Origin: Octopus vulgaris
Taxonomy: Eukaryota
Assembly: GCA_951406725.2 (NCBI GenBank)
Contig: OX597830.1
Coordinates: 36,580,001-36,644,000, forward strand
Length of the DNA: 64,000 nt
Reading direction: 5' to 3'
This document shows positions 1 to 64,000 of this stretch, piece after piece; position 1 is the stretch's first letter; the number at the start of each line of letters is the position of its first letter. The notes under the pieces were generated by a model. It was given only the letters and a program-made list of their open reading frames with translations. It was not told the origin of the DNA and did no database searches. A program made the position numbers and the translations under genes.

Positions 1-485
1 ATATAAAATGTAAATAGTCAGAAGAAATGTCACTAAGCTTGTGCATACAATTCCACCAGTTTGGTACCTTTCTCTTTAAACACAAAGTTGAGCTCACTAG
101 CCACTGAATTTGGATATCAGAGCAAATACTGCAAGCAATTTTCTATCCAAAGCACCAACTCACATCATCTGAAAGCTATAGTCCTTGTTATACCATTTTA
201 ATAGTTGTTGAATTTTTCAATTTATGTCAAAGAGTAAATAATCTTAATTATGGAGTGAAGTCAATAACGTAAGCTAGTTATAATATTACTCTGCTGTTGT
301 AAAGTTTTAACAAATCTTAACATACTGTATTCCATCCTTATTTCTATATCAGAGAAAAAGTTCATATGGTTAGACTTGAACATGTTAACATGCAGTTTAC
401 CATCGTAAAAAAAAGTGAAAGTAAAGTGTCTTAAAAAAAATCCAAGTAAACTGCAATAAAAACAAAAGTGATGACTGTCTCTTAC

Positions 486-744
486 CCAGATGTACTTCAG
501 TTGAATTAGAGGTAGAGGCAAATGGCTCTTAGAAGGAATTGGCTTGTATAGTCTGAGCAAATTCACAGGAACAATGCCACTACATCATTGTTTCTTTCTC
601 TACAGCTCATTAACCATGAAGGATTATCGCATTGCTCACATATAACTGTTTTGGCCATCATATGTCGACACATAAGCCATGGAATTGCCTTCTCAGTAGT
701 GTTCATTGCTGGTACATTGAAATCATGTACTTTAGTACCTATTT
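486..744 (-). pseudogene. Degenerate Merlin/ISXO2-type (IS1016-like) transposase N-terminal fragment
   Basis: Minus-strand translation gives EKAIPWLMCRHMMAKTVICEQC...(frameshift)WHCSCEFAQTIQANSF.KSHLPL..IQLKYIW. This resembles the CxxC...WxCxxC...S(I)RxxSF...L...YxW zinc-ribbon pattern of Merlin/ISXO2 transposases. It is frameshifted. Confidence 0.45.
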
Positions 745-1167
745 CTGAAATACTTAATTCACCACTAGAATTTACTATACCTGTTGGTACCTGTCAGCGT
801 GACATAATGAAGGATTTCTTTATTTTCTTTTTATGAAATTTTGCTACATCACTATTGTCACTTCTGGTTATTATTGTCCAACTCATGCCAGCATGGTAAA
901 TGGACATTAAATCTTGAGGACTGGTTCTGTCGTTAATTTTGAATTTTGATTCAACCTGCCAACTATTTGCTACATCAATGCTTTGTTAATCACTGTTTTT
1001 CTGTATCAGTAGAGGCTAAATTTGTTTAAGCATGTAGCTGATAATGGATATTTGCCATAAATGATATGCAAAGACACAGAAATCTAGATTTATCAATTCT
1101 ACCACTCCTCTTGGATGCTTTTCACCTGTTTTGATATATATATTTCTGTGCTTTTTAACACTATACA

Positions 1168-1569
1168 CAGCACTGGATTAACCATTAAGCAAAATATGTG
1201 CTTAAGGCATCAAGAGAATGAGGGGGCACAACCGATATGGTAAATGGTTTATGGCACAAAAGAAATCTCTTTAAACTTGCTAAAATAATATTTGGTATGC
1301 CTTTGTTTCTGTTTAGTATAGATGCAGATGTGTTACCTAAGATTAATTTTGAGGATCTGATTGAAAACTTTGCAATTCAAAAACCTAGGAGGAAACTTTT
1401 CAAATACGAATAAACTGGAAGTATACAAAAATAAATATTATTTTTCCTCTTACTGTTTTGTTTCATTTTGAAAACTAAAAATTTATTTTAAGGTTTGTTA
1501 TTGTTTATATTTTGAATTACATAATATTTTATGGGGGCACCAAAATCGATGGGTCTTAATTTGGCCCTG
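1168..1569 (+). mobile_element. Non-autonomous hAT element with transposase C-terminal remnant
   Basis: CAG...CTG termini, a perfect 8-bp TSD ACTATACA (1160-1167 / 1570-1577), and an internal INFEDLIENFAIQKPRRKL resembling the hAT C-terminal end. Confidence 0.75.
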
Positions 1570-2657
1570 ACTATACATCTATACAAAAAGCTTTCTCAGG
1601 ATGAATACCACAGTTTTCTGGCTTTCTTTGGTATATCCACATTAAGTTAGATATGCAGAATCCTTTTCTGAACCAATATTGTATCTGTCACTCATGACTA
1701 AAGAGGTAAGTAGGTTTGAGATGTTCTTTAGTTCTACCTCACTGAAGACTTGACAACCTCTCTAGTACTGGGGTTATTAAAAAAATATACTCAGCACACC
1801 CAGTAAAGTGAATGGTAAATCAGTGGAGAAAGTGTAAAGTCATAAGGTTTCTTTAGTTCTGTCTTGCCAAGGACTTATCAACCTCTCTAGTGCTGGTGCC
1901 ATGAGAAAATACAACCAGGGTATTCTGTAAAGTGGTTGGTAATAAGAAGAACATCTAGCCATGGAAACAAAGCCCAAAGTCCATATGCAAGCACATGTCA
2001 AGAGAACACCAGTGTCTACACAACCAACTGATGCCAACCTGAAAAGGGATGTTAACAGATATGGTGAATCAATTGGTAAGCAACTTTGCTTTGCCTTGTC
2101 TATTATTGTTATGTTTGGTTTTTTATTTCCTTGCTTCTTATTCATTTGAATAGGAAAATCCCATATCAAGTTTCTATTTTTGGTGGAGACTGAACTTATC
2201 AGGTGTTCTTGGTCCATATTTCAACCAATTGTTGTTCAGATGCATTTGTGTGGTGTCAAAATTAATGGAAAATTCCATACAGTCTCATGCCAAATCATGG
2301 TTGTTATAAATCAAGTTGCATTGGAAATACAGACCAGAGGATTTGGAGAAGTTTTCTTAGTTAATCTGTAGGTTGCCACTCTGCCCTCAAGTTAAAAAGG
2401 TCTCTTCTCACCAAGCATGAAGGCATAAACATTTTCTCTTCTAGCCAAGCATACATTCTCATACATTAGCTATTTCTGGTATTCAGCATAATAGCTTTTC
2501 GTAAAGTAACATTTGAAATGTCAATTTGTAAATAAACTTCTTTCAAAATTCCTATTTTGTTTTTCACACATTAACTTGTGTAGGTTGAATTATGTAAAAA
2601 TGTTAGAGAAAGAAACCTGGCTGTTTCTTGGTTTTTTGCAATACATACCACTACATA

Positions 2658-3034
2658 CACTTGCGTCAGAAATTAATTAGCACTTCTCAAATTTCTACAT
2701 TAAATAGGTTAAATCAATTAACCTATGAGCTGTTCAAAACGTCTTATGCGATGAGAAAACTTTGTATGGTGTGATTTCGGTCCTTGCGAGGCGCTACCTA
2801 TATCTATTAAACAAAGGAAGATTTGTCTGCATCCGCACTCCAAGTTGTTGCACTGCTATGTCAACATCATAAGGCTGTAGACTCTCAAACTGCTCTGCAA
2901 ACAAAGTTACGTCATCGTTCTGCGCAACAGTGAACTCGCAACAAAGCAATTGTTCGAGATATGGCCACTAGGTGACAGCACATACCTTGAGTGAAGAGCA
3001 AATCAAGGGTGCTAATTAATTTCTGACGGTAGTG
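2658..3034. mobile_element. Tc1/mariner-type MITE
   Basis: TIRs CACTTGCGTCAGAAATTAATTAGCAC / GTGCTAATTAATTTCTGACGGTAGTG, flanked by TA. Confidence 0.75.
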
Positions 3035-3595
3035 TACAGCTAAAGCAGAATTTTTTCATGGGCCCTTAAAATGCTGTCGGATCCCTTATTTACTATCTTG
3101 TTATGTGAACCCCCCCACCAAAAAAAAATTTTATATGGACTCTCAGGGGCCATATGGACCCCGGTTGAGAACCCCTGATGTAGACCCTAACCTTCTTCAA
3201 AGTTCTCTTTCTTTTCAGATTTATACCATGAGTGTGTTGCAATCAATGCTTCATTTGGCTACAAAATAGTCCATATAATTCAAAATATTGTATAAATACA
3301 AAAAATCCCTAAGTAGTTATGCTCTTCATCTGTTGCTCTTGTGGAAGATATATAAAATTGTATGTAGCAACAGAATTACAGCAATGAAAGGAAAATGTTT
3401 TATTTTTAGCTCCTGCTTTACAATTATGAAACACTAGCTTTTTGACCTGATTTCATTCGGGTCTATTCTCGAACCTCCACATTTAAAAAAAAAATGAAAA
3501 GTCTTTAAAAATAATGGGAAGTTTATTTAAGAATTGATTGAAAAATGGCAAGTATGCAAATGGTTAATACAGTCTCTCAGAAAGCGATTACTCAC

Positions 3596-3720
3596 ACCCA
3601 ACTCAATTTCGCAGAATCAGTGTCGCGACGTGAACGCACGAGTCGGGAGTTTGACTGGCAGAAGTAATCAGGTTGCACATGCCAGTCCTTTTGACACCAC
3701 CCACTCCCGTTTTTCCAATC
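3596..3720 (-). other. Candidate exon of an unidentified minus-strand gene
   Basis: Acceptor TTTTTGTCTTTTAG and donor GTGAGT on the minus strand bracket a CpG-rich unique 125-nt block. One frame is open (DWKNGSGWCQKDWHVQPDYFCQSNSRLVRSRRDTDSAKLSW). No homology recognised. Confidence 0.3.
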
Positions 3721-4048
3721 CTAAAAGACAAAAAATGCACACTGAATGGGTTTGAGAAAAAGGGAGACAACAACAATATAATGTTGCCTCCCTTGTTTCT
3801 CCGTAAGTGTTTTTTTTTTTTTTTCATCTGTAGAACGATCAAATTATATAAAAGGCATAATGTGAAATGACCTTCTGTTGTTGTTGGTCGTTGTTTCACC
3901 TTTATATCTGTGTAATCCATCCATTACGGTTTTTGAAACGATTTGGCTATGAGTACCTGCTTGGCAAAACGAATACAAATGTATTGTGGTCAAGGAACAA
4001 ATGTTTTTATTCATTCTATCTATTTTATTAACATTATGTATATGTATG

Positions 4049-4107
<59 letters not shown>

Positions 4108-4357
4108 TTGTGTGTGTTTGTGTCCGTCTAGCCTCACCCATACTTGACAACCGGTGTTGGTTTGTTTGAGAGAGAAAGGGGAATTAAAACGTCTGATGTC
4201 AAATAAGACAGCATCAAGCCAGCAATACCAACCAAAACGACTGAGCCAGAACGGCTCATTCACTTAATAACTTAGTAAGATCTTTAAAGAGTCTGCATTT
4301 ATAGTATGAAACCCGTAAGTGCTGATGCTGCTCTTAAAAAAAAGTGAATGTCTGGAG

Positions 4358-4710
4358 CAGGGGTTCTCAACTGGGGTTCATATAGCCCTTGAGGGTCCAA
4401 ATTAGATTTTTGGGGTTCCACGCAACAAAGTAGTAAATTGGTAATCCGTATTAGTATTTTAAGGGCCCCTGAAAATTTTTTTTGCTTTAGATGTATGTAT
4501 TGGTATTTATTGCAAAAAACAGCCAAGTTTCTTTCTCCAACACTTTACATAGTTCAACCTACACAAGTTAGTGTGTGAAAAACAAAATAGGAATTTTGAA
4601 AGAAGTTTCTATAAAACTAGTTTTTAAACCTTGAATGGCTATAGGGGTCCACCAGAATAAAACAGTAATCAAAGGGGTCCATAGATAAGAAAAATGGTTG
4701 AGAATCCTTG
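4358..4710. mobile_element. hAT (Charlie-like) MITE; related fragments at ~3040-3178 and from 4719
   Basis: CAGGGGTTCTCAAC...GTTGAGAATCCTTG termini with degenerate 8-bp flanks GTCTGGAG / GTCCAAAG. Confidence 0.6.
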
Positions 4711-4813
4711 GTCCAAAGCAATGGTTCTCAACCATATGACCCTCAGGGTCCATATAAGATTCTGCTGTTAAAATTCATGTGGAATAAACTGGTTTTACTT
4801 CTGCAATACACCA

Positions 4814-4845
<32 letters not shown>

Positions 4846-4856
4846 CATTATTATTA

Positions 4857-4890
<34 letters not shown>

Positions 4891-4895
4891 CATAA

Positions 4896-5285
4896 GGCAC
4901 AGGAGTGGTAAGTAGCTTGCTTACTAACCACATGGTTCTGGGTACATTCCCATTGCATGGCACCTTGGGCAAGTGTCTTCTACTATAGCCTCAGGCCAAC
5001 CAAAGCCTTGTGAGTGGATTTCGTAGACGGAAACTGAAAGAAGCCTGTCATATAAATATATATATACACGTATGTGTGTGTATATGTTTGTCCCCCCCAA
5101 CATCACTTGACAACCGATGGTGGTGTGTTTACATCCCTGTCACTTAGCAGTTTGGCAAAAGAGACCCATAAAATAAGTACTAGGCTTCCAAAGAATAAGT
5201 CCTGGGGTCGATTTGCCCGACTATAGGCAGTGCTCCAGCATGGCTGCAGTCAAATGATTGAAACAAGTAAAAGAGATAAAAGAGA
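4896..5285 (+). mobile_element. tRNA-derived SINE family A (octopus-type)
   Basis: tRNA-like head (GTGGTAAGTAGC...GGTTCAGTCCC-like), core CCTTGGGCAAGTGTCTT, internal (TA)/(TG) tract, tail CCAGCATGGCTGCAGTCAAATGATTGAAAC. More than 12 copies in the window. Confidence 0.85.
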
Positions 5286-5529
5286 TTATTATTATTCTAT
5301 GTTTGACTTTTGCTTTATATTTGTACAAGTTGGCTCCAAGTCTCACCCAGAGACCTCAAGAGATAACAGGTTGGAAGTTCATGTTATGCCTAGTGTGCCA
5401 TATTTTTTTTTTTTTTTTTTGGTGTTGTACTAGTGAATGTCCAAAAAAAAAAAAAACGAAAATTATGTTTGTTTTAAACTCTGAGATTACATAGAAAGTA
5501 TTTTGCATAGGATATGAGCAGTTCCCATG

Positions 5530-6222
5530 AGCACTATCTTTTGAATTTCTGCCATTTTGTGGTGTCCTGGTATCTAAGTTAGGTAGCAATCAGCCCCTTT
5601 CGCTATCATTCCCAGGGCACCTATGACAACAGGTATTGTTTTAGTTTTCATCTTCCACATTTTGCTGATTTCTATTTCAAGATCTTTATATTTGCTCAGT
5701 TTTTGGTAGGTCTTGACAGATACGTTTATTTCGATTGGGACAGTCATATCAATGAGGAGGCATGTTCTTTGTCTGAAGTCTTTCAATATGATGTCTGGCC
5801 TATTTGCATCTATCTTTCTGTCCGTTTGAATAGGGAAGTTCCAGAGGAGCGAGATGTGGTCATTTTCAAGCACTGGAGGTGGTTTGTGTTCCCACCAGTT
5901 TTTTTCATGGGGCAAATCCAGGTTTTTGCAGATTACCCAGTGAATATATTGTGCAGCTCTATCATGCCTGTTGAGATACTCTGTAGGTGCGAGAAGACTG
6001 CACTTGGAGACAACATGATCAATGGCTTCATTTTGTTGTTGACATACATGACATGTTGGGCTACTGCCATTCTTTAATATGTTGGCCTGGTAGTTTCTTG
6101 TTGGTAGGCATTGATCTTGAGCTGCTATGATAAACCCTTCTGTTTCAGATTTTAAGCCAGAGGCCATTAGCCATTGATGGGTCAAGGCTTTGTCAACATC
6201 TGCATTATTCACTCTCTTTGGG

Positions 6223-6225
<3 letters not shown>
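5530..6225 (-). mobile_element. 5'-truncated non-LTR retrotransposon (R4/Dong-like), C-terminal zinc knuckle plus restriction-like endonuclease
   Basis: ORF 5574-6212 contains CHVC...HVVSKC (CCHC), RHD and PD-II...ID-MTVP...K motifs. Its 5' end abuts a (TAA)n tract, the known target of Dong-like elements. Confidence 0.85.
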
Positions 6226-6254
<29 letters not shown>

Positions 6255-6866
6255 TTAATAAAATTCTTTATAACATGTAATTCTAAGAATAGAATAAAAT
6301 ATTTTAAATCTTGAATGACTATGGGGATTGATTTGAATTAAATAGGTATCAAAATTAGGACAAAAAATGGTTGAGAAGCACAGGGTTTGAGGAGTCTTGG
6401 TAAACACAACACATGCAGTCAGCCCATAGGAATGCAATGAATTTGATGACAATTCTGATCATCATCATCATCATCATCATCACCATTTAACGTCCACTCT
6501 TCCATGTTTGTGTGGATCTGATGGAATTTGATTCAAGTAGATTTTCTACACGCAGGTGCTTTTCCTGTCATCAACCCTCACCTGTTTCCAAACAAGGCAA
6601 TATTTTTTCCATGCCCAGGCATGTTTTTTTCTGCAGAAGACTGGAAACAGACAACCTTGTTTGCACTGAAGATGATGCTCATTCACAGCCAGTGCGATGT
6701 CTAATTAAGGCTACAAGCAAGCACACACACAAAATCTCTCTCACATATGCATATATACATGCACATATATACATATACATATACAAGTACACATACATCA
6801 TACATATATATGCAAACATGCATAAGCATAGCCCGCATAGCTCAGCCCGCATAGCCGCATAGCTCC

Positions 6867-6958
6867 GCCCGCATAGCTCAGTCGGTAGAGCATCAGACTT
6901 TTATAGGTCAACCTTAGAAGTAATCTGAGGGTCGCGGGTTCGAATCCCTCTGCGGGCG
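6867..6958 (+). tRNA. tRNA-Lys-TTT: tRNA-Lys(TTT) with a 19-nt canonical intron (6904-6922); possibly a retroposed pre-tRNA copy
   Basis: GCCCGCATAGCTCAGTCGGTAGAGCATCAGACTTTTA[TAGGTCAACCTTAGAAGTA]ATCTGAGGGTCGCGGGTTCGAATCCCTCTGCGGGCG. Acceptor stem GCCCGCA/TGCGGGC, anticodon stem TCAGA/TCTGA, intron between positions 37 and 38, A and B boxes present. One T-stem mismatch. Confidence 0.88.
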
Positions 6959-7327
6959 TGTGATCTTTCAAACGGCGATGCATCAGCATGGCTGCAGCTC
7001 TGAGCTGAAACTAAAAAAAAAAAAAAAAAGCATGTTTTTTAATCTATCTATCTGTCTGTCTGTCTATATGTCCATCCGTCCCTCTGTCTATCCGTCCGTC
7101 TGTCCATCCATCCATCCGTCCCTCCGTCTATCCGTCCATCCGTCTGTCCATCCATCCATCCATCCTTCCATATGTGTGTGTTTATCTATGCCTTTGTATT
7201 TGTCCTCCTATCATTGGCACTGATTTGTTTACACCCACGAAACTTAACGGTTCGGCATAAGTAACCGATAGAATAAGTACCAGGCTTTAAAAAACAATTC
7301 AAAACTGTGCCCCAGCATGGTCGCAAT

Positions 7328-7488
<161 letters not shown>

Positions 7489-7548
7489 CGACAAATAGAT
7501 TGAATGGATGGATGGATGGATAGAATTATTGCACTTTCGAAACTGACC

Positions 7549-7562
7549 GTTGCTATGACCAC
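7549..7562 (+). promoter_or_regulatory. Candidate RFX X-box
   Basis: GTTGCTATGACCAC is one mismatch from GTHNYYATRRNAAC. Further half sites lie at ~8447 (GTTGCTA), ~8564 (CTAGCAAC) and ~8989 (CATAGCAAC), upstream of a ciliary gene. Confidence 0.35.
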
Positions 7563-8949
7563 ATATTATTTACAAAACAATCTTAAAAAACAAACAAATA
7601 AACAAATTTTTCAAGGTTGTAAGCGATATTTATTGTACGTTTTGTTGTCTCCAGTTTTATGTAGTCTTTTGGTGGTAATAAAGATTGAAACTTAACTATA
7701 ATTAACAAAAATAAAACCAGAAAAATTGTTTTCGTTAGAATGTTATACATAGTGGATCTTTTTGAAAAGATCCTACATAGTTATTGCTTATTATTCTAGA
7801 GAGGAAAGTAACAATTATTTTAAAATATAATATGACTTAATATAATATAATATAATATAATATAATACAATATAATAAATACAATATCATATGATAAATA
7901 TAATATAATATTGTAATAATAAATAATAATATAATTATAGTAAAATATAATATAATTGTTGAATTAAGGCCCGCTTATGCACTTGAAAAATATCGACATA
8001 TACTTTAATTTCAATCTTTTAATAATGTTTGTTGCTCCGAAGCCACAAGAGCAAATAAATTACATGACATTACAAAACAAGGCAGGCAAAAATCGATAAT
8101 TTCAAAATTTGTGATTGTAAAGCCGGGTAGAAACTGGTTTATGTGTATATAAAGGAGCGCTTGGAATGAAGGTAAGTCTGTTGGTTACTAACCACAACAG
8201 TTTGTTGTTTGTTACCGCAACTACTAATACTACTGCTACTACTATTACTGTTTTTTTTATTATTTTATTTAAAGTAGAGACCTTAGCTACAGCAGTTCCA
8301 CAAGCATTATTAATGTTGTTAATAATAATAATGATAGTATCAGTTAGTGCGAGCACACACACCTATTGAACAAGTTAAAACATATCCCTTCTTTGTTCCC
8401 ATCACGAATATAGAAACGAGTTGTGGAGGGTAAATAAGATAATATAGTTGCTACGTGAATTTTGCTTTTCTTAAGAACGAATCGCAAGCAGACATGCATG
8501 ATATATTTTCAAATTAATACATAGATCTATTTATTTTCCAACAACTCTATCGCACTGCTTATTTTCTAGCAACTATCTCTATTGTAATTCAACAAAAATC
8601 CTGAAATTTGGAAACTTTTTTTTTTTTTAATTAGGACGCCTGTGTTTCTGGTTTATTTGTTAGAAATGTCTCCAAACTTTCTACGTTATTATCATCATCA
8701 TCAACAACACCACCACCACACCAAGAACAATGCCATCGTTCCATTACACTACTTGTAAACCCTCTCCAGTTCACCCTATTTCAATTATCTGAACATTTTG
8801 GATAATGATTGACTCTCTAATGGTATGTTTGATAATTTATTAATTTCTTATAAAAAGCAAAACGAATGAAAACAAAATATTCCGTAAAGCATTTAAAAAA
8901 ACAAAAACCCAAAAATTAACAAGAACTTAAATCCTGTTATACATCGGTT

Positions 8950-9649
8950 CATTGAGAATTGGATTAAGTTTGTTTATGTATAAATATTCATAGCAACAAA
9001 GCCTCTTCGATAATTCCAGGCTTGAAAACAAAATTATTTCCGCCTTTTATCTTTTTCTTCTTTGCTTCCGAAGTTACGAAGAAAACTTTGTTTTTTTTCG
9101 CACGAATATGGAACATTCAGATTTCCGTAATTCTGGACAAATCCTTCTGCCGTTCCATTAAAATAAAGTTATCAGTGATATATACTGAAGAGGCGATTTA
9201 GTTGATCTAAATCTCGTCTTTTCTTTAATCTGTTCGTTTTGTACCGAATCCAACGAAAACAAGACAAATAAGTGGAAAGTTAATGTTTACATCTTAACTG
9301 GCGCTGTATTGTGTCTACGAAACTACGATGCTCGGATTCGTTCGAACACAGGTTTTAATAATTTCTTTTCATTCATTTTTCGTTTATAACCCTTGACACA
9401 GCGTAGGCATGGAACTCATTTTAATCTGAAATCCATTTTGTTTCGAAAATCCTCGGCCTTTTGCCGAAATCCTTAATGCACAACTTATGCCGCGTCAAAA
9501 AATCTATAAAATATTCGGGTTCCACATAAATTTGAAACATATTCTTTTATAATCCTATACGACTTATGTATTCACTCCAGCATGGCCGGAACCTATTAAC
9601 AAAAGTAATATATTTGAAAAGATTGTTATTACTATCTTAATTTTACAAG
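8950..9649 (+). promoter_or_regulatory. CpG-retaining unique region, probable promoter/5' region
   Basis: Visibly higher CpG density than the flanks, free of repeats, and immediately upstream of the long ORF. Confidence 0.4.
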
Positions 9650-12600
9650 ATGCCATCTGTTAAAAGTGATCATGGTCAGCTAGCCATTCAAGTGGTTAGA
9701 GAATCTCGTGGTAAAACTTCTCATGGTAATCAAAAGACTTCAAAAAGTGCGCCTCAGGCACAAACCTGCAAAAAGAATCCAAAAGCGAAAGGACATTCAC
9801 ATAAGGATACGGAACGATATTTGTTCCTGAGCAATGATAATGGACGTAACTTAGACCTTAGTTCAGTGTCATCCCTTTCTACAAAATCAGCTTTTGCAAG
9901 ACTTGGTACTCAGTCAGTTGTAACACAGGTTGGCAGAAGTTTAACCAAAGTTCCAGGTACACTGACCAGTAAGTTTTCGTGTCATTCTCTGTGTAATGGT
10001 ATGAGGAAGCAAGTTGTTGTTGAAAAGCACAGTCCTCACAGAAAAACAGCTTCGAAACTGACTACGCCGTCTTTCCCAAAGCCTGCTGATCTTGGTAGTT
10101 TGGAGAATTTCTCTGTGTTCAAAGAAAACATCCGTTCAGATAACAATCCAGAAATATCTGTACCATCAGTGCAACACAAACAACCTAAAATAATTACCGT
10201 TATTACAAAAGAGCCTGAAAGTTTCGAGCTACAATTGCAACATAATTTTGAAGAGGAAATGGTTCCTGCTTTGAATTCGGATCAGCTTGATAACCAGTTA
10301 ACTGAAGAAGTGGAACCTGAATGTTGTTATAATAAAGAAAAGGAAAACACCGTTGATCCTCCAAACCAAATTCCTGAAAAAGTAATTGCAAATGCGTTAG
10401 ATTTAGAAGTAATTAATTCGGATTTACCAAATGATATTTCTGCCAGTAAAACATCCCCTGTTGAAGAGAAAGCAGCTGTAGAGCAATTGGAAGATAAATC
10501 AGTTGGAGAAGATGAAATTCCTGCTGTCAGACAGAAAGAAAGCACAAATCCAGATAAGGAACCAGAGCAGGAAGATTGCTGTCCTTGTCGTGGAACTGCT
10601 TCGATGCAAAAAACACTCAGCACCGTTGCCGCGGCCACTGCCGCTGCGTTTTCAGCTCATCCTTTATTGGCGTCGCATAACAGATTAGAGGCTCAGTTGA
10701 TGACTCTATTGGATAAGATGAATTCTTTAGAACAGCAGATATTTCTACAGAAACATGAAATGGAGAAGGAAGGAAAGCTCCAGAAGCTGGAGAGTCAACT
10801 TAGCCAAGTGACAAAGGATCGAATGAATTCTTTAGAACTTTTGCAAAAGCAGATGTTTGGTATGCAAACCAACTTTCTAAATGTCGCAAAAAGTTTTGAG
10901 AAAATGTTTGGTCATGTTCCTGACAATGTTCAACAAAAAATTGAAGAGAATGAAGAGAATATGGAACCATTACATTACAGATCTAAAAATGTGCAACATT
11001 CAAAAAATGATATTGAAATGTCTAAAGAATCTGATTCTTTAGAATCACTAGATTTTTCTATTACTACAGATAAAGATGTAAGAAGTTTCCCTAAACCCCT
11101 TTTTGTAGCTCCTGAAGATAAACGTGCTAAAAATCCAAAAAAGGAACATCATATTGAGAAGTCATCATCAAAAAGTGCATTGAGAGGTAATTCTAAAGAT
11201 ACATCTGCTCCTTCCATAAAACCCAAAGTAAATTCAAATAATCCTCTCAGCACAACCCGCAAGGCATCAAATGTAAAGACAAACATTGTGAATGGCAAGG
11301 AAAGCAAATCTACTTCTAAACCAAACAAAACTGTGAGTTCGGTGAATTCCACATCCAAATTCCAGAATTCTAGACCCAATAGAAACAAGAAATATCAATC
11401 AAATGTAGACGAAGAAAAACTTGTTATTAAAGAAATCAACAAATATATACAGAAACCAACATCTGTAACTGAGAAACAATCTGCTAAAGAGCTCCCTTTG
11501 AAATACTCTTATCTAAAAACTTTTACCTCTAATCCTTATTCTAAGGAACCGTATGCAGTCCGAGAAACTTCCAAAGCTAAACGCATTCCTAAGAAACAGT
11601 CTGTTCCTGCACCAGCAATTCTGAACACTAGTTATGTTATTTCTTCTTCTCCCGATTTACAGCACGATGAAAAGGAGTTTAATAAAATTCAAAATCGAAA
11701 CGGTAATTCTAAGAAATGGTCTACTTCTTCACAGTCAGCAGCTCCTCTTGAGAAATATCTTCTAGACTCGCCTCTGAAGACTCAACTTTTCACATCAGAT
11801 AAAATTTATGCCGACCTAAAACCAACTGCTCCTTCAGCTGAACTTGTTGCTGGGCAAGAAATTCTTCAACGTGCTCAGACTAGTCGGATGTTTCTGGAAG
11901 AAAACTTAAAGAATTTAGAACGAGATTACAAGAAGGATGCTGTTTATAATATTGTGGATAATCTTTATCAAAGCAGCCCAGTATCTCAAACTTACCAAAT
12001 GAAACGAAAAGTTGACCAATGTATTGCCAAAATGCAGATAGATATTCAGAAAGAACTCTCAATGGAAGAAGCTACTTCCAATAAACTTTCTTGCTCAAAT
12101 CCTGCCACCAAAGTGAATAAATTAGGGAAGAAAAAAGACTCTGAAGATTTAAGTGGTTCCAGACAGAAACAGCCAAAAGTTATTGTTAAAACAAAAGAAA
12201 AAGCCCCTCAAAGTTCAAATAAAAACCTAAATGTCTTGTACCAAGACCAAGAATATCTTACGCAAGTATTTGGTAAAGCTACTTACCAAAATAAAAGAAC
12301 TACTGTTCGGGAGCCTTACTTACACATCAGAAATAAACCACAGACAAAAGTAACTCAACCAAAAGCTATGGTGGATGTTAAAGGAATACAAAAAAAATCT
12401 ACCAAAGTTCAAACAGTGGAAGAAGTAAAGAAAACTGTTGAAAAAGGTACTGGAATCGTGGCTGATGACAAAAAATATTTCTTTGCTAGCAAACCTAGCA
12501 ATAATCCTAACTATTTACAGAATTCAAGTTTGGTACCAGGCCATTTAGGTTATATGGCTGTATCCTTAAGAGAGCCTAGAATGGACTCTGGGTTAACTCA

Positions 12601-15600
12601 TGCTGTTACAGTTAGGCCTGGTAGTTCTGTAGTTGTTGCTCCGCAGGACCAGCCTAAAGTTGTTTCTGCAGAAAATGTTGTCCTCTGTACTGTTCCTTTT
12701 GTAAATGAAGCAAAACCTGCAAAGAAAAAAACTGTATTGAGTAAGCAGGACTTACCATCTGTTGATATTGTTGGGAAACTGACCAAAGACAAGGTTGTAA
12801 AGAATGTGAATTTTACTATGGACAGTCAAGATAAAAATGTTCTGAATACATCTTTTGAGAAATTGGTTACGATTGCTGGAAGCACTGATAATGAAGAGGA
12901 AATACCCTGTGAGAGTTTAAGTGAATGTTCTGATATTGTTGAAGCAGAAAATGATGTTGAGGTAATTGTTGTCAAGTCTAAAACCAAAGAAACTCGTGAA
13001 TCATTAGCTGATAATAATAACAACAATCGGGTGTTGCCACAACCGTTAGAAGTATTAACTGGCTTAACATCAGAACTAATGTTAACTAAAAACCATAAAA
13101 TAGCGGCTACGTTAGCGACATCTCAAAGAATGCCTATTGATGCTGAATCAATTCAACAAGAAGAAGATTTAAATGAAATTATTCAATTAGTGGAACAAGA
13201 AATTTTGTCACAGATAATCTCCAGCGACCAAGTAACTGCTAATTCTGCAGTTGATTATTTGAAGAAGAATTTTTCAGCAGAAAATAAAGGTGACAAAGGA
13301 TGTATCCCTAAAGTAAAAGCTTCAGTCTCTGAGGATTCTTTGATAATGTCTGAACTAATTGAGGAAATTCTTGCTGATAAAGTTGGCACAATCTTAGCAA
13401 ATGACTATGCTTTAAACGTATCGACTTCACACAAATCTCCAAAACCAGCTTCGCCTAATCAATTTGAAAAAGGTGAAATTTGTCAAACAAAACCAAACGA
13501 ATCTTCCTCATTGAAACATGATGCAGTTTGTCAAACAAGTTTATTATTAAATGAGTTAGTTTTGAAAGACAAAAATTCACATTTTACTGATAAAACGCCC
13601 GAAAGTGCAGTTATTTCTCAGCCTCTGCAGCCTACTTCTGTCGAAGAATCAGTTCCTGTAGACACTGCCATTCCTCAGGAGTCTGAAACCATGATAAATC
13701 AAGATGGTAGCAACTCATTAATAAATGAAGCTGCAAGCTATTCCGCTAATGAAATCAATTCATTAAATTTAAACAAAAATTCTGTAGAACAAGAAACTAC
13801 AACTGGTGGAAATCCAGATGAAGTTCCAATGAAAATTTATTGTCCAAATTTTGCCAAAGATTCTAAGAAAGACGCAGCAAAAGACTTAACTGAAAATATA
13901 GTGCAGCCTATTAACACATCTGTAATAACCCGCTCTGATGATGGTGCGGTGCAAAATACAAATGCAGTCTCAGTGCAAAGTTCGAAAAGTCCCGTACAAC
14001 CGTTCAGTAGTTTTGTAATGCAAACATCAACAAGTAAAGTACAAGACACTAAAGCACCTGCAATGCAGCGCTGTATAAGTGTCGTGGCACAAGATGCTGT
14101 GAACGTTTTGGGTAGTGATACAAGACGGCAGTCTGAAGCAGAACGTGTTGAAGAGGTACAGAGGAGAAGAAGGGAAGCAACTCTTGCTAAATTGCGGATT
14201 GACAAAATGGAATCCATCTATATTCCGCCAGACACTCGTGTCCGGTCTCCTGTTAGACACGTTAGATTGGTCGAAATAACTTCGAAATCTTTGAACGAAA
14301 CAAACACCGAAGAGAAAGACCAATTTATAACGCCATCATTACCGTCACAATTTCCTCCATCGCAATCACCACCGCAATTTCTACCATCACAGTCATCACC
14401 ATCATCTCCACCACCAGAACCACCACCACCACCACAACAACAGCCAGCATCACAATCACTACTGCAACCTCTGAAACCTCACAAAACAACATCAACAACA
14501 TCACAAACAACAGCGTCATTGCAATTTTCATCTTCACACACAACGACCCCACCTCCGTCTTTTATTGCTCAGTTCCAAACTTCTGGGACAGGAAAAGGCC
14601 CCACCAGATCTCTCTTCTCACCTGAGGAATCTGATTCTTCTGAGAAAATAACTGGCGAACAAGTAAAAGAGCTTGGAGAAAATTTCACAATTGCTTCACT
14701 TGAAGGACTAAATTTGGCACCTAAATTTGATGCTGACAATGACAACGATGTAGAAGAAACTCTTGGAACAGACAATGAAGTTGCAACTGATTCTTCACCT
14801 TTATCTGACAAGGTGAGCAGTGAGTCACTGTCACCAGGGAGCAGCAGTAGCAATACTGCACTTGAGAGTCTCTCTGATGGCCAGTGGCTGCTGAGTCAGA
14901 GCGAAGGGCAAGCAGCACTATATACGGTCAATGATGGTGTCTACAAACGTATTCTTGCCGATGTCAGCAACCCCAGCACATTGAAGGACTCAAACGAGTT
15001 AACTCGCGAAGACACGGCTGATATCACTTACAGTGATGGAGAATTTGTTCTCCAGCAGCGAGTTCCACCTGAGAAAGATCCACTCTTACAACTCATTTTG
15101 AATATGAGGCAGACCACTTTGAATCCACCTCACATTCCTGAAATGATCCCAGGCAACACTGATGCTGATGCAGGGGGTCAAAGAAGTCCTGGAGAATGGG
15201 TATTGTCCAGTTCAGAAATTGGTCAAGCCACTTTCGAGACATCTTCTGATTATGTTGCAGCAGCCTCAACAAACGTGAAGCCTGATAATTCCAATAAAAT
15301 GGCTAAAACAGTTTTACCTCAGCAATCTTCTTCTTCTAGACAATCGCATATATATTCTAGTGATAAAAACAAAACAAATTCTCGAGTGATCTTTGTTGGG
15401 TTGACCCCTGATGAAGATGCAACAGCTACAAAATCAGAATTAGGATTGGAAATACAACAGGACCAAACTCCTGTGGTACAAAATTTGTTGCAGAATGGGT
15501 TTTTTCAACCAAAAGCCCCTATCACAACTGTTGGTCACCCGTTGCCCTCACAACAGAGTTTTATGCAACCCACTGACCTGATGGGGTCCAAATCTGTTCG

Positions 15601-15853
15601 TTTCAGCCAATACACAGGAATTGATCCCGTTGTTTCTGACAATGCTTCATATAGTGAAAGCCAGCATGTTGATGCTTCTGTAGAGTCAGATGTCCATAAT
15701 ACTCTACTTGGTGATGGCGATGGCATAAAAGACGCTCAGAGTCTGCCACGACCTCCACTTATACCTCATAGAATACCGGTAACGATACCGAGTCCAGGGG
15801 AAATCTGGGATGATGAAGACATAGAAGAAATATCATTTCAGGATGGAATATGA
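9650..15853 (+). CDS. KIAA0586: TALPID3 / KIAA0586 homologue (centriolar ciliogenesis protein), 2067 aa, no introns in the CDS
   Basis: Conserved TALPID3 blocks: TVAAATAAA..PLL..(H/Q)..LEA followed by a coiled coil (~10622-10870); QEILQRAQTSRMFLEENL (~11854-11907; vertebrate VLRQV...KVLEENL); YLTQVFGKATYQNKRTTVREPYL (~12253-12322; vertebrate [20 protein letters not shown]); C-terminal S(L/Y)S(D/E)G(Q/E) repeats. In-frame TAA just upstream of the ATG; AATAAA at ~16126. Confidence 0.88.
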   Translation: MPSVKSDHGQLAIQVVRESRGKTSHGNQKTSKSAPQAQTCKKNPKAKGHSHKDTERYLFLSNDNGRNLDLSSVSSLSTKSAFARLGTQSVVTQVGRSLTKVPGTLTSKFSCHSLCNGMRKQVVVEKHSPHRKTASKLTTPSFPKPADLGSLENFSVFKENIRSDNNPEISVPSVQHKQPKIITVITKEPESFELQLQHNFEEEMVPALNSDQLDNQLTEEVEPECCYNKEKENTVDPPNQIPEKVIANALDLEVINSDLPNDISASKTSPVEEKAAVEQLEDKSVGEDEIPAVRQKESTNPDKEPEQEDCCPCRGTASMQKTLSTVAAATAAAFSAHPLLASHNRLEAQLMTLLDKMNSLEQQIFLQKHEMEKEGKLQKLESQLSQVTKDRMNSLELLQKQMFGMQTNFLNVAKSFEKMFGHVPDNVQQKIEENEENMEPLHYRSKNVQHSKNDIEMSKESDSLESLDFSITTDKDVRSFPKPLFVAPEDKRAKNPKKEHHIEKSSSKSALRGNSKDTSAPSIKPKVNSNNPLSTTRKASNVKTNIVNGKESKSTSKPNKTVSSVNSTSKFQNSRPNRNKKYQSNVDEEKLVIKEINKYIQKPTSVTEKQSAKELPLKYSYLKTFTSNPYSKEPYAVRETSKAKRIPKKQSVPAPAILNTSYVISSSPDLQHDEKEFNKIQNRNGNSKKWSTSSQSAAPLEKYLLDSPLKTQLFTSDKIYADLKPTAPSAELVAGQEILQRAQTSRMFLEENLKNLERDYKKDAVYNIVDNLYQSSPVSQTYQMKRKVDQCIAKMQIDIQKELSMEEATSNKLSCSNPATKVNKLGKKKDSEDLSGSRQKQPKVIVKTKEKAPQSSNKNLNVLYQDQEYLTQVFGKATYQNKRTTVREPYLHIRNKPQTKVTQPKAMVDVKGIQKKSTKVQTVEEVKKTVEKGTGIVADDKKYFFASKPSNNPNYLQNSSLVPGHLGYMAVSLREPRMDSGLTHAVTVRPGSSVVVAPQDQPKVVSAENVVLCTVPFVNEAKPAKKKTVLSKQDLPSVDIVGKLTKDKVVKNVNFTMDSQDKNVLNTSFEKLVTIAGSTDNEEEIPCESLSECSDIVEAENDVEVIVVKSKTKETRESLADNNNNNRVLPQPLEVLTGLTSELMLTKNHKIAATLATSQRMPIDAESIQQEEDLNEIIQLVEQEILSQIISSDQVTANSAVDYLKKNFSAENKGDKGCIPKVKASVSEDSLIMSELIEEILADKVGTILANDYALNVSTSHKSPKPASPNQFEKGEICQTKPNESSSLKHDAVCQTSLLLNELVLKDKNSHFTDKTPESAVISQPLQPTSVEESVPVDTAIPQESETMINQDGSNSLINEAASYSANEINSLNLNKNSVEQETTTGGNPDEVPMKIYCPNFAKDSKKDAAKDLTENIVQPINTSVITRSDDGAVQNTNAVSVQSSKSPVQPFSSFVMQTSTSKVQDTKAPAMQRCISVVAQDAVNVLGSDTRRQSEAERVEEVQRRRREATLAKLRIDKMESIYIPPDTRVRSPVRHVRLVEITSKSLNETNTEEKDQFITPSLPSQFPPSQSPPQFLPSQSSPSSPPPEPPPPPQQQPASQSLLQPLKPHKTTSTTSQTTASLQFSSSHTTTPPPSFIAQFQTSGTGKGPTRSLFSPEESDSSEKITGEQVKELGENFTIASLEGLNLAPKFDADNDNDVEETLGTDNEVATDSSPLSDKVSSESLSPGSSSSNTALESLSDGQWLLSQSEGQAALYTVNDGVYKRILADVSNPSTLKDSNELTREDTADITYSDGEFVLQQRVPPEKDPLLQLILNMRQTTLNPPHIPEMIPGNTDADAGGQRSPGEWVLSSSEIGQATFETSSDYVAAASTNVKPDNSNKMAKTVLPQQSSSSRQSHIYSSDKNKTNSRVIFVGLTPDEDATATKSELGLEIQQDQTPVVQNLLQNGFFQPKAPITTVGHPLPSQQSFMQPTDLMGSKSVRFSQYTGIDPVVSDNASYSESQHVDASVESDVHNTLLGDGDGIKDAQSLPRPPLIPHRIPVTIPSPGEIWDDEDIEEISFQDGI

Positions 15854-16407
15854 GACTTTTTTTTCACTGTTTCAGAATTTGTTTACCATTTTTTGATCAG
15901 AATGCTGCAGCACATTAGCTGGTGATAGGTTCAAACCTGACCATTACAGACAGATATTCTTCTAAACCTCTCTGAGTTCAATAACATAACACTGCTTGCA
16001 TCATTCTATACCTCTCCTGGTTCACAACTGAATGCTTAAGCAGACAGAAAAGTTGTCTATCAAGATTCTGACAAATGCCTCAAAAACAGCCCCAAAACAA
16101 CCCAATACCAATATCCACAAAACTAAATAAACATCTCAGTCATGTGAGGATGACAACATTGTGAATGGAAAACAACCAGTTTCATTCACTTGACTAGCTA
16201 TTAAAGTGAAATAGCGAAAAGATCTAACTGCAAGTATTCTGTATTGCTGGATATATTTAAAAATTCTTTTATTATTATTATCATTATTAATATTATTATT
16301 ATTTTGTGGGTTTATATTGATAAAATAAGTACCAGTTGAATATTGGGATTGATGTAATTGGCCTACACCTTCCCTTAAAATTGCTGATCTTGTACCAAAT
16401 TTCAAGC

Positions 16408-16446
<39 letters not shown>

Positions 16447-16665
16447 GGCAGCGAGCTGGGAGAATTGTTAGCACATTGGGCAAAATGCTTAGCGGTATTT
16501 TGTCAGCTGCTATATTCTGAGTTCAAATTCCGCCGAGGTCGACTTTGCCTTTCATCCTTTCGGAGTCGATAAATTGAGTACCAGTTGAAAACTGGGGTCA
16601 ATGTAATCGACACATCCCTCCCCCCTGCCCCAAAGTGGCTTCTCTTGCGGAAAAATTTGAAACCA
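16447..16665 (+). mobile_element. SINE family B (Nin-domain-like)
   Basis: GGCAGCGAGCTGG...GAGTTCAAATTCCGCCGAGGTCGACTTTGCCTTTCATCCTTTCGGAGTCGATAAATTGAGTACCAG, flanked by (TTA)n. Other copies at 20207-20432, 20482-20697, 24555-24715 and 62478-62693(-). Confidence 0.8.
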
Positions 16666-17551
16666 TTATTATTATTATTATTTGAGAAAAAAATAGTGCC
16701 TGTAACCTTTAATGGTTCTTCAAAACTGATGAGGTCGATGTGTTTGGTGTTTGATTTGAACATTTGTACATAAAAAGAAACTTCCTGGAGCAAGATTACA
16801 GTAATGGAAAGCAGAAGACTGCTGTCCGTGATTGAACGATTATTAGAAGAAAAAAAAACCTATGAATTGACAGAACTAGCAGAGCATTAGATTGGATGTC
16901 TTTGCAGTATTAAGCCTCTTTCATCTGCTTTCTGAGTTCAAATCCTGCCAACATAAAAACTTTGCCTTTCATTTAACTGGAGTAAAAAAAACAAAAAACC
17001 ACTCCCCAAAAAAACTGTACAGGTAATATACTGAAGTGGATTTAATGGATTTTTTTTCTTTCTTTTAACACCTTTTCACCTTTACAAAACATTGATATTT
17101 TGATATTAAGCTGTCCTGTGAATTCTTGAAAGCAATTTCTAATATTGGGAGAAATATTTAAAAACAAAGAAGGAAAAAGAAAAATAAATGAAGAAAAAAA
17201 AACCCAAAAGACAAAACAAACAACAGATGAATCTCATACAAAATTAACTTTATTTAAAAGAACAAAAAAAAAAAGCCAGCCAGAAAACTGCAAATGTTTT
17301 CTTTCTTTTTTTTTTTTTTTACTTTCTAATTTTATTTATGACTTTATCTTAAGAGTTGATTTCTTACAGAACCATTTTGCTGAGTTGCTCTGCTTCAATA
17401 ACCATCTGTCTCTGTCTCTGATACTTTTAATGATACATGATCCAAACTTTTAAGTAATACTTCCTTTTGTTGGGACAGCATCTGTACTTCTGTTGAGGTA
17501 GCTAAGAAACAAAGGACATGAATTCTAAAAGACCAGCTTGTATCATTATTA

Positions 17552-17595
<44 letters not shown>

Positions 17596-18149
17596 GAGTG
17601 AGAGAGCAGTGCATGCCATGAAAGTGACACTGGGGTAAAATATACCAAGCCCAGTATACCCATCATGACTACTTGAATGATAAGGGTACACCAGGCACAT
17701 GCATCACAACCATATGTGCGCGACATGGTGATCTCATATCAAGATAAACAGCACATGACCTTGCAGGTGGGGCCCAGTAAGAATTCTCTTTTGGTCGAGT
17801 AACTCATCCCGCTCAAAAGGTCCCTGAATAAGGTTTGTTTAAGGATGTTGAACGAAACACTCATGTTTCCAAGGGTGAATTATTCAAACCCCAAAGAATT
17901 CCTCTCAACACATGGTTATGATGTTCCGCCACAACTTCTGCTCGTGATCAGAGATGCACATATCGTCAGCCACTAAGGGACATGCTCAACTGGTTAAGGC
18001 CAAAAAACTGACAAGCAAACCTGTGGTACTGAGCAGAATATTTGCTGTAGCCCATCTTTTATACCAAGACAAAACCATGTACATGATAACACTTCCAATC
18101 AGTTAAGATCAGAAGCCATGAGAGCCACTGCCTGGTACTGCATCAGGGC

Positions 18150-18151
<2 letters not shown>
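17596..18151 (-). mobile_element. Retroposon 3' fragment inserted in a (TAA)n microsatellite (Dong/R4-like)
   Basis: A ~555-bp non-coding block with (TTA)n tracts on both sides. Confidence 0.55.
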
Positions 18152-18205
<54 letters not shown>

Positions 18206-18988
18206 TTATTATCATTATTATTATTCCTTTATATCACATGAGAATCTTAGAATAAACCTTATAACCAATCAACCACCAACAACAGATAGCTGCACCTCAC
18301 TCTTGTCTAACACAGTCAAGTAACACGTTTGAAATTCTGTATTTAGGACTATTATAATTATATATATTATAATTAGCTATAACTAGCTATAGTGTAAAGG
18401 GTTAATTTGGATTGCTTCCTTAACCCTCTCAGACCTGAGCCCCTGTGTCTAACTTTACCTTTTTGGGCTCCCGAGCAAAAAAAAAAAAATAGATAGTTGC
18501 ATCTACAACTCAAAGAGTAGCACTTGCAGTAAATTAATGGACAGAATTGGCTGCCTATTCTTTTTCTTCATGTGTTGTTCATTACCACTTTACTGGGAAT
18601 CTGGCAGAGATGACATTCAACTTATTCCTGCTACAGCAGGGATATGTGTGACAGGGTTAAAGCAAGTCATAAATGGTAGCCTGCCAAATACGTTTATTGT
18701 CTGTGTTATATAATGAGACAACTTGCTATTCGTAGCAGAGCTGATGTTTTAACCTGCCACGTTTAAAAACCTGTTCTGAAGGGTAATCTGTTAGTTAGAT
18801 TACAGCACGTTTACATATATGGGTGTACACATATATTTATATGTAAATTTTACTTATCTGTGAAAGGTGATGTAATGTTGATTGTGTAACTAACAGAAAT
18901 TATGAAACAGCTGTAAACTAATGGAATAAGCATTTATTCTCTCACTTCACTTCTCTTATCTAATTGCACTCTCTCTCTCTCTCTCTCT

Positions 18989-19032
<44 letters not shown>

Positions 19033-19080
19033 TAAAACAACAAATCGATTTGTTCAGAGTATCACTTATACATGTTTTAA

Positions 19081-19299
19081 CCCTTTAGTGTTCATATTAT
19101 TCTGTTAAATGTAATACTTTTCCATCAAATTGTTTTGAATTACTCAAGCATTGTCTTAGAGCTTTGAGGTTTCAATGATGTGATTGCTTATTTTTAGAAT
19201 GTCAATGTAGGTTAGGTGTGAGAGGTTAGATATGGCTAGTTCAAATATAAAACATGTAGAATATTTGGGCTGGATATGGCCGGTTTAAACACTAAAGGG
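19081..19299. mobile_element. piggyBac-type MITE
   Basis: TTAA|CCCTTTAGTGTT ... AACACTAAAGGG|TTAA. Confidence 0.8.
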
Positions 19300-20206
19300 T
19301 TAATAATGTGGTTTTTTTCAAATAACTTATTTTTGTATTGTTACAGAACTATCTATTTCATCAGGTGATATTCTGCTGGACATTTTCCTGGTGATACCTC
19401 ACCAAATATTTTAGCCTAACTCTAATCAATCCACTCTGTTTCACTATATATATATATATATACATATATATGAAGGTTGGGCTTCGCCATGGACTTAGCT
19501 ATGTTGGCTAAAAACAAGCCAAATAACACATACACAAACAAAACAAAGTAACATGTACTTACTCAAATGTGAATATATAATTGTATAGTTTTTAATATTG
19601 AGACGAAAGCCTGTCGGTTAAATTGTAAATAATATTGAAATTTAAAAGCACTGATCTGAGATAGGTTAGAACAGCTGAGCTGTCATATCTCAGACTGGTA
19701 TTCTGTAATGTCTAGCAACATTATTTTGTTGAACAATTATATTAATATTTTTTCATTGATTTAAAAATTTTTCTATTTTACTGAAAACTTGGTTTGAACA
19801 ATTCAACTTTTTATTGAATTGTTATCATTGTAAATTTTTTGCATCTTATATATATTTATTTCATATAATATACATGTATGATATTATCTTCTATATAAAA
19901 AGACCAAGTGACTTTTATTGTTTGTTGGTTTTCTGCTTTTGTGAAGTGTATACTTAATTTAATTTGTTTGATCTGGGTTGACCCTAGGGATAAACTACAT
20001 TTATTGACTGTATTTATTTTCAGTAAGGATCAAAGTAATTTCAGTTAAAGTCAACAAGTTTATGGATGTGTCTCTGTGTAGGAAATTTCAATTATTTTGT
20101 GCTCTTTGCTTCAGCTTAAAGGTTCTCAACATGCGCCCCCAAGGGAACACCAGGCATGTTGAAGGGGGTTGGTGAGGTAATATAATTAACAGGTAATATA
20201 ATTTAG

Positions 20207-20697
20207 AGGTGGCGAGCTGGCAGAAACGTTAGCGTGTCGGGCGAAATGCTTAGCGGTATTTCGTCTGTCGTTACATTGTGAGTTCAAATTCCGCCGAGGT
20301 CGACTTTGCCTTTCATCCTTTTGGGGTCGATAAATAAAGCACCATTTTCGCACTGGGGTTGATGTAATCGACTTAATCCCTTTGTTTGTCCCCTCTATGT
20401 TTAGCCCCTTGTGGGCAGTAAAGAAATAAATATAATTAACAGGCTTTAGGGGTTTGTGAGGTAAAATAATTAACATGCTAAAGGCCGCGAGTTGGCAGAA
20501 ACTTTAGCATGCCGGGTGAAATGCTTAGTGGCATTTCCTCTGTCTCTACGTTCTGCGTTCAAATTCCGCCGAGGTCGACTTTGCCTTTCATCCTTCCGTG
20601 GTCAATAAACTAAGTACCAGTTGTGTACTGGGGTTGATCTAATCGACTAGCCCCCTCTCCCAAAATTTCAGGCCTTGTGCCTAGAGTAGAAAAGAAT
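20207..20697 (+). mobile_element. Two SINE family B copies
   Basis: Same head and GCCTTTCATCCTT..GGTCGATAAA core as the copy at 16447. Confidence 0.8.
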
Positions 20698-20740
20698 ATA
20701 ATTAACATGCTAAATTTTACCTATAGTAGTAATTATATTA

Positions 20741-21126
20741 TCTCTCTATATATAAAACTGAAGTTGTCTGTGTATGGCAGGTTTGGTAGCCTTCAACTAA
20801 CACTATCTCCCCCGAGACCCTGTGTCGCAAGTTGACCAAAGTTGAGAGTATGATAGAAGAAGGTTTGCTCTTCCTTCTGTAGAAGAAAAAATTCAAATCG
20901 GACCATGTTAACACCAAAAATTATTTACATCAAAAAGGTGCTTTTTTTCTATGAAAATCCCTATTTTTTACAATTTTTTGACTGCTGTGTCGCCATTTTT
21001 TCGGTGTATTTCAACCAGAAAAATGTTCACTTAAAGAGAATAACAAGCTACATAATGCAAAATTTTTACTTTTCAAAAATTCCAATTCTAAAGGGTTGAA
21101 ACAAATCCGAGCAACACCGGTGCTAG
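20741..21126 (+). mobile_element. Non-autonomous Helitron-like element
   Basis: A|TCTCTCTATATATAAAA 5' end and a GC-rich 3' end CCGAGCAACACCGGTGCTAG|T, inserted between A and T. Confidence 0.55.
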
Positions 21127-21373
21127 TACATGATTACACCAGTAATGATGGTATTAAAATAAAATTAAATCTCATTAGGCACAGGGAAGTAATTAACTTG
21201 CAATGTATAAAATAAATCGACAACTTTTGTCTTTATAAATTTCTTAACATTTCATTGTTAAAAGCTTAAACAATCCACTTTTAGATTAAAATTCACAAGA
21301 TGTCATCCATGCTAAGTTAGTTTTGTTGTGATACTTTATTCACCATTTTGGTGGGCACCAGGCATAACAATTA

Positions 21374-21711
21374 CTGTATATGATGGCCTATAAGACGCAC
21401 GAGTGCATAGGATGCACTCTAGCCTAGGCTATACTTTTGTAAAATAAATTACCACTAAAATAATGTTTTAATTCCTCCACTTACCTGTATAGCTTTATGT
21501 TATTACTGGTAATTATAAGGAATTTATTGCATCCACATTCAATACAAATGTACCGTAGGTGATTGTTCACCAATAGATGGCAGCACACGTTTTGTAACCT
21601 CTGATGTATAATTTCGGCCAACAGTCGTAAGTTTTGAGCCATTGGATGCAGGAGGATTTTTGAAGCCATTTTTGGGTAAAAAAGGTGCGTCTTATAGGCC
21701 ATCAAATATGG
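21374..21711. mobile_element. pogo/Tc1-mariner MITE
   Basis: TA|CTGTATATGATGGCCTATAAGACGCAC ... GTGCGTCTTATAGGCCATCAAATATGG|TA. Confidence 0.8.
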
Positions 21712-22233
21712 TACTTAAAAGGTGAGGAAGAAGGGGTGGTACACTAAAAAAATGAAAGTTAAGAATCATTACTTTAGATTATTAAAAAAGTATCAAGTCC
21801 AGGTATAGAATTATTTGCGGGTAGAAAATATACCTGAAAAAAGTAGCAGCCATAATTATATGGAGTGTTTAAAGATTAAAATTAAAATATGTCTCCCATT
21901 TAGAAACATAAAAAAACAGAAAATTATGGTGTTTGCATTGTGGAACAGTTTGCAAGTTGTTTGGTGACCTCACTCGTGCTGGTGTCATCAAAAAGGCTCC
22001 AAATATAGACTGTAAAGTGGTTGGTGTTTGGAAGTGGGTATCCAAAAGCCATGGAAATCATGCCAAAGATGACATTAGGAGTTGATGCAACTCTGCATCT
22101 TTTTGGATCCTGTCAAACCAGCCAATCCCTGCCAGCATGGAAAACAGACACTAAATGATGAAAATGATAAAGGCTGTTGAATTCCCTTCAAATCTAAATT
22201 TGTTTCATGAGTGGGACTGTGTCAGTGACCAGG

Positions 22234-22434
22234 TGTGCAGTGGTGCGATGGAAACTTTAACACACATGAAATAAATTGGAAGTACATTTAACGGATTTTG
22301 TGTGTTATTAAATGGCTTTGTCTGTGATGTTGCTTTAGTTTCAACGTAGTCTTTGATTAAGTCACTGACCTGACAAATGCAGCCCCAGAATGTTTGTTTC
22401 ATGTGTGTTAAAGTTTCCATCGCACCACTGCACA
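22234..22434. repeat. 201-bp element with perfect 38-bp terminal inverted repeats
   Basis: TGTGCAGTGGTGCGATGGAAACTTTAACACACATGAAA (22234-22271) and its exact reverse complement (22397-22434). No clear TSD. Confidence 0.85.
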
Positions 22435-22741
22435 GAGGTACATTCTATCTGAATCCTTATTTTACTATATATATATATATATATATAGTAAAATAAGGAT
22501 TCAGATAGAATAGGGTACTTGAAAAGATATGCACCAGGTAGGGTTGGATAAACCTGTGATTCTGGTTTATGGTTGGTAAGTATTAAATAGGATATTCTGG
22601 TTGTGTACTCAGAAAAAAAACCCAATCCTATGAGTATTTAGCACTTAGGGGCTAGTCCAAAGCATGCATTACATTGAATTGTACATTATTGGTATACTCT
22701 AGGGTGTCTGTCAAGTCATCAATCCCCTTGGCATATTATCA

Positions 22742-23032
22742 TCAAATGAATAATAAGAGACGATGGGTAATTGTCAGCTCATTACACTTGTTTCCTACGC
22801 CTTTTTTTTTTCTCTCATTTCATAGTTAGCCTTGACAGACTTCAGTTATGTCCCTGCTGTATTTTTGGGATATTCTTTTGTTCGTAAAATTATGTTTCAT
22901 CGAATGATTACGGATTTTTTGTAATGAAGTAACATTCTCATTCTTTTATTAAAATGAAAAAAAAAAAAAAAGTGTGTTAGAAACAGCTGTAATGAGCTGA
23001 CAATTATCCATCATCTGTTATTACTCATTTGA
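22742..23032. repeat. Imperfect ~70-bp inverted repeat (fold-back)
   Basis: TCAAATGAATAATAAGAGACGATGGGTAATTGTCAGCTCATTACA... versus ...TGTAATGAGCTGACAATTATCCATCATCTGTTATTACTCATTTGA. Confidence 0.75.
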
Positions 23033-23204
23033 AACGGTATTTCTTCCGTCTTTATGTTCTGAGTTCAAATTCTGCCAAGGTTGACTTTGTCTTTCATCCT
23101 TTTGGGGTTGATAAATTAAGTACCAGTTGTGTACTGGAGTTGATCTAATCGACTAGCACCCTCCCCAGAAATTGCAGGCCTTGTGCTTAGAGTAGAAAAG
23201 ATTA

Positions 23205-23251
<47 letters not shown>

Positions 23252-23600
23252 CTATGAGAATTCAATTCTTAATATATATCAGTGTCACCTGACCGGCACC
23301 CATGCCAGTGGCATGTAAAAAACACTCACTACTCTCTTGAAGTGGTTGGCATTAGGAAGGGCATGAAGCTGTAGAAACCTTGGCAGAACAGATTGGAGCC
23401 TGGTGTAGCCTCCTGGCTTGCCAGTCCTCAGTCAGACTGCCCAACTCATGCCAGCCTGGAAAGCAGATGCTAAATGATGATTAAATTCCTAGTCACACCA
23501 AGGATCAACCCCAGAGTCAGATCTATGGTTTAAATTGGATTTGGTGCTCGTGTATCTGTAGTATCTTATTAACACTGGATGCCTTCAATGTTGTTTACAT

Positions 23601-23928
23601 CAGTGCTTCTTAAACTATCTGATGTGATGTAACGGCAGTATTTTTTTTCCCAATGTGCCAGGTAATGTTTCTTAATGATTTTAATTTATACAGGAAACAA
23701 TATATATAATGAATATAATAAAAGTTGACAATTTTTTTTTTATCCTATATTTATTTTGTAAACAAATTATACAATATTACATAAGCTAAGTTGTTTACTG
23801 CAGTGCATAAATCAAAATTACTGAAATTTATCTATTGTTTCTTTCTTTTCTGGAAACTCGCCGCGTACCGGCAGATAATGGTTTGCGGACCGGCACCGGT
23901 CTGCAGACGACCGCTTTGAGTAGCACTG
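23601..23928. mobile_element. hAT MITE
   Basis: CAGTGCTTCTTAAA...TTTGAGTAGCACTG termini; 8-bp TSD GTTTACAT / ATTTACAT. Confidence 0.75.
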
Positions 23929-24014
23929 ATTTACATCACTCTATGTTATTGTATTTAGCCATTCCTGACGTCCTACGCGTTGATGAGCCAAAATGATATT
24001 ATTGAATGCTTATA

Positions 24015-24473
24015 ACTAATCTCTCTCTCTCTATCTCTCCCATCCCTCCCCTCTCTCTCTCAATCTTCCCCCTCTCTCCCTCTTCTGCACTTCCCTCAGG
24101 TTGGGCAACCATATATTTTCTTTGCAGTAGCACACCTGTTTCTGTCTTCATTCCTGGTCTTTCTCTCTCCGGCCAGGTAATCTTGTACTTCCTCTTCAGC
24201 AAGACACCTATATCTGTCTCATCATCATCTCCCCAAACGCCTCCTTCCCTCTTAAAAGTTTTTGCATGTACTTGGTGATTCCAATGTTAGATTAAGTAGG
24301 GTGTCAGCCAAACTGGTTGCATTTGCCAGGGTGACCCTGTCAATACAGGTGCCACTTAAAAGCACCCAGTCCACACTGTAAAGTGGTTGGTGTTCGGAAG
24401 AGCATCCAATTGTAAAAACCTTGCCAAAACTGACCTCGCCTGTGCTTGTGCCACATAAAAAGCAGTAAGTCTA

Positions 24474-24475
<2 letters not shown>
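24015..24475 (+). repeat. Truncated copy of the retroposon at 25757-26427
   Basis: Near-identical ~450-bp block (CT-rich head, TTTGCAGTAGCACACCTG...GCCACATAAAAAGCA). Confidence 0.8.
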
Positions 24476-24504
<29 letters not shown>

Positions 24505-25028
24505 TCATCATTCAGACTCAAGACTTGGCCTAAATGCTTGCAAGTGTGGATATCTTAACGTTACGTTCTGAGTTCAAATTCCGCCGAGGTCGACTTTGCC
24601 TTTCATCCTTTTGGAGTCGATAAATTAAGTACCAGTTACGCACTGTAATCAACTTAATCCGTTTGTCTGTCCTTGTTTGTCCCTTGTGTTTAGCCCCTTG
24701 TGGGTAGTAAAGAAAATAGATTACTCAAAGTTATTTCCCTTAAGTATGAGTTACCTCCCCTGAAATTGAAAAATCTTCAAGTAATCTTTTCTTTTCAGGC
24801 CTACATCTGTAACAGCCTCGTATATCCCGTTTGGTGATTGTCACATCAAAAGTTTATTTATAACTACGAAACATAGACACAGGCGTATAGTAAGAAGTTT
24901 GCAAACCTCATGGTTCTGGGTTCAGTCCCACTGAGTGGCACCTTGGGTATTTGTTATCAACTATGGCTCTGGGCCGACCAAAACCTTATGTACGGATTAA
25001 GTAGACGGAAACTGAACAAAGCACGTCG

Positions 25029-25073
<45 letters not shown>

Positions 25074-25756
25074 CTCACCTGGGGCACATTTTTTTATAGG
25101 CACAGGAGTGACTATATGGTACATAGCTTGCTTACCAGCCACTGGTCCAGGGTTCAGTCCCACTGCATGACACCTTGGGCAAGTCTCTTCTACTATAGCC
25201 TTGTGCCGACCAAAGCCTTGTGAGTGGATTTGGTAGACGGAAACTGAAAGAACCCCATCGTTTATATGTATATATACATATATATGTGTGTGTGTATGTA
25301 TATGTTTGTGTGTCTTTGTTTGTCCCTCCACCATCGCTTAACAACTGATGTTGGTGTGTTTATGTCCCTATAACTTAGCGGTTTGGCAAAAGAGACTAAT
25401 ATAATAAGTACTAGGCTTACAAAGAATACGTCCTGGAGTCGATTTGTTTGACTAAAAGGCAGTGCTCCAGCATGGCTGCAGTCAAATGACTGAAACAAAT
25501 GAAAGAGCAAAAGAATATAAATGATAAATTTCCAAATTTTGGTTGGTAGGGATACAGAATCCAAATGGGTACCGTAGTCACATTTACCGGTTATTAATAC
25601 TGGCTAACTCAATGTGTGCATAAAAAACTCCAGTTACTTTGATTTACTAACCTCAGTCTGTCTTCACATTGGTAAATCCATGTCTCTATAGAGACAGCAT
25701 GTTTTTGGTAGAGAAAATAAGGAATTTATAATAAAAGAGAAAAGGGATTTATTCCC

Positions 25757-26427
25757 ATCCTGTGGTCTCCCACACTCTCTCTCTCCCTCTCCCTCCCTCT
25801 CCCTCTCTCTCCCTCTCTCTTCCCCCATCTTTCCTCCTCTCTCCCTCTCTCTTCTGCACTTCTCTCAGGTTGGGCAACTATATAATATATTTTCTTTGCA
25901 GTAGCACACCTGTTTCTGTCTTCATTCCTGGTCTTTCTCTCTCCGGCCAGGTAGTCTTGTACTTCCTCTTCAGCAAGACACCTATATCTGTCTCACTATA
26001 ACCTTTCATCATCTCCTCCCTCAACGCCTTCTTCCCTCCTAAAAGTTTTTGCATGTACTTGGTGATTCCAATGTTAGATTAAGTAGGGTGTCAGCCAAAC
26101 TGGTTGCATTCGTCCAGGGTGACCCTGTCAATACAGGTGCCACTTAAAAGCACCCAGTCCGCACTGTAAAGTGGTTGGTGTTCGGAAGAGCACCCAGTTG
26201 TAAAAACCTTGCCAAAACTGACTTCGCCTGTGCTTGTGCCACATAAAAAGCACTAAGTCTACTCTGCTGACTGGTTGTTGTCAGGAAGGGCATCCAGCTA
26301 TAAGAATCCTGCCATAACAATCACAGAAGTCTGGTGAAAGCTTTGGCCTGGCTTGCTCTTGTGGTACAGCCCCACTCATGCTAGCATGGAACATGGGTAT
26401 TAAATGATGATGATGATGATGATGATC
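25757..26427 (+). mobile_element. (GAT)n-tailed retroposon inserted into the left arm of a fold-back palindrome
   Basis: Ends GGAAGGGCATCCAGC...TAGCATGGAA...(GAT)n. The flanks 25720-25756 and 26428 onward join into the reverse complement of 26745-26800. Confidence 0.65.
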
Positions 26428-26764
26428 AAGTTTTATTCAGCAGTAAATTATTTCTTTGCATTTCTGCACCTACACTTGTTTCTGAAGCAACTGATGTATA
26501 CAGCAAAATGTGCATCTTTATGAGCATTTATTGTTAATTGCTGTGTTTTCAGGGTGGAGTCAACTGTACTGTTCCAATAGAATCTAAATTAAATTTTTTT
26601 AATTTAGATTCTATCTCAACAATGCAGTTGACTCTACCCTCTCTGAAGAAGAGGCAACTAACAATAAGTGCACATAAAGATGCAAATTTTGTTGTGTATA
26701 TCAGTTGCTGCAGAAACGTGTAGGTGCAGAAATGAAAAGAAGAAATTATCTACTGACTTAAACT
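26428..26764. repeat. ~335-bp imperfect palindrome made of two divergent hammerhead-like units
   Basis: The arms pair to a centre at ~26595 (ATAGAATCTAAATTA / TAATTTAGATTCTAT). Hammerhead-like motifs at 26467-26556(-) and 26636-26726(+). Confidence 0.8.
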
Positions 26765-26990
26765 GGATATAAATCTCTATTCTCCTTTATTATAAATTCA
26801 TCATATATATATAATTAAAGTTTAGATTTGAAATTCAAAATTTAGCATCCAAACTGTATTTTGGGTAAGTCCCTCATATCATTCCTCACACATTAGGGAG
26901 CAGTGCAGAATTATACTGAAATGATCGTTGTGATAAATAAAGTTTCCAGAATACTGTTTTCCATTTCAGTTATTTATTATATATAGGAGT

Positions 26991-27405
26991 GGCGTAGGAG
27001 TGGCTGTGTGGTAAATAGCTTGTTTACCAACCACATGGTTCCGGGTTCAGTCCCACTGCGTGGCACCTTGAGCAAGTGTCTTCTACTATAGCCTCGGGCC
27101 GACCAAAGCCTTGTGAGTGGATTTAGTAGACGGAAACTGAAAGAAGCCCGTCGTATATATGTATATATATATATATATATATGTGTGCGTATTTGTTTGT
27201 GGGTCTGTATTTGTCCCCCCTACATCACTTGACAACCGATGCTGGCGTGTTTACGTCACCGTAACTTAGCGGTTTGGCAAAAGAGACCGATAGATAAAGT
27301 ACTAGGCTTACAAAGAATAAGTCCTGGGGTCGATTTGCTCAACTAAAGGCAGTGCTCCAGCATGGCCACAGTCAAATGACTGAAACAAGTAAAAGAGTAA
27401 AAGAG
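26991..27405 (+). mobile_element. SINE family A, full length
   Basis: Same as the 4896 copy. Further copies at ~25105-25515, 27825-28143, 31270-31670 and 33997-34550. Confidence 0.85.
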
Positions 27406-27623
27406 TATATATATATATAATTCTAAATAGAGGTTAAAATAACCACCTTAAGGGATAGAAAACATCCAATGACTTACTGGTTTGTTACCTATTATTTTGT
27501 TGTGAATAGTAATATTCCTAAAATAATAAGTTTAAATATAAATCCTGGTTTATAAATATTCAAATTAAAATCCAGAAAATGGAGAAGTAGTGTTAATATG
27601 ATTTATCAACTGCAAAAATTCAG

Positions 27624-27717
27624 CATGTTTGCTTACAGCTGTTTCGATTTTGCCCCAAAGAATTGAATTCCAGTAATTAAAACAGTTTATTGGGCAAAAT
27701 CTCGTAAGAGGAGTATG
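27624..27717 (-). ncRNA. Degenerate type-I hammerhead ribozyme motif (Penelope-like)
   Basis: Minus strand: CTTACGA (one change from CTGACGA), perfect 10-bp stem II GATTTTGCCC/GGGCAAAATC, then GAA-ACAGCTGT-A (palindromic stem III). Confidence 0.55.
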
Positions 27718-28150
27718 AAAGACATATCGTTAGGTTATTAAAATTCTTTCAAAATATCTCAACAGACTGAATCGCATTTAATTACTAATATTGGTATAAA
27801 CCTTGGATTTTAATTTTCACTGTGTGACACCTTGGGCAAGTGTCTTCTACTATAGCCTCGGGCCGACCAAAGCTGAAAGAAGCCCGTCGTATATTTGTAT
27901 ATATATATATGTATGTGTGTGTGTTTGTGTGTCTGTGTTTGTCCCCGTAGCATTGCTTGACAACCAATGCTGGTGTGTTTATGTCCCCGTCACTTAGCGG
28001 TTCGGCAAATGAGACCGTTAGAATAAGTACTGGGCTTACAAAGAATAAGTCCCGGGATCGAGTTGCTTGATTAAAGGCGGTGCTCTAGCATGGCCGCAGT
28101 CAAATGACTGAAACGACTAAAAGAGTAAAAGAGTAAAAGAGTAATATAAC

Positions 28151-28454
28151 AATAAAATGTTTTGAATGGTACAACAATGAACTATAATACAAACAATGGG
28201 CTATACACCTGTTGAAATTTAGTCATCCATAGTGTGATATGATATTTCAGAATAAAATTCCTTCTTCAGATATTCTTAGATGAAGTTGCTGCTATAATCG
28301 GTTTTGTGATTATAACAGTAACTCCATCTAAGAATATCTGAAGAAGGAATTTTATACCAAAATATATCACACTATGGATGACTAAATTACAACAGTTATA
28401 ATAGTCCATTGTCTTTATTATAGTGCATTGTTGTACCATTCAAAACTTTTTATT
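28151..28454. repeat. ~300-bp imperfect palindrome with hammerhead-like motifs in both arms
   Basis: The arms pair around the loop at ~28299-28307. The minus arm 28237-28273 reads ATAT-CTGAAGA-AGGAATTTTATTCT-GAAATATC-ATAT; the plus arm has CTGAAGA at 28338 with GAAA decayed to AAAA. Confidence 0.8.
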
Positions 28455-29464
28455 CTTTACAAACAATACACAATGCTTCAAGCGAACTACAATACTCTCC
28501 TATATATCTATGTGTGTATAAACAAATTTCTAAATTGAATTTTTCCTTGTAAGTTTGGATTTTATTCCCTCAAATAATAATTATTATATGTATGTATATG
28601 TGTGTGTGTGTGTGTCTTTTCGTCTTGACATCATGTGATACTTGTAAAATGTCAATGTCAACCTAGTATTCTGTGAGGGAACATGTTTGGCCATGGGGAA
28701 ATATTGGCTCACTTGCAAACAAGTGAGGATTGGTGATAGGAAAGGTAATTTGGCTGATGAAAATCTGCCTCAAACTCTGTCTGACCCATTCAAAGCATGG
28801 GAAAGAGGATGTTAAAATGGTGGGCGTTTGTTGTTGTTGATGATAATACTGCTGCTGCTAATGGTGGTAGTGGTAGTGGTGGTGGCAGCGGCGATGGCAA
28901 TGGTGGTGTTGGTGTTGGTGGTGATGATGATGTTGATGGAGATATGTTTACCATGAGAAAAGCGAAAAATGAAAGAGGGAGACGAATGGAGAGATCTTTC
29001 CTGTTGCTGTCACAGATTTTGAAGTTTTAGAATCAAGTGCAAATTTTCATATTTGGTATATTGATGCGGTTATTTGCTCTGAATCTGAAAATTGTGATTC
29101 ATTTCAGGAAAATTTTAGAGAAATGTTACAAAGGTTGAAAGTGTGACCATTTTTACTCAATCAGAAAATAGGATTTGTACATGACAGCTGTGATAAATGT
29201 TAGAAGACAAAAGTTTTAAACAAAATGAAAGCTACGTGTGAGAGATAATACATTCACAGAGAGAGAGAGAGAGAGAGGTAAATAATAGAGGGAGATAGAT
29301 AGATGGCGACAGAGATTAAGAGATTTGTAGATCTGAATGTTGAGTTATTTCTCATCGCAAATTAATATTTTTCTTTTATTATTTATGGACAACATTCTCT
29401 TTGGGATGCAGATTTCGAAAATGAAATTTATTTTCCTTGAGGATGCACCGTTTCAGAGCCTTTC

Positions 29465-30510
29465 AGGCCAGAAATTTGGGGGTGGAGTTAGTTGATTGTA
29501 TTGTTTCCAGTTCTTGATTGCTACTTTATTTTTATCAGGCCCAGGAAAATAAAAAAGTTGACTCGATCTCAGTGGTGCTTGAACTCAGAACATGAAGAAC
29601 TGAAACAAATGCTGCAAGGCATTTTATCTGGTGCTCAAACAATTCTACCAACCCACCAGCATTAAATATTAAATACATGTGAAACTAATTAGTAAACAGC
29701 AATTATGGTGAGATGCAAATATAAGAATGGTTAATTATTGACTTTGAATTTTTAGCACAAAGGCTGAAATCACAGGGAAGCAGGACAGCTGATTACATTG
29801 AGCCCAGCATGTCACTGGTACTTAATCTATTGACCCTGAAAAGACAAAAGGCAAAATTGAATATATGTTATGCTAATGATTCTGGCAGCTCAGTGCATTA
29901 ATAATAATAATGAAAGTATTAATATTGATTTCAGATTTTGACACAAAGCCAGCAATTTCAGAGGAGAGAATATAAGTCGATTGCATCAACCCCAGTAGTC
30001 AACTGGTACTTATTTTATTGACTCCCAAAAGGATGAAAAGTAAAGTTGACATTGGTGGAATTTGGTGCCTCAAGAATAATTAAAATAGTATTAATATGTG
30101 GGTAGGCTGATTGATCCCATTGCTTAACTGGTACTTAGTCTATTGACCCCAAAAGGGTGAAAGGCAAAGTTGACCTTGGCAGAATTTGAACTCAGATCAT
30201 GTAAACACGGATGAAATATTGCTAAGCATTTTGCCCATATTGCAAATAATTCTGCCAGCTTGGCGCCTTAATAATGGTAATGATGGTATTAATATTCCTT
30301 TCCACTGTAGGCACAATGCCTGAAATTTTTGGGGAAGAGGTAGGTCGATTACATTGACCCCAGTACTCAACTGGTACTTATACTATCGACCCTGAAAGGA
30401 TGAAAGTTTAAGCGAACCTTGGTGGAATTTGAACTCAGAATATAAAGACAGATGAAATGCTGCTAAGCATTTTGCCTGGCATGCTAACGATTCTGCCAGC
30501 TTCCTGCCTT
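29465..30510 (-). mobile_element. Cluster of about five diverged SINE family B copies
   Basis: Repeated CTGGTACTT..TATTGACCCC..AAAGGATGAAAGGCAAAGTTGACC blocks. Confidence 0.7.
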
Positions 30511-31963
30511 AGAGTGATTAATTATTGATAATTAAACTATTTAATGTTAAATAGTTAAAGTGTATTAATTTGTAAAATATTTATAGATGTCGTATAGATA
30601 CTGTAGAAATTCTATCATCATTGCCATTGTTTTAACATCTGCTTTTCCATACTTGAATGAGTTGGGTGAAATTTATTGAGACATATTTCCAGTGGCCAGA
30701 TGCCCTTCCTGTCACCAACCCTTGAATGTTTTGGCAGAACATTGGAAATGAAGGATACTGCTTGTATGATAACGACAATCATTTACAACTGTCACATGAT
30801 GTCAAGCCAAGGGGACATAATCATACACACGCACACACACATGCAGATGGAAGCTGAAAGAATCCCATGTTTGTGTGTGTGTGTGTGTGTGTGTGATTGT
30901 GTCCCCTTGGATTGATATCATGTGACAGTTGTAAATGACTATCATTATCATATAAGCAATGTCATTCATTTCCAGTATGTACACACACTCTCACACATAG
31001 GGCTTCTTTCAGTTTCCATCTACCAAATCCACTCGTAAGGTGTTGGTCAGCCCAAGACTCTTGTAGAAGATACTTGCTCAAAGTGCCACACAGTGAGACT
31101 GAACCTGAAACCATGTGATTGGAAAGCAACTTTCTTAACCACACAATCACACCAGCACTTATAAATATTGAATATTTGTTTATTGATCAGAAGCATTCTA
31201 GATGTGACTCTCCTGCCATTTTATACATCAGAAACTACTTTGTGGAATATATCCTTAACCTAAAATGCCACTGCGTGACACCTTGGGCAAGTGTCTTCTA
31301 CTATAGCCTTGGGCCAACCAAAGCCTTGTGAGTGGATTTGGTAGACGGAAACTGAAAGAAGCCCGTCGTGTATGTATATATATATATATATATATGTATG
31401 TATATGTTTGTGTATCTGTGTTTGTCCCCCCCAACATCGCTTGACAACCGATGCTGGTGTGTTTAAGTCTCTGTAACTTAGCGGTTCGGCAAAAGAGACT
31501 GATAGAATATGTACTAGACTTACAAAGAATAAGTCCTGGGGTCGATTTGGTCGACTAAAGGTGGTGCTCCAGCATGTTCACAGTTAAAGTCCTGGGGTCG
31601 ATTTGGTCGACTAAAGGTGGTGCTCCAGCATGTTCACAGTTAAATGACAAACAGATAAAAGAATAAAAAGGATAGATGTGTGCTTTGAGGGAGATTTGGT
31701 TGCTATATTCAGCAGTCGATTGACCACGTATAAGTTCTTTTGTTAGTTTGGCTTGCTGTGTGGAGTTACGTGCACATAGTAAGGCTTTTATATTTTTGGT
31801 GTTATATAGTGCAGTCATAGCTGTGTGGTAAGAAGCTTGCTTCTCAATCACATGGTTCTGGGTTCAATCCAACTGTGTGGCACCTTGGGCAAATGTCTTC
31901 TACTATAGCCTCAGGTCAACAAAGCCTTATGATTGGATTTGGTAGATGGAAACTGAAAGAAGC

Positions 31964-32012
<49 letters not shown>

Positions 32013-32016
<4 letters not shown>

Positions 32017-32404
32017 CCGCCTCGACTGGCTTCTGTGCTGGTGGCACATAAAAAGCACCATCCGAACGTGGCCGATGCCAGCGCCGCCTCGATTGGCTTC
32101 TGTGCCGGTGGCACATAAAAAGCACCATCCGAACGTGGCCGATGCCAGTGCCGCCTTAGCTGGCTTCCGTGCCGGTGGCACGTTAAAAGCACCAACCAAT
32201 CATGGCTGATGCCGGACTCCCCTGGCACCTGTGCAGGTGGCATGTAAAAAGCACCCACTACACTCGCGGAGTGGTTGGCGTTAGGAAGGGCATCCAGCTG
32301 TAGAAACTCTGCCAGATCAGACTGGAGCCTGGTGCAGTCTCCTGGCTTCCCAGACCCCGGTCGAACCGTCCAACCCGTGCTAGCGCAGAAAATGGACGTT
32401 AAAC

Positions 32405-32436
<32 letters not shown>
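32013..32436 (+). mobile_element. (GAT)n-tailed non-autonomous retroposon family C with internal ~57-bp tandem repeats
   Basis: Repeated GGTGGCACATAAAAAGCACCATCCGAACGTGGCC units, then GGAGTGGTTGGCGTTAGGAAGGGCATCCAGC and a (GAT)n tail. Copies at 55146-55692(+), 49929-50462(-), 45603-45900(-) and 23283-23482. Confidence 0.75.
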
Positions 32437-32437
<1 letters not shown>

Positions 32438-33244
32438 ATATATATATATATCTGTATATATGAATATACATATCTGTGGGGCAGCTGATGATGGAGGTAT
32501 GTTGGATTGTTGGTATGGCTGTTATTGTATGTGCGGAATAGTATTACAACACTCACTTCATCGGTTTTGATGAGGAGGGTCCCAGCTGATACGAGCAATG
32601 GAACAGCTTGCTCATGAAATTAACATGCAAGTGTGACAAAGCTGGCCCTTCGAAATACAAGGGCTACTCATTTTTGCCAGCTGAGTGGACTGGAGCAACG
32701 TGAAAGAAAGTGTCTTGCTGAAGGGCACAATGCATCACCAGGAATTGAACTCACGACCTTACGATCATTAGCCTAATGCCTGAACCACTAAGTCACGCGC
32801 CTTCACAAAATGATGTGGCATTTCACGTCAGTTACGGCGATGAGGGTTCCAGTTGATCCGATCAACAGAACAGCCTGCTTGTGAAATTAATGTGCAAGTG
32901 GCTGAGCAGCACTCCACAGACATGTGTACCCTTAACGTAGTTCTCGGAGAGATTCAGCATAACACAGAGTGTGACAAGGCTGGCCCTTTGAAATACAGGT
33001 ACAACAGAAACAGTTGTGGTGAAAGAATACAGTTTCAAAGCGATGAAAATATTTTGACACAAATTAAAATTAAATGTTCAAGTGAAACTAACGGTTTTTT
33101 GTGTGTTCTTAAATGGCTTACAAATATCTCCCACACTGCAATTGTTTTTGTTCCAGCACACCACCTCAGATCAAGTCACTTGCTATGCAAGTACATCTCT
33201 GTATATCAACAGTACCTCACCATTAATAATTAAAAACTATTTTA

Positions 33245-33658
33245 GGATCTTTTCGGTTTGAACGGCAGTTTTTTCTAGCGGTGTCATATGAAATTGTCAC
33301 CCATAATTATGACCCTAGTATCGATCTATTGCATTTCAATCTGTTTTAGGGTTAGGGGTGGGGGTGGGAGGGTATCTTTTTTCCTTCAGAAATGTAAATA
33401 AACCCAATCTGTTTCTTAAACGAGGGACATATTCATACGGCACAGAATGTTTTTTACCTCAATGGACGTGATTGATTGGTTGAAATTGCAGAAATTGAAG
33501 AAAAAAAAGCAACAAATATCTTACAAACCATAGAATTTTCTCAATAAAGCCAAGAGAAAAAGATGTTTTATAAACACATTCTACCAGTATACAAAGTTTA
33601 AAATTTTTTAGTTACCTAGAAATTATGTTAAAAACTTCCATTCAGACCAAAAAGATCC
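33245..33658. mobile_element. Merlin-type MITE, copy 1
   Basis: TIR GGATCTTTTCGGTTTGAACGGCAGTTTT; perfect 8-bp TSD CTATTTTA. GG termini with an 8-bp TSD are typical of Merlin. Confidence 0.75.
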
Positions 33659-34152
33659 CTATTTTATTGGAAAAAACCCCAGATGAATTGATGACAGTGA
33701 ACTCGCCCTGCAATGAATTAATGATGATGAACTTTCCCTGTGGTGAACTTCTCAGACATACTCAGAATTACCCAAAGTGTCTATTTCCTTCAAGAAATAG
33801 TAGAGGGTTGTAAGCTTCTTACAACACAGTTACACCTGCGCCTATAATAACATTTTCCAAATATTTGCAGCTCTTCCTTGAAGAAGTTAATTTCCGTTAT
33901 CCAGGTGATGAAATTAACAATGGCAGTGAGTGTTCTGAAAGGTTTGTTACCTGAGTAACAACAGAGTGGAAAACATCCAGAGAGTTACTGCTTAAGTGCA
34001 GGCGTGGCTCTGTGGTAAGAAGCTTGCTTCTCAACCACATGGTTCTGGGTTCAGTCCCACTGTGTGGCACTTTGGTCGAGTGTCTTTTACTTTAGCCTCA
34101 GGCTGGCCAAAGCCTTGTGATTGGATTTAGTAGACAGAAACTGAAAGAAGCC

Positions 34153-34197
<45 letters not shown>

Positions 34198-35322
34198 AGC
34201 ACATATACACACACACAAGCACATATATACATATACATATATATATCATCATCATCATCATCATCGTTTAACGTCCATTTTCCATGCTAGCAAATATATA
34301 TGCATATTTATGTGTGTGTATCTTTGTCTCTGTGTTTGTCCCCCCACACTCCACTGCTTGGCAACCGGTGTTGGCGTACTTACGTCCCCGTAACTTAGTG
34401 GTTCAACAAAAGAGAACGATAAAATAAGTATCAAGCTTAAAAAGAATAAGTCCTGGGGGCAATTTCTTTTACTAAAATCGTTAAGGCAGTGCCCCAGGAT
34501 GGCCACAGTCAAATGACTGAAAGAAGTTAAAGAATAAAAGAATAAAAGAATTTGCTTGCTAGCAGCAAAAAAATTTCCTCTCTGAGTGAAGGGTAGATTG
34601 TTCGATGCTTGTGTATGAAGTGTAGTGCTGCATGGCAGCAAAGCATTAGAATTAAAAGCTGAAGATGTTTGAAGGTTGGAAAGAAATGAGATAAGTATAG
34701 TTTATTATATGTGTAGAAATGTTAGCTTGCGTAAATAACTGCAGAAATGAGCTGAGAGAAAGATTGAGCATAAGAAAAATCTGATATAGTGTGCGCAAGT
34801 TGATATGGATACATATGTGTACATATGAATATGGATACACATGTGTATACAGAGGGTGACGGATATGTTTAGAAGTGCCAAGTAATTGAAGTGGAAGAGG
34901 AAGATCCAGGAAAACATTGGAAAGAAGTTCTGATGGCTGATCTTGGAAGACTGAATGTTCACAGAGGAGATAACTAAGGAATGTAACAAGTGGTTAGATT
35001 CAATTTGGAAGAAGACATTTACAATTCATATACATATGAATGGAAAAAAAAAAAAATTGAAGGAAAAAAAAAAGGATCTTGCTGGTGGTGATGATGATGA
35101 TGATTATGATGATGAGAAGACAGTAGAGATTCAAAACAAGTGCCATTTCATCAATCTTATATGTTAAAATGAAATGTACTGCAAAACACTACAAAATTAA
35201 TCACCATCTTAAGTGAGAAATGGAAAACCATAGGAAGGAAAGATGAGTGTATGTAATATGATCTCTTTTAGATAAGGCAGTTTTGTAGAAGAAGGTGGCA
35301 GACATACATATAGAGAGACTGC

Positions 35323-35324
<2 letters not shown>

Positions 35325-35366
<42 letters not shown>

Positions 35367-35600
35367 TATGTATATATTGACACTGAAAGCATATATATAT
35401 ATATTATATATGTATGTATGTATGTATGTATTTAAATATATGTATTTATATATGTATATGTATAAATATATGTATATATATGTATATATATGTATATATA
35501 TATGTATATATATATGTATATATATTTTTATGTATATATACATGTGTATATATATATATATGTATATGTATATATGTATGTATATATGTATATATATGTA

Positions 35601-35650
<50 letters not shown>

Positions 35651-35710
35651 GATACGTGTATATATATACACACATATATATGCATATATACATGCATATA
35701 CATACACACA
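35325..35710 (+). repeat. (CA)n/(TA)n/(TATG)n compound microsatellite
   Basis: Seen directly. Confidence 0.95.
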
Positions 35711-35915
35711 CTGTCTCTTTCTCTCATTCACTATCCCATTTTACTCTCTCTCTCTTCGACATTCACCTATGCATACTAGTCCTACTCTTTTACTCATTGT
35801 AGGGCAGATGTAAAAAAAAAACAAAAAAACAAAAAACAAACAAACAAACAGTCAAGCAAAAATAAGTCCTGTAAATATTGAGATGGTAAATTGGTAGAGA
35901 ATTTGTTCCAGCGCC

Positions 35916-35946
<31 letters not shown>

Positions 35947-37867
35947 ACACATACTTTGCTTTAAGTTCAAACCCTGACCAAGACAACCCTATCTTTCATT
36001 TTTTTCCAGGGTTGATAAGTAAAATAGCAGTCAAATACCAAGGAAAATTCTTCTCTCACTTTTTCTCTTGTCCTCCCCTCCTTCCTTTCTTAGTCCTCTC
36101 TCCATCCTCCTCCTTCCGTCTCTCTCTCTCTCTCCCCGTCTCTTCTGAAATAGATTATGTTGTGCTGTATGCAAAAATTGTGTTGGGGGTCCCTTACAAC
36201 AGTGAATCTCAACTGGAGTTCTTATGACCCTTGGGAGTCCATATGATCCTTATGGGTCCATGTGCCCTTTTTGTGTGTTACCAGCATTGCCTTACTGGCA
36301 CGTGAAAAAACATTCGAGCGAGGTTGTTGCCAGTGCCACTGAACAGGCTCCTGTGCAGGTGGTACATAAAAAAAAAACACAACAAACTGATTTGCCACAG
36401 GACCCATCAAAAGTCATTGGAAAGACAGAAGAGAGTGTGTAGTCCAGTCATGGACAAATTGTAGCCAGTGAGTCTTTCTGAATGGCATACTAACAAAAAT
36501 TACCTTGAATTGCATTTCAGTGGTGTAGCCCACCTGATGATAAGCCATTTCTCATGTAGCTTGCTTCTTAAGAAAAAGTTTTCTCACATCTGTTCAAATG
36601 TTTTGCCATTCCAGTGAATTTTCTAACAAGAAAATATGATTAATTTTCATATCTATATTATGTTGAGCTCCCAATCATGAGGTAGTGAGTTCTATTCCTG
36701 GATAGGGCTGTGTGTTGTGTTCTTGAGCGAGACACTTTATTTCACGTTGCTCCAGTTCACTCATCTGCAGACATGAGTTGTAACATCACTGGTGCCCCAA
36801 ACTGGTTTGGCCTTTGCCTTTCTCTTGGATAACATTGGTGGCATGGAGAGGGGAGCTGGCATGCATGGGCATTTGCTGATCTTCCATAGACAACCTTGCA
36901 TGGACTTGTGCCTTAGAAAGTAAACTTTCTAGGTGCAATCCCATTGTCATTCATGACCGAAGGGGGTCTAATTATTTATTATTTATCGGTATTTAGAGTT
37001 TTTTGCAATTGGTTTTGTCAGGAGCAAGATGGGGATGTCCCCATGACCTTTGCAGATCTTTGAAAACCAGTGAGAATGATGTGGTTAATGCTTTTAATAA
37101 TAACCTGTCTGAGATTACTCTTCATTCTATAATATAAATTTCCTGTTTTTTTTTTCTTTTTAAGTGATCAAAATTAAAATCTTTCCTCAAAATTCCATGT
37201 TACATTTCAAACACTAGCTTAATGATAATAAAATTATTTAAAAAAATATAATTATTTTTGCAAATTAATTGAAACAAAAGAATTGTGTATTTCAACAGAA
37301 ATTTGATAACAAAAGAATTAATTCTTTTCTGTGTTTACTGATTTGGTTTTGTCAAGAGCTTTGAGTCTTCTCTATTGTGTTTGTCACTCTGCTTTGCTTT
37401 TATTATAAAAAAAAAAAAATTCCTAGAAGAGTGTATGAAATAATTCTATATTAAGAATACTGTATTGTATAGCTTTGTTATAAAACCATTGCCAAATGTA
37501 CACCAATGGATAATTCAATCTTGATTGCTATAGATATAAGCTTGGCTGTCACCTGCAAGTGAGCATGATTTGGTAGGTTGTACCATGTTTTTACTAAGTA
37601 TTTTAGGTTCTTGTGTAGCTATGTACTAACACAGACATCCTTACAGTCCTTACTTCCCCAGCTTTTGACTCAGTTGAAAAATGATGTGAAAGCTGGAGGT
37701 TGGGTGGTCTGCATCAACAGTTGGCACTCATTTACGGCTGTGTAGACTGGAGCAGTGTGAAATGATCTTCCTTGCTCACTACTGGATCCAGAAACTGAAC
37801 TCATAACCTTATGATCACGAGCCCAAAACACCTGACCACTATGGCACGTGTCTTCACCCCTGATGTA

Positions 37868-38664
37868 CAGTAATACCTCGCCATGTCGCGGTTCACCTAT
37901 CACACACTCAGTACATCACGGTTCACCTATCATGCACTCAATACATCACAGTTCACCTATCGTGCATTTAGTACATTATGGTTCACCTATCGTGCACTTA
38001 GTACATCGTGGTTCACCTGTCACACACTCAGTACATCACGGCTCACCTATTGCACACCTAGTACATAGCAATTCACCTATCGCACACTCAGTACATCGTG
38101 GTTCACCTATCATGCACTCAATACATCACAGTTCACCTATTGCACACTCAGTACATTATGGTTCACCTGTCACACAGTACATCACGGTTCACCTATTGCG
38201 CACCCAGTACATCACAGTTCACCTATCACGTACTCAGTACATTATGGTTCACCTTTATCGCACCCTCAGTACATTGTGGATTTTTCTGGCTAATATATGT
38301 AAATTTATATTGTAGACTCCTCAGTATATCCGGGTTTCTGCAGCCAATAGGTATCTATATTTTTTTAGATTCTAATTATTTCTGTGGTAAAATAAGCATT
38401 TTCATGCCTAAAAATTAAATTAATAAGTAAAGATAGATTACAGTACTGCACTGTATAACACATTAATTAAAATATATTAAAAGAAAATACGTAGGCTCAG
38501 GAGTGGCTGTGTGGTAAGTAGCTTGCTAACCAACCACATGGTTCCGGGTTCAGTCCCACTGCGTGGCATCTTGGGCAAGTGTCTTCTGCTATAGCCCTGG
38601 GCCGACCAATGCCTTGTGAGTGGATTTGGTAGATGGAAACTGAAAGAAGCCTGTCATATATATG

Positions 38665-38697
<33 letters not shown>

Positions 38698-39096
38698 TTG
38701 TGTGTCTGTGTTTGTCCCCCTAGCATTGCTTGACAACTGATGCTGTTGTGTTTACGTCCCCGTAACTTAGCGGTTCGGCAAAAGAGACCGATAGAATAAG
38801 TACTGTGCTCGACTAAAGGCGGTGCTCCAGCATGGCTGCAGTCAAATGACTGAAACAAGTAAAAGAGTAAAGTGTACCGTAGATGAGTAAACAAAGAAAT
38901 ACACACAAACTGTACAGAAAACAAAACTCAGGAGACGAGTGTGTGGTGTTGTTTTGCATTTAGAATGAAATAAATATATACAAATTATAAAAATGATTAA
39001 AAATATGTACAGTATAGTACTGTTTCTACTTTGCGGATTTTCACCTCATGCGTGGGGATTTGGAATGTAACACTCGCGATAGTTGAGTGATTACTG
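37868..39096. mobile_element. pogo/Tigger-like non-autonomous element containing a minisatellite and a nested SINE (38493-38871)
   Basis: TA|CAGTAATACCTCGCCATGTCGCG ... CGCGATAGTTGAGTGATTACTG|TA. Confidence 0.65.
37889..38275 (+). repeat. 30-bp minisatellite, about 13 units
   Basis: Unit approximately GGTTCACCTATCGCACACTCAGTACATCAC. Confidence 0.9.
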
Positions 39097-39782
39097 TATA
39101 AATATTGATCGAGAGATCATGTGTTCGTACAGCAGCACTAAAACCACTAAATGAGATCCATTTGTTATCATCATTTAGTTTTATTCCTATGCATCTTTTA
39201 TCTTTTATCCTTTACTTGTTTCTCATTAAACTGTGGCCATGCTGGAACATTGCTTTGAAGGGGTTTTTTTTTGTCGAATGATCTGATCCCAGTACTTATT
39301 TTTTTTAGCGTGACACTTATTTGTTTGGTTTCTTTTGCTGAACCACTAAGTTATGGGGATGTAAACACACCAACACTGGTTGTCAAGCGATGGGGAGGAC
39401 TAACACAGACAGACACATGCACACACATATATAACTGACAGGCTTCTTTTAGTTTCTGTCTACCAAATCCACTCTCAAGGCTTTGGTTGGCCCAAGGTTA
39501 TCATAGTAAAAGCACTTGTTCAAGGTGCCACACAGTGGGACTGAACTCAGAACCATGAGGTTGGTAAGCAAGCTTCTTACCACACAGCTATGCCTGTATA
39601 AAAAAAATATTGAATCCATAACAGGTGGTTGGTTTATTGTTGAAAGCATTGTCATTCTGTAATGTATTGAGTGCATAAGAATATGGTTAAGTCCACCTCT
39701 CTGTGAACATTGGTTATCCCTGGAACTCATTAAAGGAGCCCCTTCAGTCATGAATGACCATGGGATTGCACCTAGAAAGTTC

Positions 39783-40206
39783 GGATCTTTTCGGTTTGAA
39801 TGGCAGTTTTTTCTAGCAGTGTCATATGAAATTGCCACACATAATTATGATCCTAATATCAATCTTTTGCATTTCAATCTGTTTCAGGGTTAGGGTTAGG
39901 GCTAGGGGTGGGGGGAAGGGTATATTTTTTTTCTTCACAAATGTAAATAAACCCAATCTGTTTCTTAAACGAGGGACATATTCATATGGCACAGAATGTT
40001 ATTTGCTTCAATACACGTCACTGATTGGTTGAAATTGCAGAAATTGAAGAAAAAAAACAACAAATATCTTACAAACTATAGAATTTTCTCAATAAAGCCA
40101 AGAGAAAATGATGTTTTATAAACACATTCTACCAGTATATGAAGTTTAAAATTTTTTAGTTACCTAGAAATTATGATAAAAACTGCCGTTCAAACGGAAA
40201 AGATCC
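39783..40206. mobile_element. Merlin-type MITE, copy 2
   Basis: Same TIR and body as the 33245 copy; perfect 8-bp TSD GAAAGTTC. Confidence 0.75.
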
Positions 40207-40604
40207 GAAAGTTCCCTTCCAAGGCACAAGTCCAGGCATACCAGCCTCCCATCTCTATGTCACCAATGTCATCCAAGGGAAAGGCAAAGGCCAATGCAGC
40301 TTGCCACCAGTGACACCACAGTTCATTACTACTGGAGCTATGTGATCTAAAGTGTTTTGCTCAGCTGGTAGGGTAATATCCATAGCTTCAGTTGGTCTTA
40401 CTCGGTGATCAACCTGGAACTTGTGCTGGTGGTTGCTTCTGGTAGGAGCTCCTGGAAGGTGTATCTGAGGGCTCTCTACCCATGGCCCATCACAGAAATT
40501 ATGTGCTGTAAAGATAGATGAAAAGGTATAAAATTACACAGCTGCACATGGACTCTTATAGAGCTAACGATGTTGACATATTACATTGTACTATACCACA
40601 CTAT

Positions 40605-40988
40605 GGTATAGTACATTGTAATACTAAAAACTAGGTAATATAGTACATTGTAATACTGACGTCTAGGTAATATAGTACATTGTAAAACTAACAGCTTGGT
40701 AATATAGTACATTGTCATATTAACGACTTGGTAATATAGTACATTGTAATACTAACAGCTTAGTAATATTGTACATTGTCATACTAACGACTTGGTAATA
40801 TAGTACATTGTAATACTAATGGCTAGGTAATATAGTTCATTGTAATACTAACAGCTTGGTATAGTACATTGTAATACTAACAGCTTGGTAATATAGTACA
40901 TTGTAATACTAACAGCTTGGTAATATAGTATATTGTCATACTAACAGCTTGGTAATATAGTACATTGTAATACTAATGACTTGGTAAT
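40605..40988 (+). repeat. 32-bp minisatellite, about 12 units
   Basis: Unit approximately GGTAATATAGTACATTGTAATACTAACAGCTT. Confidence 0.9.
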
Positions 40989-41646
40989 CTGGGACATAGA
41001 ACTCAGTACTAATGACAAGACTTTAGCCATTTCCATCCATTCATCCATCTGCCCATCCACCCATCCACGCACCCATCTATCCATCCACCATCCATCCATC
41101 CAACCATCTGCCCATCCATCCATCTATCCATCCATCCATCCATCCATCCATCCATCCATCCATCCATTTTCCCATGATGTGACAGCTTTTATTGGAGCAC
41201 TTTGAGTGGATGCTCTTCCTGTCACTAACCTCTCCTTTGTGAAGGTGGAGTGTGAGTGGAGCATGTTTTATTTGAAAAATAGAAGTAGATAGAATGGTGT
41301 GCATTGCTTAGAAGAACATGATGGCTGTCGTAAGATTTGAACTCACGACCATATTGTCAGTTGTTCAGCATCTTAACCCTACACATTTGTATTATAACTT
41401 CAGAATACAAGCCACCGAGGAACCTTTATATAGTCATTCAAAATTTCAGCCAAATTTCCTTTAAAATCATTACGTATAATCTTTTAAAAAGCGGAGGGCA
41501 TTATAGATAAGGAAGTCTGAGATAAACTGTTTGAAAAACTCTCGTTATTACATATGTAAGACTCTATGATAATTAATTAATATACATAAGCTCATGTATT
41601 TTATTTTCTCTTTTTTTTTCTTTCTCCCAGATGGTTTTGAGATTGC

Positions 41647-41961
41647 ATGATGGCAGAAAAAGATGGCTGTGGAATAAGATACTGGTCGAAAATATGGACT
41701 CGAGTAGTTGAAGAGAAATCAATACCAGCTGATGAATTAATGAATGATGTTACCAAATCTTACCTACTTTCTGATAGTAATGGCGCTCACTGTCAACCGT
41801 GTGGTGGCAACCATGAGAAAGAATATGACCGTTGCCTTCATTGCGAAGAACTTCTGCAACTAACCATAATCCATGTTCTTCTTTTGAGAGCTGAATCTGA
41901 AGAAGAGGTTAATAAGTTAATATATCTGCTAGCTGCTGATTACAACATATTTCAAAAGCTG
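41647..41961 (+). CDS. LINS1: Protein Lines homologue, first coding exon (exon begins at 41631)
   Basis: Long polypyrimidine tract plus CAG acceptor at 41630, in-frame TGA before the ATG, donor GTATGT at 41962 (phase 0). EELLQLTIIHVLLLR resembles human LINS1 EVMLLQLTVIKVMTTR. Confidence 0.75.
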
Positions 41962-42239
41962 GTATGTATTGGTCACTGATTCTAGGTTTATTGTAACTTT
42001 TACCTTCTGAGTTCAAATCCTGCCAAAATAGACTTTCCTTTCCATTGTTCTGGGGGTTGATGAAATAAAGTACCAATGAAGTTCCAGGGAGTGAAGGATG
42101 CTGGGCCCAGTGGCTAGAGTATTGCACTCATGATCATAAGATTGTTGTTTCAATCCCCAAACTGGGCAGTGTGTTATATTTATGAGAAAGATACTTTATT
42201 TCATGTTTCACATTTCTCCCGTCCCCTCATCATTCATCA

Positions 42240-42700
42240 TCATTGTTCGACCGTGGGTGAGACAATGGAATTTACCATGCTACGCCAGACTTCATGGTCC
42301 ATCATGGCATTACGGAGGTCCTGTTGCTGGATGCCTGTATCCCTGGAGATTGCATCTGGGTAGGAGAGTGTGCGCCCTCTGGTATTGCAAGTAGATGGCT
42401 TCCAGAGGAGGAGAGTAGAAATTAGCTCTTTTTCAGCTCTACAACAATGTCCAGCAAACTGGACTCTCTTACCTTTCACAAGAGATGACACAGGTGGTAG
42501 TTTCCCATATATTTGCATTTGGTTGGATGGCGCTTCTACGAGAGATTTTGAGCTCTCATAAGGAGGCGAGTGTAGGTTCCATCCAACCACCTCTCAAGCT
42601 TCTTTGATAACGTCCAGGTTTCTGAGCCATATAGTAGAATTGGTTTGACTGTGGCTTTGAAGATTTCAAGTTTGAAGTCTCTACTTAGATTTGATGACCA
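42240..42700 (-). mobile_element. RTE-like LINE 3' fragment (post-RT region)
   Basis: PILLYGSETWTLSKKLERWLDGTYTRLL...RVQFAGHC..RA...RGR...MMDHEVWR motifs, frameshifted, with a (GAT)-like tail. Confidence 0.8.
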
Positions 42701-43004
42701 GTTGTAAATGAATAATATTGTGATGGGCTGAAACCCCACTAAGGGGATGTGTTGTGATCTTGACCACTTATACTCAATGGAAACTGGGGAACCAGCTGTT
42801 GGTTCTTTCTAGTATATTTCTTTTGTCCTTGTGACTGTTGATGATACTATTATGACAAAACTCCATTCCCTTTCTTTTATTTCCCTCCTGTTAACTTTAT
42901 CCTGAAGGAGGACCTAGTCTGAAACATCGGATATTCCCTTCACCATAGCAAGTTGACAATTTCACTGTGTTCTTTCTGTTGCATTCTTCAAAAAATTATA
43001 AACA

Positions 43005-43042
<38 letters not shown>

Positions 43043-43443
43043 GTCGCAGGAGTGGCTGTGTGGTGAGAAGTTTGCTTCCCAACCACATGGTTCTGGGTTC
43101 AGTTCCACTGTGTGGCACCTGCTGTTATGTCCTGTTATTATTATTTTTATTGTATTTATATTTGTCTAACATCGTCTGTTTTTCTGTCCTTCTATTCGTA
43201 TACATTCGATGCTTTCTTCCAAGGAATCTAATGCTCTTAGCTTAGTTTTTCACTGGGGCTGGCCAGATTGGAGCAATCTCAAGATTAATCAGCTGAAATT
43301 GCGAGAATGATCTGGTTCTTGACTGAGGATAGAAAGCTTCGAATGATCCGTCCTCGTCTTTTTGTATTGTCTATCTGGATGTTTTGTTGTCCCTTTTTGT
43401 ATCACCTAGTTGTCTGGATGTTTTGTGTTCTTGTCCCATTTTG

Positions 43444-43484
<41 letters not shown>

Positions 43485-43597
43485 ATCACCATCACGTGAC
43501 CGACCAGTCCATCAGATGTAGTTACACATCGCTGGTCACAATGCGTTCGCATTGTTTTAGCCTTCAAATGACGCCACCCCGCTGGCTAAGCGAACAG

Positions 43598-43640
<43 letters not shown>

Positions 43641-44661
43641 GATGGGCATCTTTCAGTTTCTGTCTACCAAACCCACTCACAAGGCTTTGGTTGGCCTGTG
43701 GCTATAGTAGAAGACACTTGCCCAAAGTTTCATGCATTGGGACTGAACCCAGAACCATGTGGTTGGGAAGCAAGCTACTTACCACACAGTTGCACAGTCT
43801 GTGAAAATTGCTTGATATAGTTAGTTGTTAAGTATAAAAGGGATTTTCAAAAAAAAATTATTTAAAAAAAAAAGTGTTATAAAATCTTTTGTCAGTATGT
43901 TACTAACCTTTTCGGAAGAAGTTTTTTTCCCTAGTGTGTATGAATGCTTTCAATTAGTCTTTTCAAATACCACGTGCAAATACCATATCTGCATATGGTA
44001 GGAGACATTGCTGCAAGAGGACACACACTGATGTTGAACCTGGATCCACATGTTTCCAAGCAAACTTCTCAATTACACAAGTATGCCTCCACCTTTACAG
44101 ATATGTGTATAATACATCAAACATAGATATGAAATACGCATCTTATTGATTTCTTACTTTGACTGAACATCACACATTTTCAGGGAAAATGAAGCTGCAC
44201 TGAGTCAAATCAATTCCTGTGTGTAACTGTTGCTCCTGATAGATGTAACCCTGGAGGTTGAAAGTCAAAATTAACTCCCAATTATATTCTGAAGTCAGAA
44301 AGTTTGTAGACAAAATAAAATTCTACAATACATTCATAGATATCATATATCATAAAAATGATATTAGTTTAAAATATTTTTATGATATACAGAATACTAA
44401 GAACATTATTATTATTGTTGTTGTTGTTGTTGCAGTTATGACTAGCGATAATGTATTTACAACAAAGGGCAAAAACCAAATAGATCATAGAAATCAATCA
44501 CATTTCCATTAATGATTTGTATAGATAGATCAAAGGCTTTAATGAAAAATGGTTTGGGGAAGATGAAGATATTAGGCTAGGAATTTGGGATCAAAAAGAT
44601 GTGAAATCTTAAGAAAACTGGTGGGAAAAATTGTGGAGGAGGAGAGAGAGAAAGAGAGAGC

Positions 44662-44699
<38 letters not shown>

Positions 44700-44911
44700 T
44701 GTATAAAGTTACAAGATGAGCAAGTAACAAGATCAGTAGACAGACCCCTACCCCTAAGCACTTTGAGAGTATAGAGCTGGAAGAGATAAAAGATAACAGG
44801 AGAGTTTAGACAAGAATTCTTAAGGAGATTGGAACTAGTGATTGTTAATCTTGTTACTGTTGCAGCTTTTGTTGTTGTTCAACGGCTATATGCATGTGCA
44901 TGCACGCACAT

Positions 44912-44943
<32 letters not shown>

Positions 44944-47424
44944 TCACACACACACACACTCACACACACTCACACGCACACAAACACACACACACGTACA
45001 AGTATATGTACGTATGATGTATATTTGTATGTATGCAAGTATATATATGTATGTGCATATCTCTGTGTGTGTGTGTGTGTATATACATGCATGCATGTGT
45101 ATGTGAGTTTATCTATGTATGTATGTATGTATGTATGTATGTATGTATGTATGTGTGTTTGTATGTACATACATACATACCTATGTGTGTATGTATTGAG
45201 AAATAATTATCATTTTACTTCTATTCTTCCATGTTGGCATGGGTTGGATGAATTTTCTAATAAGTCTTTTATTGCTGGATGCTCTTCCTATCACCAACCA
45301 TTTCACTCACATCTTATGACATGGTGTGCCCTTTCAAGAACCAGGATACTGGAGCATCAAACTCAGAACAGAATGTTCCTTGCAGCCACTGCGTCCAAGA
45401 CGACCTGCGTTCTTACGGCCTCATTGGTCGCCTGGGAGCCTGCAGATGACTTGGACAACCCTTTTCATGAATGGCAGGGCTTTCACAGCTTGTGAATATG
45501 GCTGGTTGTCAAAGACTGGTGAATGATACTCACTCTCACTGGCAGGCTCATGCCATCTGATAGAATTGATGACTGTTGTGGTGAACTGGCAGAATTTTTA
45601 CTGTATCATCATCATCATCTTCATCATCATCATCATCAATCATCATTTGATGTTTGTTGTTCTTGCTGGTATGGGTTGGATGGTTTGACTGGGCTGGCAT
45701 GCTGGAAAGCTGCACCAGGCTCCAGTCTGATTTGGCATGGTTTTCTACAGCTGTATGCCCTTCCTAATGCTAACCACTCTGCGAGTATGATGGGTGCTTT
45801 TATGTGCCACCAGCACAGGTGCCAATTTGTGTGACACCGGTATCTGCCATGACTGCGATTTTGCTCAGCTTGGTAGGTCTTCTTCTCAAACACAACATAA
45901 TGCTAAAGGTCTTGGTCATTGCCTCCATAAGGCCCAACCCTCAAAAGGAACTCAGCCACTTTGCCTCCGTGATACCTAACACTCGAAAGGGACTCAGTCA
46001 CTTTGCCTCCATGAGGCCCAATGCTTGGAAGGAACTCAGCCACTTTGCCTCTGTGAGGCCCAACGTTCAAAGGTCGATTTTGTTTTATGTACCACCAACA
46101 TGGGTGCAATTAGCTTCATGGGTCCTCTCAAGCAAGGACCAAAATGCTTAGTGGCATTTCTTCTGACTTAATGTTCTGAGTTCAAATGCACCCAAGGTCA
46201 ACTTTGTCCTTCATCCTTGTGATAAAATAAGTACCATTTGAGCACTTGTGCTTGGCAGGGCAATTTCCTGGGCCTGAAGTCTCCAGATTAAATGAAACAT
46301 TTCAAAAGCAACTGTATCTCATAATAGAAAAAAACTAACATGCAATTCTTCTGTCACAAGTGGAGGTCTCTCTCTCTCTCTCTTGAGTAATTTTAAGCCA
46401 TTAACTATTAACACTAGCCCTTAAGTTTTAGCCTACATACACTCCATTTGGCACTATCTGAGCCACTTATCTCACTGTACCATGAATAAGTTTATTATGG
46501 CTCTATCATGCCAACTCCAATGGCCACACTCTTCTCCGAAATGTATAGTTTATTCCAGCCATCTGTCTCTTTGTCTGTCCGTCCGTCTGTTCCTTTCCAT
46601 CTCTCCACCCATAGTTTATTATTAAACTAGCTTAAAAGCTGTGCTCCATATGGATTTTTAAGCTAGCTCCTGTGGCAAGCTAATTAGGCCTGTGACCCAA
46701 AGCTAAAGAGAGCAATAAGAACAAAGCATTTATTGGCACCCTACCAATATGGTATTACTTTAAATTCAGTTTAAATGAAAAACTTGTAAGTTCAAAAATT
46801 TTTTGAGTTCTTTTAAAATTTGAATTTTCAACTATTACCGTGTAACAAATTCTTATCCAGGTCTGATCTCAATGCAGGATGTTTGAGAACCAGATGAAGG
46901 GCAGATTTTCAATCCCGGGATCATCCTGATTCCAAAATAGTGTAATATGTCTATGTAGAGCAAATGTAGATTGAGATGCATGGGTCCCGGACGGACAGAC
47001 AGAATTTTGTGTTTATTATTATAGATTTCATTGTGCTGCCCTTCAGTGTTGTTTTTATGCTGACACTGAGAGTGTGTGTCATCATACTTGTTATTTGATC
47101 ATGGTCCCTTGGTGTTTGAATGGGATTAGCCCATCACTTCCAGCACTCAATGGAGCCTTTTTTGTTTCCCTTTTCTTTTTACAGTGAAAGTAAAGATGAG
47201 TGGTCTACCTCGTTCAGCTTTGATGGGACAAAATATTTTTAGATGTAGTATTCATTGTCACATGTAAGTTTGAAGAGAAGTCATAACTTATTGGAATCTG
47301 CATTATGGAACATGGCATAACTCTTGTGAAACATTTTATGCTCCTTTACTGCCAAATCAATATTGATTGATGATCATAGGGATGCTACAACTATTCTCCC
47401 TTTAAAATATTTGTGTTTCTTTAA

Positions 47425-47645
47425 CCCTTTCGTTACCAACCCAGCTGAAACCACCTCTGGCTCTGTAGTACAAATGTCTTGTTTTCATAATTTTGACCTG
47501 AAATTTTCTACCAAACCTTAGTCACAATTTATATTCCTAACACTAGCTGAATGATAACTAGGTTATTTTACCAAATTCTTTGTTATATTTAAAATCAATT
47601 AAAAGAAACACAGAGCATCTCAACAGAGATTTGGTAACAAAAGGG
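47425..47645. mobile_element. piggyBac-type MITE; truncated tandem copy at ~47677-47845
   Basis: TTAA|CCCTTTCGTTACCAA ... TTGGTAACAAAAGGG|TTAA. Confidence 0.8.
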
Positions 47646-47848
47646 TTAAAATATTTAATTGAGAAACAATTCTTAAACCCTTCGATACCAACCTGGCTGA
47701 AGCCGCCTCTGGCTCTGTAGTACAAATGTCTTATTTTCATAAGTTTTGAATTAAAATCTTCCACCAAACCATAGTCACAATTTATGTTCCTAACACTAGC
47801 TGAATGATAACTAGGTTATTTTACCAAATTTTTTGTTCAATATTTCAG

Positions 47849-47935
47849 ACCCATCGCTTACTTGCCTCATCCGCATATATCTCTCATGTTGCGAGCAAAG
47901 TTTTGGTTTCTCTCATTTCTCTGAATCCATCCAAG
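47849..47935 (+). CDS. LINS1: Lines homologue, coding exon 2 (29 aa; below the ORF-track cutoff)
   Basis: TTTCAG|ACC...AAG|GTAAG, phase 0/0. THRLLASSAYISHVASKVLVSLISLNPSK resembles human SDKLLSHMAAQCLALLL and is in frame with both neighbouring exons. Confidence 0.7.
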
Positions 47936-48543
47936 GTAAGACGATATATCTGAACATGTTCCATGTAGGTGCTTTTCTTCTTTTTACTTAGATATTAACA
48001 TTAGAGGATAAGATATTGAACTGATCACAAACCATGATGTTCAGTTTTTTTTTAGACAAACAAAACCAAGAAAAAAGAAGAAATTACAGTCAACTCACAT
48101 GTCTACTATCTATTTGTCTGTCTGTCTATCTGTCTGTCTATTTATCTATCTGCCTACCTACCTACCTTCCTACCTGCCTACCTACCTACCTACCTACCTA
48201 CCTACCTACCTAACTATCTACCTACCTGCCTGCTTGCCTACCTACCTACCTACCTTCCTACCTATCCATCCATCTATCTGTCTGTCTCTCCATCCATCTG
48301 CTCATCCATCTATCTATCCATCTGTCTATCTATCCATCTGTCTATCTATCCATCCAGCCTTCCATCCATCCGTTCATCCATCCATCTATCCAACTATCTA
48401 TCTATTTGTGTACACACACACACACACACACACACACATACCCACCCCCACCCACCCACACACATTCCATCCAGCCCATACCAGCATGGAAAAAAGGATG
48501 TTAAATGATGATAATGATGATGATACACACACACACACACATA

Positions 48544-49425
48544 CGAGGAGGTACCCAAAAGTAACTGGAAACGTTGTAGTTGAGGCTTCTGCTGCTAGAA
48601 GCCACTTGATGCAACCCTCAGGCATCAGCCTGCTGACCAGTGTTGTCAACTACACTCATACTGCAATGTGGTGCATCTTTGTTTTGCAGGGCTTCTTCCC
48701 TGCTCGCTGATGTTTGTGATGGCTGAAATGAAGGAACAGCATGCTTCTCTGAAAATCTGCTTTCCATTGGGGAAAACGGCAGCCAAAATAGTTGTCATGC
48801 TTCAAACAGCTTACAAGGATGCTGCCATGAACAAAACACAAGTTTACAAGTCGTTTTTCATGCTTTGCGAATGGTCACTTATCACTTAAAGACCAACCTC
48901 GTTCAGGACGACCATCGACCTCCTGAATGAATGAAAACATCACAAATATTCATGAATTGGTCTTGGAGGACCATCACCAAACAACTGGCGAACTTGTTGA
49001 TATGATTGGTGTGTCCTGGAGCAAGGAATTTTGAGCAAGGAATTGCGAATGAAAAGAATTGCAGCAAAATTTGTGCCTTGCTTCCTCACGGAAGATCAAA
49101 AGCAGTCATGACTGAGTATGTGTCATGAACTGACAGAACAGTTAGATATTGATCAGGACCGTTTTTCGAAGGTCCAACTATGGTGATGAAAGCTGGGGCT
49201 ATTGAATTTGCAGATGTGGAAGAGGTGAAGGAGAAAAAACTACAGAGGCATTAAAAGGCATCACTTCACAAGAGTTTCAGGATTGTTTTAACAAGTGGAA
49301 AACGCTTCAGGACCAATGCATTGCTTCAAATGGAGAATACTTTGAAAATGATAAAAGTGTAAACATGTAAAACTAAGTGAATAAAATGATATTGTAAAAT
49401 CCTGGTTATCTTTTGGGTACCCCCT

Positions 49426-49427
<2 letters not shown>
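48544..49427 (+). mobile_element. Internally deleted mariner element
   Basis: TIRs CGAGGAGGTACCCAAAAGTAAC / GTTATCTTTTGGGTACCCCCTTG. Remnant peptides EQHASLKICFPLGKTA...AYKDAAMNKTQVY, PRSGRPS, AKFVP.L and GDESW. Confidence 0.85.
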
Positions 49428-49483
<56 letters not shown>

Positions 49484-49562
49484 TACACACATGCATGCAC
49501 ACACACACACATACACACATGCATGCACACACACACACTCACATGTATATACACATAAATAT

Positions 49563-49595
<33 letters not shown>

Positions 49596-50921
49596 TTCAT
49601 ATATGTATATACATATACATACATTCAAACACACCCTCACACACTCACATATATATGCACTTCAGTCATGTAATGACACACATGCTTTTTTAGACTCTTT
49701 CCTTTCTCTGGAACTTTCCTCTCTCCTCTTTCTGATGAAGAGCCATGCTCAAAATGTTATACACCCACTCTTTTTTTTCCATCTTATATATCAAGCTAAT
49801 ACATTCCAGGTATATGACATTTTAACTTTTGTTGTTTTGTTATTTTTCATTTTTGATTTGCCTTATATATTGTCTTTGTTAACTTTATTGGCACCATCAT
49901 CAACACCAACAGCAATAACCTCTTCTCCCATCATCATCATCATCATTGTCGTTTAATGTCCGCTTTCCATACTGGTATGTGTTGGATGGTTTGACTGAGG
50001 ACTGGCAAGCCAGAAGGCTGCACCAGGCTCCAATCTGATCTGGCAAAGTTTCTACAGCTGGATGCCCTTCCTAACGCCAACCACTCTGAGAGTGTAGTGG
50101 GTGCTTTTCATGTGCCACCGGCAATAGGGTCAGTCAGGCAGTACTGGCATCAACCATGCTCGAATGGTGCTTTTTACATGCCACCTGCATGGGACTAGTC
50201 AGGCGGCACTGGTATCAACCATGCTTGAATGGTGCTTTTTATGTGCCACCAGCCGGGGACCAGTCAGGTGGCACTGGCATCAACCACCCTAGAATAGTGC
50301 TTTTATGTATCACCGGCAGGGAACCAGTCAGGTGGCACTGATATCAACCATGCTTGAATGGTACTTTTTATTTGCCACCAGCACGGGACCAGTCATGCGG
50401 TACTGGCACTGACCACGCTTAAATGGTGCTTTTTATATTCCACCACCATGGGTGCCAATCAGGCACTCAACTAATAAAATAAATAGAATAAAGAGTTTCA
50501 TTATCCACTGTTTTCTCTTTCTCTTTTTTTTTAATAAAGCAATACATAACTTGAAGGTGATTTGGCTGTTATTTCTAGCAAGATGAATGACTACATGGGA
50601 GCTCTATCATTGGTTTGCTCTTTTGTCAGTTGTTAGAACTGGTTGAGCAGTAAATTCATGTATTAGATTAATTTAGTTTGATTTTTGTACATTCTGAATT
50701 CGAATAATTCTGCAATCAATGTCATGTTTTGTTTCTCAGGAGTAGGGGGTGGGGTGGGGTGGAAAGATCAATGGAACTGGTATCAATGGTGGTGTTGGGG
50801 ATGGTTGATTTAATTGACTTTATCTTCTTCACATTTTAAGAAAATTTGCCATTCAATTTAATTCTGACAAATAAATCTATTATTTGTTTTTTTTTTTTCT
50901 TTTGTTTCTTTCTCATTCTAG

Positions 50922-52056
50922 TTGTTCACCAAAGAACACTTTGTAGAATTGGTGGTCCATTTACTTGGCCATTGCCAATCAAAGGACAATGCCTCTGCTA
51001 TATTCAGGCTGTTGAAAAAAATTCTCAATGCTAAATTCAACAAAGAACTGAGCGAGATTTACTTGAACCTAATCGACCACTTTTGGGAGAACATTTTCAC
51101 AAAATTCAAAGGATGTTCCTCTGATGCTGAATGTAATTCAGAGTTTTTGAAGCTATGGAAATCATTGTTCAAAAAGCATAGTTTCATTTCTGATGTAAAA
51201 CTGCAAACATGTGACACTGCTCGGACATTTTTGGAACATATTGATTCTATTATTGCCAAACTTGGTAACAATTCTGCCAGTGAAAAATGGGTTTTGAAAA
51301 GTACATTACAGCTCTTTAATAGAGCATTATCTTATAAAGAGGAACTAGCTGTACAGAAGCATATTCCGCATTTCTACTGGGTTACTTGTCAGCATTTATT
51401 GGCAGCCAACATTTTCAAAGACTGTCTCCACAGAATAGCAAACAGTAGCAGACATGCTGGTTTTGGAGGTTCAGAAGATGTAATTATTTTTCAACAAATT
51501 AATTCTGATATCCATGGAGATATTGCTCCCAGGTTCTGCACCCCCAGTGAGAATATTAACAAAGACACTTCTCACAAATGTAATGTCAATGATGATATCA
51601 CAGCAGATATCTCTGATAAAGATGGTATCTCTAGTGAAGTCATAAGCAGTACAGCCGAACCTGTTATCACGAATGATATCAATGTGGGTGGTACTTGTGA
51701 TATGTCTGGTGTCTCTTGCAACAATATTAGTGTCAAAGCTGATGGTGAGGGTAACATCTCCTATACTATGAACGTAGACACTGCAGAGGTCAGAGTGGAA
51801 TTTGAAGCCTCGGAACAAAACACCACGACTGATAACAGACATGAAATAATTGTTGGTCCAAACACTATGGAGATAGACCAAGACACCTCACTTAATGGCA
51901 AAGATACCACATCTACTGGTCAAGACACCTCTGCAATCAGCAGTGACACAATAGCTTCCACATTACCCAATCTATCGCTGTTACGTAAGCTGATACTGCT
52001 ACAGGTCAACACATATGTGATTGCTGTGAAATATTATGATGAAGTCTGTGAACAAG
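50922..52056 (+). CDS. LINS1: Lines homologue, coding exon 3 (378 codons plus 1 nt)
   Basis: Polypyrimidine tract plus TAG acceptor at 50921 (phase 0), donor G|GTAGGT at 52057. HAGFGG resembles human HSFFGG; LSLLRKLILL resembles HVILRAASLV. No downstream LINES exons recognised in the window. Confidence 0.75.
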
Positions 52057-53515
52057 GTAGGTTTATTCGTCATTTTCCTTTTACTTGGTTCAGTCATTGG
52101 ACTGTGGCCATGCTGGGGCACCATCTTGAAGGGTTTTAATCAAATTGACTCCAGTACTTAGATGTTTCTTTTTAAAACCTGGTACTTATTTTATTGTGGA
52201 GGTGTGTGGCTTAGTGTTTAGAGTGTCAGCATCATGATCGCAAGATTGTGGTTTCGATTCCTGGACCAAGTGATGTGTTGTGTTCTTGAGCAAAACACTT
52301 CATTTCACGTTGCTCCAGTCCGCTCAGCTGGCAAAAATGAGTAACGCTGCGATGGACTGGCGTCTCGTCCAGCTGAGAACACATACGCCATAGAAACTGG
52401 GCCCATAGGCCTGGCTAGGCTTTAAAAGGGCACATTTATTTATATACTTATTTTATTGGTATCTTTTTTGCCAAACTGCTAAGGTATAGGGACATAAACA
52501 AACCAACACAGGTTGTCAAGTGGTGGTGGGGGACAAGCATAAACACACACACACACACGCATGTACACACATGTATACACACATATACACACACATACAC
52601 ACAAATATACTCACATACACACATACATACTACAGGCTTCAACACAGTTTCCGTCTACCAAATCCACTCACAAGGCATTGAGCAGCCTGGATCTATAGTA
52701 AAAAAATGCTTGCCCAAGGTGTGGAACCAAACCCAAAACCATGTGGTACTAAAGCAAGCTTCTTAACCATAGAGCTATGCCCAAGACTACAATCAAAATA
52801 ATTTTATTTTCACAAAAACCTGGTCTAATTTTGTTAAAGCCATTGTTTCTACTGCAACCCAACATTTTACATATTTCTTTGACTTCATCTCTTCTCTGCT
52901 ATTTCAATTGTTTTGACTATTTTTTTTTTTCTAATATCACTTGATATCATTATTTAGCATTTTGTACCCCTGCCCTTCTTACTTCTGTTCCATATCTTCT
53001 TATTTTTGTATCAAGAAGAGTTGTTAAATCAGTAAATTCTTCTACATTTGGTCCTATTAAATCAATATCACTGGCAAAACAAAGATTACTGACTTCTCTA
53101 CTCCTTATTTTATCATTTCCTTCACAAGACTTAAAGGTTTAGTGAAAAAAAACCCCAAAAAAACCCCAAAGAAACCCACGTCTGCCAACTGTTGTTTTAA
53201 CCCTTAACCGTGAAATTAAATTTCATGGTTATTCCAATAATGATGTTAAATATCTACCCAAAAAGTATAATTGGTATTTTCTGCAAGCCACATTACATTA
53301 TAATTACCTTGACGTATCTCAACAGAAAATATTTTCAAACATTGACATGCCTCGACGAAAAATAGATTGGGATATAAAACTGCTTTATGCACTTGAGGAT
53401 AATGAAAGTTTGAGTGAATGGGTATATGGGATTCCCACGGTAAAATGATTCATTCGGTTAATTTGATGAATCTCCAGTCAAAACCAGGTATGTTTCAAGT
53501 TCAGATAATGGCTAT

Positions 53516-53919
53516 AGGTGCAGGAGTGGCTGTGTGGTAAGTAGCTTGCTTACCACCCACATGGTTCTGGGTTCAGTCCCACTGCATGGCAACTTGAGCA
53601 AGTGTCTTCTTCTATAGCCTTGGGCCGTCCAAAGCCTTGTGAGTGGATTTGGTAGACGGAAACTGAAAGAAGCCCGTCATATATATGTGTATGTGTGTGT
53701 GTGTGTATGTTTGTGTGTCTGTGTTTGTCCCCCTACCATTGCTTGACAACCGATGTTGGTGTGTTTATGTCCCTGTAACTTAGCAGTTCGGCAAAAGAGA
53801 CCAATAGAATAAGTACTAGGCTTACAAAGGATAAGTCCTGGGGTTGATTTGTTCGACTAAAGGCGGTGCTCCTGCATGGCCACAGTCAAATGACAGAAAC
53901 AAATAAAAGAATAAAAGAA
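53516..53919 (+). mobile_element. SINE family A
   Basis: Full-length copy. Others at 56308-56718(+), 59725-60142(-), 39210-39595(-) and 52075-52780(-, interrupted). Confidence 0.85.
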
Positions 53920-55019
53920 TATAATGTTATCATTGGTAAACTGAAGTTAAATCTTTCAGATAATAATTATTCAATGTTCCATGTCGAACATGGGACACTG
54001 AATTGGTAAATAAATTTTTTTTAAAGTCATTGAATGTCAGGTAAAGGTTTGGTTGCTGTTCCAAGAAATTTTCTAAGAATTTTAGCTTTACAGATGTGTT
54101 CTTCAATTTTTTTTTCATTCTGGGAATCAAGCTGTGTTTATTAAGAACTGTTGCTGCTGTTACTTTAAATAAAACATACATCTTGGATAAGATTAGGCAC
54201 AGGACTGGCTATGTGATTGAGAAGCTTGCTTTCCAACCATGTGGTTTTAGGTTCAGTCCCACTGCACAGTACCTTGGGCATGTATCTCTTCTATATTCTT
54301 GGGTTGACCAAAGCCCTGTGATGGTGATTTGGCAGGCAGAAACTGAAAGATTGATTTCCAAATTTCATTTACAAGACTGGTCCGTTTGATGCTATAATAA
54401 AAGACACTTGTCGAAGGGACCACACCTTAGGATTGAACATGAAAGCATAAAATTTTGAAATGAACTTCATAATTACACACAGGCATTCTCACCTCTCTAT
54501 TTCAATTATTGTGTGTTTACACTCTCTAACCCAAGTGGTTTATCATATTGCAGCTTTCAGTTTCCTAATTATTTACGTTACTTGTTTAGCTCATTCTGAA
54601 GTGATTTCTACTTCCTGTTATATATTGAAAGCAACTCCCTTTGGTAAGTCTTTTAGCACATTACTATCCACTTATTTGTGTGAGCAAAGTTCATCACAGT
54701 ACTGTCTCTATCAATCAATTACTTTATTTGTTCCATTAGAGAGCTGAGTATTGATAATCAACACTTGATATTTTGACACCAGTTCAAACCCTTAACTATT
54801 TGCTATGTTTCTCTTGAATTATTTTGCTTTAAGACTTTTTCTTTTCTTTTTTTTTTCTGCATAGGCACAGGTGTGACTGTGTGGTAAGTAGCTTGCTTCT
54901 CAACCACATGGTTATGGGTTCAGTCCCACTACGTGGCATCTTTGGCAAGTGTCTTCTACTTTGCTCAGCCTCAGGCTGATCAAAGCTTTGTGAGTGGATT
55001 TGGTAGACAGAAACCTGTC

Positions 55020-55068
<49 letters not shown>

Positions 55069-55108
55069 GTGTGTAGTGGCTAACAATCTATCATGGCGAT
55101 ACACACAT

Positions 55109-55144
<36 letters not shown>

Positions 55145-55723
55145 CAAATCAAAACAAATCAAAATAGATGAACATCAATGGAATTTGTATCTTTGTGGTA
55201 CCAGTGCCGGTGGCACACAAGAAAACCATCCGAACATGGCCGTAGCCAGTACCGCATCGACTGGCATCCGTGCTGTGGGCACGTAACAAACACCATCCGA
55301 TCGTGGCCGTTCGCCAGCCTCATCTGGCACCTGTGTCGGTGGCACATAAAAACACCATTTGAGCGTGGCCGTCTGCCAGCCTCGTCTGGCACCTGTGTCG
55401 GTGGCACATTAAAAACACCATCCAAGCGTGCTGTGTCGGTGGCACATAAAAAACACCATCCGAGCGTGGCCGTTCGCCAGCCTCGTCTGGCACCTGTGTC
55501 GGTGGCACATAAAATCACCCACTACACTCTCGGAGTGGTTGGCGTTAGGAAGGGCATCCAGTTGTAGAAACACTGCCAGATCTGACTGGCCTGGTGCAGC
55601 CTTCGGGCTCCCCAGACCCCAGTTGAACCGTCCAACCCATGCTAGCATGGAAAGCGGACGTTAAATGATGATGATGATGATGATGATGATGATATATGTA
55701 TGTGTGTGTGTGTGTGTGTGTAT

Positions 55724-55912
55724 ATCGCCATGATAGATTGTTAGCCACTACACACATTTTTTTCTCTCCTTGTTTTTTCTGTGTCCCTTTCTTTAGAAGA
55801 GCATAGGCTTGAAACGTAAAAGATTTTTTCTATTCCTGAGCGTTATACTAATACATTTGTTTGTTTTGTACACCACGTGTCTTCGTCTTTTGTTTTTTTC
55901 GTAAACTCTCCC
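55724..55912 (+). mobile_element. ~190-bp (TA)n-flanked element with a hammerhead-like motif (putative Penelope solo pLTR)
   Basis: CTTT-CTTTAGA-AGAGCATAGGCTT-GAAACGTA-AAAG at 55787-55822. Its 5' end is duplicated in inverted orientation at 55065-55100. Relatives at 49668-49865(+) and 59227-59435(-). Confidence 0.5.
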
Positions 55913-55946
<34 letters not shown>

Positions 55947-56727
55947 TTAATTAAAGGACATACTAAGTATGTCTGCCTGCTGGAAATAACAGTCAAAACT
56001 GTTATTTAAACTACTGCAAAAATAACACTGATAATAACTACAGAATTCAACCGTATGTGAGCAAGTGGGTCAAGAAAATTATTCAACATACATTTGAACT
56101 CATATGGACTGGTTTCTGGACCGGCATTATTGCTTTACCTCCCTCAGCATGTGTTACCGTGATGAAAAAATCTGCCAATCCGTCACGTTGAAGTCTGTGA
56201 TGTTCTGATTTGTTTTGCACCAAATCATAGCAGTCTCAGTGTGAAAAGAATTCCAATAAGGAGCAAATAATTCAAGAGTTAATATTTGCAAAGATATATT
56301 ATCCTAGATGGCTGTGTGGTAAGTAGCTTGCCTACCAACCACATGGTTCTGGGTTCAGTCCCACTGCGTGGCATCTTGGGCAAGTGTCTTCTGCTATAGC
56401 CTCGGGCCGACCAAAGCCTTGTGAGTGGATTTGGTAGACGGAAACTGAAAGAAGCCTGTCGTATATATGTATATATATATGTATGTGTGTGTGTGTTTGT
56501 GTGTCTGTGTTTGTCCCCCTAGCATTGCTTGACAACCGATGCTGGTGTGTTTACGTCCCCGTCACTTAGCGGTTCGGCAAAAGAGACCGATAGAATAAGT
56601 ACTGGGCTTACAAAAGAATAAGTCCTGGGGGGGGGGTCGATTTGCTCGACTAAAAGGCGGTGCTCCAGCATGGCCGCAGTCAAATGACTGAAACAAGTAA
56701 AAGAGAAAGAGAAAGAGAGAGTTAATG

Positions 56728-56833
56728 ATAGGTAAATTGATAATAACAGATAATAACAGAATTAATAATATAGGTGATTTTTTGGGCCTGCAATCACCTA
56801 TATTATTAATTCTGTTATTATCAATTTACTTAT
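56728..56833. repeat. ~105-bp AT-rich hairpin
   Basis: TAATAACAGAATTAATAATATAGGTGATT-loop-AATCACCTATATTATTAATTCTGTTATTA. Confidence 0.8.
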
Positions 56834-56929
56834 ATTACGTTAGATAAAAATAGAGTTAATAATGTCTTTGTAAATATTAACTCCAGAATTATTTGCTCCT
56901 TATTGATCGTGTACAGTTGAATTTTGTAG

Positions 56930-57520
56930 TTATTATCATGGTATTATCTACCTATGAGACATGACATTGTAGCTAGGACGCTCTATAATGAAATCTGTTG
57001 GAAGGATAATCCCGAGGACAAAGAAATAAGAAGCCACAGTATGGTAGAAGCCATAGCCACTCATAATGAAAAGGAATACTGGTGGAATGTACCAGTGAAA
57101 ACCTCAATAAAATGTAAGACTAAGAGACCTGATATAATGATTTGGGATAGAGAAGAAAAACTGTGCACAGTTGTGGAAATTAGCTGTCCAGCAGATGTTA
57201 ACATAAAGCTGAAGATCAGTGAAGAAGAGAACACCTATGCTGAACTATTGAGAAATCTGCAAGTTACTCTATTCAGATTACAAGTTCAGGTTTATACCTG
57301 TAATTATTGGGGCCCTGGCATATGTAACACACTGCTTAAATACCAATCTTGAGAAATTAGGCTTCTCAAAATCAGAAAGGAGAAAGCTAATTCGAAGACT
57401 ACAGATCCAATCCATCACTGGAACTGTAAAAATCTGTAAAAATTTCCAGAAGTTTATCATTTAAATGTATAAGAGCATATCTAGATATGCAACTATGTGC
57501 ATGATAATACATGTATAAAA
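56930..57520 (+). mobile_element. RLE-type LINE 3' fragment; partial duplicate at 58211-58400
   Basis: RHD...YWWN.PV...RPDIMIWD...VVEISCP...K restriction-like endonuclease motifs, frameshifted. Confidence 0.8.
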
Positions 57521-59168
57521 CATTAAAATGTGTACATACATACATACATGGTGGCTGCCCCTTCGTTATCGAGTATGGCCATTGCACGAAGCTTAATCAA
57601 TGTTGTTATCATGCAATGCCTGTGCAAGAAGATTTTTTTTTAAAGTGAGGAAAGGCTGTGCACTGAGTTAATCCCACTCACTAAGCAACAGCAGCCATAA
57701 TCCAAAAAGAAGAACAAGTCAACATCATCGGTAACAACTGAGCCGCAGGTTTTATGTCGGAGTTATCCCAGTTACCTGAGTTACCTTCTCCTAGAAGGAT
57801 GCCCTAACAAAGGCTAGGAGTCCTTCATTCCCAATGGTTTAACCGCGTGATCAGGTATTCAGTCCGATTATTTCTATATACCCGCGCATGATACAACCTT
57901 AAGACATTTATTGGATGGCCGTTGACTCTCAAGAGTTCCTCCGCCGTTTGACGGGTTTTGTTTTTCATCTCGCAGGGTGTCCAATAAACACCCTCCGCAC
58001 CAAGCAAGCTTGGTGGGGTTGCCAGTTTAGTCGCCGACGACCCGACCATGCAACAGGTTGTACTGGGTTACATGTTACCAGTAGCACTCGAAAGTGACCT
58101 GACATGACATACATACATACATACGTACATATGTACTTATGTACATACATACATGCATGCATACATACATGCTTGCATGCATCCATCCATCCATCCATCC
58201 ATCCATCCGTTGTGAGAAATTAGGCTTCTCAAAACCAGAAAAGATAAAGCCAATTCGAAGTCTAGAGATCCAGTCCATCACTGGAGCTGTAAAAAATCAG
58301 TAAAACTTTCCAGAAGTTTATCATTTAAATAAATATGAGCATGTCTAGATATGCAACTATATGCAGAAGAATACATACATAAAGCAAAACATCTAAGTGT
58401 GTTTATACACACTTATATAGACACATGCATGTACAAGCACACACACACACACACAAGATAAAGTTAATGTAGTTAGATAAATATTATGCCCATACTGGGA
58501 AAGTAAACAAATTTGAAATACAGCTCACTATACTGTTTATACACAGTTTGCTGGTTTCCCATCACAACTTAGTTTATAATTTTCTGAAAACGTTATTTTT
58601 CAATGAAATTTTGCAGAGATATGTTTTCACGGTGTGGGTTTATGATTATGTTTGATAACATTTAAGGAAAATATACTCTTTTCGTTGGGGTAATTTGCAT
58701 CACTCTCCCTGCAAACCTGCTGTCTTGTTACCATTAATTTCTGTATCTTTAGAATTTTTAATGTTTTTTTTTTTTTCTTTTTTTCATTATATTATATTTT
58801 TTCTTTCTCAGATTTCTATTTTTGAAATTTCAATATTGAGCAACATGTACTGTCAAAAATGTATTTCTGTAAAATGTCATTTAAAAATGTGTATTTTAAA
58901 TAATTTTATGGAACTTTCTGTTTTTGGAATTTTATCACCATTTTCATAAACTATACCCTCTTGAATGTATATCTGTAAAATTTGATTTAAAAAATATGAA
59001 TTTTTCAGAGAGTTATGAGGAAACAAAATTTGAGGTGGGGACCAAATTGTAGTCATAACGAAGTTTCATTATTACATTTACAAATTATTTTGATATTTTT
59101 TCTGTTAAATAAAAAGCGCAAAGTCATTTGTAGTAATTTTTGAAGACATGAATATGCTAGTGTATATA

Positions 59169-59230
<62 letters not shown>

Positions 59231-59431
59231 ATCCAAACAAGAAAGCACAAAAAAAACACAACAACGCGAGGACGAGGAGCAAATATAGTATTATTGGACG
59301 CTCAGGAAAGAAGGAAAGAAGGAGGGTTTAACGTTTCGAGCAGAGCTCTTCGTTGGAAACATAGGAGAAGGAAAGATCCAGAGAAGGGAAGACAGAGGAA
59401 AAAAAATTGCCAACGGTACACACAAGGTTAC

Positions 59432-59469
<38 letters not shown>

Positions 59470-59564
59470 GCATATATATTTTATTAGTTGTCCATAGATT
59501 GGAAAAACGAATAAAAAAAGCAATCATAGTGTAAGTAATAGAGCTGTTACATTTACTCTTCAGT

Positions 59565-59630
59565 GTATGTCTGAAGAATCATCAACATTGCCTAGGTGCA
59601 ATAGTCAGCATGAAACCAATGGTAACCATC
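59565..59630 (+). ncRNA. Type-I hammerhead-like motif with an intact core
   Basis: CTGAAGA (59571), stem II with ATTGC/GCAAT, then GAA-ACC-AAT-GGT-A (59612-59624). Stem I is weak. Confidence 0.45.
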
Positions 59631-59692
59631 TGAGCAGTTACATGCCATAATCAGTAATACTTTGCTTGCTGATACATACATACATACATATA

Positions 59693-59724
<32 letters not shown>

Positions 59725-59925
59725 CTCTTTTACTTGTTTTAGTCATTTGACTGTGGCCATGCTGGAGCACCGCCTTTAGTTGAGCAAATCGACCCCAGGA
59801 CTTATTCTTTGGAAGACTAGTACTTATTCTATCGGTCTCTTTTGCTGAACTGCTAAGTTACGGGGACGTAAATACACCAGCATCGGTTGTCAAGCAATGT
59901 TTGGGGGACAAACACAGACACACAA

Positions 59926-59974
<49 letters not shown>

Positions 59975-60167
59975 TATATATGACAGGCTTCTTTCAGTTT
60001 CCGCCTACCAAATCCACTCACAAGGCTTTGGTTGGCCTGAGGCTATAGTAGAAGACACTTGCCCAAGTTGCCACACAGTGGGACTGAACCTGGAACCATG
60101 TGGTTGGTAAGCAAGCTACTTACCACACAGCCACTGCTGCACCTACATATACATACATACATAAATA

Positions 60168-60655
60168 TTGAAGGTGTAATGTGTAAATTGTTGCCATTTT
60201 ATATTTTTAATTTCACACATGCTCATTGTTTATTTTTGATTTTGTCGACTATGCAGTACAGTAAGGTCAGTTAGGTACCGTCCCTGAGAAAAACAACACC
60301 ATGATGCAATTCACTCTGCCAGAAATTTGGAAGCGACATGCTGTACTGCTTGGCATTCACACTAGAAGCTCCAATACGAACGTTTCAGAAGTTTTGGGGG
60401 TCAATCTGAGGACAGTGCTGAGGATTCAGAAAGAGTTAGATGAGTCTAATGGTGATTATGAAGTATGGTAGCTCAGAAAACTCACTCGGATCTTTCTGCT
60501 AAGAAAAGAACTCCTGAATTTGTTGATGAGATCCAGGCCATGATTGACAATAATCCCTCCAAGTCAATCAGGTCCATCACCAGGGACAAGGGAGTGTCTG
60601 AGTTTCTTATCAGGCAGGTAGTGCATGAAGACATTTGGTATTCCTCATACAACAT
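60168..60655 (+). mobile_element. Tc1/mariner-superfamily (maT/DD37D-like) transposase remnant
   Basis: KRTPEFVDEIQAMIDNNPSKSIRSITRDKGVSEFLIRQVVHEDI, an HTH segment. Confidence 0.65.
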
Positions 60656-60766
60656 GACAGAAGGCTGCACCAGGCCCCTGTCTGATCTGGCAATGTTTCT
60701 ACAGCTGGATGTCCTTCCTAACGTCAACCACTCCGTGAGTGTAGTGGGTGCTTGTTATGTGCCACT

Positions 60767-60808
<42 letters not shown>

Positions 60809-60813
60809 TATAA

Positions 60814-60847
<34 letters not shown>

Positions 60848-61544
60848 TAAGAATAGACTCTGCTTCTTCCATGAAATCAGTGTTCGCCTGCATATCCACA
60901 GTTATGCTAGTCTTATTAGAAAGTAGATGTGCATGCTTGTGTGTGTGTGTCTGTCTGTGTGTATGTGTGTGCTCATGCATGCATGTGTGTGTGTGTGTTT
61001 GTGTATTTGTGTTTGTATGTGTGTGCGTGTGTCTATATGTGTCTGTGTGTGTGCGTTTGTGCATGCATTCGTGTGTGTGTGTGTGTGTGCGTGTGTACAT
61101 GCATATACAAATCATGGCTTCCGAATTAAGCTGAGTATGATGAATTTATGAAAAAAAAAAAAAAAACCGAACAAAAATAAACACATAAACAAAACAAAGG
61201 AAAATGTAAATTATATTTCTGTACAAAGCATGTTTTTTACTTTTTTGTTGGCAAAGAATGTGTATTCTACCAAAACCATATTTGAAGCTGATGTACGCCA
61301 TTTATTTGATTCTTAATATATTTTGCTTCAAATATATTTGGTTATGTTTTTTTTTTTTATTCTTGTATCGTACTAGTGTGTCATTTTAGTACTTGTTCTG
61401 TTAAAAAGCTAAATTCAAATAAATGCATTAATAAATATAGAAATTACAAAAAAAAAAAAAGAAAAATGAAAATGAGAAACACAATTCTATCTGAAATGCT
61501 ATTGTGATGCAGAATATTAAGCATTACTGTATTACTGACTACCT

Positions 61545-61554
61545 ACCTACCTAC

Positions 61555-61585
<31 letters not shown>

Positions 61586-61985
61586 TTCTTTTCTTCCTTC
61601 CTTCCTTTCTTTCTTTCGTTCTTTCTTTCTTCTGTCCTTTGTTCTTTCCTTTTTCTTTTTTCTGTCCTTCCTTCCTTCCTTCTGTCTTTCCTTCCTTCCT
61701 TCCTTCTGTCTTTCTTTCTTTCTTTCCTTTCTTCTTTCCTTCCTTCCTTCCTTCCTTCTTTCCTTCCTTCCTTCCTTCTTTCTTCCTTTCTTTCTTCCTT
61801 CATCTCTCCCCCTCCTTCTCACCTCTTCCTTCCTTATTTCTTTCTTTCTTTCTTTCCTTCCTCCCTCCCTCCCTCCCTCCCTTCCTTTTCTTCCCTTCTT
61901 TCTTTCTTCCTTCCTTCATCTCTCCCCCTCCTTCTCACCTCTTCCTTCTTTCTTTCCTTCTTTCCTTCCTTCTTTCCTTCCTTCC
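61545..61985 (+). repeat. (CTTT/CCTT)n polypyrimidine tract
   Basis: Seen directly. Confidence 0.95.
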
Positions 61986-62055
61986 ATGAAAATTCGCATC
62001 GCATCTGCTGTAGATTGCAATGCTGCATATTTTAACATATTTTTCTATGTACACA

Positions 62056-62124
<69 letters not shown>

Positions 62125-63083
62125 CACAATCTGTTTATTTAACATTAGTCGGAAGCCTTTTCATCGCGCCTCCTCGCTTGAAAGTGTCTCTGGTCGAAGC
62201 GTTAGATTTTTTTCCCCCCTCTTCCACGTGCTCTCAAACACACAGAAGTTCCCAAGCAACTGGTGTTGGTCTCAGTCTCGACGCTTGTATTATTTAGTAG
62301 AGTGAACAACAAAAGTACGGTGGCCTTGCCGTAGGGAGTGGCAAACCCAACGTGGAGAAAAGTTGAAAGGAGAGAAATTAATGAGACACAGCCGAGTTTT
62401 TACATGTGTGTATATGTGTGTGTGTGTCTCTGTGTATTGTGTATGCATGTGTGTGTGTGTATATATATATATATCTATTTCTTTATTACCCACAAAGGGC
62501 TAAACATGGGTCGGACATAGGTATTAAGTCAATTACATCGACCCCAGTGCGTAACTGGAACTTAATTTATCGACCCCGAAAGGATGAAAGGCAAAGTCGA
62601 CCTCGGCGGAATTTGAACTCAGAACGTAGCGACAGACGAAATACCGCTAAGCATTTCGCCCGGCGTGCTAACGTTTCTGCCAGCTCGCCGCCCTTATATG
62701 TATATATATATCTATGTATGTCTGTTTGTCTGTCTATTTGCACATGTATATCATGTGATCATGTGACTGACCAGGTTATTGGTTGTTGTTACACATCGAT
62801 GGTCACAATGCACTTTTGTATTGGTTTAGCCTTTGAATGACACCATCTTGCTGGCTAGGTGAGCAGGCCAACATTGCCCCCCCCTGATGGAAATAGAAAG
62901 GGAGACTGCAGCAACATGAAATGAAGTGTTTTGCTCAAGAGCACAATGTGCCACTCAGTCTGTGGATTGAATCAATGATCTAGCGATTGTGATTGCAACA
63001 ACCTAACCACTAGGCCATGTGCCTTCACATTTGCACACACACATACATGTATATACATGCACATACACACACATATATTTATG

Positions 63084-63178
63084 ACAGGACACTGATGAGG
63101 TGAAATACATGATTGCATAATATCTCTATTTGTTATGTAATTATTTCAGCATTTTGCTGAAACATGTGTCTGTCCTGT
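63084..63178 (+). ncRNA. Type-I hammerhead ribozyme with extended stem II
   Basis: Stem I ACAGGACA (63084-91) / TGTCCTGT (63171-78), a perfect 8 bp; core CTGATGA (63092-98); stem II GGTGAAAT/ATTTTGCT plus inner TGATTGCATAA/TTATGTAATTA; GAAA (63159-62); quasi-palindromic stem III ACATGTGT; GTC cleavage triplet (63168-70). Confidence 0.75.
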
Positions 63179-63248
63179 AAAGATTTGAATATCACAACTG
63201 TTTTCTGCTTATTTTAATATTTTTCAATATATGCATATATATATATAT

Positions 63249-63402
63249 ATAATTTACATGATAAGGGCAAAAGAAAAATTCTAATGCCAAATATGCCGAA
63301 ACAAAAACTGTCAATAACCATAAATTATAATGGTTATTGACAATTTTTGTTTCGGCATATTTGGCATTAGAATTTTTCTTTTGCCCTTATCTTGTAAATT
63401 AT
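63249..63402. repeat. ~150-bp near-perfect palindrome
   Basis: Arms of about 72 bp with very few mismatches around an 8-nt loop (63322-63329). Confidence 0.9.
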
Positions 63403-64000
63403 TTATAAATTTAACCTTTAAAGGTATTTTTTGATATGCTGGCCATTGATGAAATTTTTTTCCCGAAAAAATTTTATCCTACATTAATTATATATATATA
63501 TATATATTTATATATGATGGGGATCTATTGATCTTTAAAAGATCCAGATTAAATCTTTCCCTATGCACAAAATATCGAGCTCTCTTATTCTTAGCAATAT
63601 GCCATAGGATGATTGGAAGTGGTAAATACTCAAGTTGTGGGCAATGTAGAGAGTGGATGTAATACCAGTAGTAATTGGTGTGCTTGGAAGTATCAGCACC
63701 CAACTACCAGCAGGGCTCAAAACGATTGGTACAAATGTAAAGATAAATCATTGCTTGGAACTGCAAGAGTTCACCTTAGTCTGTTGGCTCTGGACAGCTG
63801 ACTCTTACCACCATATCCAGCAACATAAACTGAGAGTTTTCATCACATAATGATAGTAAATAGTTTCAGTGATCATGATAAAATATGATGTATCAGATTC
63901 TAAATGACTTTTTCTAAGAAATAGTCTGTCAAAACAAAAAAAAAAAAAACAAACAAAAAAAACCATTTAGAAACTGATACATCTCATTTTGTCATCATCA

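What the first reader, a model, noticed from the sequence alone, without database searches (positions are those of the whole stretch)
26428..26764. Fold-back palindrome built from two back-to-back hammerhead units
Seen: each arm carries a hammerhead-like unit pointing outwards. The minus arm reads CACC-CTGAAAA-long stem II-GAAACAAGTGTA-GGTG; the plus arm reads CTGAAGA-GGCAACT...AGTTGCT-GAAACGTGTA-GGTG. There is no ORF. Established: Penelope pLTRs can occur in inverted orientation. Inference: this is an ORF-less, double-ribozyme fold-back element, with one ribozyme on each strand so either transcript could self-cleave. It may be an undescribed class of non-autonomous Penelope derivative in cephalopods.
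Basis: partly seen in the sequence, partly recalled or inferred. Interest (0 to 1): 0.7.

Follow-up and report, generated by a model that had tools for sequence, protein, structure and literature searches.

The report
Head-to-head Penelope retroelement stump, decayed hammerheads
The mirror-image sequence is real, but it is two broken-off end pieces of a Penelope-type jumping gene joined head to head, an arrangement already described, and both of its self-cutting-RNA (hammerhead) motifs are mutated and predicted to be inactive.

Summary
The palindrome is real (arms 79% alike, z -25) and not an assembly error. It is not a stand-alone ORF-less element. Both arms are 5'-truncated 3' ends of a dispersed repeat that, in longer copies, continues upstream into a reverse transcriptase and GIY-YIG-type endonuclease of the Hydra clade of Penelope-like elements (PLEs). 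Most copies are single arms; head-to-head pairs have variable centres and, in 25 of 26 classifiable cases, one short and one 'tailed' end, the published PLE layout. In the window the left arm continues to 25524 behind a later 667-bp insert. The family majority is a type I hammerhead with a 63-68-nt stem II, but the left copy has lost G8 and the right carries a 4-nt insertion and a 2-nt deletion; the fold-back also out-competes either ribozyme by 64-70 kcal/mol. Mild extras: long stem II, a ~195-nt tail, coincident 5' breakpoints of paired arms. This scan already reported the same layout and long-stem hammerheads on other DNA of this and other genomes. Ordinary; low interest.

The parts
25524..25757 (-). 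Outer part of the long arm: pLTR 3' end plus ~195-nt tail, ending at the family's long end
   Evidence: 92% to family majority positions 1202-1438; inverted match to 26764-26804 (I6)
25758..26424 (+). Later insertion of an unrelated repeat with (GAT)n tail that splits the long arm; about 5 nt of the arm duplicated (edges approximate)
   Evidence: second copy at 24020-24478, 90%; arm positions 1202-1206 occur on both sides
26425..26594 (-). Inner part of the long arm, 5'-truncated at family position 1032
   Evidence: 87% to majority, 148/170
26467..26556 (-). Decayed type I hammerhead, G8 replaced by A (CUGAAAA), stem III no longer palindromic, 63 nt between A9 and G12
   Evidence: sequence, alignment to majority; fails descriptor
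26595..26597 (.). Head-to-head junction, 3 filler T
   Evidence: crossed by contigs of three other runs
26598..26804 (+). Short arm, family positions 1033-1242, ending at the family's short end next to (TA)n
   Evidence: 92% to majority, 186/203
26635..26726 (+). Decayed type I hammerhead: core letters intact, 4-nt insertion between stem I and core, 2-nt deletion in stem III
   Evidence: its own MFE pairs the core instead of opening it; fails descriptor

Best explanation
The palindrome is one old insertion of a Hydra-clade Penelope-like retroelement: two 5'-truncated copies of its 3' end joined head to head, likely made when the element's enzyme nicked both strands of a TA-rich target and copied the RNA from its two start sites, and its two hammerhead motifs are predicted to be dead. 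Shown: family membership, coding parent, two fixed 3' ends, variable centres, damage in both motifs. Inferred: (1) the GIY-YIG endonuclease nicks both strands of AT-rich DNA; (2) the reverse transcriptase starts once at the long end (position ~1438) and once at the short end (~1242); (3) both cDNAs stop early, often at nearly the same point, likely the 5' end of one shared RNA template, here 1032/1033; (4) repair joins the two cDNA ends with a few filler bases; (5) later a second repeat inserted into the long arm and both arms decayed neutrally. Confidence about 0.93 for the identity, about 0.6 for steps 1-4.
For: Other copies run on upstream of the palindrome centre for >1 kb. In L131 the same arm lies collinear behind RT (GGGLYRDDALL), the W-F-P linker motif, C..ATINRLCP-type linker and YYIG..ET..KRI..H..CKLC endonuclease; a profile of 72 Hydra-type proteins matches L131 in order over positions 167-689 of 709, best piece E 3e-30. 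A sister open frame (L121, tblastn to L131 E 1e-64) folds at pLDDT 80 and its top PDB matches are telomerase RTs. CxCX5C in L070, TA-rich flanks and hammerhead fit the Hydra definition. 22 head-to-head junctions in the first set, 19 classifiable, all one short plus one long end; 8 of 19 have breakpoints within 15 nt, 1.85 expected by permutation; new stretches add 6 more short+long pairs and one unclear pair. Paired arms share non-majority letters at 0.042 per site against 0.010 between sites (0.024 without the one divergent-subfamily pair). Inverted truncated copy with a one-sided tail is the published layout; the tail lies between two RT start sites and the anole enzyme cuts and extends both strands in vitro.
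Against: No full-length copy of this exact family was found; its 5' end, RWK and DKT motifs were not seen. Pfam names neither RT nor GIY-YIG in any of these proteins and the endonuclease fold was not searched apart. The tail is ~195 nt, not 30-40 nt as published, and no ORF start was evident in it. Breakpoint coincidence weakened in later sets (2 of 6 new pairs within 15 nt) and all samples come from similarity searches that score only 40 candidates each. No clean target-site duplication in the window. One pair (L184) ends near 1210 on both sides, both cut by other repeats.
Confidence: 0.85

Rival explanations
1. Same element, other route to the mirror: the first cDNA (or an antisense template) folds back and primes a copy of itself, and the endonuclease or RT end point trims the second arm at the short end.
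For: Near-equal breakpoints and shared private letters in paired arms fit equally; self-priming is the reading in PMC3846280 (passages).
Against: In at least 7 pairs the arms do not overlap at all (long arm starts at 1278-1384, short arm ends at 1242), which a fold-back copy cannot make; two-strand priming covers both classes.
Confidence: 0.3
2. One reading: a non-autonomous double-ribozyme palindrome that moves as a unit and self-cleaves from either strand.
For: 7 of 43 hammerhead-covering sites carry the motif on both strands.
Against: No other site seen has centre 1032/1033; centres range over hundreds of bases; the outer ends differ. Both motifs are damaged and buried in the fold-back.
Confidence: 0.03
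3. A foldback DNA transposon (MITE) with long terminal inverted repeats.
For: Long inverted repeat in TA-rich DNA.
Against: The two termini are different positions of one sequence (1242 and 1438), single arms dominate, and the arm is collinear with an RT.
Confidence: 0.01
4. The host has kept the hairpin as a functional double-stranded RNA (editing or small-RNA source).
For: Present in runs of three other organism labels; G-U over A-C 10 to 4 on the plus strand.
Against: 10 to 4 is not significant (p 0.18); arms differ at 28 of 167 sites, as expected from independent decay; a second repeat was tolerated inside the long arm.
Confidence: 0.04

Closest known systems
Hydra clade of C-terminal EN+ Penelope-like elements (Craig et al. 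2021, PMC8557442; seen: passages, section 11, supplement rows and part 2), including Hydra-1_Obim and Penelope-13_HM
   Same: RT then CxCX5C linker then C-terminal endonuclease with CxxC; (TA)n targets; type I hammerhead near the 3' end, often with an unpaired letter on each side of stem II; inverted 5'-truncated copy putting hammerheads on both strands (Penelope-13_HM).
   Different: Stem II plus loop is 63-68 nt here against 10-24 nt in the 26 Hydra rows of File S2; tail ~195 nt against 30-40; not Hydra-1_Obim itself (different hammerhead row; four family motifs absent from the supplement text).
PLE insertion unit with inverted pLTR and one-sided tail (PMC3846280, passages; PMC11167929, parts 1-2 of 4)
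   Same: Head-to-head inverted pLTR, palindromic junction, tail on one arm only, AT-rich target.
   Different: Longer tail; here no ORF is left in the insertion; coincident breakpoints were not found described in my searches.
PLE hammerheads of metazoans (PMC4209133, parts 1-2 of 4)
   Same: Short palindromic stem III (ACAUGU), extra letter after A9, dual motifs on opposite strands 100-700 bp apart read as truncated PLEs.
   Different: Much longer stem II; A.A or C.A next to the core instead of G10.1-C11.1 directly.
Non-LTR retrozymes (bioRxiv 10.64898/2026.07.22.740005, part 1 of 5)
   Same: Non-coding, type I hammerhead, PLE-related.
   Different: Retrozymes are head-to-tail tandem units; this is head-to-head and a plain truncation of a coding element.

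Membership tests
Hydra-clade PLE | PLE-type RT upstream of a C-terminal endonuclease, collinear with the repeat | tested here: met
   L131; sister frame folds like telomerase RT
Hydra-clade PLE | CxCX5C linker | tested here: met
   CDCATNRLC in L070, variants in L066, L068, L074; first C changed in L131
Hydra-clade PLE | GIY-YIG endonuclease with CxxC, no CCHH | tested here: inconclusive
   YYIG..ET..KRI..H and CKLC in L131 and profile match 590-689; no Pfam hit; fold of this domain not searched apart
Hydra-clade PLE | N-terminal RWK and DKT motifs | tested here: inconclusive
   No copy of this family reaches them; DKT present in sister L121
Hydra-clade PLE | Insertion into (TA)n | tested here: met
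   Flanks of 22 pairs mostly TA-rich microsatellite; window right flank TATATATATA
Hydra-clade PLE | Placement inside the Hydra clade on an RT tree | not tested
   No tree built; published reference proteins were not held as sequences
PLE insertion unit | Inverted 5'-truncated copy, tail on one end only | tested here: met
   25 of 26 classifiable pairs
Type I hammerhead (family majority) | CUGANGA, GAAA, UH and stems I-III | tested here: met
   Majority folds as a three-way junction, passes descriptor, 0 of 3000 shuffles do; whole-motif copies in L004, L013, L065
Type I hammerhead (window copies) | Intact core and stems | tested here: not met
   Left G8 to A; right 4-nt insertion and 2-nt deletion; no descriptor hit at the locus
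Type I hammerhead | Rfam hammerhead model match | tested here: not met
   None at E<=10 in window 24000-29500 or in six loci with whole motifs
Type I hammerhead | Self-cleavage | not testable with these tools
   Needs an assay; breakpoints near the cut site were inconclusive
MITE / foldback DNA transposon | Matching terminal inverted repeats with TSD | tested here: not met
   Unequal ends 1242 and 1438, no clean TSD
Non-LTR retrozyme | Head-to-tail tandem units each with a hammerhead | tested here: not met
   No tandem array at the locus; arrangement is head-to-head

The most novel reading that the evidence does not exclude
These fold-backs are a genomic record of how PLEs insert: one RNA is copied twice, from both nicked target strands and from two start sites ~195 nt apart, both copies running off the same 5' end; the pile-up of breakpoints about 40 nt upstream of the hammerhead (15 of 70 arms at 1020-1039, this insertion among them) marks the start of a short pLTR transcript; and the 53-68-nt stem II hammerheads of these families are active ribozymes that Rfam and short-spacer descriptors miss.
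Probability: 0.35. Interest if true: 0.5.

Novelty: new member of a known kind. Interest (0 to 1): 0.2.

Why it matters
As a locus it matters little: a dead retroelement stump. As a family it is a usable sample for an open question, how PLEs make inverted ends, because its two 3' ends are 195 nt apart and easy to score, and it adds to the evidence that cephalopod-type PLE hammerheads with very long stem II escape standard searches.

Tried and rejected
Rfam: only chance microRNA-type matches. RNAalifold on 33 copies gave 3 pairs and no covariation; core letters are kept at 0.90 against 0.87 in flanks and 13 of 47 copies keep all 11: no sign of selection on copies, as expected for dead insertions, so support for the fold rests on the majority sequence and on unrelated families with other stems. 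Pfam found nothing for the RT/endonuclease proteins; PDB by sequence found nothing; the search for longer relatives of the endonuclease piece found none. Search for the family's 5' end failed; the idea that the tail is the ORF start was not confirmed. The idea that arms start at the ribozyme cut site: a few do (L173, L042, L053) but starts spread over 1137-1192 and an exact junction pattern gave 0 matches; inconclusive. Expression: no RNA holder listed; the one guessed RNA run covers only the right edge; no inference drawn. Whether the locus is intronic was not established. Look-up of earlier findings by sequence was empty.

Full report
OBSERVATION. The region 26425-26768 is an inverted repeat, 79% over 350 nt, folding at -196.6 kcal/mol with z -25. 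Contigs from three other public runs cross its centre, so it is real DNA. The structure is larger than reported: an inverted match between 25717-25757 and 26764-26804 shows that the left arm continues beyond a 667-bp repeat with a (GAT)n tail that inserted later.

FAMILY. Aligned copies run on upstream of the centre for more than 1 kb and end downstream at one of two places: a short end followed by TA repeats, or a long end about 195 nt further. Upstream lies an endonuclease-type coding remnant. In L131 the arm is collinear with reverse transcriptase, linker and endonuclease remnants; a profile of 72 related proteins matches it in order over positions 167-689 of 709, and matches nothing in window 24000-29500. 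A sister family's 785-codon open frame gives a model at pLDDT 80 whose best PDB matches are telomerase reverse transcriptases. The CxCX5C linker, CxxC, TA targets and hammerhead fit the Hydra clade as defined in PMC8557442 section 11; that paper's supplement lists one octopus Hydra family, not this one. Against: no copy reaching the 5' end was found, Pfam is silent, no tree was built.

IS THE PALINDROME A UNIT? I mapped the 137 loci then held to a script-built majority reference: 95 sites, short AT-rich hits dropped. Of 43 sites covering the hammerhead, 36 have it once and 7 twice. Of 22 head-to-head junctions, 19 could be classed and all pair one short with one long end; centres vary (near-symmetric ones at 842/855, 1032/1033, 1041/1049, 1069/1055, 1087/1084, 1174/1185, 1179/1171, 1179/1179), and no other site seen shares the window's centre. 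In 18 new stretches plus L165, 7 junctions gave 4 short+long, 2 unclassed and 1 with both arms ending near 1210, cut by other repeats; 7 further new loci gave 2 short+long and 1 unclassed. Total 25 of 26. A sister family shows the same layout. This is the published PLE insertion unit: an inverted 5'-truncated copy with a tail at one end (PMC8557442 passages; PMC3846280 passages). Penelope-13_HM has hammerheads on both strands for this reason and opposite-strand pairs were noted in Schistosoma (PMC4209133). Unequal ends rule out terminal inverted repeats of a DNA transposon.

THE HAMMERHEADS. The family majority reads CACC-CUGAAGA-long stem II-GAAAC-AUGU-GUA-GGUG and folds as a three-way junction with a nested, paired stem II; 0 of 3000 shuffles pass my descriptor and three shuffled passes over 520 kb give none. 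Several unrelated families in the fetched loci have the same fold with other stems, 53-68 nt between A9 and G12 and palindromic stem III, against 10-24 nt in the 26 Hydra rows of File S2; one spike-moss PLE-X row there is also long. Rfam misses them. Against function in copies: no covariation among 33 copies, core hardly better kept than flanks. In the window the left motif has A at position 8 (G8 changes abolish cleavage in the anole element, PMC11167929) and the right motif has a 4-nt insertion before the core and a 2-nt deletion in stem III. Because the motifs point outwards, each is transcribed after its complement; forcing the core open costs 70 (plus) or 64 (minus) kcal/mol. Self-cleavage from either strand is therefore unlikely; untested.

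MECHANISM. In vitro, a Poseidon PLE protein cuts and extends both strands of AT-rich DNA and starts at two sites that bound the tail (PMC11167929, parts 1-2 of 4). By inference the short and long ends here are those two start sites. Paired arms often break at nearly the same point (8 of 19 within 15 nt, 1.85 by permutation; 2 of 6 in later sets) and share private letters, which suggests one RNA copied twice; pairs whose arms do not overlap argue against pure fold-back. Breakpoints pile up at 1020-1039 (15 of 70 arms starting between 800 and 1249, 3.1 expected if uniform); two of the 15 are the window's own and the first query began at this point, so bias is possible. A second cluster near the ribozyme cut site is diffuse. 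The window's arms are 87-92% alike to the majority and differ from each other as independent decay predicts.

NOVELTY. The arrangement is in print. The long stem II and ~195-nt tail were not found in my searches (open library only; bioRxiv supplements not seen, Repbase and Dfam not searchable, so the family may be catalogued). This scan already reported the same layout and long-stem hammerheads on other DNA (AI notes, used as leads only). Verdict: new member of a known kind, interest 0.2.

Noticed in passing
window 63084-63178 (+): Whole type I hammerhead motif of another family (CUGAUGA, 8-bp stem I, 60-nt stem II, GUC), followed by TA repeats and a 176-bp palindrome at 63238-63413.
   Followed up: partly
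window 28148-28457: Second, unrelated 310-bp palindrome (85%) with CTGAAGA in each arm; likely another PLE stump.
   Followed up: no
window 30743-30974, 22442-22511, 56749-56822: Further palindromes of non-simple sequence.
   Followed up: no
window 9641-15850 (+) and 50922-52136 (+): 2070-codon open frame with a TALPID3 match (PF15324, E 2e-25) and a 405-codon frame with only a weak Pfam hit; relation to the palindrome unknown.
   Followed up: partly
window 25758-26424 and 24020-24478: Repeat with pyrimidine-rich head, ~88-nt internal repeats and (GAT)n tail, two copies 1.8 kb apart, 90% alike.
   Followed up: no
L121:2155-4512; L122, L123, L127, L128: Younger sister Hydra-type family with an Asn-rich linker that lacks CxCX5C, a 53-58-nt stem II hammerhead with direct G-C closing pair, and a tail of about 110 nt.
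   Followed up: partly
L052, L097, L141, L151, L154, L163, L164: More sequence-unrelated hammerhead motifs with 53-68-nt stem II; only L097 was tied to an upstream endonuclease.
   Followed up: partly
P0003: An Argonauta protein named 'GATA zinc finger domain-containing protein 14-like' by its source aligns as a Hydra-type RT.
   Followed up: partly
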